Shown: positions 1-64,000 of the stretch, one piece after another
Layout of the letters: every line of letters starts with the position of its first letter
How positions within the stretch are numbered: position 1 is the stretch's first letter
Source of the DNA: Nitrospirota bacterium
GTDB lineage: Bacteria; Nitrospirota; Thermodesulfovibrionia; Thermodesulfovibrionales; JdFR-85
DNA: 64,000 nt
Direction of reading: 5' to 3'
Assembly: GCA_011051565.1 (NCBI GenBank)
Contig: DRKX01000080.1
Coordinates: 17,637 to 81,636, forward strand
Translations under genes and position numbers: made by a program
The notes under the pieces: model-generated
What the model was told of the DNA's origin: nothing
The model's database searches: none
What the model saw: only the letters and a program-made list of their open reading frames with translations

Positions 1-1
1 C

Positions 2-1330
<1,329 letters not shown>

Positions 1331-1339
1331 GTGGATGAA

Positions 1340-2158
1340 TCAGGTCTCGGGTTTCAGCCCGAGGTCGACGGCCACGGTGTCGATGATGCCCTCGTCGATC
1401 CGCTCCCGCTTCATCAGGTATCCCTCAAGGAGGGCGTTGTCGCAGATCGTGTTGATGAGCCGCGGTATGCCCCTGGAGAAATAGTAAATCCTCGACAGCG
1501 CCTCATCGGTGAATATGTCGCCCGAGCCGGCGACGTTGAGCCTGTAACGTATGTAGTCGATGGTGCTATCCTCCGAGAGGGAGTGAAGCCTGATCCTCAT
1601 CGCGACCCGCTGTTTCAGCGGCTCATCCAGTGCCAGCACGTCCTCGAGTTCGGGGAGACCGAAGAAGACGAAGTTCGCCATCTTCCCGTCCGCCATCTCC
1701 ATGTTCAGCAGACCGCGGAACTCCTCCATTATCTCCCCCGAGTTCAGCATCTGCACCTCGTCGATCAAGACGACCGCCTTCCTTCCTGATTCGTTGATCT
1801 CGAGAAGACGGTTGTATATCTGCCCGAGCACCTCGACCTTGTCCTCCTTCACGCTCTCGACCCCGAACTGTATCGCAAATTTCTTTAGCAGCCAGTCCGA
1901 GCTGACTGCGGAGTGTATCACAACGAGCAGCGTCGCCTCGAAGTGCTCCTCGTCGAGCTCCTCGAGCAGCCTCCTTGCAAGCGTGGTCTTTCCGGTTCCA
2001 ATATCACCGATGACGACGGCGAGCCCCTTCTTGCTGTCCATCGCATACTTCAGCTTGGTGAGCGCCTCGGCATGCTGGTCGCTGTTGTAGTAGAACTTGT
2101 TGTCTACTACGTTGGAGAACGGATGTTCTTTGAGTTTATAGTATCTCAGGTAATCCAT
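1340..2158 (-). CDS. ExeA/GspA/MshM-like AAA ATPase
   Basis: 272 aa with Walker A GDIGTGKTT and Walker B VVLIDEVQ. The overall layout resembles ExeA-type secretion/pilus ATPases. It lies 110 nt downstream of the TPR gene on the same strand. Confidence 0.75.
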   Translation of the reverse strand: MDYLRYYKLKEHPFSNVVDNKFYYNSDQHAEALTKLKYAMDSKKGLAVVIGDIGTGKTTLARRLLEELDEEHFEATLLVVIHSAVSSDWLLKKFAIQFGVESVKEDKVEVLGQIYNRLLEINESGRKAVVLIDEVQMLNSGEIMEEFRGLLNMEMADGKMANFVFFGLPELEDVLALDEPLKQRVAMRIRLHSLSEDSTIDYIRYRLNVAGSGDIFTDEALSRIYYFSRGIPRLINTICDNALLEGYLMKRERIDEGIIDTVAVDLGLKPET

Positions 2159-2268
2159 GCAGTATTACATCTCTGTCGATCCGGATCGTCCATCGGAAAC
2201 CGTCCCACCCCGAACGTTCTACGTTTATGGTACCCTTAATCATCCCGCCGCGTAAAGCGCCCCGCGTG

Positions 2269-4734
2269 CTACAGATAGGAAATCCTGTCCTTCCTCGCCT
2301 TGAATGTCTCACCGGCCACCGCAGCACCGGAGGGCTTGTCGGCACCCAGCCTCGCCTTCAATGCCGTCACCTTGTCGCCGACATCCCTGAACTTCGAATC
2401 CCAGCCGAATATCTCGACATAGATGTCGAGGGCGCGCTCGGCATCACCGTTCTTCTCGAAGGCCTCTGCGAGCTCGAACTTCGTGCTCCAGTAGGCCTCA
2501 TCCCGCTCTCCTATGTTGTCTATCGCCTCCTGCAGGGCGTCGATGGCAAGGGGGTAGAGCCCCTTCTCCATGAAGCAGAGCCCGAGCATGCTCGCAGCCT
2601 GCACCCTCCTCTTCGGATCCTTCCTCGCGGTCTGGAACTCCTTTATCGCGTCGTCTATGAGTCCCATCTCCTTGTAGGCTATACCGAGGTTGTAGTGTGT
2701 CTCGGAGTCTTCCTCATCGAGCTCCTCCGATACGCCCCGCTTGAACTCCTCGAATATCTCGAGCACCTCGCTGTCAAGGGTCGGCTCAGGCACGCCCTCC
2801 TCCTCGGGTTCTTCAGTGATGACCTCACCGAAGGGACCGGACTCTGCAGAAATATCGGCACCGGCCAATCCGCTGTCGATATCTGCAGCAGGCTCCGCTG
2901 AATCCATCGAGGCCGGTGGACCCGACTCCGAAGCCTTCGCCTCTATCTCTGCCACCTTGGCCAGTATCTCCTCGTTGCCGGGAAATACGTCGAGAACCCG
3001 TTTGTATATGGAGAGGGCCTCATCATAGAGGCCCTGCCGTTCGTAAAACTCCGCCTCGGATAGTTCGTCCTTGAAGTCATCGGCAGAGGAGGCACGCCGC
3101 GCTGCACCATCAGAGACGTGTGCATCCGGAGTCTCGACCTCGGCTCCGCCCGCCTCCGCCTCCTCGAACCCTATAGTCGCACTGCCGGCAAACTCCGTAT
3201 CAGGAGACGGTGATGCACCGGTCTCCTCTGTGGCCCCGGAGAGTTCGAGCAGCCTCGGGTCCTCGGGGTCTATCTCGAAGGCCTCCTTCAGGGCCTGTTC
3301 CCTCTGTTCTACACGGCCTTCCCTTTCGTGGATCCTGGCAAGTATGAGGCACTCGGTGACCGCCCTTTCCTTGTCGTTCATCTCGAGGTAGAGGTCCTTG
3401 AGCCTCTTGTGGACCTCCAGGTTCTCGGGTTCTTCGACCTTGAGTTTCTCCAGGACGTCCACGGCCTCGTCCAAGAGCCCGTACCTCAAGAATATGTCCA
3501 CATCGACGAGTTTCTCATCGGTTGCCTTCTCCTCGGTCTGTGACGGAAAGGCTATTCCCAACTTCTCTTCGAGTTCCGCCACCTTCGATATCACGGCCTC
3601 AGAGTCGGGCCTGATCTTCTTGGCCTCAATGTAGGAGGTGAAGGCATCCTCCAACGCCCCCTGCGCCGACTGTATCTCGCCGAGCCTAACGAGTTCATCG
3701 AAGAGTTCTTCCTCGCGGCCGAGCCGCTGGTATATCTCGACGAGCTTCTCAGAGCACTCGAGCGGAGCGGTATCCCTGAACTTCTCTATGAACTCGACCG
3801 CCTCCTCATACTGGCCCTTCCCGAGATAGTAGTCGACCACGGTCTTGTAGCTGTCCCATGCAAGCTCGTTCTGGCCCTCTTGGAGATAGACCTCTCCAAG
3901 GAGCCTGCTCGCCTCGACGGCGATCTCGTCCCCAGAGCCCGCCGGATATGCAGAGAGTATCCTGAGCAGTATATCCCTCGCGGTGGAGAGGTCACCCTCC
4001 TTCAAGAGCAACTCCGCATAGAGCAGCTGGAGGTCTATGTTGTCGGGATGGATCTCCGTCCCCTTTGCAAGCAGCTCCCTCGCCTCATCGATGAGGTCAC
4101 GCGATATGTAGAATCCGGCAAGGAGCTTGTAGACGGGTTCCTGTTCGGGGTACAGTTCGTACGACCTCTCGTAACACTCCCTCGCCTTGTCGAAGTCTCC
4201 CTTCTTCTCGGATATCCTCCCTATCTCCAGATACTCCCTGGCGGCCTCCTCGACATAACCCTCTTTCTGTAGATACTCAGCCAGCTTGATCCTCAAGGAG
4301 AGGTTGGTGGGAGCGAGGTTGATTATCCTTTCACATATGGGAATGAGTTCATCCCTGTCTCCATGCTTGATATAGGCATCGATAGAGGCGAGATAGTACT
4401 TGATGGCATCCGTTATCAGGCCCTTCTCCTCGTTAAGCTTGCCTATGAACAAGAGCGCCTTGGGATCGGCGGAGTCGATATTGAGTATCTTCTTGTAGAG
4501 TGCGAGGGCCTTGGTTATGAAACCTTCATCCCTGAAGTATTCGGCTGCCTTGTGAAAGTAGTCGACGGCTAATGCCCGGTTTCCGTTTTTGAGGCAGAGG
4601 TCCCCTATGGTATTGTATATGTTGCCGTCGGGATGGCGTGTGACATACTCCTGCCACGCATAGATAGCCTTGTCTATCTGGCCTTTCGAGAGGAACCTCT
4701 GTGCTTCTCTGAATACTGCAGCCTTATCTGCCAT
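2269..4734 (-). CDS. Large TPR-repeat protein with central acidic linker (MshN-like architecture)
   Basis: 821 aa with many 34-residue TPR-like units at both ends (e.g. AIYAWQEYV, ALALYKKIL, AIKEFQTA). The middle of the protein is an Asp/Glu/Ser/Pro-rich low-complexity segment. Confidence 0.8.
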   Translation of the reverse strand: MADKAAVFREAQRFLSKGQIDKAIYAWQEYVTRHPDGNIYNTIGDLCLKNGNRALAVDYFHKAAEYFRDEGFITKALALYKKILNIDSADPKALLFIGKLNEEKGLITDAIKYYLASIDAYIKHGDRDELIPICERIINLAPTNLSLRIKLAEYLQKEGYVEEAAREYLEIGRISEKKGDFDKARECYERSYELYPEQEPVYKLLAGFYISRDLIDEARELLAKGTEIHPDNIDLQLLYAELLLKEGDLSTARDILLRILSAYPAGSGDEIAVEASRLLGEVYLQEGQNELAWDSYKTVVDYYLGKGQYEEAVEFIEKFRDTAPLECSEKLVEIYQRLGREEELFDELVRLGEIQSAQGALEDAFTSYIEAKKIRPDSEAVISKVAELEEKLGIAFPSQTEEKATDEKLVDVDIFLRYGLLDEAVDVLEKLKVEEPENLEVHKRLKDLYLEMNDKERAVTECLILARIHEREGRVEQREQALKEAFEIDPEDPRLLELSGATEETGASPSPDTEFAGSATIGFEEAEAGGAEVETPDAHVSDGAARRASSADDFKDELSEAEFYERQGLYDEALSIYKRVLDVFPGNEEILAKVAEIEAKASESGPPASMDSAEPAADIDSGLAGADISAESGPFGEVITEEPEEEGVPEPTLDSEVLEIFEEFKRGVSEELDEEDSETHYNLGIAYKEMGLIDDAIKEFQTARKDPKRRVQAASMLGLCFMEKGLYPLAIDALQEAIDNIGERDEAYWSTKFELAEAFEKNGDAERALDIYVEIFGWDSKFRDVGDKVTALKARLGADKPSGAAVAGETFKARKDRISYL

Positions 4735-5008
4735 TATATTCTTACCGTAACCATAGTGTACCGTAGAGTCAGCACCTAAACATAGGGTATCAATAATTAT
4801 CCTTATATGTCAATAACTTTGAATGTGGAGGCCGTAAGACCTTAAAAAAACGGCCAAAAATACTGATCGATCCCCCCGTCCAGGCCGCTGCCGGCTCATG
4901 TGCATTATTTTCAGGCCATGGTGTAAAATAAACTCCAGCACACCGACGGCAGAGCGGCATGGGCGCCTGCAGCGAACAGGCCGGCTCTCCAGGGATCAGG
5001 AGGCTGCG

Positions 5009-6184
5009 GTGAGGACCGCCTATTTCGACTGTTTCTCGGGCATCAGCGGAGACATGTGCCTCGGAGCACTGGTCGATGCAGGCGCCTCCATGGATGAACT
5101 CAGGGACGGCCTCAGTTCTCTCGAACTCGCCTCCTACAGGCTCAGCAGCAGCAGGGTGAAGCGCGGAGGCGTCTCCGCCACCAAGGTCGACGTCGTCGTG
5201 ACCGGTGACGAACCGGAGCGCAGGCTCGCCGACGTATCCGGCATCATAGAAAACTCGGCCCTGCCAGAAGACGTCAAGGAACAGAGCCTCAGGATATTCA
5301 GGAGGCTCTTCGAGGCGGAGAGCAAGGTCCACGGGGGAAGGATCGAGGAGATCCATCTCCATGAGCTCTCCGCGACCGACTGTATTGTGGATATTGTAGG
5401 CACGCTGCTGTGTCTCGACCTCCTCGGTATAGAAGAGGTTATATCGTCTCCCCTGAACCTCGGAGCCGGAACCGTACAGACCGCGCACGGCCTGATGCCT
5501 GTTCCGGCCCCTGCAACAGCACATCTCCTCATGGGCATCCCCGTATTCTCCTCGGGGATAAAGCTGGAACTGACCACTCCGACGGGTGCGGCCATAATCG
5601 CTGAAACGGCCGACTCCTTCGGTCACTGTCCAGGGATGACCATCGAGGAGATCGGTGCCGGTGCCGGGAGCCACGACCTGACGGTTCAGCCCAACGTACT
5701 GAGGGTGTTCATCGGGAAGAGGACGGAGAGTGCGCGTGACGTCGGGAGAACGGTCGAGAGGATAGCGGTCATCGAGACCAATATCGACGACTTGAATCCA
5801 CAGGTCTACGAATACCTGATGGAGAGGCTCTTCAAGGAAGGCGCACTGGACGTATTCCTGAGCACGGTGATGATGAAGAAGAGCAGGCCGGGTGTCCTGC
5901 TCCACGTGCTCGCGCACCCTGCCTCGAGGGAGAGGCTCATGGATATCATCTTCGAAGAGACGACGACTCTCGGGATACGTTTCCATGAAACTGAGAGGGT
6001 GTGCCTCGATCGCGAGCTTAAAGAGGTGGATACGGAGTTCGGCCCGGTACGTTACAAGGTCGTCACAGCCGAGGAGTGCGGGAAGGCGGCCCCAGAATAC
6101 GAGGATTGCCGCAGGATCGCCGAGAAGACCGGACTCCCACTGATAGAGGTGCTCAAGAAACTGGGCCGAGGCCTGCAGGGTTGA
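5009..6184 (+). CDS. larC: LarC-type nickel insertion protein (DUF111 / nickel-pincer cofactor biosynthesis)
   Basis: The N-terminal signature YFDCFSGISGDMCLGALVDAG is typical of LarC. I moved the start to GTG 5009, which is preceded by GGAGG. The tracked ORF from 4898 adds an implausible Cys/Arg-rich extension. Confidence 0.8.
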   Translation: MRTAYFDCFSGISGDMCLGALVDAGASMDELRDGLSSLELASYRLSSSRVKRGGVSATKVDVVVTGDEPERRLADVSGIIENSALPEDVKEQSLRIFRRLFEAESKVHGGRIEEIHLHELSATDCIVDIVGTLLCLDLLGIEEVISSPLNLGAGTVQTAHGLMPVPAPATAHLLMGIPVFSSGIKLELTTPTGAAIIAETADSFGHCPGMTIEEIGAGAGSHDLTVQPNVLRVFIGKRTESARDVGRTVERIAVIETNIDDLNPQVYEYLMERLFKEGALDVFLSTVMMKKSRPGVLLHVLAHPASRERLMDIIFEETTTLGIRFHETERVCLDRELKEVDTEFGPVRYKVVTAEECGKAAPEYEDCRRIAEKTGLPLIEVLKKLGRGLQG

Positions 6185-6271
6185 GATCGGTCACGGCGCA
6201 GGCCCCTCCGCTGATGCATTGCCGAGGCGGAATATGGCATAATACAGAAAAACTCTTCAAGGAGGTTTTTC

Positions 6272-6604
6272 ATGATTTCCGCTGAACATTACAAGATAAA
6301 GAAGGCTCCGACATGTCCTTACTGCAACCAGAAGATGACCAAGACCATACCGCCGCCCTACAGCATCGGAGAGGGGTTCGGATGGGGGGTGAGTTACCTC
6401 TGGATATGCTTCAACGACGACTGCTCGCTGTTCGTCAAGGGCTGGGAGCACATGATGGAGAATTACGGCAAGGTGGCCTCATACCGATTCATGTGCCTCC
6501 CTGACAACGGCATGACCGAGACCATAGCCGTCTTCTCGCGCGACGGCCTCAGGGGCGGCATCGTTGAAGAAGAAGAGGAAGACGGAGGGGAGGAGCAGGA
6601 ATAG
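6272..6604 (+). CDS. Hypothetical small zinc-ribbon-like protein with poly-Glu tail
   Basis: 110 aa with a strong SD (AAGGAGG) 6 nt before the ATG. It has CPYC...CFNDDC cysteine pairs and an EEEEEDGGEEQE C-terminus. Its stop codon abuts the hisH start. Confidence 0.6.
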   Translation: MISAEHYKIKKAPTCPYCNQKMTKTIPPPYSIGEGFGWGVSYLWICFNDDCSLFVKGWEHMMENYGKVASYRFMCLPDNGMTETIAVFSRDGLRGGIVEEEEEDGGEEQE

Positions 6605-7219
6605 TTGATCGTAATAGTCGACTACGGTATGGGAAACCTCCGGAGTGTGGAAAAGGGTTTCCTGAAGGTCGGAGTGGATGTGAAGGTGACATCCAGCCCC
6701 CGCGACGTCGAAGACGCCTCTGCAGTGGTGCTTCCAGGGGTCGGGGCCTTTCGTGACTGCATGAGGAACCTCGACGACCTCGGCCTGCTCAACGCGGTGC
6801 TGCGGTCGATAGAGAAGGGAAAACCGTATCTCGGCATCTGCCTCGGCCTGCAGATACTCTTCAGTGAGTCCACTGAGTTCGGCCACTGCAGGGGGCTCGA
6901 CGTGATCGAGGGAAAAGTCGTGAGGTTTCCCGCTATGGGGCTGAAGATACCCCACATGGGCTGGAACACCGTCAGGCTGAGAAAGGCTCCGCCCGTATTC
7001 AACGGCATAGAGGACGAGAGCTACTTCTACTTCGTCCACTCCTATTACGTGGTTCCCGACAGCGACGAGCCGGTCTCGGGCACCACCACCTACGGGATAG
7101 AGTTCACCTCCATGGTCTGGAAGGACAACATCATAGCCACCCAATTCCACCCCGAGAAGAGCCAGCGGCTCGGGCTCAGGGTTCTGAAGGGGTTCGGCGA
7201 ATTCGCAAAGAGGTCATGA
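6605..7219 (+). CDS. hisH: Imidazole glycerol phosphate synthase, glutamine amidotransferase subunit HisH
   Basis: N-terminus IVIVDYGMGNLRSV, catalytic Cys in GICLGLQ, and C-terminal HSY...QFHPEKS. A TTG start directly follows the upstream stop. Confidence 0.9.
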   Translation: MIVIVDYGMGNLRSVEKGFLKVGVDVKVTSSPRDVEDASAVVLPGVGAFRDCMRNLDDLGLLNAVLRSIEKGKPYLGICLGLQILFSESTEFGHCRGLDVIEGKVVRFPAMGLKIPHMGWNTVRLRKAPPVFNGIEDESYFYFVHSYYVVPDSDEPVSGTTTYGIEFTSMVWKDNIIATQFHPEKSQRLGLRVLKGFGEFAKRS

Positions 7220-7292
7220 GCCGGGATCGCTACAGAAACCGCATCCCGTCTACATCAACGGCCTGAGCAGGGCCTGTAACCCGCCGGCACTC

Positions 7293-7745
7293 CTAAACAT
7301 CCGACAGCAGCTCCTTCACCGTCTTCTTCAACACAGGATGCAACACGTCCGGGGCTATCTCCGAAAGGGGTTTGAGGACAAACCCCCTCTCGTGCATGTG
7401 CGGATGGGGTATGGCGAGGCCTGGCTCATCCACTACCGTGTCGCCGTACAGCAGGATATCGATGTCGACGACCCGCGGGCCCCACCTGCGGGTCTCCCTC
7501 CTGCCGAGGTCTCTCTCTATCTCCTTGATCACCCTCAGGACCTCCAGGGGTGGCAGTTCCGTCCGGGTCTCGACGGCCATGTTTATGAACCGAGGCTGCT
7601 CCCTGACGCCCCACGGTTCGGTCTCATACTGAGAGGAGCTCCTTGTAACGGTCAGCCCCCTACTGTTCAGCTCTTCAACGGCCCTGCGGCAGTTGCCCCT
7701 GCGGTCTCCGAGGTTCGATCCGATGCCCAAGTAGACTGTATTCAT
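7293..7745 (-). CDS. folK: 2-amino-4-hydroxy-6-hydroxymethyldihydropteridine pyrophosphokinase (HPPK)
   Basis: The pattern MNTVYLGIGSNLGDR...ETEPWG...RWGPRVVDIDILLY...HPHMHERGFVL is characteristic of FolK. Start trimmed to ATG 7745; the longer tracked ORF overlaps the aminotransferase gene. Confidence 0.85.
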   Translation of the reverse strand: MNTVYLGIGSNLGDRRGNCRRAVEELNSRGLTVTRSSSQYETEPWGVREQPRFINMAVETRTELPPLEVLRVIKEIERDLGRRETRRWGPRVVDIDILLYGDTVVDEPGLAIPHPHMHERGFVLKPLSEIAPDVLHPVLKKTVKELLSDV

Positions 7746-7792
7746 GCCATGGCGCGGAGGAACGCTTTGCCGCCGCAGGAAGGATGCCGCCG

Positions 7793-8962
7793 CTACAGCA
7801 CCCCCCGTATGCGCTCGACCGCCTCTTTCGTCCTCTCGACCGAGACAGTGAGGGCGAACCTTATATACCCCTCGCCCGGCTCGCCGAAGCCGTTTCCCGG
7901 CGTGCCGAGCACACCGGCCCTGTCGAGCAGGTGCACTGCGAAGTCCTCCGATGTAAAGCCATCCGGCACCTTGGCCCATAGATAGAAGGTGGCATCGGGC
8001 TTGGTTACTCCCACTCCCATCTCCGATAGCCCCTCGAAGAGCGCATCGCGTCTCGCCTGATAGGTAGCCCTTATGGATGACAGCAGGTCGTCTCCGGTAT
8101 CGAGCGCCACTATGGACGCCTCCTGTATGGCCTGGAAGACGCCGGAGTCGAGATTGGTCTTGATCTTGCCGAGCCCTGCGATCACCTCACTGTTGCCCAC
8201 GGCAAACCCCACTCTCCAGCCCGTCATGTTGTAGGTCTTGGAGAGGGAGTGGAACTCCACGCCCACATCCCTCGCACCATCCACCTCCAGGAAGCTGATG
8301 GGCCTCCTGCCGTCGTAGTATATCTCGGAATAGGCGGCATCGTGACAGACGATGATGCCGTACCTGTCGGCCAGATCGATCGCCCTGCGGAAGAAGTCAT
8401 CGTCGGCGGCAGCACTGGTCGGGTTGTTGGGGTAGTTGAGGAACATGATCTTCGCCCTCTTAAGGACCTCCTCGGGTATGGCTGAAAAGTCGGGAAGGAA
8501 TCCGTTCTCTTCGGTCAGGGGCATGAAATAAGGCTCGCCGCCTGCAAAGAGTGCGGCGATCGAGTAGACCGGATACCCGGGAGAGGGGCAGAGCACGACG
8601 TCCCCGGGATTCACGAAGGCGAGCGGTATATGCCCTATGCCCTCCTTCGAACCGATGAGGGAGAGGACCTCTGCAGCAGGGTCGAGGGAGACATTGAACC
8701 TCCTCCTGTACCATCGCGACACAGCCTCCCTGTAAGAGATCATCCCTTCATAAGATGGATACTTGTGATGCTCGGGTTTTTCGACAGCGGACTTCATCGC
8801 CTCGACTATGTGTCGAGGGGTCGGCATGTCGGGATCGCCTATGCTCATATCTATGAGGTCCACCCCTCGCTTCTTCGCCTCCGCCTTCATGGCGTCTATC
8901 CTGGCAAAGAGATACGGCGGAAGATTCTTTATCCTGTCGGCAAGTTCGATCCTTATGGACAT
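7793..8962 (-). CDS. Class I PLP-dependent aminotransferase (LL-diaminopimelate/aspartate aminotransferase-like)
   Basis: 389 aa with N-terminal NLPPYLFARID, IGDPD and the PLP-lysine motif SLSKTYNMTGWR. A GGAGG SD sits 4 nt before the ATG. Confidence 0.85.
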   Translation of the reverse strand: MSIRIELADRIKNLPPYLFARIDAMKAEAKKRGVDLIDMSIGDPDMPTPRHIVEAMKSAVEKPEHHKYPSYEGMISYREAVSRWYRRRFNVSLDPAAEVLSLIGSKEGIGHIPLAFVNPGDVVLCPSPGYPVYSIAALFAGGEPYFMPLTEENGFLPDFSAIPEEVLKRAKIMFLNYPNNPTSAAADDDFFRRAIDLADRYGIIVCHDAAYSEIYYDGRRPISFLEVDGARDVGVEFHSLSKTYNMTGWRVGFAVGNSEVIAGLGKIKTNLDSGVFQAIQEASIVALDTGDDLLSSIRATYQARRDALFEGLSEMGVGVTKPDATFYLWAKVPDGFTSEDFAVHLLDRAGVLGTPGNGFGEPGEGYIRFALTVSVERTKEAVERIRGVL

Positions 8963-9116
8963 TGCACCTCCTCGTTCTGGGTTGTTGTTTCGGGAATCAG
9001 CACGGATAATCCCGGGACAGCCTTCAAAGAGTGATTATTATAGCAGAACAGGACGGCGACAGTGAAATCACGCGACCTGGACCATCAACAAGCTCCGTTG
9101 AACGGTGATGGCGGGA

Positions 9117-9156
9117 TCAAAAAAGCCCGCAATGGGGATATCGCCCTGGCGGGGGA
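9117..9156 (-). terminator. Putative intrinsic terminator closing the cyclase/FecR/peptide/two-CW cluster
   Basis: On the minus strand, an interrupted GC stem (CCCGC...GCGGG with inner GGG/CCC) is followed by CTTTTTTG. It lies about 90 nt downstream of the two-CW gene stop. Confidence 0.45.
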
Positions 9157-9244
9157 AAAAACGGACAGAATCGGGATTGCTGCTTTGAGAGACTCACGCG
9201 CTGCCGTCTAAACTCAGGGGCCTGATCAATCCGCCCGCGGAGAT

Positions 9245-9577
9245 CTAACAGACGGCGTCGGCCTGGGATATCTCGGTCAGGTATCTACCTATCGTGTTAC
9301 ACAGATCCAGCACACTTTCTTCTGATTTGACGTGGAGGTGGAACTCGCATCTCATGCACGAAGACATACATCCCCTGCCGATCTTCTCCAGCACCATCCG
9401 GCAGCCGCTGTCCTCAATGAGCCAGCAGACCCTCCCGCCGTTCACACCGTCGTTCAAGCCGTCGGCGGAGACCATGGTGGCTGCCGGACAGACTCCGAAT
9501 TCTTCGGCGCGTGCTCCGCCCGGCTCCCTGCCGCATCCCATGAACTCCCAGCAGTTTAATTTAGGGTATCCGTTCAT
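9245..9577 (-). CDS. Stand-alone two-CW domain protein, Cys-rich (10 Cys in 110 aa)
   Basis: It contains two Cys-Trp motifs (LNCWEFMGCG and RVCWLIEDSGC) plus CMSSCMRC (CX3CX2C). The pattern matches my recollection of the 'two-CW domain' family. No obvious SD. Confidence 0.65.
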   Translation of the reverse strand: MNGYPKLNCWEFMGCGREPGGARAEEFGVCPAATMVSADGLNDGVNGGRVCWLIEDSGCRMVLEKIGRGCMSSCMRCEFHLHVKSEESVLDLCNTIGRYLTEISQADAVC

Positions 9578-9667
9578 GAAATAAATTTAACAATATCTCC
9601 GTTGCGAGTAAAGGTAAAATTCACACGGGCGGGATACCCTCGGAGGCTGCTACAGGGCAGGTGGCTT

Positions 9668-9697
9668 GCAGGTGGGAAGGGCAGCCTTCCCACCTGC
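9668..9697 (-). promoter_or_regulatory. Perfect 13-bp stem-loop between the peptide gene and the two-CW gene
   Basis: The sequence is GCAGGTGGGAAGG-gcag-CCTTCCCACCTGC with no U-tract. It may be a processing, stability or attenuation hairpin. Confidence 0.5.
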
Positions 9698-9735
9698 ATC
9701 AACAAACAGAGGGGTCACAGGATCATGCCCGTCGG

Positions 9736-9951
9736 CTACCAGCAGATGTAGTACCATGTGCCGAGGGCATTCACCCACGTGCAGGGATTGCTCTGTAGAA
9801 CAGTGATACTTGCAGCGTTCTTCATGTTCTTACCTTGGAGACTCCTCTTGAACTCGGCCTTGGTCAGTTTTTTAGGTGCCTTCATGTCTCCCTTCTCCAC
9901 CTTTACAGTCCCGTTGTCCATTACCGCCAGTCTCATGACCACCCTCGGCAT
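9736..9951 (-). CDS. Small 71-aa protein with Lys-rich N-terminal part and Trp/Cys-rich C-terminus (candidate precursor/signal peptide)
   Basis: The SD is strong (AAGGAGGTTTGAAATG). The C-terminal 15 residues are CTWVNALGTWYYICW. No Sec-type hydrophobic signal is present. GC content appears lower than in neighbouring genes by eye. Confidence 0.6.
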   Translation of the reverse strand: MPRVVMRLAVMDNGTVKVEKGDMKAPKKLTKAEFKRSLQGKNMKNAASITVLQSNPCTWVNALGTWYYICW

Positions 9952-9983
9952 TTCAAACCTCCTTTGATTTTAGGAATTAAGCT

Positions 9984-10001
9984 CGGGCTCGAAGGAGCCC
10001 G
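9984..10001 (-). promoter_or_regulatory. Short GC hairpin after the FecR/TPR/barrel gene
   Basis: The sequence is CGGGCTC-gaag-GAGCCCG, with only a weak T-rich tail on the minus strand. Confidence 0.3.
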
Positions 10002-10036
10002 GCACCAAAAGCCTGCTGTCCTCGCTCCTCACCGAC

Positions 10037-13000
10037 TCAGAACGCCAGTGTGATCTCTGCCGCGATCAGGCGCTCCGGGTAGATGGAGGGATTGGTGGCA
10101 TCGGTGTCCTGGAACCTGAACTTCTCGTCAAGCAGGTTCCTCGCCCCTATCGAGACGATGCCGTACCGCTTGGGCAGCCTGTACTTGACAGAGGCATCGA
10201 CCACCCAGAAGTGATCACCGGCCTCGTATGTCGCCAGGCTGACGGGATCGACGAACTTCCCGCTCTGGGACACGTAGGTCGTCTTGAAGACGGCCGTAAA
10301 TCCGCCGCGGCTGAACAGTGAGACGGCCACGGGAAACCTCCTCGTCTTCAGGCGCTCGATATCCTCGGGGCCGAAGTATTCCGGGCTCCTCTTGAAGTCC
10401 TCGTACTGGAACTCGGCACTGACCGCCACCCAGTACAACGGTGTAAGGTAGAGGTAGAGACGGACCACGTCCTCTTGCCACTCGGTCTCCTTGTTTTCGA
10501 TTACAGGCTCAGGGGAGGTCGGCGAGACGGTCAGCATCCTGAACGGGACATCGAGCCTGCGCCTTGAAAGCTCTGCACCGCTGAATACGTCTGGCGAGAA
10601 CTTCTGATCCACTGCCGCGCCGTAGCTCCAGGCATCGGTTCCATTGGCGTCGTCGAAGAACTGGTTGAATCCTGCAACCTGCGTGGGTTCAATGGTCTGG
10701 TTGGAGACCAGCTGCCGCTTGAGCGTCCTGAAGACGGCGCCGCGCAGGGTGGTTCCGGTCGGTAATGTCCATGTAAGGCCAAGCTTCGGGTTGATCTGGC
10801 CCCGGTCTATTGCGCCGTTGTCGAAGAAGTCCGCGCTTCCCCCGATTGTCCATATCAATGCACCGGGATACCTGATGTGGGAGTAGGCGTAAAGGTTGGT
10901 GTGACGCACATCGGTCTCCTCCAGTTCGGGAGGAGGGGTTATATCTGGCTGGCCAGGTATAGAGAGGGTAGTGACCGTTCTGCTCTCGACCCCGGAGCTG
11001 AAGTGACCTAAACCGCTTATGAGACTGAAGCCCCCGGCCCCGGCATTGTAGAGGTGCTGAATCTCTCCGAGGAAACCGTTTTCCTTCGAGTTGAGAGAGA
11101 CCTCGGTAGTCCTCGGCACCCCGTAGGCGAACTCTGACGTGGATACGCGGAAGTCGTATTCCGCGTTCTTGTGGATGGCGGAAGCGATAAGTTCCGAGTT
11201 CGGGGCCATGGAATAACGGAAACCGAGGCGTATCGACCGCGCATTCTCGCGCTCCCTCCTGGTCGGAAAGTATGCGTCCGGGTCGAAGTTGAGCGAGAGG
11301 TCACCGTTCTCCTTGTCCTTGTAGCGGAACTCGGCCTGTATGCTCATCCTGTGAGAGATGTTGTACTGTGTGTATATGTTGTAAATGTCCTCCTTGAGGT
11401 CGTTGTTCTCCCTGAAGCCGTCGGTCTCGTAGTGGAACTGCCCCGCACTGAGGGAGAACCTGTCATGCACTCCGGATGCAACGACCTCGTCTCCGGTTAT
11501 GGCATTGCCGCCGTAGACGCCGCTCAACTGCAACGCCGCACGGTTTCTGTTGAAGAGAGGATTGAACTCGTTGAACGACAGGTCGGCGGGGCCGGCCCCG
11601 TCGAAGATGAATAGGCTGCTCTCGGCAAGCCGGGGCTGTACAGGGGTGATGTTTAGAGGCTGAAGCAGCTGTGACTGGAGCAGTTCGCTGACGCGTGCTA
11701 TCTCGTGTCGGGGCTGAGAGGCGTAGGTATCGGCCAGAAGCCTGTGCGCCGAGTAGTTCTTGGGATCAGAGTTGACCGACTTCCACCCCTCCACGAGGGC
11801 GAGCCTCTCAAACCCGAGATCACTGTATATCCTGGCTATACTCGCACTGCGGGCTGCGAGGTCCTCGTCGAGGAGGAGCCTGGAACGGTACACCGCGCGG
11901 TTGTCGTTCAGCTCTATCGCCTTCTGCATGTCGTGCAGGGCATCTACGGGCCTGTTGATGCTCTGTTTCAGTATCGCATCATAGAAGAACGGCGTCGGAT
12001 CATTCGGGTCGAGTTCCTTCGCTGTCCCGTACTGTTCTGCTGCGACCCCCTCGCGCCTTTCTTCGTAGTATGCCTTGCCGAGGTAGCTCCTTATGATGGA
12101 CTGGTTCGGGTCGAGGCTTACTGCGATCTCGATCTCCCGGCGCCCGTCCTTGAGATACCCCTGGCGTATCTTGACCAGACCGAGACCGAGGCGTGCAAGC
12201 GGATCGGCCTGATCGAGTTCAACCGCCCTCTCGAAAGCCGCCCTCGCCTCCGCCACCTTGGCCTGAGCAAGGCACGCAAAACCGACGACCGTGTGTGTAC
12301 GCGAAAGGGCCGGATTCAGCTCAACAGACCTGTAAGCCGCATCGAGGGCCTTGTCGACGTCCCCGAAGGAGAGCCACATCTCGGACAGGCGCGCCCATGC
12401 AAGGCTGTTTCGAGGCTCGGCCTCCACCGCCCTCTGCAGGCTCTTCAGCGCCCCCCTGAGGTCGAAGTTCGCCTGCTGCGCATAGGAGAGCGCAATCAGG
12501 GCAGCCGCCGACTCCGGTCCGGCATCCACGGCCCTGCGGGCGAGCAGCAGCGCGCGCTCCTTGTCGTTCTGAACGACTGCAATGACGGACTTAAGTGCAA
12601 TGGCCTGGACATTGTCGGGTGCCAGGGAGAGGGCGCGCTCGATATACCCGGTCGCCTCGTCGACTCTGCCCACGGAAAGGAGCAGCGAGGCCCTGTATGT
12701 GAGATAGAGCGGATCCCTCTCATCCTCGGTCACGCCCTGACGGAAATCCATGACGGGCGGGTAGTAGAGCGCCCACTGGACGGCATTCCTCGGTTTCACC
12801 ACCACCTTCAGCACAGGCGCCCTGCCCTCTTCAGCAACGGCGGACTGACCGTCGGTCAAGGTGAGACTCCCCTCACCGTTGGATGCCACGACCCTGCCCT
12901 CGAAGACCGACATGAAGGTACGTCCGGACTCCACCCTGACGAGGAACTCGGTTCCCTCCACCGAGGCGTTCACATACGGAGTGACCACCTTCAACGTCCT

Positions 13001-13369
13001 GGGGACGCGGCTCAGGAAGTGGACGGCTCCCCTTATGAGGTCGAGCAGGGACACTTCCCTCCTCTCGATGCCGCTGAACGTAATGGTTGTGTTCTGGTCG
13101 ATGCGGATGACGGTCTCGTTGCTGAGGACTATGGAAGCCCGGCTCTTCTCCCTGAGCCTCAGCATGTCACCGGAGCAGAAGACATCGTTCAACCCGACCG
13201 GTCTCCACTCCGAGTCCCCGCTCCTCCTGACCTCGGCCCTTCCCTGTACGGAGGCGACCTTCGCCACCACCCTGCACTCTTCTGCAGCGAGGGAAAGGGT
13301 GGGAAATGGCAGCAGGGACAGAAGGAGAAGCGTGGACACAACGAGAAGACGGTTCAGAACAGGCCTCAA
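10037..13369 (-). CDS. Secreted FecR-domain / TPR-repeat / C-terminal beta-barrel fusion protein
   Basis: I use the TTG start at 13369, 5 nt after AGGAGG, which gives the signal peptide MRPVLNRLLVVSTLLLLSLLPFPTLSLA-AE. A FecR-like region follows (VASVQGRAEVRR...GDMLRLREKSRASIVL...VEGTEFLV), then about 8 TPRs. The last ~500 aa show alternating beta-strand patterns and end ...NLLDEKF...AAEITLAF, a typical outer-membrane beta-signal. Confidence 0.75.
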   Translation of the reverse strand: MRPVLNRLLVVSTLLLLSLLPFPTLSLAAEECRVVAKVASVQGRAEVRRSGDSEWRPVGLNDVFCSGDMLRLREKSRASIVLSNETVIRIDQNTTITFSGIERREVSLLDLIRGAVHFLSRVPRTLKVVTPYVNASVEGTEFLVRVESGRTFMSVFEGRVVASNGEGSLTLTDGQSAVAEEGRAPVLKVVVKPRNAVQWALYYPPVMDFRQGVTEDERDPLYLTYRASLLLSVGRVDEATGYIERALSLAPDNVQAIALKSVIAVVQNDKERALLLARRAVDAGPESAAALIALSYAQQANFDLRGALKSLQRAVEAEPRNSLAWARLSEMWLSFGDVDKALDAAYRSVELNPALSRTHTVVGFACLAQAKVAEARAAFERAVELDQADPLARLGLGLVKIRQGYLKDGRREIEIAVSLDPNQSIIRSYLGKAYYEERREGVAAEQYGTAKELDPNDPTPFFYDAILKQSINRPVDALHDMQKAIELNDNRAVYRSRLLLDEDLAARSASIARIYSDLGFERLALVEGWKSVNSDPKNYSAHRLLADTYASQPRHEIARVSELLQSQLLQPLNITPVQPRLAESSLFIFDGAGPADLSFNEFNPLFNRNRAALQLSGVYGGNAITGDEVVASGVHDRFSLSAGQFHYETDGFRENNDLKEDIYNIYTQYNISHRMSIQAEFRYKDKENGDLSLNFDPDAYFPTRRERENARSIRLGFRYSMAPNSELIASAIHKNAEYDFRVSTSEFAYGVPRTTEVSLNSKENGFLGEIQHLYNAGAGGFSLISGLGHFSSGVESRTVTTLSIPGQPDITPPPELEETDVRHTNLYAYSHIRYPGALIWTIGGSADFFDNGAIDRGQINPKLGLTWTLPTGTTLRGAVFRTLKRQLVSNQTIEPTQVAGFNQFFDDANGTDAWSYGAAVDQKFSPDVFSGAELSRRRLDVPFRMLTVSPTSPEPVIENKETEWQEDVVRLYLYLTPLYWVAVSAEFQYEDFKRSPEYFGPEDIERLKTRRFPVAVSLFSRGGFTAVFKTTYVSQSGKFVDPVSLATYEAGDHFWVVDASVKYRLPKRYGIVSIGARNLLDEKFRFQDTDATNPSIYPERLIAAEITLAF

Positions 13370-13516
13370 TGGCACCTCCTCACACACAGAACGGAACTTT
13401 AAAGAAAAAATTCAGAACCGGCCCAGGCTCCACGGGCAACCCTAATTATTTAGTCTTGTTGAAAGCAGGACCGCCGGCCGGACACACCCGCACTAAGCAT
13501 ATATTACACGCTGTGT

Positions 13517-15784
13517 CTATTTTTTTTCCACACAAATCACACCACCCCACGACGGCGGCGGGGGGTGGTTCCTGTAATACGAGATCAAGTACAGATAATA
13601 CCGTGACGGGCCGTCTTCCCCATACCTGCCTATTATATCACTGAACATCCTCTCCGCACAGTCCCAGCGTCGCTCTCTGAAGGCGGCGAGGGCCTCAGCA
13701 AAGCGGAAGCAGAGCTCCTGTTCGTCTCCTGTAACCCTGTCGGCACGGCTCACCAGCTCGAACACCCTCACTGGCTTCACCTTGCCGTAGAGGATGAAAC
13801 TGCCGAGTTCCCTCGTGAGTATCCCGTCCACCCCCGCCACGGTCTCTTCCGAGGCCAGAAGGTATGTTCCGAGGTACTTGTTCAGCCCCTCTATCCTGGT
13901 CGTGGTGTTGACTATATCCCCGATCGGCCGGTACTCGTAGTGATCAATAGCCCCGATGTTTCCGAGCAGGAAGCGGCCGAAGTGCAGGCCCACCCTCGTC
14001 GATATCCTCATGTCCCCGGAGGAACGGTTGAACGCCTTGACCGCGTCGGCGAGATCGAGCGCGGCGAGACACGCCCTCTCCCTCTGGAGGTCATCGGGCA
14101 CGGCAGAGACCCAGAGGGCCAGCATGGAATCGGCGACGACGTTGGATACGACACCGCCGTACATCTTGACGGGATTGAATATCGTCTCGTAATACTTCCG
14201 GATGAAGTCCCTCAGCTCTTCGGGCTCCATCGCTTCGGACAGCGAGGTGTAGTGCTCCAGGTCCGTATACAGGCACGTCCCGCTCACCACCCGGCCTTCA
14301 GCCCTGACGTCACCAAGGTTTTTTATAAGCGTATCCACGATCTCTTCAGGCAGGTAGTAGCTGAAGGCCCTTTTGATCTTCAGTTTCTCCCTGCCTGCAT
14401 CGACATACTTCCAGGCAAGGGCTCCGAAGAAGGCCACCGGAGAGAGTATCAAGCCAGGGACCACAACGGGATACCAGATGCCGCCTGCGCTGAACTCGTA
14501 CAGGGCATAGGACACATACAGTGCATTCACGGCGACCATGACCACGGCAGCCGGAAGTGACGGCAGGACAAAGGCAGCCGCACCGAGCAACAGACCGAGA
14601 GAGAAGACCACCGCGGCGAGCAGAGGCAGGCGGAGCGGCCTGACGGGCTTGTCTTCAAGGATGTTGGCGAATGCAGTGGCCGCGATCTCCACGCCGTTGA
14701 GGTCCAGGCCGTCGGAGGTGGTGAAGACCGTGTAGAAGCCGTCCTTCTGCAGGTAGGGCTTTGTCTCCGCCTGTCCTATGAAGACGACCTTACCGCTGAA
14801 GTCCACCCCCTTGCCGTCATCCTCAATGCCGCCGTCCATGTTGAGCACCTCGTGATACGGCACGGTCGTGATGGTCCTCGATGGACCGTAGAAGTTGATG
14901 TAACGGCTGTCAGGACCGAGGTACATCCTGATCAGCGCCCTCAGTATCCGCCTCTTCCGCATCTCCGGGGCCGTGGAGACCGGTGCTCTCAGCTCTGCGA
15001 GCATCCTCTCGGCCACGTCGGGGTCCTTCCGGAATATCTCCCTCACGGCCCTGACGAACTCGACGACCCTGCCGGAACCTGAAAGCTCGTCCCTGCTCAG
15101 TGAGAGTATCTCCATACCGGCCATCCAGCCGGGAAGCTGTCTCCTGAGAAGCCCGATGAACTCGTCATACACCTGGAAGGCATATATCTGGAACGCCACG
15201 ACCGGCAAGGTGGGCGTGTCTCCGGCTGAAGTCTTGAAGGTCCAGTACTGGTTCACGCGGAACGGGAGCTTCGGCAGGGGAAACGGTGCCAGGGCCGCGG
15301 CGCGTTCTGAAAGGAGGGGGATCGGCGGGACCAGCTCTTCTATATCGAGCCTTGCCGAAAAACCGTTGTTCAGCCTCTCGATGGGGACGACCTCCTTCTT
15401 CAGGAACTCGCAGAAGACCACATTCCCGGCCCTGCCGACGGCTTCTGCAAAGATGCGGTCATCCCGCGGCTCGCTCTCCTCGTCGAAGGTCACGTCGAAT
15501 ACTATGACCTCGGCCCCTGCCCTGCGTAGATTCTCAACGACCTTCGCATGGAGTGCCCGGGACCACTCAACGGGACGGTTCGGCAGGTTCAGGGCGTCGG
15601 AAGACGCCTTGTCGATATTGACGACCACGACATCGGGAGGAGGCTTCCTCTTCCCACGCAGGCTGAAGAGGATCGAGAGGCCGAGGTTCTCTTCCAGTCC
15701 ATGACCGAATGTTGTCAGGCTCAGGACAACACCCAGTACGCCTGTGAACAGGCCGAGCACGACCGACTTCATGACCTTAGTCAT
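13517..15784 (-). CDS. CHASE2-domain membrane sensor fused to class III adenylate/guanylate cyclase
   Basis: 755 aa with an N-terminal TM, a large periplasmic domain, three clustered TMs (typical CHASE2 layout) and a C-terminal cyclase domain (LYTDLEHYT...GGVVSNVVADSMLALW...IGDIVNTTTRIEG). Confidence 0.8.
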   Translation of the reverse strand: MTKVMKSVVLGLFTGVLGVVLSLTTFGHGLEENLGLSILFSLRGKRKPPPDVVVVNIDKASSDALNLPNRPVEWSRALHAKVVENLRRAGAEVIVFDVTFDEESEPRDDRIFAEAVGRAGNVVFCEFLKKEVVPIERLNNGFSARLDIEELVPPIPLLSERAAALAPFPLPKLPFRVNQYWTFKTSAGDTPTLPVVAFQIYAFQVYDEFIGLLRRQLPGWMAGMEILSLSRDELSGSGRVVEFVRAVREIFRKDPDVAERMLAELRAPVSTAPEMRKRRILRALIRMYLGPDSRYINFYGPSRTITTVPYHEVLNMDGGIEDDGKGVDFSGKVVFIGQAETKPYLQKDGFYTVFTTSDGLDLNGVEIAATAFANILEDKPVRPLRLPLLAAVVFSLGLLLGAAAFVLPSLPAAVVMVAVNALYVSYALYEFSAGGIWYPVVVPGLILSPVAFFGALAWKYVDAGREKLKIKRAFSYYLPEEIVDTLIKNLGDVRAEGRVVSGTCLYTDLEHYTSLSEAMEPEELRDFIRKYYETIFNPVKMYGGVVSNVVADSMLALWVSAVPDDLQRERACLAALDLADAVKAFNRSSGDMRISTRVGLHFGRFLLGNIGAIDHYEYRPIGDIVNTTTRIEGLNKYLGTYLLASEETVAGVDGILTRELGSFILYGKVKPVRVFELVSRADRVTGDEQELCFRFAEALAAFRERRWDCAERMFSDIIGRYGEDGPSRYYLYLISYYRNHPPPPSWGGVICVEKK

Positions 15785-15907
15785 GTTTCCGCCGTCCCGA
15801 CCTCAAAACATATGGAGAAGAAGGACCGATATGAGATATACTATACATAAGAGCGTGTTCATGGCATGATCGCCATCCATGCCGGGCCGATGCAGCACTG
15901 AGAAATC

Positions 15908-15937
15908 TTGACCGCCTATAAGAAAGTATCATATAGA
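15908..15937 (+). promoter_or_regulatory. Possible sigma70 promoter for the crp-family gene
   Basis: TTGACC, then 17-18 nt, then ATATAG/TATAGA. The match is only moderate. Confidence 0.3.
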
Positions 15938-16075
15938 ATTCATGTTGTCAAGAACGAGTCATAGCCGCCTCCCCCTCTGAAGCGACCGGTGGCTCCGGAT
16001 GCCCTGAACACAACAAGCCGCTCTGTACCGGTTCGGATGCAACACGTGAAACAGCGAGAACGCGGGTAAGGTCAA

Positions 16076-16786
16076 ATGATCCTGAAAGAAAAGGAGAGGC
16101 TCCTCGTCGCCGGGTTCCTGAAGCGGGTCCCTGCATTCAGAAGCCTCTCCGACAGGCGTATAGAGCAGATAGTCGACGACTTCACCATCCGCACCTTCCA
16201 CGCAGGCGAGACGGTCTTCTTCCAGACCGACAAGAGCACGGACCTCTACATCATACTCGAGGGCAGTGTCAAGGTCATCCTGCTCAGCGAGGAGGGCGAG
16301 GAATTCGTCCTCGCGGACCTTCAGCAGGGCGACTTCTTCGGCGAGATGAGCCTCATCGACGGCAATCCGCGTTCCGCCTCGGTCATAGCGGATGAGGACT
16401 CGACGTTTGCAGTTCTCGAGAGGAGCAGGTTCCTGGACGCGATAAAGCAGGACCCCGAAATGGCGATCGACCTGATGAAATCGCTCGTTCAGAGGCTGAG
16501 AAAGGCGACGGAGAGAGAGGAGAGCCTCGCGTTTCTCGCCGTACGGCAGCGGCTCGTCAGGCTCTTCGTGAGGCTCGTAAAAGAGGAGGGCATGAAGAAG
16601 GATGCCGCTGGATACCACGTCGTCAGGAAGCGTACCCACAAGGAGATCGCCGAAAGGATCGGTGCATCGAGGGAATCGATATCGAAGATACTCAAGAGGC
16701 TCTCGTCGGACGGCATGATAATCGAAGACGGCGACGACTTCCTGATCTCCCCCGCTCTGTTCGAAGAGATGGAGGGTCGAGGCTGA
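16076..16786 (+). CDS. Crp/Fnr-family cNMP-binding transcription regulator
   Basis: The cNMP pocket motif is FFGEMSLIDGNPRSASVIA (GE...RSA). The C-terminal HTH is HKEIAERIGASRESISKILKRL. The gene is divergent from the cyclase gene. Confidence 0.85.
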   Translation: MILKEKERLLVAGFLKRVPAFRSLSDRRIEQIVDDFTIRTFHAGETVFFQTDKSTDLYIILEGSVKVILLSEEGEEFVLADLQQGDFFGEMSLIDGNPRSASVIADEDSTFAVLERSRFLDAIKQDPEMAIDLMKSLVQRLRKATEREESLAFLAVRQRLVRLFVRLVKEEGMKKDAAGYHVVRKRTHKEIAERIGASRESISKILKRLSSDGMIIEDGDDFLISPALFEEMEGRG

Positions 16787-16813
16787 AGCCTGGCGGTCAG
16801 ACATCCGAGCCCC

Positions 16814-17866
16814 TCAAGGCCCGGCTATCGTGCCGCCGCCGAGCACCACGTCGCCGCTGTAGAAGACCGCGCTCTGTCCTGGAGCAGGGGCCCACTGGGG
16901 CTCGTCGAAGACGAGCCTCACCGAACCTTGCTCCTCCATCACGAGTACGGCGGGCTCATCCCGCATCATCGAGCGTATCTTCGCCGTAACCCTCTCCTTC
17001 GGCGGCGCGATCCAGTTCACCTCCTTCACCAGGACCTCCCGCTGAAACGCCATCTCCCTCGGCCCCACGTGAATCGCGTTGTTTTCGGCATCGATCCTTA
17101 TAACGTAGAGGGGCTCTGTGGACGAGACGTTCAGGCCCCGCCTCTGTCCCACCGTGTAGTTGAATATCCCCCGGTGTGTTCCTATCCGACTGCCGTCAGG
17201 CCCGATAACCGGGCCGGGACTCTCCGCCTCCGGGGCGATGCCGCTTATGAACGACGGATAGTCCCCCTCCGGGATGAAGCATATCTCGACGCTTTCGGGC
17301 CTCCTTGCAGCAGGCAGGTCGAGACCCCTTGCTATGACCCTCACCCGGTCTTTGGTGTAGTACCCGAGGGGAAAGAGGAGCCTGCCGAGGATGTCACGGG
17401 TCAGCACGTAGAGGAAATACGTCTGGTCCTTGACCGGATCCAGGCCTCTTTTCAGGAGAGGTCCCACCTCGCTCCCCTCCACCCTTGCATAGTGCCCTGT
17501 GGAGACGAACTCGGCACCGAGCTGATCGGCCTCCTTCAAGAGGCGGGGGAACTTGATGTGGAGGTTGCAGAGCACGCACGGGTTCGGGGTCGTCCCGTGG
17601 ATGTAGGCGTCGACGAACGGCTCTATGACCTTCTCTATGAAGTCCCCCCTGACGTCGACCACCCTGTGTGTGATGCCGAGGAGCCTCGCTGTCTCGGCGG
17701 CCCCGTCTATAGCCTCGAGGGAACAACATGTCCGGAAGTCCCTCCTCTCGCGGGCCTCCCACAGCATGAAACTCACCCCCGTCACCTCGTGTCCCTGCTC
17801 CTTGAGCAGGTGGGCCGCGACAGAGGAGTCCACACCTCCGCTCATTCCGACTATCACCTTCGCCAT
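16814..17866 (-). CDS. mnmA: tRNA-specific 2-thiouridylase MnmA
   Basis: The PP-loop is VGMSGGVDSSVAA and the layout is MnmA-like overall. Start trimmed to MAKVIVG (ATG 17866). Confidence 0.9.
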   Translation of the reverse strand: MAKVIVGMSGGVDSSVAAHLLKEQGHEVTGVSFMLWEARERRDFRTCCSLEAIDGAAETARLLGITHRVVDVRGDFIEKVIEPFVDAYIHGTTPNPCVLCNLHIKFPRLLKEADQLGAEFVSTGHYARVEGSEVGPLLKRGLDPVKDQTYFLYVLTRDILGRLLFPLGYYTKDRVRVIARGLDLPAARRPESVEICFIPEGDYPSFISGIAPEAESPGPVIGPDGSRIGTHRGIFNYTVGQRRGLNVSSTEPLYVIRIDAENNAIHVGPREMAFQREVLVKEVNWIAPPKERVTAKIRSMMRDEPAVLVMEEQGSVRLVFDEPQWAPAPGQSAVFYSGDVVLGGGTIAGP

Positions 17867-18048
17867 ACCCGAATACCCTCTCTTTGCGTCCTCACAGGCG
17901 GACACATACACGCAGGAAAGAAGACCGGCGGTTTCTGAATATAGATAATACCATGATTTGCAGGTCTCGGGCACCGGAGCGATCCTTGTCATCCCGACAA
18001 GTGTGTGCTATGATTAGGTTAGACCGAGCGGTGAGAGGAGGGGAAGAG

Positions 18049-18957
18049 ATGAAGGTTCTGCTTGCAACGGACGGGTCCGCCTACTCGGAAGTCGCGGCAG
18101 CGTTCCTGGCCGGCCTGAGACTCACTCCGGACGACGAGATCATTGTACTCCACGTAGTGAGCGGCAGCCCATACCCTGACGAGAGGGAGTCCTACTACGT
18201 GAGTCTCGGATACTTCAAGGAGAAGATCGCGCCGAGGATACTCGACTCAGCGGTCGCCGCTCTGAAGTCTGTCGAGGCGCGGATCAGCACGGCACTGGTC
18301 AACGGTCTTCCGGACAGGGCGATCATCGACTCAGCCGTCGAATCCGGCACCGACCTGATCGTGGTGGGTGCCCGCGGAATCAAGGGCCTCAAGTCCCTCT
18401 TCATCGGTAGTGTGACGAGGGCTGTAGCAACCGACTCACCGATACCCGTCCTCGTAACCAAGCCGATCCTGAGCGAGAGACCCGGGAGGATGAAGGTGCT
18501 GTTCGCGACCGACGGCTCAGCCCCCGCCCTTGCAACCGCGGAACTGCTCTCCTCGATCCCGTTCCCCGAAGAGACGGAGCTCCTGATCATGAATGTAGTC
18601 CGGTCGGCTGTATCCGACATACCCGAGCGCTTCGTAATGGAGATAGACGACAAGATCAAGGAGGAAGTCGCAAGGGCGAGGAAGGCCGAGTTCGAGAGGT
18701 CATCCGAGATCATCGAGCAGGCGAGGCAGCACCTTGAGGGGAGGTTCCAGAAGATCGAAGGGCTCTCGAAGGTCGGAGATCCGTCGATCGAGATACTCCA
18801 TGCAGCCGGGATATTCGGAGCTGACCTGATCGCCCTCGGGTGCCGGGGACTCAGGGGCATAAAGGGGATGATGGGGAGCGTGTCGAGAAGGATACTCGAC
18901 CACAGCCAGTGCCCGGTGCTGGTAGGGAAGTCACATGAAAGACAAAGTCAGGCTTGA
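18049..18957 (+). CDS. Tandem universal stress protein (two UspA domains)
   Basis: Two repeats each begin MKVL(L/F)ATDGS and end with G(A/C)RG...GS(V)(T/S)R-type ATP-binding motifs. The ATG at 18049 is preceded by GAGAGGAGGGG. Confidence 0.8.
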   Translation: MKVLLATDGSAYSEVAAAFLAGLRLTPDDEIIVLHVVSGSPYPDERESYYVSLGYFKEKIAPRILDSAVAALKSVEARISTALVNGLPDRAIIDSAVESGTDLIVVGARGIKGLKSLFIGSVTRAVATDSPIPVLVTKPILSERPGRMKVLFATDGSAPALATAELLSSIPFPEETELLIMNVVRSAVSDIPERFVMEIDDKIKEEVARARKAEFERSSEIIEQARQHLEGRFQKIEGLSKVGDPSIEILHAAGIFGADLIALGCRGLRGIKGMMGSVSRRILDHSQCPVLVGKSHERQSQA

Positions 18958-19387
18958 GGACATAAGAAAGACGGACAGGCCGACCCTCGGCGACGACGTC
19001 CCTGTCGAGGTGTTCCGGCTGCTTAGGGTCATAGGGATGTACAGCATACTGGGAGAGGGCTCCGGCTACACCCTTTACCTCGCAGGCAAAGAACTCGGTG
19101 AAGGGCTCGGCCTTGACAGCATGGAGGAACTCGCGAAGCTCTTCAGGAGGCTGAAGATCGGTGTTCTGAAGGTCCTTGATGCCCTCGAGGACAAGATGAC
19201 AGTGAGAGTCGACGAGTGCATAACCTGTTCGGGCCTTCCGTATACGGGAAAGATGATATGCCACTTCGAAGGCGGTATCATAGCCGGAGCCGTGCAGAAG
19301 ATACTCGACAGGCCCACCAAGGCCGTCCAGACGAAGAGTCACACCGCTGGATTCGACCACTGTGAGTTCCTTGTCTACCTGTTGTGA
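18935..19387 (+). CDS. V4R (4-vinyl reductase-like) small-molecule-binding domain protein
   Basis: 150 aa with C-terminal CxxC...CHFEGG, as in V4R/COG1719 'hydrocarbon-binding' proteins. It overlaps the usp stop by 23 nt. Confidence 0.6.
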   Translation: MKDKVRLEDIRKTDRPTLGDDVPVEVFRLLRVIGMYSILGEGSGYTLYLAGKELGEGLGLDSMEELAKLFRRLKIGVLKVLDALEDKMTVRVDECITCSGLPYTGKMICHFEGGIIAGAVQKILDRPTKAVQTKSHTAGFDHCEFLVYLL

Positions 19388-19406
19388 ACCCAACCGCTGA
19401 GACTCC

Positions 19407-20678
19407 ATGAAAGACCACACAAAAGAGGACGAGCTGGCAAGGAAAGACCGGGAGATCAACTCCCTGAAACTCCAGGTCGAGGAGGTCAAGAAACTCGCCG
19501 CCATCAACGAGAGGCTCCTGCTTGCCAGCATCAAGGAGCAGGAGAGGCTCCTCAACGAACTCTCGAAGAGGTCTGAGCTCATCCTGAAGAAGGGCCTGGA
19601 GATAAGGGAACTCCAGGCATTCAACGATATCATCGCCGTTGCGAGCAGGCACCTCTACATCAAGGACATCCTGGAAAACAGCCTCGAGGCGACGATCGGC
19701 TCCCTCGAATCACTCGAGGAGGCCGTCGGCAGGAAGGTGAAGGTGAGCGGCGGCATATTCCTCGCCGACGAGCATGCCGGAGAGCTCGTACACTTCACCT
19801 CCTGCGGCATCGCTCAGGAGGCGCTCGGGTGCAAGGGGAGGATTCCCGTGGGCGAGTGCATATGCGGCATGGTTGCACAGACCGGGAAAGTGGATGTAAT
19901 CCCCTACTGCAACGCCTCCCGGCACATGCAGGGCAGGCATCCGGTCTGCATGGAGGAAGACCACGCGCACGTGAGCATCCCGCTCAAGTCAGGCGACAAC
20001 GTCCTGGGGCTCTTATACCTCTACTTCGTACCTCCGGGCTACCTGCAGCTGGCCTCGGACGCCACGATATTCACATCGATCGGCAACTATCTCGGATTGC
20101 GCATCGAGAAGGCGAGGCTCTACGAGAAGGTACAGGAGTTAGCCATCCTCGACGGTCTCACCGAGCTCTACAACTACAGGGAGTTCCACAACCGCCTCGG
20201 ACACGAGTTCCAGAGGGCGAAACGGTACAAGAAGGCGCTCCCCCTCGTCATGATCGACATAGACCACTTCAAGCGATTCAACGACACGTACGGACACCTG
20301 GCAGGGGACGAGGTCCTGAGGTCCATGGGACGGCTCATACGGGAGAGCCTGCGCAGTGTCGACATTCCCGCCAGGTACGGAGGAGAGGAGTTCGCGGTGA
20401 TACTACCGGAGACTGCACCGGAGCAGGCCGAGGTGGTTGCCGAAAGGCTGCGCTCGTCGGTGGCGGACCATCCCTTCTCCGTAGAGGGCAGGAACGTCTC
20501 CCTGACGATAAGTCTCGGGCTCGCCTCGTTTCCCCATGACGCCGAGACGAAGGAGGGGCTGATCAAGGCCGCTGACCGCGCCCTCTATTGCGCAAAGAGC
20601 GGAGGCCGCAACAGGACCTACAGGTTCAGCAGCGGCAGGAAGCCCTGCAGGAGGGTCACGAGGGCGGAACAGGAATGA
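19407..20678 (+). CDS. Coiled-coil / GAF / GGDEF diguanylate cyclase
   Basis: The N-terminus is a heptad-rich helix and the central domain is GAF-like. The GGDEF domain has DIDHFKRFNDTYGHLAGD and an active-site GGEEF. Confidence 0.85.
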   Translation: MKDHTKEDELARKDREINSLKLQVEEVKKLAAINERLLLASIKEQERLLNELSKRSELILKKGLEIRELQAFNDIIAVASRHLYIKDILENSLEATIGSLESLEEAVGRKVKVSGGIFLADEHAGELVHFTSCGIAQEALGCKGRIPVGECICGMVAQTGKVDVIPYCNASRHMQGRHPVCMEEDHAHVSIPLKSGDNVLGLLYLYFVPPGYLQLASDATIFTSIGNYLGLRIEKARLYEKVQELAILDGLTELYNYREFHNRLGHEFQRAKRYKKALPLVMIDIDHFKRFNDTYGHLAGDEVLRSMGRLIRESLRSVDIPARYGGEEFAVILPETAPEQAEVVAERLRSSVADHPFSVEGRNVSLTISLGLASFPHDAETKEGLIKAADRALYCAKSGGRNRTYRFSSGRKPCRRVTRAEQE

Positions 20679-20684
20679 CCCGGT

Positions 20685-23600
20685 TCATGCGTCATGCCCG
20701 CCGGAGCGAAGGCCGAACACTCCGCGAACGTCTTCAAGGACGAGGTAGAGTGAAGGGATGATCAGCAGGGTGATCCCTGTGGCGAAGAGTATGCCGAAGG
20801 CGAGACTGATGGCCATCGGGATCAGGAACTGTGCCTGAACACTTGTTTCCAATATCATGGGCGTGAGGCCGAAGAACGTGGTGAGAGACGTAAGCAGTAT
20901 CGGCCTGAAGCGGCGCATGCAGCCGTCGACCACCGCCTGGAACAGCTCAGTCCCTTCGCGGCGGTTCCTGTTGACCTTGTCGATGAGCAGGAGCGAGTCG
21001 TTGACGACCACCCCGGAAAGCGCGACGATCCCGAACATGCTGAGTATGCTGAGCTTGAAGCCCATGATCAGGTGCCCGGCCACGGCCCCCACCATGCCGA
21101 ACGGGATGGCGGCCATTATCAGCAGCGGCTGGCTGTAACTCTTGAACGGGATGGCGAGCAGGGCGAACATGCCGATCAGGGCGAGCATGAACCCCTCGAG
21201 CATGCTTCCCATGGACTCCATCCGTTCCTTCTCCTCACCGCCCATCTTGAAGGTCAGGCCGGGGTAGTCGTCGGCGAGGTCCTTGAGGATGCCCTGCCTG
21301 AGGTCGGACAGAATCTCCTCTGCATTCGCCCTCTTGTCGTCCACGCTCGCCGTGACGTTGATAACGCGCTTCCTGTCGGTCCGGTTTATCTCGCTGAACC
21401 CCCTCCCCTCCACGATGTGAGCGGCCCTCGTGAGCGGGAGCTCACCCCCGTCCGGGGTCCGTATCATCATCGACCGGAGGTTCCAGATGCTCCTCCTGTC
21501 TTCCTCTGGATAGCGGACCACGACCCTGACCTCGTTGCGGCCGCGCTGAAACCTGAGGGCCTCTGCGCCGTGGAATGCGCCGCGGAGCTGACGGCCGATG
21601 TCCTCTTCCGTCAGGCCGAGCGTGCGGGCTTCGGGTGTGAGGCTGAACCTGAGCTCGCGCTTCCCCTTGAAGTAGTTGTCCTCGATGTCACCGACACCCG
21701 GGTACTGCGCCAGGGCCTCCTTTATCCGTTCGGACGCGATGTCGAGGACCCGGAAGTCCTCGTGGGCGAGCTGTATGTCTATGTTCGCACCCATCCTGAC
21801 GACGTTGGATGCAAAGACGATCGACTCCACGCCGGGAACGTCTCCCACCTTTTCGCGCCACCTGTTGGCAATCTCCACGGCCGGAACACCGCGCTCTTCG
21901 CTCTGCTTGAGAAAGAGGGCCATGTCCGAAATGTGTGTCCTCGACTCAACGGTCGTACCGAGGCTGCCTGCCTCGATCATGTTACCTCCGACCACTGCAT
22001 AGACGTCGCGCAGTATGCTGTCTCCCTCGGGCCGCTCTCTGTCGTATTCGGCCACCACCTCCATCGCCTTCTCCTCCACGAACTTCTGTACCTTGGCGGT
22101 CTCCTCGATAGGGGTCCCCGGCGGCATCTTGATGGAGACGGTGATCACGTCGCCGTCGACCACGGGCATGAAGTGGAACTTCAGTATCCCTCCCTTGACA
22201 ATGCCCACCGTCAGGAAGAGCACGGCGACGCCTGTGGCCACGGTGGTATAGCGGTTCCTGAGGCAGAGCCTCAGGAACCGCTGATACGGCCCTGCTATGA
22301 ACCTCTCGAGCCTTCCTCCGAATGCCGTGCGGACACGGTCGATGGCGCCGATGAAGCCTCCCGCAGCCGGGCGCGGCCCTCCCATGGCGAGGTGGGCCGG
22401 CAGAACGAAGAGGGACTCCACCAGCGACAGGAGCAGCAGAGCGATCACTACCAGGGGAATGACCCGTATGAACTTCCCGATCATGCCGCTGACGAAGACG
22501 AGCGGGAGGAAGGCCACCACGGTGGTGAGGACCGAGAACGTGACGGGCACGGCCACCTCGAGTGCGCCGTCGATCGCCGCCTTGAGATACGGCTTGCCCT
22601 TCCTGCGCTGTTCATAGATGTTCTCTCCGACGATTATGGCGTCGTCAACCAGTATACCGAGGGCTAAGATGAAGGCGAACAGGGATATCATGTTTATGGA
22701 CACGTCCAGGTACGGCAGCAGCAGCATCGCCCCGAGGAAGGAGATCGGGATGCCGAGCATGACCCACAGTGCGAGCCTTATCTCGAGAAAGAGCCCCAGG
22801 ACGATGATCACCAGTATGAGGCCGAGGACCGCGTTCTTCTCGAGCAGGCTCATGCGGCTGTGCAGCAGCTCGGACGTGTCGTTCCAGGTGGCTATATTGA
22901 GCGACGCGGGTAGGGAGGCCCTCTTCTGCTCCACGTACCTCTTGACCACGTCGGATATCGTGATCGGCTTCTGGTCGCCGACCCTGAATATCTTCACCAT
23001 GGCCGCTGGCTTGCCGTCGAACCTGGCGAACATGCCCGTATCGGCGAAGCCGTCCTTCACCACCGCTATGTCGCCGAGCCTCACGCGTGTGCCGTCCGGC
23101 CTCGTCAGCACGGTTATGTCGGAGTACTCGGCCCCGGTGTAGCGGCGTCCCTTGGTGCGCAGGAGTATCTCCGAACCGCGGGTCTTGAGTGTACCGCCGG
23201 GGAGGTCTATGGACGCCCGCCTCACCTGACGGGCCACCTCGTCCATTGTCAGGCCGTAACGCCTTAGGTTCTCCTCGGGTATCTCGATGGATATCTCGTA
23301 GGGACGCACACCGCTCAGCTCGACCTGCGTGATCTCGGGATATGAGAGGAGCTCCTCGCGTATGATCTCGGCCTGCTCCCTCAGGGTCCTGTCGGTGGCG
23401 TCGCCGTAGACCACCACGGAGATCACCTCGTAGCGGTTGAGGAGCTTGGTGATCACCGGCTTCTCGGCGTCGGCCGGGAAGGTGACGATCCTGTCCACCT
23501 CGCTCTTTATCTCCTGGAGCTTCAGGTCCGGGTCCTCTCCGGGCATGAGCTCGGCGCGGACCATGCCGATTCCCTCCTTGGCAACGGACCTGATCTCCTT

Positions 23601-23834
23601 TATACCGTCCACGCCGGTCAGGTTCTCCTCGATCTGAAGCAGGATGCCCTCTTCAACCTCCTCTGGCCCTGCGCCCGGATAGGCGACGGTCACCTGGATC
23701 GTATCGAGGCTGATCTCGGGAAAGACCTCCTGCTTTATCGAGGAGGCCCTGATCAGGCCGCCTGCAACGAGGACTATCATGAGGAGGTTTGCGGCCACAT
23801 GGTTGCGCGCCATCCACTTTACGGCGCTCTTCAC
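20685..23834 (-). CDS. RND efflux transporter, inner-membrane permease (AcrB/HAE family)
   Basis: 1049 aa with 12-TM AcrB-type architecture and two large periplasmic loops. It immediately follows the MFP gene. Confidence 0.9.
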   Translation of the reverse strand: MKSAVKWMARNHVAANLLMIVLVAGGLIRASSIKQEVFPEISLDTIQVTVAYPGAGPEEVEEGILLQIEENLTGVDGIKEIRSVAKEGIGMVRAELMPGEDPDLKLQEIKSEVDRIVTFPADAEKPVITKLLNRYEVISVVVYGDATDRTLREQAEIIREELLSYPEITQVELSGVRPYEISIEIPEENLRRYGLTMDEVARQVRRASIDLPGGTLKTRGSEILLRTKGRRYTGAEYSDITVLTRPDGTRVRLGDIAVVKDGFADTGMFARFDGKPAAMVKIFRVGDQKPITISDVVKRYVEQKRASLPASLNIATWNDTSELLHSRMSLLEKNAVLGLILVIIVLGLFLEIRLALWVMLGIPISFLGAMLLLPYLDVSINMISLFAFILALGILVDDAIIVGENIYEQRRKGKPYLKAAIDGALEVAVPVTFSVLTTVVAFLPLVFVSGMIGKFIRVIPLVVIALLLLSLVESLFVLPAHLAMGGPRPAAGGFIGAIDRVRTAFGGRLERFIAGPYQRFLRLCLRNRYTTVATGVAVLFLTVGIVKGGILKFHFMPVVDGDVITVSIKMPPGTPIEETAKVQKFVEEKAMEVVAEYDRERPEGDSILRDVYAVVGGNMIEAGSLGTTVESRTHISDMALFLKQSEERGVPAVEIANRWREKVGDVPGVESIVFASNVVRMGANIDIQLAHEDFRVLDIASERIKEALAQYPGVGDIEDNYFKGKRELRFSLTPEARTLGLTEEDIGRQLRGAFHGAEALRFQRGRNEVRVVVRYPEEDRRSIWNLRSMMIRTPDGGELPLTRAAHIVEGRGFSEINRTDRKRVINVTASVDDKRANAEEILSDLRQGILKDLADDYPGLTFKMGGEEKERMESMGSMLEGFMLALIGMFALLAIPFKSYSQPLLIMAAIPFGMVGAVAGHLIMGFKLSILSMFGIVALSGVVVNDSLLLIDKVNRNRREGTELFQAVVDGCMRRFRPILLTSLTTFFGLTPMILETSVQAQFLIPMAISLAFGILFATGITLLIIPSLYLVLEDVRGVFGLRSGGHDA

Positions 23835-25024
23835 TTCAGGGTCCCCTCTTCACGCGGCCGGAGCTTCATCCCCTCGGCCGCACCCGATATCGTGGTGAGG
23901 ACGATCCGCTCACCTTCACTCAGCCCCTCGCTTACAAGCACGGTCTCACGTTCGCGCCGCACCACGGTCACCGGCCTGATATGGAGTTGCTCGTCTCCGC
24001 CGACGACCCACACGGTGCTGTTCTCGCGCAGTGCCCGGGCAGGCACCGGGAATACGCCGGTGAGTGTTTCGCCATAGAGTGTGACATCCACGAACATTCC
24101 CAGTTCGAGGTCCGGCCCTCCGCTCTCCCTGCGGTCCCTGAGTCCGTAGGGGTCGTCCACGGATACGACGATCCGCGTCATGCGGCCCTTTGGGTCGACC
24201 TCACCGAGTGAACGCACCACCCTGCCCTGCCATGTGAAGGACTTCCCTCCGACGGTGATAGCGACCGTTGCCGGGGAGCCCTCCACGGCAGCACCACCCT
24301 CCTGGCGGGGGATGCTCAGCCACCTCAGGTCCTCCATGGAGAGGGGGACGACCACCTCGGCCGTGGCAGTCCCGGCCACCACCGCCACGGTGTTTCCGGC
24401 ACGCACGTACTGCCCGACCTCCACATCCTCGGACCGGACCCTGCAGTCAAAGGGTGCATATATGCGGGTGCGCTGCAGGTCGAGTTCGGCCTGATCGAGG
24501 GCGGCCCTGGCAGCGGCCACGTCGGCCTCGGCCTTCCTGATCTGGGGCTCGTAGAGGACGAGAGGATCGGGTTGCCCGCCGTAGTCGTCCTTGAGCGCAT
24601 TCCATTCGCGGCGGGCCACTGCCGCGCTGCTCTTCACCTTTGCGAGCTCGAGTTCGGCCTGCGCCAGGGCCGCCCTGGCACGGACGACTGCGAGCCGGTA
24701 GTCCACCTGCTCGATCTCGAACAGGAGGTCCCCTTTCTTGAAGAAACCACCGGCCACGAAGGCAGGGGCGACATGGACTACGCGTCCGCTCACGCGGGGC
24801 GTGATACCCGCCTCCCTCCCGGCCTGTACCGTGCCTGTCGCGGTGACCCTCACCTGGTGGTCCTTTCTTGCGACGGTCAGGACCTCGACCAGTGCGCCTG
24901 GCTCACTCCTGGCCTCCTTCTGGGGCGCGGGACGTGAGAGCACCAGCACCCTCATGATGAGAAAGCCCGCCGCGAGTATGGCAACCGGCACGAGGACCTT
25001 GAAGAGCCTGCTCCTGAAACTCAT
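23831..25024 (-). CDS. RND efflux membrane fusion protein (periplasmic adaptor)
   Basis: It has an N-terminal TM anchor plus lipoyl, coiled-coil and beta-barrel segments typical of the HlyD/AcrA family. The ATG at 25024 overlaps the OMF stop (ATGA). Confidence 0.85.
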   Translation of the reverse strand: MSFRSRLFKVLVPVAILAAGFLIMRVLVLSRPAPQKEARSEPGALVEVLTVARKDHQVRVTATGTVQAGREAGITPRVSGRVVHVAPAFVAGGFFKKGDLLFEIEQVDYRLAVVRARAALAQAELELAKVKSSAAVARREWNALKDDYGGQPDPLVLYEPQIRKAEADVAAARAALDQAELDLQRTRIYAPFDCRVRSEDVEVGQYVRAGNTVAVVAGTATAEVVVPLSMEDLRWLSIPRQEGGAAVEGSPATVAITVGGKSFTWQGRVVRSLGEVDPKGRMTRIVVSVDDPYGLRDRRESGGPDLELGMFVDVTLYGETLTGVFPVPARALRENSTVWVVGGDEQLHIRPVTVVRRERETVLVSEGLSEGERIVLTTISGAAEGMKLRPREEGTLK

Positions 25025-26448
25025 GAGCCTCCTCCTTTGTGATCGTTGCCCGCCAGGCGCTCCTCGACCTCGTGCTCCATCCACCTTCCACCGACCGCCC
25101 TTGCCAGGGTTATGCGGTCGGATATGAGCTGACGGCGGGCCGCCAGCAGCCGGCTCCGGGTCTCGTAGAGCAGGGTCTGCGCGTTCAGCACCTCCAGGTA
25201 GTCTGAAAGCCCCCGCAGGTAGCGCTCGCGCGAAAGGCGGAAAGTCGCAGCAGCGGCCTCGGCCTGTTCCTTCAGCCGCCTGATCCGCTCCTCGGAGGCG
25301 CGGTTCCTCACGAGGGCATCCTCGACCTCCTGGAACGCGCTCAAGACGGCCTTGCGGTAGAGGGCGAGGTTCTCGTGGAATACGGCCCTCGAACGATCCA
25401 CCTCGGCCTTCCGCCTCCCGCCGTCCAGAAGCGGCTGAGAGAGGTCTACCAGTACCTTCCAGAAGTTCCCGACGATGTCGCCGGTGCTGAAGACGAGGCT
25501 CGACTTGCCGTAGCTGGCGACCAGGTTGAAGGATGGGAAGCGATCCGCTATCGCCGCGGCCACCCTCTCATCACTCGCCTTCAGGCGCAGCAGGGCCGCG
25601 CGTACGTCGGGACGCCTCGATAGGACCTCGGAGGGAAGACCCGCGGGAAATGCGGCCGGTATCTCGGGCAGTTCGGCGACACCGCCTTCAACAGCCTCTC
25701 CGGCCGGATAGCGGCCGAGGGCGACCGACAGGGCGTGCTCGGTCACCCTGAGTGAAGACTCGATCGCCGCCTGCTGTGCCTTGACCCCTGCAAGCCCCTG
25801 CCGCGCCTGGTAGACGTCGAGAGCAGGGACCAGTCCCGCACGGTAGCGCCGCTCGACGAGCGAGAGGATGTCGGCGTAGGACTCGACGGTCTGCTCTGCC
25901 AGTCTCAGCTGGGCGCGCTGCTCGGCGGCGAGGTAGTAAAGGTCCGCGATCTCGGCGGAAAGGCTGATATAGAGTGTCTCAACATCCTCCCTGAGTGCTT
26001 CCACCTCCAGCAGGGCGGCCTTGGTGCGTGACTTGAGCTTCCGCCACAGGTCGAGCTCGTAGCGCGCCGCTGCCGAGAGGATGTAGCTGTTGCCCGTGTT
26101 GTTTCCGAAGAAGCTCGGTGTATCCTCCCTGCTCCACTCACCCTGGAGGTCGATCGACGGCCTGCCGGCAGCGGCGGCACCGCGGTATAAGGCCCGGCTC
26201 TGCTCGAGGCGCTCGTATGCGCGCGCAAGGTCGGGATTGCCGGCGAAGGCCTCCTCCATTACGCGGTTCAACCCCCTGTCGCCGAAGGCCTCCCACCAGC
26301 GCTCAACCGGCGCACCCGGCGCACTCCCTCCGGCAAAGGACGGCGGGACCGGAACCGGAGGTTCCACCGGCTGCGGTCTGTACACGGCGCAACCCGCCGA
26401 CAGTACGGCGAGGATCGTCAAGATCGAACCAACTACTGTACGGGCCAC
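25021..26448 (-). CDS. Outer-membrane efflux lipoprotein (NodT/TolC family)
   Basis: The lipobox is LSAGC and there are two TolC-like repeats. It is the first structural gene after tetR. Confidence 0.85.
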   Translation of the reverse strand: MARTVVGSILTILAVLSAGCAVYRPQPVEPPVPVPPSFAGGSAPGAPVERWWEAFGDRGLNRVMEEAFAGNPDLARAYERLEQSRALYRGAAAAGRPSIDLQGEWSREDTPSFFGNNTGNSYILSAAARYELDLWRKLKSRTKAALLEVEALREDVETLYISLSAEIADLYYLAAEQRAQLRLAEQTVESYADILSLVERRYRAGLVPALDVYQARQGLAGVKAQQAAIESSLRVTEHALSVALGRYPAGEAVEGGVAELPEIPAAFPAGLPSEVLSRRPDVRAALLRLKASDERVAAAIADRFPSFNLVASYGKSSLVFSTGDIVGNFWKVLVDLSQPLLDGGRRKAEVDRSRAVFHENLALYRKAVLSAFQEVEDALVRNRASEERIRRLKEQAEAAAATFRLSRERYLRGLSDYLEVLNAQTLLYETRSRLLAARRQLISDRITLARAVGGRWMEHEVEERLAGNDHKGGGS

Positions 26449-27080
26449 GGTCTCTCCATCCCGGTCGAAACGAAATCGATCAGCAGGGCGGTGAGCGACT
26501 CCACATCACCGACCGGTGTCACGCCGTCGGGCAGTGGGAGGTTCGTCTTGCCGGCCATGCTTATGACATGGCTCATGGCGCCTAAGGCGAACTGTAGCCT
26601 CCAGAAGACGGCATCAGGCGGTACCTCCGGCAATGCCTCGCGCAGGGTCTCGAACAGGAGATGAAACAGCGGCGCAATGTGACGTATGAAGACATCGCGC
26701 ACCGTGTCTTCCGGATCCGACATCGCCCTGCCCACCAGGACGATGTAATCCTCGGCACCGGATCCGGACTTCCGGAACGCAAGCGTCGGCTCGATGAACG
26801 CCAGGAGGGTCTCCCGCACGCCGGGCCTCCGCCCCTCCCTGCGGGCCGCCTCACGAACCCTCTCGATATTGTCGCGCCTCAGTCTGTTCAACGGGATGAG
26901 ACGCCTCTGAAAGACCGCCTCGAGCAGCGCATACTTCGAACCGAAGTGATAGTTGACGGCAGCAAGGTTCACCCCTGCGCGGCTCGTGATAGCCCGCAGG
27001 GATGTGTTGTGAAACCCCCTCCTTGCAAAGAGGTACTCGGCAGCGTCGAGTATCCTCTCCTTGGTGTCAGGTATGCTCAC
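26433..27080 (-). CDS. TetR-family transcriptional repressor
   Basis: The N-terminal HTH is ILDAAEYLFARRGFHNTSLRAITSRAGVNLAAVNYHFGSK. A GTG start follows GGAGG. Confidence 0.85.
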   Translation of the reverse strand: MSIPDTKERILDAAEYLFARRGFHNTSLRAITSRAGVNLAAVNYHFGSKYALLEAVFQRRLIPLNRLRRDNIERVREAARREGRRPGVRETLLAFIEPTLAFRKSGSGAEDYIVLVGRAMSDPEDTVRDVFIRHIAPLFHLLFETLREALPEVPPDAVFWRLQFALGAMSHVISMAGKTNLPLPDGVTPVGDVESLTALLIDFVSTGMERPWPVQ

Positions 27081-27194
27081 GGCCCCTCCAGTCAGTCATA
27101 CGTTAAATTAAAACAGTTGTTTTAGAAAAGTCAAGCATTCCACTACGGCTCTCTCAGGACTGCTGCTGAACGGTCCGCAGCGGGTCGAGGCACA

Positions 27195-28979
27195 TCACTC
27201 CGTGACTGCGTCAAGCCTTATATGGAGGTCCCTCAGCTGTCTCTCATCCACGGGTGAGGGCGCGCCGCTCAGGAGGCAGACGGCCTTCTGTGTCTTAGGA
27301 AAGGCTATGACGTCCCTTATGGAGTCTGCACCGAGCATGAGCATAACGAGCCGGTCGAGCCCCAGGGCGATACCACCGTGAGGCGGTGCGCCGTAGCGGA
27401 GCGCGTCGAGGAGGAAACCGAACTTCAGGCGGGCCTCATCCTCGGGTATACCGAGTATCTCGAACATCCTTTTCTGGAGTGCGGGGTCGTGGATACGGAT
27501 ACTTCCGCCTCCGATCTCGCTGCCGTTGAGCACAATGTCGTATGCCTTGGCCCTCAGGGAGGCGAGCGCGTCACGGTCGACGACATCCCCCTGGAGCATC
27601 AGTTCAGCATCGGCATCCGCCGGCGAGGTGAACGGGTGGTGCATGGCCTGGAACCTCTGGTCGTCGTCGTCCCACTCCAGAAGCGGATAGTCGACGATCC
27701 AGAGGAACCTGAAGCCCTCGGAGACAAGGCCCTGCCTCCTTGCTATCTCGAGCCTGAGCCTGCCGAGCACGTCGAGCACCACATCCTCCCTGTCGGCGAC
27801 GAACAGCATCATGTCGCCCTCCTCGGCCTCGAGCCTCCGGGCCATCTCCCTGAGGACGCCTTCAGGAAAGAACTTCACGATCGGCGACTCAAAGCCGCCG
27901 TCCCTCACCTTTATCCATGCCAGCCCCTTTGCACCGAGGGAGCGCACATCCTCTGTCAGGAGGTCGATCTCCTTCCTCGACATCCCTGCCATGGACTTGC
28001 CGCAGACAGCCTTGACCCTGCCTCCGGATTCGAGGGCCGAGAGGAAGACCTTGAAGCCGCCCTCTCCGGCCAGGTCCCCCATCTCCTTGAGTTCGAGGCC
28101 GAACCTGAGGTCGGGCTTGTCGGAGCCGAAACGCTCCATTGCGTCCCTGTAGGAGAGTCTCGGCATCGGCGTCTCTATCTCGACCCCGAGGGTCTCCCTG
28201 AAGAGACGCGACAGCATGCCTTCAACCACCGAGATCACGTCGTCGGGCTCGACGAACGACATCTCCATGTCCACCTGCGTGAACTCGGGCTGGCGGTCGG
28301 CCCTCAGGTCCTCGTCCCTGAAACACTTGACCACCTGGAAATACCTCTCGAGGCCTGACATCATCAGTATCTGCTTGAAGAGCTGCGGGGACTGCGGAAG
28401 GGCGTAGAAGTGGCCGGGATTGAGGCGGCTCGGCACCAGGTAGTCCCTCGCACCCTCGGGTGTCGACTTCGTGAGCATCGGCGTCTCTATCTCCATGAAG
28501 CCCTCGGCGTCGAGATAATCGCGCATAAGCTTCGTAACGCGGTGCCTGAAGAGGAGGTTGCGCTGCATCTCCTGCCTCCTGAGGTCGAGGTAACGGTACT
28601 TGAACCTCAACGACTCGGATATGCCGGTTGCATCATCGAGCACGAAGGGCAGGGCCTCGGATCTGCTCAGAATGGTCAGCTCGCCAGCGTAGAGCTCGAC
28701 CGTGCCGTTCGGGATATCCGGATTCTCCGTACCCTCAGGCCTCCTCCTCACCTCGCCCCTCACCTTTACGACGAACTCGGAACGGAGCTGGTGGGCCGAC
28801 TCGTGGGCCTCTCCTGAGACGTCCGGGCTGAACACCACCTGCACGAGGCCGCTCCTGTCCCTCAGGTCCACGAATATAAGGCCTCCATGGTCGCGCCTCC
28901 TGAAGACCCAGCCAGAAAGGGTGAGTTCCCTGCCTATGTCGGCCTCTGAAACCTCCCCGCAACTCTTGTCTCTATACAT
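27195..28979 (-). CDS. aspS: Aspartate--tRNA ligase
   Basis: 594 aa bacterial-type AspRS with an N-terminal OB fold (GWVFRRRDHGGLIFVDLRD), the class II motifs and a GAD insertion. Confidence 0.95.
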   Translation of the reverse strand: MYRDKSCGEVSEADIGRELTLSGWVFRRRDHGGLIFVDLRDRSGLVQVVFSPDVSGEAHESAHQLRSEFVVKVRGEVRRRPEGTENPDIPNGTVELYAGELTILSRSEALPFVLDDATGISESLRFKYRYLDLRRQEMQRNLLFRHRVTKLMRDYLDAEGFMEIETPMLTKSTPEGARDYLVPSRLNPGHFYALPQSPQLFKQILMMSGLERYFQVVKCFRDEDLRADRQPEFTQVDMEMSFVEPDDVISVVEGMLSRLFRETLGVEIETPMPRLSYRDAMERFGSDKPDLRFGLELKEMGDLAGEGGFKVFLSALESGGRVKAVCGKSMAGMSRKEIDLLTEDVRSLGAKGLAWIKVRDGGFESPIVKFFPEGVLREMARRLEAEEGDMMLFVADREDVVLDVLGRLRLEIARRQGLVSEGFRFLWIVDYPLLEWDDDDQRFQAMHHPFTSPADADAELMLQGDVVDRDALASLRAKAYDIVLNGSEIGGGSIRIHDPALQKRMFEILGIPEDEARLKFGFLLDALRYGAPPHGGIALGLDRLVMLMLGADSIRDVIAFPKTQKAVCLLSGAPSPVDERQLRDLHIRLDAVTE

Positions 28980-29105
28980 GACTCCTCCTGAATCCTCATG
29001 GAGTGCCGGCGAAATGAAAAGAGACCGGGCACTCCACGACTCCTGTTTTGTATCCCATCTCCGACTGAAGGAAGCGATCCGACAGGAATTCAGCCGGTCT
29101 CCGCC

Positions 29106-29831
29106 TCATATCCTGAGACTCTTCTTCAGCCTCTTCAACTCGTCATCACTCAGGTATCTCCACTGCCCGGGCCTGAGACCGCCGAGCTCGAGGCCGTCTA
29201 TCCTGATCCTCTTGAGCTTGAGCACGGCATGACCCACACGCTCGAACATACGCCTGATCTGCCTCTTCCTGCCCTCATGGATCGTAACCTCGAGCCAGGA
29301 GTTCTTCTCGGCCCTCGGCATGCGCACCCTCCTTATCCTTGCGGGCGCGGTCATGCCGTCATCGAGCATCACGCCCCTGCGCAGCCTGTTCAGGTCATCC
29401 TCCCCAATCACCCCTTTTATCTTCACGAGGTACGTCTTCGGCACCCTGTGTGAGGGGTGTATCACCCTGTATGCAAGCTCGCCGTCATTCGTGAGCAGCA
29501 GCAGCCCCTCGGAGTTGAAGTCGAGCCTCCCGACGGGATACACCCTGAACCTGAGGCTGCCGATGAGCTGCTTCACCGTCGGCCTGCCCTCGGTGTCCTC
29601 GAGGGTGGTGAGCACGCCCGGAGGCTTGTTGAGCATGATGTAGACCTTCGGCTCAGGCCTGCGCAGGGGCCTGCCGTCGACCCTGATGTGGTCCCTCTCT
29701 GGATCGGCCTTCATCCCGAGGACGGCGGTCCTTCCGTTCACGACCACCCTGCCCTCTGCTATCAGCTCTTCGGCCTTTCGCCTCGAGGCAACGCCCATTC
29801 TTGCAAGTATCTTCTGAATCCGCTCTTCCAT
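29106..29831 (-). CDS. Pseudouridine synthase, RsuA/RluB family
   Basis: An S4 domain (RIQKILARMGVASRRKAEELI) is followed by the catalytic GRLDxxSEGLLLLTNDGEL motif. Confidence 0.85.
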   Translation of the reverse strand: MEERIQKILARMGVASRRKAEELIAEGRVVVNGRTAVLGMKADPERDHIRVDGRPLRRPEPKVYIMLNKPPGVLTTLEDTEGRPTVKQLIGSLRFRVYPVGRLDFNSEGLLLLTNDGELAYRVIHPSHRVPKTYLVKIKGVIGEDDLNRLRRGVMLDDGMTAPARIRRVRMPRAEKNSWLEVTIHEGRKRQIRRMFERVGHAVLKLKRIRIDGLELGGLRPGQWRYLSDDELKRLKKSLRI

Positions 29832-29959
29832 ACGCCTGAGACCGTCTGCTCCTGTTCCGCCGATGCTCGGGCACCTTCAGGCGGTCACGAACATATATAT
29901 TAACCCGAACCCTTCAGGGATGTAAAACGCGGATGCTTCAGTGCATCCTCCACCGTCAC

Positions 29960-30832
29960 TCAGCCGGCCTTGCGCGATGACCCCATGAGCACTCGACCGG
30001 CCGCCATGGTCACCAAGTACAGCGCAACACCGCCGAGCACGTCCACCACGTAGTGGTACCTGCAGTAGACGGTTGCAAGAAGCAGCAGGGCAGTAACCGG
30101 CAGGTAGATGCAGAAGAGCCTCTTTTCGTGACGGAACGCGAGGTGCAGGACCACCAGTGTGACGGCCGTGTGTCCGCTCGGAAAGGCGTCCCTCTTTATT
30201 CCCTCTATGCTGTTGAGTATGCCGTAGATCTTCTCGAAGAGGAACGCGCCTTCGAGGGGGACGCTCTGGAGGTGGTTCATCGTGTATCTCGGCCCGAGAG
30301 CGGGAAACAGGACGTAACCGACGTAGGAGAGATAGAAGCACAGCAGTATGTATGTGAGGCTCTCGTCGAACTCCCTGTCCCTCTTCTTCGTCTTGAGCAC
30401 CACACCGAGCACGACGGGAAGGAAGTAGTAGCTCGTGTATGCCAGCTGGAGCACCTCGGTAAGCAGCGGGTTCACTATCCGCTCGAGCCAGACCGTGGGG
30501 TAGCCGCCGAGCAGCCAGTAATCCGCTCGTATCAGCAGGTAGTCGATGTCCCGGGGATTCACCCCGGGGACGAGTTGCGTCATGGTGTCGAAGACGAGGA
30601 ATACGGCGGTCACTGGAAACGCAATGTCGTGTGCGAGCTTCAGGACACCCCGTTCAGGTGGATACTTAATGAAGAGGACCTGGATGGACAGCAGCGAGAC
30701 ATAGGTTAAGAGGAGCCTGCCAGCAGATGCGGTGGAGTCGTAATGCGTCAGCGTCAGCAGAGCGAACAGGGAGAGGAAGATCATGGTTACGGCGTCCGCA
30801 GGCCTTATCCTGCCGAAAAGCCGCCCCATCAC
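29960..30832 (-). CDS. PAP2-superfamily membrane phosphatase/phosphotransferase
   Basis: It is multi-TM with PSGHT and YHYVVDVLGG motifs (PAP2 C2/C3). The start overlaps the upstream stop (ATGA). Confidence 0.7.
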   Translation of the reverse strand: MMGRLFGRIRPADAVTMIFLSLFALLTLTHYDSTASAGRLLLTYVSLLSIQVLFIKYPPERGVLKLAHDIAFPVTAVFLVFDTMTQLVPGVNPRDIDYLLIRADYWLLGGYPTVWLERIVNPLLTEVLQLAYTSYYFLPVVLGVVLKTKKRDREFDESLTYILLCFYLSYVGYVLFPALGPRYTMNHLQSVPLEGAFLFEKIYGILNSIEGIKRDAFPSGHTAVTLVVLHLAFRHEKRLFCIYLPVTALLLLATVYCRYHYVVDVLGGVALYLVTMAAGRVLMGSSRKAG

Positions 30833-31356
30833 AGCTTGTTCAAGGCCCTCATCACGGCCTTCCGGCGCTTGGAGGGCCTGCGGGAGGCACCCTTCCGGAC
30901 CGTCCCGGTCTCCTCCTCTTCGTCGGCAAGCACCTTGAGGGTCACCTCGTCCATCGTCTCACCGCCGCCGGCCTCCCCATCGTCCAGCAGTGCCTCGTCG
31001 AGCTTTCTGAGGAATTCCCCGGAGCCGACCGGAACGGACCCCCGCGCCCAGGCGAAATCGGCGATCTCCCTGTCAGAGCTGACCACTATGAAGCCGCCCC
31101 CACCCTGCACGAGCATGTCCTTTATCACGTCGTCGGCCTTTCTTGCTATCCTCGAAAAGACTATCCTGACTCCGCCGTCGGTCTGCAGGGTCTCCCTCGG
31201 CGAGAGCCCGCCGTGACCGTCGAAGACGACCGTTATATCGTGCCCCTTGGCCGCCCTGTACCTGACCAGCCTCTTGACGAGCCTCTTCCTCCTGGACTCG
31301 AGATCCCCGTGTAGTGTCCCGATCAGGTTGTATCCGTCGATTATCAAGCGGGACAT
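30829..31356 (-). CDS. YacP/NYN-domain (PIN-like) putative RNase
   Basis: It reads LIIDGYNLIG...VVFDG...VVSSDREI, with a basic C-terminal tail. Start trimmed to ATG 31356, which is preceded by GGAGG. Confidence 0.7.
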   Translation of the reverse strand: MSRLIIDGYNLIGTLHGDLESRRKRLVKRLVRYRAAKGHDITVVFDGHGGLSPRETLQTDGGVRIVFSRIARKADDVIKDMLVQGGGGFIVVSSDREIADFAWARGSVPVGSGEFLRKLDEALLDDGEAGGGETMDEVTLKVLADEEEETGTVRKGASRRPSKRRKAVMRALNKL

Positions 31357-31557
31357 TCCGTACCTCCAGGGCATGAAGCCCGTCTCCGCCCGCGTTGCTG
31401 CACGGCCGCGTCCCGTCGGCCCGCGCAACGTCCAGGCGGGGCAAATTCCCCCTTTGTCGTTGTCGTTATCGTCGAAATATATTATACTTGACTTATACGG
31501 CGGTTTGAAAGCCGGGGTTGAAGGCACAAGGCATCATCAGGGAGGTGGAAGGGGTCG

Positions 31558-32283
31558 ATGTTTCCGATCAGGGACACGGTGCCGCGCAGGGAGTTTCCGT
31601 TCGTCACATGGGCGATCATCCTGGTGAACGGGACGGTCTTCCTATTCGAGCTGTCCCTGCCCAAGGACTTGCTCGATCGCCTCATATACCTGTTCGGCGT
31701 GGTACCGGCGAGGTATTCGCATCCGGAGTGGGCGGTCCTGTTCGGCCTGCCGCTCGACGACTACTGGCCATTCATAACGAACATCTTCCTCCACGGGGGA
31801 TGGGTACACTTCGTGGGCAACATGTGGATGCTCTACCTCTTCGGCGACAACGTGGAGGACAGGATGGGGCACGGCAGGTTCTTCGTCTTCTACATGCTCT
31901 CAGGCCTTGCAGCGAGCATCACGCACTTCGTATTCAACATGCACTCGACGGTCCCGGCCATAGGTGCATCCGGCGCCATTGCAGGAGTGATGGGGGCATA
32001 TTTCGTGATGTTTCCGACCGCGAGGGTGATCACGCTGATACCGATCTTATTCCTTCCCTACTTCATCGAGATACCTGCATTCGTATACCTCGGCATCTGG
32101 TTCGCGACCCAAATATTCTCGGGCGCCTTCTCTCTGCTGACCCCCGGGGCCGGAGGGGGGATAGCGTGGTGGGCGCATATCGGGGGGTTCGTTGCAGGCA
32201 TTGTGCTGTTGCCCATATTCAGGAAGAAGGGGTCCTATCGCAGGTATTTCCCGGACGAGGCTTACTACAATGTCTATAGATGA
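31558..32283 (+). CDS. Rhomboid-family intramembrane serine protease
   Basis: Motifs are HGGWVHFVGNMWMLYLFG, the catalytic GASGAIAGVMGAY, and His in AHIGGFVAG. Confidence 0.85.
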   Translation: MFPIRDTVPRREFPFVTWAIILVNGTVFLFELSLPKDLLDRLIYLFGVVPARYSHPEWAVLFGLPLDDYWPFITNIFLHGGWVHFVGNMWMLYLFGDNVEDRMGHGRFFVFYMLSGLAASITHFVFNMHSTVPAIGASGAIAGVMGAYFVMFPTARVITLIPILFLPYFIEIPAFVYLGIWFATQIFSGAFSLLTPGAGGGIAWWAHIGGFVAGIVLLPIFRKKGSYRRYFPDEAYYNVYR

Positions 32284-32313
32284 CAAACAACAAGGAGACT
32301 CCAAGGAGGGGAC

Positions 32314-33159
32314 ATGAACTTGGACATATTCAGCATCTTCTGGATATTCTTCATGATCAGCGCACTCCAGCCGGTCCTGAAGCAGCGGCTTCTCGAGGCG
32401 TCGAGGCAGAAGCTCATTGCAAAGATCGAGAAGAAACACGGTTCGAGGGTGATCCTCCTGGTGCACAGGCAGGAGACTATGAGTCTCCTCGGCTTTCCCA
32501 TCTTCAGGTACATCAACATCAACGACTCCGAGGAGGTGATAAGGGCCATCCACATGACGGATCCCGAGATGCCACTCGACCTCGTCCTGCACACGCCCGG
32601 GGGGCTCGTGCTTGCATCCTACCAGATCGCCCATGCAATAAAGAACCACAAGGGGAAGGTGACGGTCTTCGTGCCGCACTACGCGATGTCCGGAGGAACC
32701 CTGATCGCGCTCTCCGCCGACGAGATAGTGATGGGAGAGCATGCAGTGCTCGGCCCGGTCGATCCGCAGCTCGGAGAGTACCCGGCGGCCTCTCTCGTCA
32801 GGCTGGTCGAGTCCAAGCCGCTCTCAGAGGTCGACGACAGGACGTGGCTCCTCGCGGACATCGGAAAGAAGGCGATGACACAGCTCAAGAGGCAGGTCCG
32901 ATACCTCCTCAGTGGCAAGTACCCCCCTGAGAAGGCCGAAGAGCTCGCAACGATCCTCTCCGAGGGGAGGTGGACACACGACTACCCGATCACGTACGAG
33001 GAGGCCAAGGCACTCGGTCTCAAAGTGAGGGACGACATACCGCCGGAGTTCTACCAGCTGATGAGCCTCTACCCGCAGCCGGTAAGGCAGCAACCGTCGG
33101 TCGAGTATCTGCCTGTTCCGAGGTTCAGGGGGCCGACGAACCAGAAGCCCGGGAAGTGA
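32314..33159 (+). CDS. Membrane-anchored ClpP-fold serine protease (SDH/SppA-like family)
   Basis: An N-terminal TM is followed by LHTPGG...AMSGGTLIALSADEIVM, typical of the periplasmic serine dehydrogenase/ClpP-class family. Confidence 0.65.
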   Translation: MNLDIFSIFWIFFMISALQPVLKQRLLEASRQKLIAKIEKKHGSRVILLVHRQETMSLLGFPIFRYININDSEEVIRAIHMTDPEMPLDLVLHTPGGLVLASYQIAHAIKNHKGKVTVFVPHYAMSGGTLIALSADEIVMGEHAVLGPVDPQLGEYPAASLVRLVESKPLSEVDDRTWLLADIGKKAMTQLKRQVRYLLSGKYPPEKAEELATILSEGRWTHDYPITYEEAKALGLKVRDDIPPEFYQLMSLYPQPVRQQPSVEYLPVPRFRGPTNQKPGK

Positions 33160-33166
33160 GCGCGGC

Positions 33167-34951
33167 TCAACGGTAGTTCCTCATGAACTCGATCCATATC
33201 GGCAGGGCCGCCCTCGCACCGGTCTCCTTGTCGCCTATGGGTGTATGGTCGTCCCTGCCGACCCATACGCCCACGGCCAGAGTGTCGTCGAAGCCGACGA
33301 ACCATGCATCTGTGTAGTCGTTGGTCGTCCCGGTCTTACCATAGACGGGCCGGTCTATGACCTTGGCCATCCGCCCCGTACCATCGAGTATGACCGAGCG
33401 GAGCATGTCCCTGATCTCGTCGACCACGGCCTCGTCGATGACCCGCTCGGCGGCCGGATAATGCTCCTCGAGGGTCAACCCGTCACGGTCCGTGACCCTG
33501 TCTATGAAGAGCGGCTTCAGCCTGTAGCCCTGCGCGAGGGCTGCATAGCCGTAGACCATGTCCATCAGCGTGGCCTCCGACGCGCCGATCGCAGATGAGA
33601 GGTAGGGGTTGACCTTGCTGCGGATGCCGACGTCACGCGCAGTCCTGACGACACTATCGATACCGATCAGGTCGGCGAGACAAACGGTCGCCGCATTCAG
33701 GCTGTGAGAGAGGGCGTACCGGAGGGTCACCTCGCCGTTGTAACGCTTCTCGTAGTTCCTCGGCGACCATACGTCAAGGTTGTCCGGCGTCGGGTAGCCG
33801 ACCTCGGCATCCACGATGACGTCTTCGGGCATGAGCCCTGCCTGCAGCGCAGCCAGGTATACGAACGGCTTGAACGCCGAGCCCGGCTGCCTCAATGCCT
33901 GTGTCGCCCTGTTGAACTGCGTCTGCCAGAAGTCCGTCCCTCCAACCATGGCCCTCACCTCACCCGTCTCGAGGTCAACGGCGAGGAGGGCGGCCTGAAC
34001 GCCCGGGGCGACCCTCTGCTCGAGCTCCCGGACTCCCTTGCTCACCGCCTGCTCGGCCACCTCCTGCATACTCATGTCGAGCGGCGAATAGACCCTGAGC
34101 CCAGCGGTGTAGAGGCTGTCCGAGTATCTCCTTTCGAGCATCTCGCGCAGATACTCTATGAAGTACGGAGCCTTGTAGCGCCTTCGGTGTATCTTGTCGG
34201 GCAGCGGCTCATCCAGTGCCGCCCTGTAGTCGTCTTCGGTGATGTAGCCGAGCCTTAGCATCTTCTTCAGGACGAGATTGCGCCTCGCCAGCGCCTTTTC
34301 CGGGTTCTTGAACGGCGAGTAGTAGGAGGGGGCGCGTGGAAGGGCCGCCAGGAGTGCCGCCTCTGCGAGCGTCAGTTCCTCGGTGGACTTGTCGAAATAC
34401 GTGTGTGAGGCGGCTTCGATCCCGTAGGCCTTGGTACCGAAGTACGCCTGGTTGAGGTACAGGCCCATTATCTCGTCCTTAGTGTATCTCTTCTCGATCT
34501 GTATGGAGAGGGCCGCCTCCTTTATCTTTCTCGATATATTCCTCTCCGGCTTGAGAAAGAGCAGCTTTGCGAGCTGTTGCGTTATGGTGCTTCCACCCTG
34601 CACTATCCTCCCCGCCTTGATGTCGTAGAGCAGTGCCCTCGCTATGCCTATCAGGTCGATCCCGTGGTGACTGTAGAACCTCTCGTCCTCTATCGCAACA
34701 AATGCCTTTTTCACATGGTCGGGTATCCTGTAGAAGGGAACGAAGGTGCGCCTCTCGACATAGTACTCGGCGATGACGTCACCGGATGAGGAATACACCT
34801 TCGATGCCTCGGTGGGCGTATATTCCTCCAGGGCCTCGATCCGGGGTAGGTCCGAGAGGCTCCGGAAGACCACACCAGAGAGCACCCCTGCCAGTACGCC
34901 CAAAAGGCCGACGATGATCAATCCTCTCAACATCGAGATATTATAACTCAT
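33167..34951 (-). CDS. Class A penicillin-binding protein (glycosyltransferase + transpeptidase)
   Basis: The GT51 motifs are EDERFYSHHGID and GGSTITQQL. The transpeptidase motifs are SAFKP, SLN and KTGTT. Confidence 0.9.
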   Translation of the reverse strand: MSYNISMLRGLIIVGLLGVLAGVLSGVVFRSLSDLPRIEALEEYTPTEASKVYSSSGDVIAEYYVERRTFVPFYRIPDHVKKAFVAIEDERFYSHHGIDLIGIARALLYDIKAGRIVQGGSTITQQLAKLLFLKPERNISRKIKEAALSIQIEKRYTKDEIMGLYLNQAYFGTKAYGIEAASHTYFDKSTEELTLAEAALLAALPRAPSYYSPFKNPEKALARRNLVLKKMLRLGYITEDDYRAALDEPLPDKIHRRRYKAPYFIEYLREMLERRYSDSLYTAGLRVYSPLDMSMQEVAEQAVSKGVRELEQRVAPGVQAALLAVDLETGEVRAMVGGTDFWQTQFNRATQALRQPGSAFKPFVYLAALQAGLMPEDVIVDAEVGYPTPDNLDVWSPRNYEKRYNGEVTLRYALSHSLNAATVCLADLIGIDSVVRTARDVGIRSKVNPYLSSAIGASEATLMDMVYGYAALAQGYRLKPLFIDRVTDRDGLTLEEHYPAAERVIDEAVVDEIRDMLRSVILDGTGRMAKVIDRPVYGKTGTTNDYTDAWFVGFDDTLAVGVWVGRDDHTPIGDKETGARAALPIWIEFMRNYR

Positions 34952-35052
34952 TTCCTACGCTTGCAGTCGTGGCCGGCCTGCTCGGCTGCAGCGGGAACAT
35001 TCCCCTGATTCCGCTGCAACGAGCCGGCTGGCCTTGAAAAAAAAGCCCCTTT

Positions 35053-36012
35053 GTGGTAACTTTAAAGATAATGCTACGGAAACTCTCAGGCCTGGCCATA
35101 TCCCTGGTTATCGCAGTCATCGCCTTCATTCTCTCCTATGTACATCCCTCGTTTGAAGCCCTGGCCATATCGATAATACTCGGCATGCTCTTCTCCAACA
35201 TACTCGAGGAGAGGCGGTTCCTGGATGAGGGGATCAAGCTCACGATCAAGGTCTTCCTGCCGGTGGGGATAGCCCTCTACGGCACCCAGCTCTCCGTGCG
35301 GGCACTCGACCCTGCGATGACCCCGCTTGTGTTCCTCACGTTCATTGCGGTCTTCACCCTCGTCTATCTCATCGCGAAATGGTTCGGGCTGAGAAACAAC
35401 ATCCGGATACTGCTTGCAACCGGCATCTCGATCTGCGGCGCATCGGCGATAGCGATCGTATCGCCCCTGATAAACTCCGACGGCGAGGAGACCTCCATAT
35501 CGTTGATCGTCGTGATGATCTACGGCCTCTTCGGAATGATAGCATACCCGTTGTTTGCAAACCTGCTCGGCCTCGGCATCAAGGAGTTCGCCTTCGTCTC
35601 CGGCACCACACTGCCGATGATCGGGCAGATAAAGGTGGCGGCCTCGACGTACGGAGCGGAGTGCGTAGAGACGGCCCTCAAGTACAAGCTCCTCAGGATG
35701 TCCTTCCTCGTCTTTCTCGTAACCCTCACCGTCTTCCTCTCCAGGAAGGAGGGCAGGCGCATATACGTCCCCTGGTTCATAGCCGTCTTTGTCATCCTCG
35801 CCGTTGCCGTGAACCTCTTGAAGATGGACCGGCTGTCGGAGATGTCTGCACCGGTGAGCCGCTTCGCGCTCTCCACCGCACTGGCGGCAATCGGTCTGTC
35901 GGTCGATTTCGAGTCCATCACAGAGGAGGGGATCAAGCCCCTGCTGATCGTGGCGCTCTCCATAGCCGTCATCCTGTCGGTCCAATTCCTGCTGTTTCAG
36001 ATAGTAATGTAA
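35053..36012 (+). CDS. YeiH/UPF0324-family integral membrane protein (putative sulfate exporter family)
   Basis: 319 aa, polytopic, with the composition and pattern of UPF0324. The start is uncertain (GTG 35053 or ATG 35071). Confidence 0.6.
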   Translation: MVTLKIMLRKLSGLAISLVIAVIAFILSYVHPSFEALAISIILGMLFSNILEERRFLDEGIKLTIKVFLPVGIALYGTQLSVRALDPAMTPLVFLTFIAVFTLVYLIAKWFGLRNNIRILLATGISICGASAIAIVSPLINSDGEETSISLIVVMIYGLFGMIAYPLFANLLGLGIKEFAFVSGTTLPMIGQIKVAASTYGAECVETALKYKLLRMSFLVFLVTLTVFLSRKEGRRIYVPWFIAVFVILAVAVNLLKMDRLSEMSAPVSRFALSTALAAIGLSVDFESITEEGIKPLLIVALSIAVILSVQFLLFQIVM

Positions 36013-36018
36013 CTCCGT

Positions 36019-38904
36019 ATGTTCAAGATAAAGCTCATATACAGGTTCCTACTCAACTTCCTCATCTTCTCCCTCGCCCTTGTACTGCCCCTCTCTTTTT
36101 CCCTCCGCAAGGACATCAAGGCGGTCTTCACGAACATGGAAGCGCTCATGGAGAACAAAAGACTCGACGAGGCCCGCGTAATCGAGGACGAGTTCTTCAG
36201 GGAGACGTTCGCGCACATGATGAGCATCTCTTTCTATGCGTTCTTCCTCGCCTTCGTCCTCGCCCTCTTCTCCTCAAGGAGGTTCCTCAAGCCCATAAGG
36301 GCGCTCTATACCGGCGCCGAAGCCGTGAAAAGGGGGGATCTCGACATAAAGATACCGGTCTATTCAGCAGACGAGTTGGGCGAGGTGACGGCAATATTCA
36401 ACGAGATGCTCGCCAACCTGAGGGCCAAGACCGAAGAGCTGCAGAACAAGGACACCTACGTAAAGACGATGATGGATGCCCTCTGGGTGGTCGACAATAA
36501 CGACGTAGTCATAGACATAAACCCTGCGTTCACGAAGATGTTCGGTTACGATCGTGACCAGGCGGTGGGGTCTTCGATATACGACTTCTTGGATGCGGAG
36601 AACGCCATGATAATGAAGAGGGAGCTCGGACTGAAGAGACGCCGAGGCGAACACTCCACATACGAGATAAACATCACGGCGAGGGACGGCTCGCAGATAC
36701 CCGTGCTCATCACCGGTGCTCCCATAGTCAGAAACGGCGAGGTCGTGGGCAAGATCGGAATAATAAAGGACTTCAGGGACCAGGCGAATCTCGTGAAGGA
36801 ACTGAAGGGGTCGAGAGACTATCTCGAGACCGTGATGAACAGCATAGAAGACTCCATCATGATCATAAACACCGACTACAGGATACTGAAGGCCAACGTG
36901 GCCGCTCTCGAGAGGTACGGCAAGGAGATCACGGGAAAGAAGTGCTACGAGATAACCCAAAACTCCTTCAGGCCGTGCTGGATGGATGGGGAGGACTGCC
37001 CCATCCAGGAGGTCTTCACCACAGGGGGCACGTGCAAGACGATACGCGAACACTACGACGAGGGGGGAGCCAAGCGCTATGTGGAGGTGATAGCATCCCC
37101 GATCAGGGACTCCGAGGGAAGGATCATCGAAGCACTGAAGGTGATAAGGGACGTAACAGAACGCATGGTGCATCTGGAGGAGATGGAAAGGAGAAACAGG
37201 GAGCTTATCCTGCTGAACTCCATCGCCTCCATAATAAACAAGTCGCTCAAGGCGGAGGAGATATTCTCGAGCGTGCTTGACAGGCTCATCGGTGCACTCG
37301 ACATGGACGGCGGCTGCGTATTCACCATCGACGAAGACGCCCGTGAACTCATATGCCTGTGCCAAAGCGGGGTGGCGGAACAGTGCACCGCAAGGGCCGT
37401 CAAGGTGAAGCTCGGCGACGACATACCCGGAAGGGTCGCTGTCACAGGTGAGGTGATGACGTCTTCCAATCTCGACACCGACAGCCGGGTGCCGGTCTCT
37501 ATATTCAAGGATTCCAAGATAAAGGGCTACTGCTGCATCCCCATAAGGGGAAAGGAACGCATCCTCGGCGTCTACTGCCTCTTCAAGTTCAGGGAGCACT
37601 TCTTCACCATGGAGGAGGAGAAGATACTGCTCGCCGTGGGTGAGATGGCCGGTCTCGCGCTCGAAAACAGCAGGCTCTACGAAGAGATGAAGGAGATGTT
37701 CGTTACCCAGAAGGGCAGGAGGCTCCAGGAACAGAGGGACCTCCTCGGCCTGTCCTCGAAGCTCACATCCGCAAACAACATCGACGAGGTCGTCCACAGC
37801 ACGGCCTCCCTCATAAAGGCGTATCTCTCCTCGGACTCCGTCCTCTTCTGGGGCAAGAGAGACGACGGCTCTCTCGCGCTCGTATACTCCACGGGGCTTG
37901 AGCCCCCCACCCGCTTCATCAGGACGGATACGGGCTCGACGGAGGCCCAGGCCGCCCGGATGTGCGAACACGTGAGCATAGAGGACATAGACGCCGACGA
38001 CCGCTCCCCTTTCACGGACGACATGAAGAAGATGGGCATCAGGTCGGCCCTCTCAATGCCCGTCATGGTCGGAGAGCATCTCCTCGGGGTCTTCACGTCC
38101 TTGTCGAGGACCCCGCGGAGGTACCGTGACGACGAGATACACTTCCTCCGCATAATATCGAGCATCTTCGGAGTGGCGCTCGAGAGGAGCAGGCTGTCGG
38201 AAAAGCACGAGCTGGACAGGATGAAGACGGATATCATCAGCTCCGTCTCCTACGAGCTGAGAACCCCCCTGTCGGCTATCGTGGGACTTACGGAGATGCT
38301 CATGGACGGTGAGATCAGAGGGGCGAGGGCGGAAAAGTACCTGAAGACCGTCTATGCCGAAGGAATGAGGCTGTCCGAGCTGATCTCGGACCTGCTGAGT
38401 ATATCGAGGCTCGAAAGCGGTGAAGAACCGGTTCGTCTGAGCGACATAGACTTCTCCGAGCTCGTAGAGTCGGTCGAGAAGACCCTCGATGCGGATATCC
38501 GGGCAAAGAACATCTCTCTCGTGACCGAGGTGGACCCTGACACCGCAGGGTTCCGCGGCGACAGGGAGCGGCTCAAGCAACTCCTTGTCAATCTTGTCGA
38601 CAACGCCGTAAAGTACTCCGACGAAGGGTGTTACATAAATTTGAAGGTACGATATTCGGAAGAATATGTTATACTTGAGGTATCCGACACGGGATGGGGG
38701 ATTTCGGAGAGGGACATTCCAAACCTGGGGAAACGCTTCTACAGGGGAGATCACGGAAGAAGGACAAAGGGCACCGGATTAGGGCTCGCCCTCTGCAGGG
38801 AGATCGTGCGGATACACCTTGGCAGCATCGAGATCAAGAGCGTGTTGAACAGGGGAACAACCGTTATTGTCACCCTTCCATACAGGAGACTGGAAGATGC
38901 CTAA
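36019..38904 (+). CDS. Multi-domain sensor histidine kinase (TM-HAMP-PAS-PAS-GAF-GAF-HisKA-HATPase)
   Basis: The H-box is SYELRTPLSAI, the N-box is VDNAVKYS and the G-boxes are DTGWGI/GTGLGLAL. There are two PAS-like and two GAF-like segments. Confidence 0.85.
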   Translation: MFKIKLIYRFLLNFLIFSLALVLPLSFSLRKDIKAVFTNMEALMENKRLDEARVIEDEFFRETFAHMMSISFYAFFLAFVLALFSSRRFLKPIRALYTGAEAVKRGDLDIKIPVYSADELGEVTAIFNEMLANLRAKTEELQNKDTYVKTMMDALWVVDNNDVVIDINPAFTKMFGYDRDQAVGSSIYDFLDAENAMIMKRELGLKRRRGEHSTYEINITARDGSQIPVLITGAPIVRNGEVVGKIGIIKDFRDQANLVKELKGSRDYLETVMNSIEDSIMIINTDYRILKANVAALERYGKEITGKKCYEITQNSFRPCWMDGEDCPIQEVFTTGGTCKTIREHYDEGGAKRYVEVIASPIRDSEGRIIEALKVIRDVTERMVHLEEMERRNRELILLNSIASIINKSLKAEEIFSSVLDRLIGALDMDGGCVFTIDEDARELICLCQSGVAEQCTARAVKVKLGDDIPGRVAVTGEVMTSSNLDTDSRVPVSIFKDSKIKGYCCIPIRGKERILGVYCLFKFREHFFTMEEEKILLAVGEMAGLALENSRLYEEMKEMFVTQKGRRLQEQRDLLGLSSKLTSANNIDEVVHSTASLIKAYLSSDSVLFWGKRDDGSLALVYSTGLEPPTRFIRTDTGSTEAQAARMCEHVSIEDIDADDRSPFTDDMKKMGIRSALSMPVMVGEHLLGVFTSLSRTPRRYRDDEIHFLRIISSIFGVALERSRLSEKHELDRMKTDIISSVSYELRTPLSAIVGLTEMLMDGEIRGARAEKYLKTVYAEGMRLSELISDLLSISRLESGEEPVRLSDIDFSELVESVEKTLDADIRAKNISLVTEVDPDTAGFRGDRERLKQLLVNLVDNAVKYSDEGCYINLKVRYSEEYVILEVSDTGWGISERDIPNLGKRFYRGDHGRRTKGTGLGLALCREIVRIHLGSIEIKSVLNRGTTVIVTLPYRRLEDA

Positions 38905-39265
38905 AGTGATGGTAATCGACGATGAACCTTTCATCCTGATGATGATCGAGGACAAGCTGAGGCGGGGGGGACTCGATGTGGTCACCCTAAGGGAGAGCAA
39001 GAGCGCCGTCGAGGCGATACGGAGGGAGAAGCCGGACCTGATAATCCTCGACTGGATGATGCCGGAGATCAGCGGTATAAACATCTGCAGGACCATAAAG
39101 ACCGACCCCGACCTCTCAAGGATTCCCGTCTTCATGCTGACGGCCAAGGGACAGGAGGACGACGAAAAACTGGGGATACGTTGCGGTGTCGACCGCTACA
39201 TAACAAAACCCTTCAGCCCCAGGATCCTTCTGGAGTTGGTACTTGAACAACTTGGAAGCAAATAG
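38897..39265 (+). CDS. Single-domain response regulator (receiver only)
   Basis: It reads VMVIDDEP...DLIILDWMMPEISG...LTAKG...KPF. The ATG at 38897 overlaps the kinase stop. Confidence 0.85.
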   Translation: MPKVMVIDDEPFILMMIEDKLRRGGLDVVTLRESKSAVEAIRREKPDLIILDWMMPEISGINICRTIKTDPDLSRIPVFMLTAKGQEDDEKLGIRCGVDRYITKPFSPRILLELVLEQLGSK

Positions 39266-40376
39266 GGTCAAGGAAGACCTGAAGGCCGCTATAACCGAGC
39301 TTAGCGACACATACGAGGAGCTGTCCCTTCTGTACAGGCTGTCCGAGGAGTTCACCGGGCTCGGGGTCGACGGGATATGCCGCCTGCTGTTGAAGAAGGC
39401 CGTATCACTGCTCGGCATAAGGACGGGCGCCGTTCTCTTTCTGGACCCGGACTCCGGACGGCTGTACACGCGGGCGTCCACCGGCGAGTGGGAAAGGGGC
39501 ACGTCCTTCGCCAAGGGGGACAACATCCTCTGGAGGGCCATTCACTCGAACAAGGCCATAACGCTCTGCGATCACGGCACCCACAGGGAGAGGCTGGACC
39601 AGATCAGGTGCAACTCCCTACTGGTGATTCCCCTCAAGGGCAAGAAGCAGACCATCGGTGTATTCGTGGCTGCAGACAAGGCGGACGGGAGGGAGTTCTA
39701 CTCGGGTGACATGAAGCTGCTGACCACCATCTCCTCACAGGCTGCGCTCTTCATCGAAAACGCCCTTCTGACCCGGGAAATGCAGGATTTCCTGATAGAG
39801 ACGATCCGTTCGTTCGTCAAGGCGCTCGAGGCCTCCTCACTGTGGACCGCCGGACACACCGAGAGGGTGACGCGTTACGCCTTGTCCATTGCAGAACTGC
39901 TCCGGCTCGATGCCGGCGAGATCGAGAAGCTGAGGATCAGCAGCCTCCTTCACGACATCGGGAAGATCGCCACTCCAAAGGAGATACTGAACAAGAAGGG
40001 CAGACTGAACAAGCCGGAGTGGTCCGAGATAAGGCGCCACCCAATAGTCGGGGCCGAGATACTCTCGGGTCTGAGCAGTTTCAGGGAGGTGATCGAGTGC
40101 ATAAGGTATCACCACGAGCATTATGACGGGACCGGGATTCACGGCCTGTCGGGCGGCGACATACCGCTCATGGCGAGGATTCTGGCCGTTGCTGACGCCT
40201 TCGACGCAATGACCTCCGACCGGCCTTACCGGAAGAAGAAGACCATCGATGAGACGGTCCGGGAGATAAAGGACTGCGCGGGTAGACAGTTCGACCCGGC
40301 GGTCGTACAGGCGTGTATAGAGTGGATCGGCTCAACCCACCACGTTGTATCTCCTGAGCCTGAATCCCGCTCCTAA
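39243..40376 (+). CDS. GAF / HD-GYP domain protein (putative c-di-GMP phosphodiesterase)
   Basis: Motifs are HDIGKIATP...HPIVGAEIL...YHHEHYDGTGIHG (HD-GYP-like). The start is uncertain and overlaps the RR gene by 23 nt. Confidence 0.8.
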   Translation: MNNLEANRVKEDLKAAITELSDTYEELSLLYRLSEEFTGLGVDGICRLLLKKAVSLLGIRTGAVLFLDPDSGRLYTRASTGEWERGTSFAKGDNILWRAIHSNKAITLCDHGTHRERLDQIRCNSLLVIPLKGKKQTIGVFVAADKADGREFYSGDMKLLTTISSQAALFIENALLTREMQDFLIETIRSFVKALEASSLWTAGHTERVTRYALSIAELLRLDAGEIEKLRISSLLHDIGKIATPKEILNKKGRLNKPEWSEIRRHPIVGAEILSGLSSFREVIECIRYHHEHYDGTGIHGLSGGDIPLMARILAVADAFDAMTSDRPYRKKKTIDETVREIKDCAGRQFDPAVVQACIEWIGSTHHVVSPEPESRS

Positions 40377-41693
40377 TTCCCGGGCGATCTCCCTGCACCT
40401 CTCGACGTCGACCCCCGGTGCATCAACGACCGTCACGGTCACATCCGGCACGTATTTCACCGCTTCCCTCACAAAGTCGACCACACCCCTGTAGGCCCCC
40501 TCGATAAACGGCCTGCAGAGGGCCCTGTAGGTCTCCTCGTCCTGCGCGTCGAGACTTATCGAGATGGAATCCACGAGCCCATCGAGCTCCGGCAGGATGT
40601 TCCTGCCGTGGATCAGGTTGCCGTGACCGTTTGTGTTTATCCTCACCCTGCCACCGTTCTCCTTTATCCACCCCGCCAGGGCCTTTACGAGATCGAGCCG
40701 CAGCAACGGCTCGCCGTATCCGCAAAAGACCACCTCCCTGTACAACGAAGGATCACCTATCTCCTCCTTCAGCTCTGCAAGGCCCGGCTCGCGGTCGAGC
40801 CTCAGGTTGTGCCCCTTCACGTAATCGGAGTGGAACCTTATGCAGAAAGAACATGCGTTCGTACACCTGTTCGTGATGTTTAAGTAGAGGGAATCCCGGA
40901 TCTTGTAGGCGATCTTTCCCTCTGGAGAATATCCCCCGGTGCCGAAGAGCCTCCCCGCGTTCAAGGTGGTGATCCTCGCGATATCCTCTGTCTCCACACC
41001 CCTCAGCTCGGCGAGCTTTCCGGCCGTATGCAGGAGGAAAGAAGGTTCGTTCCTCCTGCCTCTCAGAGGAACAGGCGAGAGGTATGGGGCGTCGGTCTCG
41101 ATGAGCAGGTATTCATCCGGTATCGATGCAGCCGCCTCCCTGAGCCTCTCGGCGTTCTTGAACGTCACGGTTCCTGCAAAGGATATATACAGCCCCATCG
41201 CCATCACCTTCTCGGCCATGTCCAGGTCTCCGGAAAAGCAGTGCATCACGCCGCGGCTGACTCCTGAATCGGAGAGGATGCTCAGTGTGTCGGCCTCAGC
41301 CTCCCTCGAGTGGACTATCACCGGGAGTCCGAGTTCGAGCGCAAGAGATATGTGGCTCTCGAAGACCCTCCGCTGCACATCCCTCGGGGAGTGGTCGTAG
41401 TGGTAGTCGAGCCCGGTCTCACCGATTGCAACGACCTTCTCCTGTGCCGACAACTCCCTTATCCGCTCGGCTGTATCCGGCGTGAACTCCTTTGCATCGT
41501 GGGGATGGACACCGACCGCCGCATATACCATGTCGTATCTGCCGGCGAGCTTCACCGCCGTTTCAGAGCTCTCCAAACCTGAGCCGACGGTTATGATCAC
41601 TCCTGTGCCGGCATCCCTCGCTCTCCTTATGACGTCGTCCCTGTCGGGGTCGAAAGCGGATGCATCAAGGTGGCAGTGGGTGTCGGTCAGCAT
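40332..41693 (-). CDS. Fusion protein: TatD-family metal-dependent hydrolase + small radical SAM domain
   Basis: The N-terminal half is TatD-like (MLTDTHCHLDA...GETGLDYH...VIVHSREA...MHCFSG...ETDAPYL). The C-terminal half has CTNACSFC (CX3CX2C) and GYGEPLL. Start trimmed to ATG 41693. Confidence 0.8.
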   Translation of the reverse strand: MLTDTHCHLDASAFDPDRDDVIRRARDAGTGVIITVGSGLESSETAVKLAGRYDMVYAAVGVHPHDAKEFTPDTAERIRELSAQEKVVAIGETGLDYHYDHSPRDVQRRVFESHISLALELGLPVIVHSREAEADTLSILSDSGVSRGVMHCFSGDLDMAEKVMAMGLYISFAGTVTFKNAERLREAAASIPDEYLLIETDAPYLSPVPLRGRRNEPSFLLHTAGKLAELRGVETEDIARITTLNAGRLFGTGGYSPEGKIAYKIRDSLYLNITNRCTNACSFCIRFHSDYVKGHNLRLDREPGLAELKEEIGDPSLYREVVFCGYGEPLLRLDLVKALAGWIKENGGRVRINTNGHGNLIHGRNILPELDGLVDSISISLDAQDEETYRALCRPFIEGAYRGVVDFVREAVKYVPDVTVTVVDAPGVDVERCREIARELGAGFRLRRYNVVG

Positions 41694-41760
41694 CGGGCTG
41701 CCGGCAGCTGGTGATTGGCTGTCATGCGTTGTATGGCTCTTTACGCCTGAATCGTCTGCT

Positions 41761-42969
41761 CTACGCACCGAACTTCTTGAGTCTACCGGAATTGGCGAGG
41801 GCAAGGGGGATGATGTTGACGGCCGGGAGTATTCCAAGTTCTCCCTTGAGGCACTCCCTCTCGGTGAATGCCTGGCTCAGTCCGCCCAACACGTAGGGAG
41901 AGTGTATGAGCAGCGGCACGGGGTGCCAACTGTGGGACTTCATCACTGACGGGGTCGAGTGATCCCCGGTTATTATCAGGACGTCGGGGTTCAGTCCGCG
42001 TATGTCCGGGAGGAAGGCGTCGAACTCCTCGATCTTTCCAGCCTTGCCTTCGAAGTCTCCGTCCTCCCCGTAGGAGTCCACCTTCTTCACATGGACGAAG
42101 AAGAAGTCGTAATCCTGGAGGTTGTCCCTCATGAACTCTATCTCCTCTCTTATGTCACCGTTGACCGGCGGGGTGTCCATCCCTATGAGCCTCGCCAGCC
42201 CCCTGTACATCGGGTATATCGCGATTGCAAGCGCCTTGAGACCGAAGACCTCTTCGAATGCCGGGATCGATGGCACCTGCGCAATCCCCCTCAAGAGTAT
42301 GAAGTTCGCGGCATCCTCGTCCTTGAGAATCTCCTTGGCCCTCTCCACGAGCTTCTCCGCGATCCGGGCGACCCGTTCGGACTGGTGGTTCGAGGGCACC
42401 GGCCTGAGCGGCGGCTTGCCCGTCTTCTGAGGGTCCGTGTCGTTTACCTCTGCCGAGCCCTCATCGAGCGGCTCCGGAAACCTGAAGACCACGGCGAACC
42501 TGTACTCCATACCGTGAGTGAATATGATCTCGGCCTCGTCAATACGACTTATCTCCTTCTGCAGCCTCTCGGTCAGCCTCCTCCCCTTCTCGGTCGCTAT
42601 CCTGCCGGCACGCCTGTCCTTTATCAGCCCCTCCTGCACGGTGGCGTAGTTGCACCTTACGGCCACGTCCGTGTTCCTCAGCTCTACACCCAACCCGAGT
42701 GCCTCGAGGACCCCCCTGCCTATCTGCCACCTGAGCGGGTCGTAGCCGAAGATGCCGAGGTGCCCGGGACCGCTTCCCGGAGTTATGCCGTAGGAGACCG
42801 GCATATGGAGCCCCGTGGCAGAGGCCCTTGCGAGTGCATCGAGATTGGGTGTCCGTGCCGTCTCGAGCTCGGTACGGCCTTCGATCGGAAGGCCGCCGAG
42901 CCCGTCGAGTACTATCAGGAATATCTTCGTATTGTTCTTCAGTACAAGGTCCTTGATTATCTCCTGCAT
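41761..42969 (-). CDS. apgM: Cofactor-independent phosphoglycerate mutase, archaeal type (ApgM)
   Basis: 402 aa with LIVLDGLGG...TGDHSTP, the metalloenzyme pattern typical of ApgM. Confidence 0.8.
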   Translation of the reverse strand: MQEIIKDLVLKNNTKIFLIVLDGLGGLPIEGRTELETARTPNLDALARASATGLHMPVSYGITPGSGPGHLGIFGYDPLRWQIGRGVLEALGLGVELRNTDVAVRCNYATVQEGLIKDRRAGRIATEKGRRLTERLQKEISRIDEAEIIFTHGMEYRFAVVFRFPEPLDEGSAEVNDTDPQKTGKPPLRPVPSNHQSERVARIAEKLVERAKEILKDEDAANFILLRGIAQVPSIPAFEEVFGLKALAIAIYPMYRGLARLIGMDTPPVNGDIREEIEFMRDNLQDYDFFFVHVKKVDSYGEDGDFEGKAGKIEEFDAFLPDIRGLNPDVLIITGDHSTPSVMKSHSWHPVPLLIHSPYVLGGLSQAFTERECLKGELGILPAVNIIPLALANSGRLKKFGA

Positions 42970-42974
42970 CGCAC

Positions 42975-43712
42975 CTATCCCCCCTCTGAACCGGTCCGGC
43001 TCCCGAGCGGGAATCCAGACCCTTCTTTCTTGAACTGGTGGTATGCCTTTATGAACACCACATACGTATACCCCATGTAGGCACCGGTGAAGATCATCGA
43101 TGCAATAAGCCCCAAGAGAGAAAGACGGCTCAGAATGACATTGAAGACCATCAGCAAAAACCCTATGCCTATGATGGCGGCAAAGAGCGTGAGTGTATAC
43201 GAGAAGTTGCCCTTCACGATCTGCACGCTCCGCTTCATGGCATCGATCGGGCCCGTCTTCTCGAGCATCACGACGATGAACGTGAACACGAATACGAATG
43301 CAACGGCCAAGCCCGGCAGGAAGAAGAGCGTGAACCCGACAAGCAGCAAGACGCCGACAATCAGTCCGGAGACCGCAAGGCTGACTATCATCTCGTTGGC
43401 TCTGCTGAATCCGTATCCTATCGACGTCTTCCCCTTCTCGGTCAGCTCAGTCATCATCGAGGTGACCATCCCCTGGGCGAAACTGTAAAGCACCCACCCG
43501 ATCACCGACAGAACCGCCCTTGCCAGCACGAGATTCGTCATCTCCTCTCCCGTGCCGCCCATCCCGTCGGACTCCATAGTGGACATCTTGAACCCGACCA
43601 TCAGTATCGAGATGGAACCTATGACTAAGGCGGCTATCACAGGCGGCAGCACCACGATGGTATGCTTCCTCGTCAAGGCCAGGCTCTCTTTGAGCAACTC
43701 ACCCACACTCAT
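42975..43712 (-). CDS. Hypothetical polytopic membrane protein
   Basis: 245 aa with about 6 hydrophobic helices and no motif I recognise. It ends 5 nt upstream of apgM. Confidence 0.5.
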   Translation of the reverse strand: MSVGELLKESLALTRKHTIVVLPPVIAALVIGSISILMVGFKMSTMESDGMGGTGEEMTNLVLARAVLSVIGWVLYSFAQGMVTSMMTELTEKGKTSIGYGFSRANEMIVSLAVSGLIVGVLLLVGFTLFFLPGLAVAFVFVFTFIVVMLEKTGPIDAMKRSVQIVKGNFSYTLTLFAAIIGIGFLLMVFNVILSRLSLLGLIASMIFTGAYMGYTYVVFIKAYHQFKKEGSGFPLGSRTGSEGG

Positions 43713-43960
43713 GTGTGCAGTCTCTCCTTGTCACTGTCTCTCATTCCGCTTAATCCCGGGCGGGCAGTCGTATTCACCGATCGGGTCACTACGCCCTCCC
43801 GCCGGTACCGGAAGGTGAAATGAATAATATCAGTTTGCCGCAAACGGTGTCAATCAAGTGGCAGCGCATGCTGAGCTCTCGAACGACCTTTACGTCTCCC
43901 TTGGGGTATAATGGAGTGGTAACAACAGCGGCTGATCAGTCCGCGACCGGAGGAACGCCC

Positions 43961-44767
43961 TTGAAAAGACGCAGGCTCGGACAGCATTACCTCTTCGACC
44001 GCTCGATACTGGAAAGGATCATTGAGGCGGCAGGACTCACACCCGAGGACATCGTGGTGGAGATCGGGCCCGGCAAGGGCCACCTCACGCTCATGCTGTC
44101 TGAAGAGGTGAGAGAGGTTGTGGCGATCGAACTCGACACACGCCTCTGCGAAGAACTCGCAGCGAAGTTCTCCAAGACAGGGAATATAAGGCTCTTCTGC
44201 GGTGACGCCCTGAAGTACCCCTACCACACGTTGCCGAGGTTCAAGGTGGTTGCCAACATCCCCTACTACGTGACGACTCCCATAATCTTCAGGCTGCTCG
44301 CCCACCGCGACAGGCTTGTCTCTGCAACCATCACCGTCCAGAAGGAGGTGGCCGAGAGGATGGTGGCACCTCCGGGCGGAAAGGACTACGGTGTGCTCTC
44401 GCTCATGATCCAGTACCACGCAGATGCCGCCATAGCATTCCACATACCGAGGGAGGCCTTCAGGCCGCCCCCGAAGGTGGACTCCGCCGTCGTCCATATG
44501 AGGATGCTGGCCGAACCGCGGATATCCGTCACGGATGAACGGCTCTTCTTCAGGATCATAAAGACGGCCTTCTCGCAAAGGAGAAAGACCCTGTCGAACT
44601 CCCTCAAGCCGCTCGGCGGCGGCGTGAAAGAAGCCCTGCTCGCCGCAGGCATAGACCCCCGGAGGAGGCCTGAGACACTGAGCATGGAAGAGTTCGCGGG
44701 GATCGCTGAAGCGCTCGCCCGGCATCATGCTTCAAGGCAGAAGGGGAAGACGCGCGCCGGTGCATGA
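43961..44767 (+). CDS. rsmA: 16S rRNA (adenine1518/1519-N6)-dimethyltransferase RsmA/KsgA
   Basis: It reads KRRRLGQHYLFD, with the SAM motif VVEIGPGKGHLT and NIPYYVTTPI. I moved the start to TTG 43961, 6 nt after GGAGGA, which gives a typical 268-aa length. Confidence 0.85.
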   Translation: MKRRRLGQHYLFDRSILERIIEAAGLTPEDIVVEIGPGKGHLTLMLSEEVREVVAIELDTRLCEELAAKFSKTGNIRLFCGDALKYPYHTLPRFKVVANIPYYVTTPIIFRLLAHRDRLVSATITVQKEVAERMVAPPGGKDYGVLSLMIQYHADAAIAFHIPREAFRPPPKVDSAVVHMRMLAEPRISVTDERLFFRIIKTAFSQRRKTLSNSLKPLGGGVKEALLAAGIDPRRRPETLSMEEFAGIAEALARHHASRQKGKTRAGA

Positions 44768-44969
44768 GAAAGCGGCCGCCCGGCCTTACAGCCTGATAAA
44801 CCGGAGGATCATCTCCAAATGAGAGGATACAACGGCGCCTGAACGGTTTAAAGTTCGCAATCACCATCCAGGTGAACTGCATCCCGGCCGGATGCCGGAA
44901 CGAAATGGGTGAAGACTCCGCCATACCCCGTCTATAGACGGATTCTCACCGGCAAGCCGCACCTCCCCT

Positions 44970-45440
44970 TCACTCGGTCTCACACGGAGGGATCACTTCC
45001 CTCAGCCCCCTCAGTCTCTCCTCGGTGAGCTCGGGTTCTACCACATAGCGCGAAAGTGCGTGTTCGTCCCTTCTCTTGATCAGGAGCCACTGGTTCCCTC
45101 TACCCTTCAACCTCGTCAGGACGAATCCCCCCTTGAGCTTTCTCCCCTGGAGAACCAGCTCAAGCCTCCCCTCTGCCAGGCTCCCTCCGGTGAGCTCATA
45201 CCCGCCCGAGTCCCATATGAGCACGGGGCCGGCACCGTAACGGCCTTCGGGGATGATTCCTTCGAATGTCCCGTAATCGAGCGGATGGTCGTCAACCATT
45301 ATTGCAAGCCTCTTGTCCTTCGGGCACATCGAAGGCCCCTTGGGGACGGCCCATGACTTGAGCACTCCGTCCATCTCGAGCCTGAAGTCGTAATGGAGGC
45401 GCCGCGAGTGGTGCTCGTGTACAACGAAGTAGGCCATCAT
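44970..45440 (-). CDS. Stand-alone LigD-type 3'-phosphoesterase (PE) domain protein
   Basis: The pattern [30 protein letters not shown]...DHPLDY..FEG.IP...YGAG is the LigD PE signature. Start trimmed to Met33/34. Confidence 0.8.
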
Positions 45441-45595
45441 GTATGATAGCACGTATACGGCACTGAAATCCGCGGGATTGACATACTCGGGGTCCGGTGT
45501 TAATATGTGGATAGACGGCGGGAGGCCGTCCTTCACACGGTGCAGTCAGTCATGTTCCGTAACGGCTGCTTTCCACGAGAGACCGTCTGCAAACC

Positions 45596-46015
45596 ATGGA
45601 GATGGGATTCGAGATTCTCGACATATCAGGAGACGTGGGACTCAGGGTCCGCGGCCGGAGCCTCGACGAACTATTCGTAAACAGCGCCCTCGGACTCTAC
45701 AGCCTCATCACCGACATTTCGAGGGTCGAACCAGCAGACTCGACCGACATCAGGCTCGAAAGCGAGACCCTCGATGGACTGTTCATAGGATGGCTCAACG
45801 AGCTGATCTTCCGGTTCGACACCTACGGGTTCATCGGCAGGGAGATACACGTTGAATCAGTCACGGAAAAGAGGATCGAGGCACGGATAAGGGGCGAGGA
45901 CTTCGATCCCGAGAGACACGAACGCGGATTCCTGGTGAAGGCAGCCACGTACCACGACCTCAAGATAGAGAGGAAGGGCGATACGTGGATCGCAGAGGTG
46001 GTTCTCGACATATAG
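45596..46015 (+). CDS. Archease (RtcB activator/chaperone)
   Basis: 139 aa. It reads FEILDISGDVGLRVRG.SLDELF...VKAATYHDLKI, typical of archease, and sits directly upstream of rtcB. Confidence 0.8.
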   Translation: MEMGFEILDISGDVGLRVRGRSLDELFVNSALGLYSLITDISRVEPADSTDIRLESETLDGLFIGWLNELIFRFDTYGFIGREIHVESVTEKRIEARIRGEDFDPERHERGFLVKAATYHDLKIERKGDTWIAEVVLDI

Positions 46016-46068
46016 CACTTAGCATCCTGGGATAACGTCCATAACATAAAAACTCAAGGAGTGCTCCG

Positions 46069-47511
46069 ATGCCGGAAGGACTGAGAAGGATAGACGAGAC
46101 CCGCATCGAGGTCCCGAAGGGATACACCGAGGGGATGCACGTTGGAGGGATAATCTATGTCGATGTGGAACTCGAGGCGTTTCTCGAAGAGGGGGCAGTG
46201 AGGCAGGTCGCAAATGTGGCCACCCTGCCCGGCATAGTGAAGAGATCCCTCGCAATGCCGGACATACACACGGGCTACGGCTTTGCAATCGGCGGGGTGG
46301 CGGCCTTTGACACAGATGGGGGGATCATATCGCCGGGCGGTGTGGGCTATGACATAAACTGCGGAGTCCGCCTGCTCAGGAGCGACCTCACGCGTGCTGA
46401 GGTCCTGCCGAGGATGAGGGACATAGTGGCGAGGCTCTACAACGAGGTACCCTCAGGTGTCGGCTCTAAGGGCAAGCTCAGGCTTACGAGAGAGGACGAG
46501 AGGTTGATCCTGCTGAAGGGTGCCCGCTGGGCGGTGGAGCAGGGCTACGGCACCTCTGAGGACATCGAGAGGACCGAATCCGGCGGAACCATGGATGGCG
46601 CCGACCCCTCACTGGTGAGCGACAGGGCCTTCGAGCGCGGCAGGGCACAACAGGGCACCCTCGGTTCCGGCAATCACTTCCTCGAGATCCAGTATGTCGC
46701 TGAGATATACGACGAGAAGGCAGCCGGCATACTCGGGCTCTTCCCCGACCAGTTAACGGTGATGATCCACTCCGGCTCCCGGGGACTCGGACATCAGGTC
46801 TGTACCGACTACCTCGAGGTCATGGAGAGGGCCGCCGGGAAGTACGGAATCACGCTGCCGGACAAGGAGCTGGCGTGCGCGCCGTTGAGCAGTCCGGAGG
46901 GCAGGGACTACTTTTCGGCGATGAAGGCCGCGGCCAACTATGCATGGGCGAACAGGCAGTGCATAATGCACTGGACCATTGAGGCGATAGCGAAGGTATT
47001 GCACGCGTCACCCGAAGAGCTCGGGCTGAGGCTCGTCTACGATGTCGCCCACAACATTGCAAAGATCGAGGAACATGTGGTGGACGGCGACAAGAAGAGG
47101 CTCATCGTCCACAGAAAGGGGGCCACTCGGGCCTTCGCACCCGGACATCCCGAGCTTCCGGATGTCTACAGGGAACTGGGACAGCCCGTGCTGATCCCCG
47201 GCGACATGGGAAGGGCCTCTTTCGTCCTGACCGGCACTGCAAAGGCGATGGAAGAGACCTTCGGCTCCACGTGCCACGGCGCTGGAAGGGTGATGTCGCG
47301 GCATCAGGCGATAAGACAGGCAAAGGGCCGTGCCATTTGGCGGGAGATGGAGGATGCGGGGATAATCGTCATGAGCGCAGGGAAACGCACCCTTGCCGAA
47401 GAGATGTCAGAGGCGTACAAGGATGTATCAAACGTGGTGGACGTGGTGCACAGGGCCGGCATATCGAAGAAGGTGGCGAAACTGCGACCGCTCGGCGTGA
47501 TCAAGGGGTAG
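46069..47511 (+). CDS. rtcB: RNA 3'-phosphate/2',3'-cyclic phosphate ligase RtcB
   Basis: 480 aa with MPDIHTGYGFAIGGV, GYDINCGVR, GSGNHFLE, HSGSRGLGHQV and CHGAGR motifs. Confidence 0.95.
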   Translation: MPEGLRRIDETRIEVPKGYTEGMHVGGIIYVDVELEAFLEEGAVRQVANVATLPGIVKRSLAMPDIHTGYGFAIGGVAAFDTDGGIISPGGVGYDINCGVRLLRSDLTRAEVLPRMRDIVARLYNEVPSGVGSKGKLRLTREDERLILLKGARWAVEQGYGTSEDIERTESGGTMDGADPSLVSDRAFERGRAQQGTLGSGNHFLEIQYVAEIYDEKAAGILGLFPDQLTVMIHSGSRGLGHQVCTDYLEVMERAAGKYGITLPDKELACAPLSSPEGRDYFSAMKAAANYAWANRQCIMHWTIEAIAKVLHASPEELGLRLVYDVAHNIAKIEEHVVDGDKKRLIVHRKGATRAFAPGHPELPDVYRELGQPVLIPGDMGRASFVLTGTAKAMEETFGSTCHGAGRVMSRHQAIRQAKGRAIWREMEDAGIIVMSAGKRTLAEEMSEAYKDVSNVVDVVHRAGISKKVAKLRPLGVIKG

Positions 47512-47561
47512 GCCGAACGCTGATTTGACAATAAAAGTCCCGTTAGGATATGATAATATCC

Positions 47562-47638
<77 letters not shown>

Positions 47639-48210
47639 AGAAGTCAGCCCCCACCCTCACAGCAGTGTCACCCTTCAATGATCGATCAAGGTCCCGCGCC
47701 CTTTCAATAAATTCCTGCGGCTCTCTCTTCGAGACCCCCCATGGTTTAAAAGCAGGCAGTGTCTCTATATAATGGCATGCCTCGGGACCTGACACAGGAG
47801 CAAAGCACGTGAAGCGCCGACGTGCCGATTTAAAACAAGGCGAGAATCCGGCAGGCCTCGTGTGCATACTTCTGCTGGATGCTTTCCGTATGTGGTGTCA
47901 GCGGCGGCGCGGCCGTTGCCTCCGTCAATTAAGTGATTCTTTAAGGAACTGACAATGCGGAAACATCAAGGAAGATGGCGTGGTCATTCATGGAGGAATC
48001 GACTGAAGTAGAGGGGGGTTACACTGTCTGATCTCTGGTACGAAAAGGCAGAGGAGATGCTTTCAGGCCCTTGAGATCGGGCTGTACGGGGACATCGAGT
48101 TACCGTGCGGCAATTCGTTATGAGAGACGATAGTCTTATTTTCGGGTAGATTTTTCAAATTAGGCATCGATTACATTTGGGATGGATTTTTGATGAGGCA
48201 ATTCGGAAAG

Positions 48211-48239
48211 TTGACAAAAGCGGGGTGGGCGGTTACAAT
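48211..48239 (+). promoter_or_regulatory. Near-consensus sigma70 promoter upstream of hflK
   Basis: TTGACA, then 17 nt, then TACAAT, preceded by an AT-rich UP-like tract. The implied leader before the hflK ATG is about 225 nt. Confidence 0.6.
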
Positions 48240-48470
48240 GGAGTGGTACGAACGCATCCCGTAACAAGGGTAGTTTCGACATGGAACACCCTTTCTCCTT
48301 CAGGAGGGAAGAGCGGCAGGCTCCACTCACTTCTCACTTCCGAGATTGAAAGCTCATTAACCGACAAACAGCCGGATACGGCGACGAGTGCCCCGAGCAC
48401 AGTGAGACGAAACGGCAGTGCCGTGGTGTCGCTGTACTCGGAGGCAGACTCAACAGACAGGGGGTAATGC

Positions 48471-49454
48471 ATGAAAGAGAAAGTACCGTTTGAACTGAAA
48501 GACTTGAAACCGCCGAAAGTCAACCTCAAGACAGCCGCCGGAGCCGCGGCCGCGATCCTGCTCGGCATCCTTCTCTTCTCTTCCTACTTCACTGTGGACA
48601 CGGAAGAGGTCGGCGTCGTCCTCAGGTTCGGAAAGTTCGTCCGCACGGTCGACCCGGGGTTGAAATTCAAACTCCCCTTCGGGATCGAGAAGGTGTACAA
48701 GGTGCCGGTGGAGCGGCAGTTGAAGCTCGAGTTCGGCTTCAGGACGGCTGAACCGGGCATCAGGACCGAGTACTCCTCCAGGAAATACCAGGAGGAGTCC
48801 CTGATGTTGACGGGCGACCTCAACGCAGCAGAGGTGGAATGGATCGTACAGTACCGGATCAAGGACCCCTACAAGTTCCTGTTCCGCGTGAGGAACGCGG
48901 TGGGGACGTTCCGCGACATCAACGAGGCCGTAATGCGCGAGGTCGTCGGTGACCGCACCGTGGACGAGGTACTGACCGTGGGGAGACAGGAGATCGCTAG
49001 CACCGTGGCCATGAAGGTCCAGAAACTGTGCGACCAGTACGAGACGGGGATAAAGGTGGAACAGGTCGTACTACAGGACGTCAACCCTCCGGAACCCGTA
49101 AAACCGGCCTTCAACGAGGTCAACGAGGCCCAGCAGGAGCGCGAGAAACTGATCAATCAGGCCCTCTCAGAATACAACAAGGTGATCCCGAGGGCGCGGG
49201 GCGAGGCGGAGAGGACCATCGAGAAGGCGAGGGGATACGCACTCGAGCGGGTGAACAACGCGCGCGGTGAGGCGTCGAAGTTCAACGCCGTCTTCAAGGA
49301 ATACATGAAGGCGAAGGAGGTGACGCGCCAGCGCATATACCTGGAGACGATGAACGACGTCATGAAGCAGGTGGGAAGGAAACTGATAACCGATGAGGAA
49401 GCCACGGGGATACTGCCCCTGTTCCAGATTGAGAAGGGAGGCGCCGAGAAATGA
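48471..49454 (+). CDS. hflK: FtsH protease modulator HflK
   Basis: An N-terminal TM is followed by an SPFH domain and a C-terminal coiled coil. It is coupled to hflC by a 4-nt overlap. Confidence 0.9.
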   Translation: MKEKVPFELKDLKPPKVNLKTAAGAAAAILLGILLFSSYFTVDTEEVGVVLRFGKFVRTVDPGLKFKLPFGIEKVYKVPVERQLKLEFGFRTAEPGIRTEYSSRKYQEESLMLTGDLNAAEVEWIVQYRIKDPYKFLFRVRNAVGTFRDINEAVMREVVGDRTVDEVLTVGRQEIASTVAMKVQKLCDQYETGIKVEQVVLQDVNPPEPVKPAFNEVNEAQQEREKLINQALSEYNKVIPRARGEAERTIEKARGYALERVNNARGEASKFNAVFKEYMKAKEVTRQRIYLETMNDVMKQVGRKLITDEEATGILPLFQIEKGGAEK

Positions 49455-50404
49455 ACAGAGCCAGATATACAGTGATCGCGGCCGTTGCGGCCCTTGCGTT
49501 GATCGTAGCGGCCTCCTCGGCCTTCATCGTGAACGAGACGGAGCAGGTCATAATCACACAGTTCGGCAAACCAGTGAAGGAGCCGATCGTGACACCCGGG
49601 GTTCACTTCAAGATACCCATCATACAGCAGGCCAACTTCTTCGACAGGCGGTTCCTCGAGTGGGACGGAAACCCAAACCAGGTGCCGACAAAGGACAAGA
49701 GGTTCATTTGGGTCGACACCTATGCAAGGTGGAGGATAAAAGACCCCCTGCTCTTCTTCCAGCGCGTGAGGGACGAGCGGGGAGCACAGTCCCGCCTCGA
49801 CGACATCCTCGACGGTGAGACGAGGAACGCCATCGCCAAGCACGTCCTCGTCGAGATAATCCGTACGACCAACCGCGAGTACCAGACAAGCGAGGCCCTG
49901 CTCGCCGGGGAGGCGGCCAAGAGCCTGGCGAAGATCAAGTACGGAAGGGAGAAGATCGCACGATCAATCGTCGATGCGGCCTCGGCCCGCACTCTCGAAC
50001 TCGGGATCGAACTGCTCGACCTCAGGTTCAAGCGGATCAACTACGTCGAGGAGGTGAGGAAGAAGATATTCGAGCGTATGATCACCGAGCGCAAGCGTAT
50101 AGCGGACAAGTTCCGCTCCGAAGGCCAGGGAGAGGCATCCAAGATCCTCGGGAACAAGGAGCGCGACCTGAAGAAGATACAGTCCGAGGCCTACAGGACG
50201 GCGCAGGAGATCATGGGCAAGGCCGATGCAGAGGCAACCACCATCTATGCCGAGGCGTACAACCAGAACCAGGAGTCACGGGACTTCTATGTATTCCTGA
50301 AGACACTCGAGACCTATAAGACGACGCTGTCCGATAAAGACTGGCTGATCCTCTCCACAAAGGGCGACTTCTTCAGATACCTTCAGAGTCAGTCCGGCAA
50401 GTAG
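49451..50404 (+). CDS. hflC: FtsH protease modulator HflC
   Basis: An N-terminal TM is followed by an SPFH domain. The order and sequence are typical of hflKC. Confidence 0.9.
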   Translation: MNRARYTVIAAVAALALIVAASSAFIVNETEQVIITQFGKPVKEPIVTPGVHFKIPIIQQANFFDRRFLEWDGNPNQVPTKDKRFIWVDTYARWRIKDPLLFFQRVRDERGAQSRLDDILDGETRNAIAKHVLVEIIRTTNREYQTSEALLAGEAAKSLAKIKYGREKIARSIVDAASARTLELGIELLDLRFKRINYVEEVRKKIFERMITERKRIADKFRSEGQGEASKILGNKERDLKKIQSEAYRTAQEIMGKADAEATTIYAEAYNQNQESRDFYVFLKTLETYKTTLSDKDWLILSTKGDFFRYLQSQSGK

Positions 50405-50411
50405 ATACGAC

Positions 50412-50441
50412 GGAGGCCGGGATGAACGCCCGGCCTCCTTT
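50412..50441 (+). terminator. Intrinsic terminator after hflC
   Basis: A 10-bp GC stem (GGAGGCCGGG-atgaacg-CCCGGCCTCC) is followed by TTT. Confidence 0.6.
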
Positions 50442-50480
50442 CCCGCTGCGGCCGCCTGGATTCGTGATGCGATCCGGGGC

Positions 50481-50522
50481 TTGACAGAGGCACGCCAAAA
50501 CTGTATAATGATAATCATTATC
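50481..50522 (+). promoter_or_regulatory. Consensus sigma70 promoter overlapped by a Fur box
   Basis: TTGACA (50481-50486), 17 nt, then TATAAT (50504-50509). TATAATGATAATCATTATC at 50504-50522 matches the 19-bp Fur consensus GATAATGATAATCATTATC at 18/19 positions. Confidence 0.75.
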
Positions 50523-50674
50523 ATAGTTTGATGCTCCGGTCCGATCATCTCAAAAACCAGTTTGCCAGTGAAAGAACTCGGGGTTTATTTTCGGCGATAA
50601 GTTGATAACGGTTTTCATTCTCATGGACTGGGTGAAAAGCCCGGGGAAAAACCACACAGAGCAAGGAGGAAAAG

Positions 50675-51964
50675 ATGAGAAGAGTTGTCATGACGAGAGG
50701 AATGGTTGCAGGATTTCTGCTCTTACTCGCCGAGCTGCTACTCCCTGTAATGGCCTCGGGAGCCGAGGACAAGGTCCGGGTACTCGAACGGAAGATACAG
50801 GTCCTGACCGAGGAAGTTCAGAGCCTGAAGGAGAAGCTCGTACTGCCTGAACTCCCGAAGTACGAGGGAGCCTACGGCCTCGGTCCTTCGTCGGCCAAGG
50901 TTTACGGGATAAAGCAGGGCGTGTCCCTCGCAGGATACGGCGAGGCTTATTACCGGAGACTTGTGAGCGACCGCGGCGAGGGTAAAGACACGTCCGACTT
51001 CTACCGGTTTGTCCTCTATGCGGGATACCGGTTCACGGACCGTATACTCTTCAACTCGGAGTTCGAGATCGAACATGCCGCAACCGGCAAGAACTTTCAG
51101 GGAAAGTCAGGCAGCGTGGCCATTGAGTTCGCGTACCTCGACTTCTTTCTCCGCGACGACTTCAACATCCGGGCCGGGCTGGTCCTTGTGCCCATAGGCT
51201 TCGTCAATGAGCTCCACGAGCCCACGACCTTCCACGGCGTATACCGGCCGGAAGTGGAACAGAAGATCATTCCCAGCACCTGGCGTAAAAACGGCGTCGG
51301 CGCCTTCGGCACCATCGGCTCCAGCGTGGATTACCGTATCTACCTGGTCAACGGGTTGAACGGCTATAAGTTTTCGGCAGGAGGAATCCGCGACGGACGC
51401 CAGAAGGGCGGCCGGGTGCTGGCGGAAGACCTCGCCCTGACAGGCCGGCTGGACTGGAGTCCGACGACGGGTCTGCTGCTCGGTGGGGCGTTCTTTGCGG
51501 GCAACTCCGGACAGAACCAGACGTTCAACGGAGAGTCTCTGGACATCTTCACGACACTGATTGAGGCCCATGCGGAGTATCGCCGCAAGGGATTGGCGGT
51601 GCGCCTCCTCGGTGTCAGGGGGAGCATAGGCGACGCAGGAAAGCTCAGCGAAGCCAGGGGAGAGACCATCGGGTCACAAAACTACGGATGGTACATCGAG
51701 ACCGCATACGACGTGCTGCCGCTTTTCCGGCCGGATACGGCCCAGTACCTCGCTCCTTTCATCCGCTACGAGCGCTATGACACCCAATACCGCGTGCCTG
51801 CAGGCTTTACGGCAAGCGGAGAGTACGACACAACCACAACAACCGTCGGAATCACATACAAGCCCATCCCACAGGTGGCGATCAAGGCTGACTACCGCAA
51901 CCTCGACTCTGCATCAGCTCCGAAAGCGGATGAATTCAACGTTGGATTCGCCTATGCCTTCTAA
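50675..51964 (+). CDS. Porin-like outer-membrane beta-barrel protein with N-terminal coiled coil
   Basis: It has a strong SD and a signal peptide ending MASGA-ED. A heptad helix (VRVLERKIQVLTEEVQSLKEKL) is followed by alternating beta-strand patterns. The C-terminus is NVGFAYAF (beta-signal). Confidence 0.7.
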   Translation: MRRVVMTRGMVAGFLLLLAELLLPVMASGAEDKVRVLERKIQVLTEEVQSLKEKLVLPELPKYEGAYGLGPSSAKVYGIKQGVSLAGYGEAYYRRLVSDRGEGKDTSDFYRFVLYAGYRFTDRILFNSEFEIEHAATGKNFQGKSGSVAIEFAYLDFFLRDDFNIRAGLVLVPIGFVNELHEPTTFHGVYRPEVEQKIIPSTWRKNGVGAFGTIGSSVDYRIYLVNGLNGYKFSAGGIRDGRQKGGRVLAEDLALTGRLDWSPTTGLLLGGAFFAGNSGQNQTFNGESLDIFTTLIEAHAEYRRKGLAVRLLGVRGSIGDAGKLSEARGETIGSQNYGWYIETAYDVLPLFRPDTAQYLAPFIRYERYDTQYRVPAGFTASGEYDTTTTTVGITYKPIPQVAIKADYRNLDSASAPKADEFNVGFAYAF

Positions 51965-52544
51965 GAGGCGGCGGCATCGGGTCACTACGGCTGCAAAGGC
52001 GCTCGTATGGATGCTGAGCCTCTCGCTCGTCTCGCTTGCAGCGTTTCTCGACTCCGAGGCGGAAGTGTTCTACAGCAAGGCGGATGCCCTGAAGCTGGCC
52101 TTCCCCGAAGCACAGCGCGTCGAAACACGAGCCCTCTTCCTCTCGGAAGAACAGGCGCGCCGTATCGCTGAACTCGCCCGCGCGCCCATAGACTCCAGGC
52201 TGGCGACGGTCTATGTCGGGATCGGGGCCGGAAACGTGATAGGATACGCATTCCTGGAGCAGCACCTCGTCCGCACAAAACCAGAGACGGTGATGGTGGT
52301 GGTGGAACCTGACGGCAGGGTCGGATCGGTCTATGTGCTTGCCTTCTTCGAGCCGCCCGAGTATCTACCGCCGGAAAGGTGGATCAGGCAGTTCATAGGC
52401 AGGCGGCTTTCACCGGGACTACGCATCGGCAGGGACATCCAAGGCATCACTGGAGCCACACTGAGCACCCGTGCCGTGTTGAGGGCCGTCAGGCGCGCGT
52501 TGGCTATTCACGAGGTCATGCTGCTTGATCGGGAGGAACCGTGA
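51954..52544 (+). CDS. Exported/anchored FMN_bind-domain protein
   Basis: The basic N-terminus plus hydrophobic segment is KALVWMLSLSLVSLAAF. The flavinylation-type motif is DIQGITGATLSTRAV, as in NqrC/RnfG. ATG 51954 overlaps the porin stop by 11 nt. Confidence 0.7.
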   Translation: MPSKRRRHRVTTAAKALVWMLSLSLVSLAAFLDSEAEVFYSKADALKLAFPEAQRVETRALFLSEEQARRIAELARAPIDSRLATVYVGIGAGNVIGYAFLEQHLVRTKPETVMVVVEPDGRVGSVYVLAFFEPPEYLPPERWIRQFIGRRLSPGLRIGRDIQGITGATLSTRAVLRAVRRALAIHEVMLLDREEP

Positions 52545-53047
52545 AGTACATGGTCAACGGAGGATTCAAGGTGAACCCGTTCATGCGTCTGACCCTGTCA
52601 CTGACGCTCGTCTTCTTCGTGGTGTTCTGGACAACCAACTTCCTCCTCTTCTTCCAGAAGACCGGGCTATCATACAAGGCGGTCGTCGACTACTACCTCG
52701 GCTCCGAGTCCGAGTTCACCGCACCCAGGTCATACCAGGGCATGCTGGAGGTGACCCATTTCCACATGCCTATGATGGGAATGGTGATGCTCCTGCTGAC
52801 CCACCTGTTGATGTTTGTGCCCATCAGGAACGGCTGGAGGACGTTCTGGGTGGTGGTCCCGTTCCTCTCGGCCTTCGTCGGTGAGGCCTCCGGCTGGCTC
52901 GTGAGGTTCATCCACCCCGGATTCGCCTACTTGAAGATCGCGGCGTTCTGCACGCTCCAGATATCCTTGGGAGGCGTACTCGTACTGCTGTTCTGGGGCA
53001 TATGGCGCAAGGACTGCAGCCAAACGACAAGTGGTGCCGGCAAATAG
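52541..53047 (+). CDS. Hypothetical 4-TM membrane protein, His/Met-rich helix
   Basis: 168 aa with four hydrophobic helices, one carrying EVTHFHMPMMGMVMLLLTHLLMF. The GTG start overlaps the upstream TGA (GTGA). Confidence 0.55.
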   Translation: MKYMVNGGFKVNPFMRLTLSLTLVFFVVFWTTNFLLFFQKTGLSYKAVVDYYLGSESEFTAPRSYQGMLEVTHFHMPMMGMVMLLLTHLLMFVPIRNGWRTFWVVVPFLSAFVGEASGWLVRFIHPGFAYLKIAAFCTLQISLGGVLVLLFWGIWRKDCSQTTSGAGK

Positions 53048-53051
53048 GGAT

Positions 53052-53101
53052 TGCAGTCCCGGCGGCGGTCGGCCTTAACCGCCGTGCCGTCGGGGACTGC
53101 A
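53052..53101. terminator. Long imperfect hairpin between convergent genes
   Basis: TGCAGTCCC...GGGACTGCA encloses an inner GGCGG/CCGCC stem with no clear U-tract. It may be a bidirectional terminator. Confidence 0.35.
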
Positions 53102-53133
53102 CAATCCAATTGTACGCGAAAGGCCAAATGTGA

Positions 53134-54411
53134 TCAGAGATTCCTTCCAAACTTCAGGGCGTTTATGTTCAGGCTGAGATGCATGTCCTCCTGGACGAAC
53201 TCATGCGTGTTCCTCTGGAACGGCACGAGGACGAGGCGGATGTCCTCGGGCGTTATGGTGATCCCGCCGATAAGCGGCAGGATGTTCTTCTTCGGCACGG
53301 CCATGTTGAACAGGGTGACCTTGAGGCCCTGCAGGGCCTCCTCCGAGGGCAGCGTTGCAGGGAATATCTCCGCCTTGGGCACCCGCTGCCCGGACTCGAC
53401 CGGCAGCTGGGCGTTTGTTGCAGCCCTTGCCGACTTCTGGAAGAGCTGAGGCCTGACCTTGAAGGCAGGGGACCAGAAGTGTATCTCCTGCTCTTCCCAC
53501 TCCCTCTGTATCGCCTTGGGCAGGTTGGCGAACCTGATGAGATCCGCATACGACCTCAGCCTTACGCCGGATATCCCGGCCTTCATCCTCCAAAACGGCA
53601 GGTAGGCCGAAGGGGCATCAGCCGCTGGTACGACGGCGAAGTCGAGGCCCTCCAGTCCGTCCCCAGACACCTTCCATGCCGTATCGCAGTTCCTGCAGAG
53701 ATGCACGAGGCTGTCCTTCCCGCCGTGGAGGTCCCAGCCGCAGCGGGGACACAGGGTCGGGATGAAGGAGAGCCTCCCAGCCTGAAGCCTCTGAAGCGGG
53801 AGGCCCTCTGAATATTCCCCGGGCATGGAGGCCATGCGCCTTCCTGTAACAGCGTCATACAGTGAACCGTCCTCGATGAATACGGGAAGGTATATCAGGC
53901 TCGAGGTCTCGCCTATATACGCCCGGTGATAAACCTTCTCGCTGCTCAGGCCTCCGGCCTTCCGGCCTGCGATGCCCGTCTCTACAGAGAGCAGCCTCTT
54001 CTCGATCCATGAGAAGACGCTGTCAAAGGGACGATGGGGCAGGAAGAGATGCGGCTCCAGCTCGCGGGAGACAAACCTCAGCGGTGCGGCCTGCGGCCTC
54101 ACACCGAGTGAGTGCGGCAGGCCCTTGCAGTCGACTGCAAGTGCGGTGGCGTCCACGATCCTCTGCTCCGTCCTGTCGGCCCTGCAGAGGAAAGTCATGC
54201 CCTTGAACCTCCAGTAAGGGACGAAGACCACATCCTTTACGGACCGGTCCTGCGGGGGGATGTAGTATCTGAATACGTCTCCTGGTGAGATGAAGAGCCT
54301 CACCCTGCAGAACGAACACGTGAAGAGCCTGTCCGTCTCCTCAAGCAGCACAGGGGCGCCGCACTGGGGGCACTGCTGTTCTATCTTCCAGTTATCAGAG
54401 CTTCTGACCAC
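53134..54411 (-). CDS. Hypothetical protein with two copies of a zinc-ribbon + P(Y/F)WR(F/M)K module
   Basis: 425 aa with a GTG start overlapping the upstream gene by 17 nt. Residues 14-70 and 221-277 share CxxC-x14-CxxC-x29-P(Y/F)WR(F/M)K with identical spacing. No TM segment is present. Confidence 0.6.
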   Translation of the reverse strand: MVRSSDNWKIEQQCPQCGAPVLLEETDRLFTCSFCRVRLFISPGDVFRYYIPPQDRSVKDVVFVPYWRFKGMTFLCRADRTEQRIVDATALAVDCKGLPHSLGVRPQAAPLRFVSRELEPHLFLPHRPFDSVFSWIEKRLLSVETGIAGRKAGGLSSEKVYHRAYIGETSSLIYLPVFIEDGSLYDAVTGRRMASMPGEYSEGLPLQRLQAGRLSFIPTLCPRCGWDLHGGKDSLVHLCRNCDTAWKVSGDGLEGLDFAVVPAADAPSAYLPFWRMKAGISGVRLRSYADLIRFANLPKAIQREWEEQEIHFWSPAFKVRPQLFQKSARAATNAQLPVESGQRVPKAEIFPATLPSEEALQGLKVTLFNMAVPKKNILPLIGGITITPEDIRLVLVPFQRNTHEFVQEDMHLSLNINALKFGRNL

Positions 54412-55513
54412 ACTGATTACAGTAGACCGAGTCGGGCAGGTTCACGGTTTTGCAGTGGGGGCATGCCTTCTCCGCCGGTCTTTGCTCCACCGGACTGCCG
54501 CAGCGCATGCAGAACCTCGCGTGCGGCGGCAGGTTCTTGCCGCAGTGCTCGCACTGCCCGAACACAAGTATCTGGTGGCCGCAGTGCATGCAGAACTTGG
54601 CATCCCCCGCAACCGGATTACGGCACTCCGGACACCGGACCGTCTCAGCTGCAGCAGGAGCCCCTGCATTCATCATCGCACCTGCAAACATGGCCGGCAT
54701 CATCAGCCCAAGCCCCATCCCCAGCCCTGCACCGGCCTCTCCCCGCGCATCCGAGGCCTTCTCCACGGCCATGGCGGCCTTCATCTTGAAGAGGCGGTCG
54801 AGGTCGTCCAAGACGTTGAGCCTGCTCTTGTCGTCTATGGCCTTCTGGACCTCGGGCGGTGGGGTTATGGAGTTTATATAGAGGTTGGAGAGGCCGAGGC
54901 CGTAGTGGCTGAAGTCCTCCTCGAGGCGCTTCGACAGGGTGTCGGATATCTCGTCGTACCTGCCCGGCAGATTCAGCAGTGTGTCGAGGTTTTCACCAAG
55001 GTGATCGTTCAACCGCGAGACTATCACCTTGTTCAGGTAGTCTCCGATCTCTTCCGTGGTATAGACACCCTGAGTGCCCACGAGCCTGTTGATGAAGAGC
55101 ACGGGCTGGACCACCCTGATATTGAATACGCCGAAGGCCCTCAACCGTACGAGGCCGAGTTCAGAGTCCCTGAAGGCGACGGGCTCCCTCGTGCCCCACT
55201 TGAGGTTGGCAAAGACCTTCATGTTCGCAAAGTAGACCTCTGCCCTCAGTGGACTCGTCATACCCCAGGGTATACTCAGTATCTTTGTGAGTATAGGGAT
55301 GTTCGCGGTGGTGAGCGTGTGTCGCCCGGGCCCGAATGCATCGAAGGCCTTCCCGTTATAGAAGAGCACCGCTGCCTGGCTCTCCCTGACGACGAGTTGG
55401 GCCCCGAACTTGATCTCTCCGGAACCCCTCTCGGGGATTCTGTGGACCATCTCCCTGCCGCTGTCGTCGAACCACTCGATGACCTCGAGGAAGACTACGT
55501 TGTCAGTTCCCAT
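54395..55513 (-). CDS. SPFH (band 7)-like protein with three C-terminal zinc ribbons (YdjI/COG4260-like)
   Basis: The N-terminal ~250 aa match the YdjI-type SPFH pattern (FLEVIEWFD..., AVLFYNGK, PPPEVQKAIDD). The C-terminus has three CxxC-x10-CxxC ribbons. Confidence 0.75.
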   Translation of the reverse strand: MGTDNVVFLEVIEWFDDSGREMVHRIPERGSGEIKFGAQLVVRESQAAVLFYNGKAFDAFGPGRHTLTTANIPILTKILSIPWGMTSPLRAEVYFANMKVFANLKWGTREPVAFRDSELGLVRLRAFGVFNIRVVQPVLFINRLVGTQGVYTTEEIGDYLNKVIVSRLNDHLGENLDTLLNLPGRYDEISDTLSKRLEEDFSHYGLGLSNLYINSITPPPEVQKAIDDKSRLNVLDDLDRLFKMKAAMAVEKASDARGEAGAGLGMGLGLMMPAMFAGAMMNAGAPAAAETVRCPECRNPVAGDAKFCMHCGHQILVFGQCEHCGKNLPPHARFCMRCGSPVEQRPAEKACPHCKTVNLPDSVYCNQCGQKL

Positions 55514-55602
55514 AACCCTTCACCCCCGGATGCCGTCTCCTGTTATGATAACCCTTCACATCCGTCTCCTTCAAGGCTCGGGACAGAACCGGGCGCCGTG
55601 AG

Positions 55603-57204
55603 CTAACAGAGGTTCCGCTCGAAAGCCGCCGGTTTCTTGGCCCTGGCAGGCTGCACGCGTATCTTCCTTCCGTTGAGTACGGAGTTGTCGACCGAGCTTA
55701 TGACCCTGTCGGCGAGGTCACGGGGTATTTCGACAAAGCTGAACTTGTCGAAGAGTGCGATGTTTCCGATCTTCCTGCCGGGTATGTTAGCACCCGATGC
55801 AATGGACCTTACGATGTCGGCGACCCTCACCCTGTCCCTCTTGCCGACGGTCATGAAGAGCCTGACGTAGTTCTTCGCCGAAGAGAGGCCGTCCGTGAAT
55901 GCATCATCCTCGTCCTCGTCGGATTCGATGTCGGAGAATATGAGGCTGAGCGCCGAAGCGGCTATGTCACGCAGCGGGTAGCGGCTGGAGAGTTCATCGA
56001 CCATGTCGAGGTAGCCGGAATGGTTCTCGTCCTTAATGATGTCGTCGATCTCGTCGAGTATCTCCTGCTCGCGCGCCCTCCTGACCTCGTCCCTCGTGGG
56101 CAGCTTCGCCTTCTCGATCCGGGTCTTCGCAGACCGCTCTATGAGCCTCAACTGCCTGTACTCCCTTGGGGTGACGAAGGTTATGGCGATGCCCGACTTG
56201 CCTGCCCTTCCGGTCCTCCCGATACGGTGGATGTAACTGTCGGGGTTCTGCGGTATGCTGTAGTTGACCACGTGGGAGACGTCGGTGATATCGAGCCCGC
56301 GGGCCGCCACGTCGGTGGCGACGAGTATCTCGATGTCGCCCTTCTTGAATTTCTCCATCATCTCGTCCCTGTGAGACTGCGTGAAGTCGCCGTGTATGGC
56401 CCCCGCATAGTAGCCCATCTGCTGGAGCTTGCCGGCCACCTCATCCACCTCCCTCTTGGTGTGGCAGAAGACGAGGGTGAGGGAAGGGTCCTCGACGTCG
56501 AGCAGCCTCGTGAGGGCCTTTATCTTGTATTCCTCTCTTACCTCGTAGAAGACTTGCTTTATCTTCAGCACGACCATGTTCTTTGCGTCTACGGCCACCC
56601 TCCTGGGGTTGTTCATGTACTTGGCCGCTATGCGCATTATCTCCTTCGGCATGGTGGCCGAAAAGAGCATGGTCTGCCTCTCCTCCGGGATATCCCTCAG
56701 TATGGTCTCTATGTCATCAATGAACCCCATGTTGAGCATCTCGTCGGCCTCGTCGAGCACCAGTATCCGGATGTTCTTGAGGTTGAGCGTTCTTCTGCGG
56801 ATATGATCCAGCACCCTGCCGGGTGTGCCGACGACGACATCGACCCCCTTCTTGAGCGAGCGTATCTGACGCTCGATGGACTGGCCGCCGTAAATGGGGA
56901 CAGAGAGTATACCCTTGTTCTTTCCGATCTTGTTGAGCTCCTGCGCCACCTGCACGGCGAGTTCACGAGTGGGGGCGAGGATGATCGCGTATGGGACCTT
57001 GCCCCTCGTTCCCTTTTCGATTATTGGGATTCCGAACGCCGCGGTCTTCCCCGTGCCGGTCTGGGCCTGCCCTATGATATCGAGCCCCTCCAGTGCCGGC
57101 GGAACGGCGCTCTCCTGTATCGGCGTCGGTTTCTCAAATCCCATCTCGGACAGTGCGTTGAGCACCTCGTCCGAGAGGCCGAAGTTATAGAATCTCTTGT
57201 ACAT
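55603..57204 (-). CDS. DEAD-box ATP-dependent RNA helicase (DeaD/CsdA-like with DbpA-type C-terminal RNA-binding domain)
   Basis: It has a Q-motif, AQTGTGKTAAF, DEAD (VLDEADEML), SAT and HRIGRTGRAG. Start trimmed to ATG 57204, which is preceded by AGGAG. Confidence 0.9.
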   Translation of the reverse strand: MYKRFYNFGLSDEVLNALSEMGFEKPTPIQESAVPPALEGLDIIGQAQTGTGKTAAFGIPIIEKGTRGKVPYAIILAPTRELAVQVAQELNKIGKNKGILSVPIYGGQSIERQIRSLKKGVDVVVGTPGRVLDHIRRRTLNLKNIRILVLDEADEMLNMGFIDDIETILRDIPEERQTMLFSATMPKEIMRIAAKYMNNPRRVAVDAKNMVVLKIKQVFYEVREEYKIKALTRLLDVEDPSLTLVFCHTKREVDEVAGKLQQMGYYAGAIHGDFTQSHRDEMMEKFKKGDIEILVATDVAARGLDITDVSHVVNYSIPQNPDSYIHRIGRTGRAGKSGIAITFVTPREYRQLRLIERSAKTRIEKAKLPTRDEVRRAREQEILDEIDDIIKDENHSGYLDMVDELSSRYPLRDIAASALSLIFSDIESDEDEDDAFTDGLSSAKNYVRLFMTVGKRDRVRVADIVRSIASGANIPGRKIGNIALFDKFSFVEIPRDLADRVISSVDNSVLNGRKIRVQPARAKKPAAFERNLC

Positions 57205-57357
57205 TTTTCTCCTTTTTTGGATAACGGTCCACAGTCCCGACATCCGTCGCGAACGGCGATGATGCATTGCTCGGTCGCCGGATGGCCTCTCCTCCCCAGC
57301 CCCCTACTCGGTGTGGACAGTCACTTCATGTCGTTTTGATGGATAGGCCCTACGGTC

Positions 57358-57552
57358 CTACCTGTACTGCCTTCTGACCCTGGCGTTCTTGACCCTCCTC
57401 TTCTGGGCCTCCCTCTGCTTCCGCCTCTTCTTGACCGAGGGTTTCTCATAGAAACGCCGCTTCTTCAGCTCCCTGAAGAGTCCTTCCTTCTCGGCCACAC
57501 GCTTCAGCAGCCTGATGGCCTTGTCTATATGTCCGTTGACTCTTATCTCCAA
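57358..57552 (-). CDS. rpsU: 30S ribosomal protein S21
   Basis: 64 aa and highly basic. It reads IDKAIRLLKR...GLFRELKKRRFYEKPSVKKRRK, typical of S21. The start is TTG. Confidence 0.85.
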   Translation of the reverse strand: MEIRVNGHIDKAIRLLKRVAEKEGLFRELKKRRFYEKPSVKKRRKQREAQKRRVKNARVRRQYR

Positions 57553-57770
57553 TTGCGTGGTTTCCTTTCTACCTCAAATTTTATGGTTGCCCGGCTCTGC
57601 CCTTCCGGGCCGGAGCACTGCCTCATCCTGATTCAAGAACGGCAAGGCAGCAATCAGGAGCGCCGCACGATCAAATACGGACAAGGTTTGCCGACCCCTG
57701 AGGCTGCCAACCGAAAATTAAGCTGTCAACACCCCCTCTTCTTCGAGTTTGGATTCGAGAGGCAGTAAAC

Positions 57771-57802
57771 AAAAAAGCCGCAAAGTCAAAAGCTTCTGCG
57801 GC
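57771..57802 (-). terminator. Minus-strand intrinsic terminator in the rpsU-upstream intergenic region
   Basis: The minus strand reads GCCGCAGAAGCTTTTGACTTTGCGGC followed by TTTTTTG. No annotated minus-strand gene lies upstream of it. Confidence 0.5.
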
Positions 57803-58090
57803 TTTACAATCGCCAAAAACTTCCGAGGTACATACATTATGGCATACCTTGACACCAAAAAGCAACGAAACGCATCGGAAATCGCAAAAAAACACGCATG
57901 GTGCCGGCAGGATCAAGGAGGAACCCGTAAATTCAGCCATCATTCACGGCCGGTGGATGCAGCAAGGGAGGAGGCCGGCGATGGAACATGGCCTTTTAGG
58001 GAGTACGCCGGACACACTGCCTGAGGCTTGATATATTGAGCCAAATACAGCTACTATAATCATGACGAACTCCAAACAACTCCAGAAGCC

Positions 58091-59872
58091 ATGTTGACCA
58101 CGAAGAAACCATACGTCATAACGCGGGGCAAGGTGATAATCGATTACTCGGGCCTTTACTGCGACACGCCCGAGCAGCTCCTGAGGAGCGAGCTGTTCGA
58201 GGAGATCGTCGACCGCTTCATAGAGAGGGTCGCGATGAGGGAGAGCTCGACCTTCGCGTTCCTGAAGAACCACCTGCACGAACTCAAGAGGGACGAGCTG
58301 ACCAGGTATATAGTGAACCTCTTCCGCCTCCTCTCCAGCCACACGGCTGAAGAGATAGCAGCAATGAACGTCGAGTTCAGGGCCATACTTTCCGAGAAGG
58401 AACACCTGCACGAGTTCATCGAGGAACTGTACAACTACTGGAGGCGATTCGAGCGGTTCATCCACCTCGAGGCACCGAAGAGGTCGAGGTACTCAAAGAG
58501 CAGCATCCACCACGCACAGTTCATAAAGTCCAACGAGGAGTTCAAGAACCTCGTCCTGTACGTCTACAGGCGGATAAGCGAAAACCTCACCGGCAAGAAC
58601 CCGAGGGTCTACAGGCAGTTGCCCGCCGGTGCGAACATGGGCATGCTCATAGAGAAGATAGACTGGGACTGCCCCGAGACGTACGGCAGCCTGAAGGAGA
58701 TACCGTTCATTCGGCTGTCCCTCATAGAACCGCCGCTGATACTGTATCCTGCGATGAACAAGAGGAAGGGGCGGTTCGAAGAGATACCGGAACTCACCAA
58801 GGAGATGCTCGCGCTCGATCCAGAGGAGTGGTTCTGCTTTCCGGCAAAGGTCGGGGACCTCACCGCCTTCATATATTTTCACCGCGACTTCATCTCACTG
58901 GGGCTGTCCCTGAGCAACCTCTTCGAGATAGCGGACTACGAGGACATAGAGGGCAGAACGCCTGACCTGATGTTGATCTTCGGCCTCACGAATGACAACC
59001 CTGCAGGAAACACCGTCTTTTACGAAGACAGAGACTGCGGCACGCTCGTCGGACTCATACGGCACTCAGAGGAGGTGGACTATTTCGGTTACTTCAAGAA
59101 GATGACCCTCACGCTGCACAATATCGCGATGCTCAAGAGGGGCAGGCTGCCCGTTCACGGGGCCATGGTCTACATCAAGCTCAAGTCCGGCGGGACCGCA
59201 AACGTCGTGATAATCGGAGACAGCGGCGCAGGGAAATCGGAGACCCTCGAGGCCCTTCGAGTCCTGTCCGAGGAACACATCTGCGAGATGAGGATAATAT
59301 TCGACGACATGGGCTCTCTCGGTCTCGACAGAGACGGAAGGGTCGTCGGATACGGCACGGAGATAGGAGCGTTCGTGAGGCTCGACGACCTTCAGCCCGG
59401 GTACGCGTACGAGGAGATCGACAGGAGCATCTTCATGAACCCGGACAAGACAAACGCGAGGCTGGTGATGCCGATAACGCGGTACTACCATATAGTCAAG
59501 GGCTACCCCGTGGACATCCTGCTTTATGCAAACAACTACGAGCAGATCGACGACGAACATCCGGCGATCGAGTTCTTCTCCAACCCCGAGGAGGCCCTCT
59601 GCATCTTCAGGAGCGGAGCCCGCCTCGCAAAGGGCACCACTGATGAAAAGGGCCTGGTGCACACATACTTCGCCAACCCCTTCGGGGCCCCACAGCGCAA
59701 GGAAGAGCACGAGAAGTGCGCGGTCTCTTATTTCGAGAGGATGTTTGAAACCGGCACGATGGTCGGCCAGATAAGGACGAGGCTCGGAATCGAGGGATTC
59801 GAGCAGATAGGTCCGCGCTCCGCCTCCATAGAGCTCTTCAAGGTGATAAAGGGCCTCCCACCGTCCTCCTGA
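58091..59872 (+). CDS. Large hypothetical protein with C-terminal HPr-kinase-like P-loop domain
   Basis: 593 aa. The segment LPVHGAMVYIKLKSGGTANVVIIGDSGAGKSETLEAL...IFDDMG parallels the HprK C-terminal domain (LHG..V....G.L..G.SG.GKSE). I do not recognise the N-terminal ~330 aa. Confidence 0.65.
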   Translation: MLTTKKPYVITRGKVIIDYSGLYCDTPEQLLRSELFEEIVDRFIERVAMRESSTFAFLKNHLHELKRDELTRYIVNLFRLLSSHTAEEIAAMNVEFRAILSEKEHLHEFIEELYNYWRRFERFIHLEAPKRSRYSKSSIHHAQFIKSNEEFKNLVLYVYRRISENLTGKNPRVYRQLPAGANMGMLIEKIDWDCPETYGSLKEIPFIRLSLIEPPLILYPAMNKRKGRFEEIPELTKEMLALDPEEWFCFPAKVGDLTAFIYFHRDFISLGLSLSNLFEIADYEDIEGRTPDLMLIFGLTNDNPAGNTVFYEDRDCGTLVGLIRHSEEVDYFGYFKKMTLTLHNIAMLKRGRLPVHGAMVYIKLKSGGTANVVIIGDSGAGKSETLEALRVLSEEHICEMRIIFDDMGSLGLDRDGRVVGYGTEIGAFVRLDDLQPGYAYEEIDRSIFMNPDKTNARLVMPITRYYHIVKGYPVDILLYANNYEQIDDEHPAIEFFSNPEEALCIFRSGARLAKGTTDEKGLVHTYFANPFGAPQRKEEHEKCAVSYFERMFETGTMVGQIRTRLGIEGFEQIGPRSASIELFKVIKGLPPSS

Positions 59873-59886
59873 AAAACGCCCCTGAT

Positions 59887-59915
59887 TTGAATTTTTTCGG
59901 CAAATCCTGTAAAAT
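59887..59915 (+). promoter_or_regulatory. Possible sigma70 promoter for the HU gene
   Basis: TTGAAT, then 17 nt, then TAAAAT. A second TATAAT lies 9 nt further downstream. Confidence 0.4.
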
Positions 59916-59955
59916 TTCCGATATAATCAAAAAATTTCACAAGGGAGGTAGTTCT

Positions 59956-60240
59956 ATGAACAAAGGCGAGTTGATCGAAAAGGTGGCAGCTGCCACGGAG
60001 TCTTCGAAGGCCGTGGCCGCAAAGACGGTGAGTGCCGTGTTCGATACGATCTCAAAGGCGCTGAAGAAGGGCGAGAACGTCACTATAGTCGGCTTCGGCA
60101 CATTCAGCGTGGTCAAGCAGAAGGCGAGAAAGGGCAGAAACCCCGTCACGGGCGAGGCCATAAAGATAAAGGCAAGGAAGAGCCCGAAGTTCAAGGCCGG
60201 CAAGGGCCTGAAGGACATCGTCGCAGGAAAGAAGAAGTAG
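59956..60240 (+). CDS. hup: Histone-like DNA-binding protein HU
   Basis: It reads MNKGELIEKVA...GFGTFSVVKQKARKGRNPVTGEAIKI. ATG 59956 follows GGGAGG. Confidence 0.9.
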   Translation: MNKGELIEKVAAATESSKAVAAKTVSAVFDTISKALKKGENVTIVGFGTFSVVKQKARKGRNPVTGEAIKIKARKSPKFKAGKGLKDIVAGKKK

Positions 60241-60282
60241 CCGAACCGCGTGTTTACCATAGCATAAACAAACAACCATCTA

Positions 60283-60317
60283 CAAGGAAAGGGGGAGGCC
60301 GGCTCCCCCTTTCCTTG
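60283..60317 (+). terminator. Perfect 15-bp hairpin after the HU gene
   Basis: The sequence is CAAGGAAAGGGGGAG-gccgg-CTCCCCCTTTCCTTG, with no U-tract. Confidence 0.45.
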
Positions 60318-60390
60318 TGCCCGGCCAGTGTCTCCACCCATCCCGGCCGTCACGGTCTCCTCCACTAAGCCGCTAATTTTTAAATAAAAC

Positions 60391-60419
60391 TTGACAATTA
60401 TGAGCCCAGGGAATATAAT
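60391..60419 (+). promoter_or_regulatory. Perfect consensus sigma70 promoter upstream of ihfA
   Basis: TTGACA, then 17 nt, then TATAAT, with an AT-rich upstream tract. Confidence 0.65.
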
Positions 60420-60440
60420 TACCAGAGGAGAAGACTCTTC

Positions 60441-60737
60441 ATGACACGGGCTGAGCTGGCAAGGATAATCTTTGAAAAGGTCGGACTTCCGAAGAAGGAA
60501 GCTCAGGACATCATCGAGATAATCCTCGATACAATGAAGCAGACGCTCGCCGAAGGGGAATCCGTAAAGATAACGGGTTTCGGTACGTTCAACGTGAGGA
60601 AGAAGACCCCCAGGAGGGGGAGGAACCCGCAGACCGGCGAGGAGATGGAGATAAGCGCACGGCGGGTCATAACCTTCAAGCCGAGCAACATACTCAAGTC
60701 CATGATAGAGAGACATGATGATCAAGGCGGACAGTAA
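60441..60737 (+). CDS. ihfA: Integration host factor subunit alpha
   Basis: The pattern LPKKEAQDIIEIILDTM...GFGTFNVRKKTPRRGRNPQTGEEMEISARRVITFKPS is IHF-alpha-like. Confidence 0.85.
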   Translation: MTRAELARIIFEKVGLPKKEAQDIIEIILDTMKQTLAEGESVKITGFGTFNVRKKTPRRGRNPQTGEEMEISARRVITFKPSNILKSMIERHDDQGGQ

Positions 60738-61101
60738 GAAGGGGCCTGAAGGGCACAGGATACCTGAAAAGCTCTTCTACAGGATCGGTGAAGTGGGCAG
60801 GATAACGGGTGTGGAGCCCTATGTCCTGAGATACTGGGAGAGCGAATTCCCCTTCCTGAAGCCGAGGAAGAGCAGCTCAGGACAGAGGCTGTACATAAAG
60901 AAGGACATCGAGAACATACTCGAGATCAAGAGGTTGCTCTACAAAGAGCGGTACACGATAGAAGGGGTGAGGAAGAGGTTTTCGGAGCCTCACCTCAGGC
61001 TGGTCAGGCAGGAAGCCGAAGACGGAAGCGCCAAGGTCAAAGAAGCCCTGTCGAGGACAAAGGCCCGCCTGAAAGAGATACTCGAACAATTACAACCCTA
61101 A
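60715..61101 (+). CDS. MerR-family transcriptional regulator
   Basis: The HTH is YRIGEVGRITGVEPYVLRYWESEF...GQRLYIKKDI. It overlaps the ihfA end and is followed by tRNA-Pro, an arrangement I recognise from proteobacteria. Confidence 0.8.
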   Translation: MMIKADSKKGPEGHRIPEKLFYRIGEVGRITGVEPYVLRYWESEFPFLKPRKSSSGQRLYIKKDIENILEIKRLLYKERYTIEGVRKRFSEPHLRLVRQEAEDGSAKVKEALSRTKARLKEILEQLQP

Positions 61102-61108
61102 CAACATT

Positions 61109-61186
61109 CGGGGCGTAGCGCAGCCTGGTTAGCGCACTCGCTTGGGGTGCGAGAGGTCGGCCGTTCGAATCGGCTCGCCCCGACCA
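61109..61186 (+). tRNA. tRNA-Pro (anticodon GGG)
   Basis: The hand-folded cloverleaf has acceptor CGGGGCG/CGCCCCG, anticodon loop TTGGGGT, T-loop TTCGAAT and an encoded CCA. Confidence 0.9.
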
Positions 61187-61317
61187 TTCTCTTCCCTCGT
61201 ACAGCCGCACAGCCGGCATCTCCACGACCCTACCGCCAACGATGTCCTTCACTGCCCAGGTCCTCACCATCCACAGGCGCAGCAGCGGCCCCTGCACGTC
61301 GAGGCCGGGCTCATGAC

Positions 61318-61349
61318 TTGACTTTTATACTATACGCATGTATAGTATA
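61318..61349 (+). promoter_or_regulatory. lexA promoter with embedded 24-bp perfect palindrome (candidate LexA operator)
   Basis: TTGACT (61318-61323), 17 nt, then TATAGT (61341-61346). The palindrome TATACTATAC-GCAT-GTATAGTATA spans 61326-61349. Confidence 0.6.
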
Positions 61350-61352
61350 TTC

Positions 61353-61955
61353 ATGGGCCTGACTCCGAGGCAGAGAGCGGTGCTCGAATTCATAAAGGAG
61401 CACGTGATGGACAGGGGATATCCGCCCACCGTGAGAGAGGTGGCCGAGAGGTTCGGCTACAGCAGTCCGCTTTCAGCGAAGCTCCACATAGACGCACTGG
61501 TGAAGAAGGGTTTCCTGAGGAGGTCACCGTCGAGGTCGAGGGGACTCGAGGTGGTGGGACTCAGCCCGTGCAATGCGTTGCAGATCCCGCTGGTGGGCGG
61601 TATCCGCGCTGGGGATCCGGTACTCGCCGCCGAGAACGCAGAGGAGTACATATCCGTCGACAGGCGGATATTCAGGACCGAGGGAGGGTTCGGCCTCAGG
61701 GTGACGGGCGACAGCATGAAGGGGGCCGGGATCATCGAGGGGGACATCGTCATCGTGGACCCGGAGGTCGAGGCGAGGAGGGGGGACATAGTGGTCGCCC
61801 TAATCGGCGAGGAGGCGACGGTGAAGAGATACTATCCAGAGGGGGAAAGGACGAGGCTCCAGCCCGAAAACCCGGCTATGGAGCCCATAGTGGTCGCCTC
61901 CGCGGAGGTAAGGATCATAGGAAAGGTCACAGGACTCGTAAGGAGGTTTTCATGA
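61353..61955 (+). CDS. lexA: LexA repressor
   Basis: It has an N-terminal wHTH (LTPRQRAVLEFI...GYPPTVREVAERFGY), an Ala-Gly cleavage site (IRAGDP), the Ser nucleophile GDSM and Lys in TVKRY. I prefer the start at ATG 61353. Confidence 0.9.
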   Translation: MGLTPRQRAVLEFIKEHVMDRGYPPTVREVAERFGYSSPLSAKLHIDALVKKGFLRRSPSRSRGLEVVGLSPCNALQIPLVGGIRAGDPVLAAENAEEYISVDRRIFRTEGGFGLRVTGDSMKGAGIIEGDIVIVDPEVEARRGDIVVALIGEEATVKRYYPEGERTRLQPENPAMEPIVVASAEVRIIGKVTGLVRRFS

Positions 61956-62245
61956 CTACAGTAGACGAACCCGTAACCGTGGTGGCCTCTTTCGGAGGCG
62001 GCGGGAGGATAAGCCCGCTGAAGTTCAGGTGGTCTGGCAGGGTGATCCCGGTGAGGGAGGTCACCTACAGGTGGACACGGCACGTCGGCGGCAGGAGGCT
62101 CTACTGCTTCTCCATCTCGGACGGCACGACCCTGTACAGCCTCTCCTTCGACCCCGAAGGACTGAGCTGGCGGCTTCAGGCAGTGGATACAGGGCTGCAC
62201 GAAAGCGCCAGGCCCCGAGCCTACATGCATGCATCAGGAAGATGA
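61952..62245 (+). CDS. Hypothetical 97-aa protein between lexA and dinB
   Basis: AGGAGG lies 6 nt before ATG 61952. The gene overlaps the lexA stop and the dinB start (ATGA). I recognise no motif. Confidence 0.55.
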   Translation: MTTVDEPVTVVASFGGGGRISPLKFRWSGRVIPVREVTYRWTRHVGGRRLYCFSISDGTTLYSLSFDPEGLSWRLQAVDTGLHESARPRAYMHASGR

Positions 62246-63468
62246 AGACGATACTGCTTGCAGACATGGACGCCTTCTTCGCCTCCGTCGAGCAGCGGTG
62301 CAATCCTGCGCTGAGGGGAAAACCCATAGGCGTCACTGGTCCGGCTCACAGGAGCGTCATCACCACGGCATCGTACGAGGCGAGGAGGTTCGGCGTGAAG
62401 ACCGGAATGAGCATACGCGAGGCAAAGGCCCTCTGCCCCCAGCTCATTCTCGTCACCGGAGACAACGACAAGTACACCCACATATGTACGGCCCTGAAAG
62501 AGGTCTATCTCTCGTTCACCCCCGTTGTCGAGGTGTACTCGATCGACGAGGCCTTCCTCGACATAACAGGCTCGTCTCACCTCTTCGGAGGTCCGATCGA
62601 GACGGGCAGGCGCCTGAAGGCAGAGATACAGAGGCGCTTCGGCATCAGCGCCACCATCGGCATAGGACCTAACAGGCTGCTCGCAAAACTCGCATCAGAC
62701 ATCTCCAAGCCAGACGGACTGCGGCTGATAGAGGCCTCAGAGGCAGGCCCCCTGCTCAAAGACCTCCCACCGGAGAAGCTGTGGGGCATAGGCGCAAAGA
62801 CGGCCGAGAAGCTGAAGAGGCTGGGCATAAGGACGTGCGGAGAGCTCGCAAGTGCCCCTGCAGGGCTGCTGAGGAGCTGTTTCGGCGTCATGGGAGAGAG
62901 GCTCAGGGCCCTCGGCATGGGTGTGGACTCCACCCCACTTCATGCCGATCAAGAGGAGGAAGGCGGTCCGGGAGGAACAAAGTCCATAGGCCACAGCACG
63001 ACGCTGCCGCACGACCTGTTCAGGCGATCAGAGATGGCACACTGGATACTCCGTCTCTCCGAGAAGGTCGGTTCAAGAGCGAGGAGGCACGGACTCACAG
63101 GGAGGACGGTCACTCTCATCATGAGATACAGGAGCTTCGAGACCTTTGAAAGACGGAGGGGTCTCGGTGCCGCCACCAACGACACCCACACGATATTCCG
63201 CACGGCCATGGATATCCTCTCCAGCACAAGGCTGAAAGAACCCGTGCGCCTGCTGGGCGTAACCCTCTGCGGCATCGAGCAGGCAGACACACAGCTGGCG
63301 CTCTTCGGCGGAGAGGACAGGAGGGCCGGTCTGCTCAGGGTGATGGACATGCTGAACATGAAGTACGGGCCTTCAACCCTGACATGGGCCGCCTGTAAGG
63401 GGGAGTCCCCTCACAGGGGGATAATCTCACCGGCCTGGAGGCCGTCGGGAGCGCACAGGAGCCTGTAG
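62242..63468 (+). CDS. dinB: DNA polymerase IV (Y-family)
   Basis: It reads ILLADMDAFFASVEQ, YEARRFGV, SIDEAFLD and the overall DinB layout. Start trimmed to ATG 62242. Confidence 0.9.
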   Translation: MKTILLADMDAFFASVEQRCNPALRGKPIGVTGPAHRSVITTASYEARRFGVKTGMSIREAKALCPQLILVTGDNDKYTHICTALKEVYLSFTPVVEVYSIDEAFLDITGSSHLFGGPIETGRRLKAEIQRRFGISATIGIGPNRLLAKLASDISKPDGLRLIEASEAGPLLKDLPPEKLWGIGAKTAEKLKRLGIRTCGELASAPAGLLRSCFGVMGERLRALGMGVDSTPLHADQEEEGGPGGTKSIGHSTTLPHDLFRRSEMAHWILRLSEKVGSRARRHGLTGRTVTLIMRYRSFETFERRRGLGAATNDTHTIFRTAMDILSSTRLKEPVRLLGVTLCGIEQADTQLALFGGEDRRAGLLRVMDMLNMKYGPSTLTWAACKGESPHRGIISPAWRPSGAHRSL

Positions 63469-63542
63469 TCATGTAAGCCGTTGACCATGAAGACTAACAG
63501 GAGTTTGAACCGTCATCCTGCGGTCTTGCGGATAACAGCCAT

Positions 63543-64000
63543 CTATCCCTCGAGTATATCGAGGGCCTTCTCATGGAGGGCCCGGTTGCCGGAGACGAGC
63601 AGAGGGATGGACTTCTCTATGGAGAGTTCCACGCCGTCTATATCGCCGCCGCCTGTATCGGTCACTACACCGCCGGCCTCCCTCACGATGAGCAGCCCCC
63701 CTGCAAAGTCGAAGCTCCTCGAGGGCGAGGGGTTCACGTATACACTCACCGCACCCGAGGCGACGAACGTGAGGTCGAGTGCTGTGGAGCCGAAGCACCT
63801 CGTCCTGTCCGACACCGAGAGAAGCGGCAGGATCCTCGGGATGTCGATCCCGGGCGTCTGGGTCTCGTAGATAACCACCCTGATCTCATCATCCCCCTGT
63901 GTTTCCAGCCTCCGGCCGTTCCAGTAGGCCCCCCTCCCCTTCTCGGCCCAGAACTCGTCACCGCTCAGGAGATTGACTATATAGGAGAGGTATATGTCCT
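63543..64000 (-). CDS. Inositol monophosphatase/FBPase-family protein (N-terminus outside window)
   Basis: The frame is open to the window edge. It reads GDEFWAEKGRGAYWNGRRL...GSTALDLTFVASG...FDFAGGLLIVREAGG, typical of the IMPase family. Confidence 0.8.
   Translation of the reverse strand, partial: DIYLSYIVNLLSGDEFWAEKGRGAYWNGRRLETQGDDEIRVVIYETQTPGIDIPRILPLLSVSDRTRCFGSTALDLTFVASGAVSVYVNPSPSRSFDFAGGLLIVREAGGVVTDTGGGDIDGVELSIEKSIPLLVSGNRALHEKALDILEG

What the first reader, a model, noticed from the sequence alone, without database searches (positions are those of the whole stretch)
9736..9951. 71-aa gene with strong SD encoding a Lys-rich leader and a CTWVNALGTWYYICW C-terminus
Seen: AAGGAGG lies 7 nt before the ATG. 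There is no Sec-like hydrophobic segment. The N-terminal ~55 aa are Lys-rich, and the last 15 residues hold 2 Cys (C57, C70), 3 Trp and 2 Tyr, ending in Cys-Trp. GC content looks lower than in the neighbours. A perfect 13-bp stem-loop (9668-9697) separates it from the next gene.
Established: RiPP and pheromone precursor genes typically have a leader-plus-short-core layout. They are often followed by a hairpin that sets the precursor:enzyme transcript ratio.
Inference: this may be a disulfide-looped or otherwise modified signalling peptide or bacteriocin-like product, possibly the cue for the flanking FecR/CHASE2 system. No recognisable maturase or exporter is adjacent, which weakens the RiPP reading.
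Basis: partly seen in the sequence, partly recalled or inferred. Interest (0 to 1): 0.6.

Follow-up and report, generated by a model that had tools for sequence, protein, structure and literature searches.

The report
Small Trp-hairpin protein of cAMP sensor
The 71-codon gene is real, but it encodes a small folded protein rather than a leader-plus-core peptide precursor, and it is an undescribed third partner of a known outer-membrane-receptor and CHASE2 adenylate-cyclase signalling pair whose natural signals are largely unknown.

Summary
ORF 9736-9951 (minus strand) has a conserved AAGGAGG Shine-Dalgarno, lower GC than its neighbours, a CTWVNALGTWYYICW tail and a perfect 14-bp hairpin downstream.

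The frame is under purifying selection (dN/dS 0.04-0.26). The gene belongs to an unannotated family of about 70-aa proteins. The family's conserved signature is the C-terminal motif (S/T)NPCxWVxIGGxWYWxCW.

AlphaFold2 folds all 71 residues into one compact domain (pLDDT 93), so the "core" is the last beta-hairpin of a five-strand sheet. No maturase or exporter is conserved nearby.

What is conserved, in every locus with enough sequence and down to about 25-30% identity, is the gene order CHASE2 adenylate cyclase, then FecR-TPR-barrel outer-membrane protein, then small protein. The 1116-aa outer-membrane protein is a collinear homologue of Sinorhizobium meliloti NsrA. NsrA relays a protein signal to CHASE2 cyclases and the Crp-like regulator Clr.

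Some family members carry Sec signal peptides; the window's does not.

Best reading: a dedicated binding partner, probably the self-encoded protein ligand, of the NsrA-like/CHASE2 cAMP sensor. The RiPP reading is rejected. The link to the FecR/CHASE2 system is confirmed. Where the protein acts and how it works remain inferred.

The parts
9736..9951 (-). Gene for the 71-aa small protein. Predicted beta1 6-10, beta2 16-20, helix 31-38, beta3 49-53, beta4 57-62, beta5 65-70. Family signature N55 P56 C57 W59 G64 and the W66-Y67-Y68-x-C70-W71 tail.
   Evidence: ORF. Homologues. Purifying selection. AF2 pLDDT 93.4. Family alignment A2.
9958..9964 (-). Shine-Dalgarno AAGGAGG, 6 nt upstream of the ATG.
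   Evidence: Sequence. A GGAGG-type SD 5-8 nt before the ATG is present in all 12 loci examined.
9668..9699 (-). Perfect 14-bp GC-rich hairpin with a 4-nt loop, 37 nt after the stop codon. It lacks a U-tract. It marks the 3' end of the cyclase/receptor/small-gene unit and occupies the position of a terminator.
   Evidence: Fold. Not a canonical terminator. Relatives L002, L004, L007 and L022 have stem plus T-run terminators at the same place, with unrelated sequence.
9984..10001 (-). Small stem-loop (CGGGCTC-CTTC-GAGCCCG) in the 85-nt spacer between the receptor gene and the small gene.
   Evidence: The hairpin is kept in 7 related loci with G-C/G-U/A-U exchanges but only one double-sided change. 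Weak evidence, function unknown.
10037..13387 (-). NsrA-like outer-membrane receptor, 1116 aa. It has a signal peptide, a FecR beta-domain (about 40-195), about 10 TPRs (226-573), a conserved low-confidence segment (about 495-640) and a TonB-dependent-transporter-like barrel (635-1114) ending in ...TLAF.
   Evidence: Pfam FecR and TPR. Collinear BLASTP to S. meliloti NsrA, E 6e-20 (N-terminal part) and 8e-6 (barrel). AF2 model. Foldseek hits to FptA/FhuA/FecA barrels, E 1e-12 to 1e-9.
13517..15784 (-). CHASE2-domain class III adenylate/guanylate cyclase, 755 aa. First gene of the triad.
   Evidence: Pfam CHASE2 3.8e-28 and Guanylate_cyc 2.8e-8.
16076..16786 (+). Divergently transcribed Crp-family cNMP-binding regulator, 236 aa. 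Probable output regulator in this clade.
   Evidence: ORF. Orthologues in L001, L004, L007 and L008 carry PF00027 and PF13545.
9245..9577 (-). Two-CW-domain protein, 110 aa. A neighbour with its own promoter-like box at 9608-9625. It is a facultative companion, not part of the conserved triad.
   Evidence: NF045718, 86.9 bits against a cutoff of 35. Box conserved 18/18 in 9 loci. Gene and box both absent from L008 and from distant loci L015, L022, L026 and L027.

Best explanation
The gene encodes a small, independently folded protein: a five-stranded sheet plus one helix, with a Cys-clamped Trp/Tyr-rich C-terminal beta-hairpin. It is the third dedicated component of an NsrA-like outer-membrane receptor / CHASE2 adenylate-cyclase sensory module.

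Committed mechanism (inferred):
1. The protein is made from the same transcription unit as the receptor and cyclase, using a strong SD and a 3' hairpin.
2. It acts outside the cytoplasm as the receptor's own protein ligand. Its conserved aromatic hairpin binds the NsrA-like receptor.
3. That changes how the receptor's periplasmic FecR/TPR arm drives the CHASE2 domain, and so changes cAMP synthesis.
4. cAMP is read by the adjacent Crp-like regulator.

In clades where the protein has a Sec signal peptide it reaches the envelope directly. In the leaderless clade, which includes this window, it would reach neighbouring cells' receptors only on release from cells, for example by kin lysis.

Shown: a real gene, one folded domain, an obligate triad, and NsrA homology of the receptor.
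Inferred: binding, the site of action and the direction of the effect.
For: Gene and fold:
- dN/dS 0.04-0.26.
- A family of at least 26 cluster representatives in 1.84 billion proteins.
- AF2 pLDDT 93.4 over all 71 residues.

Obligate linkage to the receptor and cyclase:
- The small gene sits 80-170 nt after an NsrA-like gene in every locus with context.
- Close relatives keep this order even where the outer flanks differ (L002/L003, L008).
- Distant members do too: P0011/L015 at 32% identity, L022, P0009/L010, P0019/L018, and the signal-peptide forms P0035/L011 and L024.
- Two of three NsrA-like loci chosen without regard to the small gene also have one (L026, L027; HMM E 1e-4 and 3e-8).

Precedent from the literature:
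- The 1116-aa protein is collinear with NsrA.
- NsrA passes a proteinaceous signal (basic ribosomal protein uL2, active in crude extracts of bacteria) to the CHASE2 cyclases CyaK/CyaD1/D2 and then to Clr (PMC7529298, PMC13001267).
- CHASE2-cyclase / FecR-OMP / TPR / phosphodiesterase clusters are noted in Campylobacterota (PMC9239204).

Extracytoplasmic action:
- Five family members carry classical Sec signal peptides.
- The cross-strand Cys pair is about 90% conserved.
- The barrel is TBDT-like, a fold with solved complexes with protein and peptide ligands (listed: pyocin S2, phage T5 pb5, MccJ25, Llp).

Clade-specific: the window-clade protein is strongly basic (net +5 to +9), like the uL2 signal.
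Against: - Most family members, including the window's, have no signal peptide and no exporter nearby, so by default they are cytoplasmic. Release by lysis is an assumption.
- Basic charge is not conserved across the family (net -3 to +9).
- The S. meliloti nsrA-cyaK locus has no such gene, so the module can work without it.
- A signal-peptide form would be periplasmic, while a lysis-released form would meet the cell surface. A single binding site for both is not obvious.
- No interaction was computed or measured. The tools return no coordinates or PAE, so no co-fold was attempted.
- One NsrA-like locus (L025, Scalinduaceae) has no detectable member.
Confidence: 0.4

Rival explanations
1. A structural accessory or co-receptor rather than a cue. 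The small protein is a constitutive subunit of the envelope complex. It would bind the TPR/FecR arm, the periplasmic face of the barrel or the CHASE2 domain, and set the resting state or specificity of the sensor. Small periplasmic proteins that bind TBDT barrels are the analogy.
For: - Fixed position immediately after the receptor gene, with a strong SD, in 12 of 12 loci.
- Signal-peptide-bearing members are delivered to the periplasm.
- The whole fold is conserved, not just a short epitope.
- Other CHASE2/FecR operons carry an extra small envelope protein: DUF4136 in the Burkholderia BiofilmReg operon (PMC5192318).
- A structure of FhuA bound to the lipoprotein Llp appears among the barrel's structural neighbours.
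Against: - Most members lack any export signal, so they cannot be periplasmic subunits unless an unknown route exists.
- S. meliloti NsrA/CyaK works without such a gene at the locus.
Confidence: 0.25
2. A cytoplasmic modulator. In the leaderless majority the protein stays in the cytoplasm and binds the only conserved cytoplasmic part of the module, the class III cyclase domain, as an inhibitor, activator or feedback element. The two Cys possibly act as a redox or metal switch. The signal-peptide clade would be a secondary re-targeting.
For: - No signal peptide and no possible N-terminal extension in the window.
- About 30 of 38 family members are leaderless.
- The output regulator varies (Crp-like, GAF-sigma54 activator, GAF kinase) while the cyclase stays constant.
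- The organisms are anaerobic Nitrospirota/Thermodesulfovibrionia MAGs, where reduced Cys pairs could bind metal.
Against: - The same domain with classical Sec signal peptides sits in the same triad in L011 and L024. That is hard to reconcile with a cytoplasmic target.
- The gene is always adjacent to the receptor gene rather than to the cyclase gene.
- An aromatic disulfide-type hairpin is more typical of extracytoplasmic binding modules.
Confidence: 0.2
3. A RiPP or pheromone precursor. A Lys-rich leader is removed and the 15-residue CTWVNALGTWYYICW core is cyclised or modified and exported as a signal or bacteriocin.
For: - Small size, strong SD and a 3' hairpin.
- A Cys/Trp-rich tail ending the protein.
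- Co-operonic with a receptor, as in peptide quorum-sensing loci.
Against: - The tail is the last two strands of a confidently predicted single domain (pLDDT 93.4).
- The 'leader' is more constrained than the tail among close relatives. It keeps its beta-hairpin pattern across the family.
- No radical-SAM, YcaO, lanthionine, MNIO, ATP-grasp, peptidase or ABC exporter gene is conserved in any of the loci.
- No Pfam or NCBIfam precursor family matches.
Confidence: 0.04
4. Not a protein-coding feature. The conservation reflects an RNA element or the antisense ORF 9758-9967 (+).
For: - The mirror antisense frame also shows lowish apparent dN/dS (0.12-0.42), as expected when third codon positions coincide.
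- Hairpins flank the gene.
Against: - The antisense frame contains stop codons in all six relatives.
- Protein-level homologues exist down to about 25% identity.
- SD and ATG are conserved.
- No Rfam hit.
Confidence: 0.01

Closest known systems
Sinorhizobium meliloti NsrA / CyaK-CyaD1-CyaD2 (CHASE2 adenylate cyclases) / Clr cascade
   Same: - An outer-membrane protein of about 1100-1200 aa with a signal peptide, a FecR domain, TPRs and a C-terminal barrel, collinear with NsrA.
- It is encoded next to a CHASE2 class III cyclase.
- A Crp-family cNMP regulator lies alongside.
- The NsrA signal is a protein (PMC7529298, PMC13001267).
   Different: - Gene order is cyclase then receptor, the reverse of S. 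meliloti.
- Identity to NsrA is only about 25%.
- The window module has a third gene, the small hairpin protein, which is absent from the nsrA-cyaK locus and not mentioned in the papers read.
- The organisms are free-living vent or sediment anaerobes, not plant symbionts.
FecA-FecR ferric-citrate surface signalling (TonB-dependent transducer plus FecR)
   Same: - A TBDT-type 22-strand-like barrel (Foldseek to FecA, FhuA, FpvA and FptA).
- A FecR-family periplasmic domain that relays an outer-membrane event inward.
   Different: - Here the FecR-like domain is fused to the barrel through TPRs.
- There is no Pfam Plug domain hit and no ECF sigma factor.
- The output is a CHASE2 cyclase and cAMP.
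- There is no evidence for TonB dependence or iron.
Choline-/cell-wall-binding repeat (Pfam PF01473)
   Same: The C-terminal hairpin W-V-x-I-G-G-K/R-W-Y-Y/W matches the core of one repeat (profile positions 2-13 of 19) in several family members. Both are aromatic beta-hairpins.
   Different: - Scores are 11-14 bits against a gathering score of 20.5.
- There is a single hairpin, not a tandem array.
- It is embedded in a different small domain and flanked by Cys.
- This is a resemblance only.
Peptide quorum-sensing loci with a co-operonic precursor (agrD/agrC, comC/comD type) and RiPP precursors
   Same: A small gene with strong translation signals, encoded with its putative receptor. A self-made cue is the preferred mechanism here.
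   Different: - The product is a folded 8-kDa protein, not a processed peptide.
- There is no processing or export gene.
- The receptor is an outer-membrane barrel feeding a cyclase, not a histidine kinase.
Burkholderia BiofilmReg operon (response regulator, LysM-FecR protein, CHASE2 histidine kinase, DUF4136 protein)
   Same: A FecR-domain envelope protein paired with a CHASE2 sensor, plus an extra small uncharacterised envelope protein at the end of the operon (PMC5192318).
   Different: - The output is a histidine kinase rather than a cyclase.
- The FecR protein is LysM-linked, not barrel-linked.
- The extra protein is DUF4136 and unrelated in sequence.

Membership tests
RiPP / modified-peptide precursor | Bipartite precursor: a recognition leader plus a separable short core that is not part of a folded domain | tested here: not met
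   AF2 folds residues 1-71 as one domain (pLDDT 93.4). The tail forms strands 57-62 and 65-70 of the sheet.
RiPP / modified-peptide precursor | A modifying enzyme (and usually a protease or exporter) encoded nearby and co-conserved | tested here: not met
   The Pfam content of neighbours in at least 12 loci shows only signalling or housekeeping genes. The conserved neighbours are the CHASE2 cyclase and the FecR-TPR-barrel protein.
RiPP / modified-peptide precursor | Match to a known precursor family (NHLP, Nif11, SCIFF and others) | tested here: not met
   No Pfam or NCBIfam hit at E<=1 for the window protein. No consistent family across 30 members.
NsrA / CHASE2-cyclase / Crp-like cAMP cascade (the surrounding system) | Outer-membrane protein with signal peptide, FecR domain, TPRs and C-terminal beta-barrel, homologous to NsrA | tested here: met
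   Pfam FecR and TPR. BLASTP to S. meliloti NsrA is collinear, E 6e-20 and 8e-6. AF2 barrel 635-1114. TBDT-like by Foldseek.
NsrA / CHASE2-cyclase / Crp-like cAMP cascade (the surrounding system) | Adjacent inner-membrane CHASE2 class III adenylate cyclase | tested here: met
   CHASE2 3.8e-28 and Guanylate_cyc 2.8e-8 in the 755-aa product of 13517-15784.
NsrA / CHASE2-cyclase / Crp-like cAMP cascade (the surrounding system) | cAMP read by a Crp-family regulator | tested here: inconclusive
   A Crp-like gene lies divergently at 16076-16786. Its orthologues carry cNMP_binding and HTH_Crp_2. Regulation itself was not tested. Other clades have GAF-type regulators instead.
NsrA / CHASE2-cyclase / Crp-like cAMP cascade (the surrounding system) | Activation by an extracellular protein signal through the receptor | not testable with these tools
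   Known only for S. meliloti (PMC7529298). It needs a cAMP or reporter assay.
Choline/cell-wall-binding repeat PF01473 | Score at or above the gathering threshold, and tandem repeats | tested here: not met
   Best 14.3 bits against 20.5, one hairpin only. The window protein itself gives no hit.
Two-CW domain NF045718 | Match to the NCBIfam domain model | tested here: not met
   The 71-aa protein has no hit. The neighbouring 110-aa protein scores 86.9 bits against a cutoff of 35.
Sec-exported protein | N-terminal signal peptide (positive n-region, hydrophobic core, AxA-type cleavage site) | tested here: not met
   It is absent from the window protein and its close relatives. By inspection it is present in P0031, P0033, P0034, P0035 and P0037. 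No signal-peptide predictor was available.
Rho-independent terminator (the 9668-9699 hairpin) | GC-rich stem followed by a U-tract | tested here: not met
   The stem is met (14 bp). No U-tract, and the scan finds 0 terminators. Relatives have canonical stem plus T-run at the same position.

The most novel reading that the evidence does not exclude
A protein-based self-signalling or kin-lysis-sensing circuit. The operon encodes its own 8-kDa ligand. The ligand is leaderless in most lineages and therefore released only when sister cells lyse; in others it is secreted by Sec. Its Trp-hairpin is recognised by a TonB-dependent-transporter-like receptor that drives a CHASE2 adenylate cyclase. This would give the first cognate, genetically linked ligand for a CHASE2/NsrA-type sensor, and a cAMP-based 'danger' or quorum signal in diderm bacteria.
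Probability: 0.22. Interest if true: 0.85.

Novelty: new variant of a known kind. Interest (0 to 1): 0.58.

Why it matters
CHASE2 is a widespread extracytoplasmic sensor domain whose ligands were described as unknown (PMC5192318). The only dissected NsrA/CHASE2 pathway responds to an unexpected protein signal (PMC7529298).

NsrA-like receptors closely related to the window's are abundant: more than 5,700 clusters at E<=1e-20. A previously unannotated small protein follows many of them. That protein is a concrete, clonable candidate for the missing ligand or co-receptor. It makes the question [quoted passage not shown] directly testable by reconstitution.

It also adds a compact, apparently unclassified small-protein fold (no PDB or BFVD neighbour by Foldseek). 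And it shows how a RiPP-looking tail can be part of a folded domain.

Tried and rejected
- Pfam, NCBIfam and PADLOC scans of the 71-aa protein: nothing. The PADLOC hits of the neighbours are generic cyclase and cNMP-domain matches, not a defence system.
- Rfam on 9000-10500: nothing.
- Profile against PDB sequences: apparent hits to designer 'Pizza'/NHL propeller proteins (E about 1e-9). These come from many summed sub-threshold matches of the N-terminal xVxVxDxxGxVxV hairpin pattern to repeated blades (0 stretches pass alone). I treat them as pattern similarity. The same applies to the 1967-aa repeat protein P0016.
- The search for related loci in genome and metagenome collections: only 4 and 2 loci. 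One of these (L021, a PspC protein) is a false positive.
- The word-indexed profile search recovered few distant members. The exhaustive search was needed.
- Own promoter for the small gene: none found by consensus scan or by eye.
- Lys-richness as the functional feature: rejected as a family trait (net charge -3 to +9).
- 'The small protein plugs an empty barrel': not pursued. A highly conserved 100-150-aa segment precedes the barrel, as a plug does in TBDTs.
- A chimeric receptor-linker-small-protein AlphaFold run was considered and dropped. The tool returns no coordinates or PAE and bars non-window sequences.

Full report
**Observation**

The window has a 71-codon ORF at 9736-9951 on the minus strand. 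AAGGAGG lies at 9958-9964, 6 nt before the ATG. No longer reading frame is possible upstream, and there is no hydrophobic N-terminal segment. The last 15 residues are CTWVNALGTWYYICW. The protein has 12 basic and 4 acidic residues (pI 9.95). GC falls to 0.49-0.52 over the gene, against 0.57-0.61 in the flanking genes. A perfect 14-bp stem with a 4-nt loop lies at 9668-9699, and the intergenic RNA folds better than shuffles (z = -3.1). It has no U-tract and is not called as a terminator.

**Is it a gene?**

Eight proteins of 71-72 aa with 73-96% identity exist in Nitrospirota and hydrothermal-vent assemblies. Six independent DNA copies give pairwise dN/dS of 0.04-0.26 in this frame. Differences fall at codon positions 1, 2 and 3 in the counts 130, 122 and 435. 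Only the mirror antisense frame shows lowish values, as expected, and that frame (the plus-strand ORF 9758-9967) is interrupted by stop codons in every relative. No Rfam family matches. The gene is real.

**A wider family**

A profile search of 1.84 billion cluster representatives found 26 proteins at E<=0.001. Almost all are 69-114 aa. Their alignment (A2) shows three things:
- a nearly invariant C-terminal signature, (S/T)-N-P-C-x-W-(V/I)-x-x-G-G-x-W-Y-(W/Y)-x-C-W, with N55, P56, C57, W59 and G64 at 90% or more;
- an N-terminal pattern of two short strands around a D-G turn;
- a variable middle.

No Pfam or NCBIfam model covers the family. Several members give sub-threshold matches (11-14 bits, gathering score 20.5) of the W-V-x-I-G-G-K-W-Y-Y hairpin to a single choline/cell-wall-binding repeat, PF01473. 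This is a resemblance of aromatic hairpins, not membership.

Five members (P0031, P0033, P0034, P0035, P0037) have a classical Sec-type signal peptide in front of the same domain. The rest, including the window's, are leaderless. The strong positive charge is peculiar to the window's clade (net +5 to +9). Across the family the net charge runs from -3 to +9.

**Fold**

**Context**

This is the decisive evidence. In every locus with enough sequence the small gene lies 80-170 nt downstream of a gene for a roughly 1100-aa protein with signal peptide, FecR domain, TPRs and C-terminal barrel. That gene in turn follows a CHASE2 class III cyclase gene.
- It holds for the close relatives, even where the outer flanks are different (L002/L003) or the downstream neighbour changes (L008).
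- It holds for distant members: P0011 in L015 (32% identity), a 103-aa leaderless member in a Thermodesulfovibrionia MAG (L022), P0009 (L010), P0019 (L018), and the signal-peptide forms P0035 (L011, receptor 50% identical) and L024.
- I then picked three homologues of the receptor (54-56% identity) without regard to any small gene. Two have a family member just downstream: L026 with ...SSPGCQWVLTGAGWQFVCSP and L027 with ...SSPGCAWYFIGGKWYYI (HMM E 1.3e-4 and 3.4e-8 among 5,085 six-frame segments). The third (L025, Scalinduaceae) has none detectable.

All 12 loci have a GGAGG-type SD. Most have a strong hairpin after the stop codon, and L002, L004, L007 and L022 have canonical stem plus T-run terminators. 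So the window's hairpin marks the end of the cyclase/receptor/small-gene unit.

No maturase, peptidase or exporter recurs. What varies around the triad is the cyclic-nucleotide reader or eraser:
- a divergent Crp-like regulator in the window's clade (16076-16786);
- GAF-sigma54 activators in L015 and L022, plus a class II cAMP phosphodiesterase in L015;
- a GAF histidine kinase in L027.

**What the big neighbour is**

The 1116-aa protein aligns collinearly with S. meliloti NsrA, in the FecR-TPR part (E 6e-20) and in the barrel (E 8e-6). Its AF2 model (mean pLDDT 70) shows four parts:
- a FecR beta-domain (40-195);
- TPR helices (226-573);
- a sequence-conserved but low-confidence segment (about 495-640);
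- a barrel of roughly 21 long strands (635-1114).

The barrel's structural neighbours are TonB-dependent transporters: FptA, FhuE, FoxA, FpvA, FhuA and FecA, at E 1e-12 to 1e-9. According to the literature, NsrA is the outer-membrane receptor through which a proteinaceous signal (the basic ribosomal protein uL2, active in plant, yeast and bacterial extracts) activates the CHASE2 cyclases CyaK/CyaD1/D2 and thence the Crp-like regulator Clr (PMC7529298, PMC13001267, PMC5498481). Clusters of CHASE2 cyclase, FecR-domain OMP, TPR protein and phosphodiesterase have been noted in Campylobacterota (PMC9239204). FecR/CHASE2 pairing has also been noted in Burkholderia (PMC5192318). None of these papers mentions a small protein of this kind, and the S. 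meliloti nsrA-cyaK locus has none. The receptor family is large: more than 5,700 clusters at E<=1e-20.

**Mechanism**

Shown: the small protein is a folded domain whose gene is an obligate companion of the receptor and cyclase genes.

Inferred: it binds this sensor, and its conserved aromatic, Cys-clamped hairpin is the functional surface.

Where it acts is the open point. Signal-peptide forms must act in the envelope. Leaderless forms are cytoplasmic unless released. The one scenario that covers both is an extracytoplasmic site of action, in which the protein is the sensor's own ligand. It would be secreted in some lineages and released from lysed kin in others. This echoes the fact that NsrA senses a leaked cytoplasmic protein. 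I commit to that reading at about 0.4, and within it to the strict "self-made cue" version at about 0.22. A constitutive periplasmic co-receptor gets 0.25, a cytoplasmic modulator of the cyclase 0.2, and the RiPP reading 0.04. The core claim, a dedicated protein partner of the NsrA-like/CHASE2 module and not a modified peptide, I hold at about 0.85.

**Novelty**

The surrounding cascade is a known kind. The small protein is an unannotated family, and the three-gene version of the module is undescribed in the literature I could search. I therefore rate it a new variant of a known kind, of moderate to good interest, because it offers a testable candidate ligand or co-receptor for CHASE2-type sensing.

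Noticed in passing
window 9608-9625 (minus strand), upstream of the two-CW gene 9245-9577: An 18-nt box, TGTGAATTTTACCTTTAC, is 100% identical in 9 related loci although coding DNA is only 70-90% identical. It is unique in the window. It is followed at fixed spacing by TGT-TAAATT/TAAGTT (extended -10-like), and in the window, L001, L004 and L007 by the ATG about 7 nt later. This suggests a leaderless mRNA. The TGTGA half-site is centred near -40, so this is a candidate class-II site for the adjacent Crp-like regulator.
   Followed up: partly
L004 10506-11831, L005 8857-10191; L008 8170-8380: The two-CW gene is expanded to three tandem paralogues in one lineage and missing altogether in another close relative. 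It is also absent next to the distant family members (L015, L022, L026, L027). It is therefore a facultative companion, not part of the conserved triad.
   Followed up: partly
window 10037-13387 (minus strand), protein residues about 495-640: The segment just before the barrel is among the most sequence-conserved parts of the receptor, with many invariant residues at 548-620 in 52 homologues. AlphaFold2 nevertheless gives it pLDDT 20-35. It sits where the plug precedes the barrel in TonB-dependent transporters. No Pfam Plug hit.
   Followed up: no
L015 10590-12942; L022 7974-9521; L027 9025-10812; L026 512-1678: The gene next to the triad differs by lineage but is usually a cyclic-nucleotide reader or eraser. 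Examples are a class II cAMP phosphodiesterase plus a GAF-sigma54 activator, a GAF-sigma54 activator alone, a GAF histidine kinase plus response regulator, and metallo-beta-lactamase-fold proteins. The window's clade has a Crp-like regulator.
   Followed up: partly
window 9984-10001 (minus strand); L004/L007/L008/L020 about 60-85 nt upstream of the small gene: A small stem-loop (GGGTTC-TTGA-GAACC type) is kept in the receptor-to-small-gene spacer. In the AT-richer relatives a hairpin plus T-run lies right after the receptor's stop codon. This may be partial termination or processing that uncouples small-gene levels from the receptor. Covariation support is weak.
   Followed up: partly
L025 2475-4703 and 9391-9696: In a Scalinduaceae MAG the CHASE2 protein shows no cyclase domain in the precomputed Pfam list. 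No family member follows the receptor. Instead, 950 nt downstream there is a 101-aa ORF ending ...CLCTWWVHHEDCWWEGIQYYCDA (Cys/Trp-rich) that the family HMM does not detect.
   Followed up: no
L009 368-1801, L010 552-2021: In the locus of P0009 a DDE transposase gene lies convergently, right after the small gene.
   Followed up: no
window 9758-9967 (+): A 69-aa ORF lies antisense to the small gene, in the frame where third codon positions coincide. It gives deceptively low dN/dS but carries stop codons in all relatives. It is a mirror artefact.
   Followed up: yes
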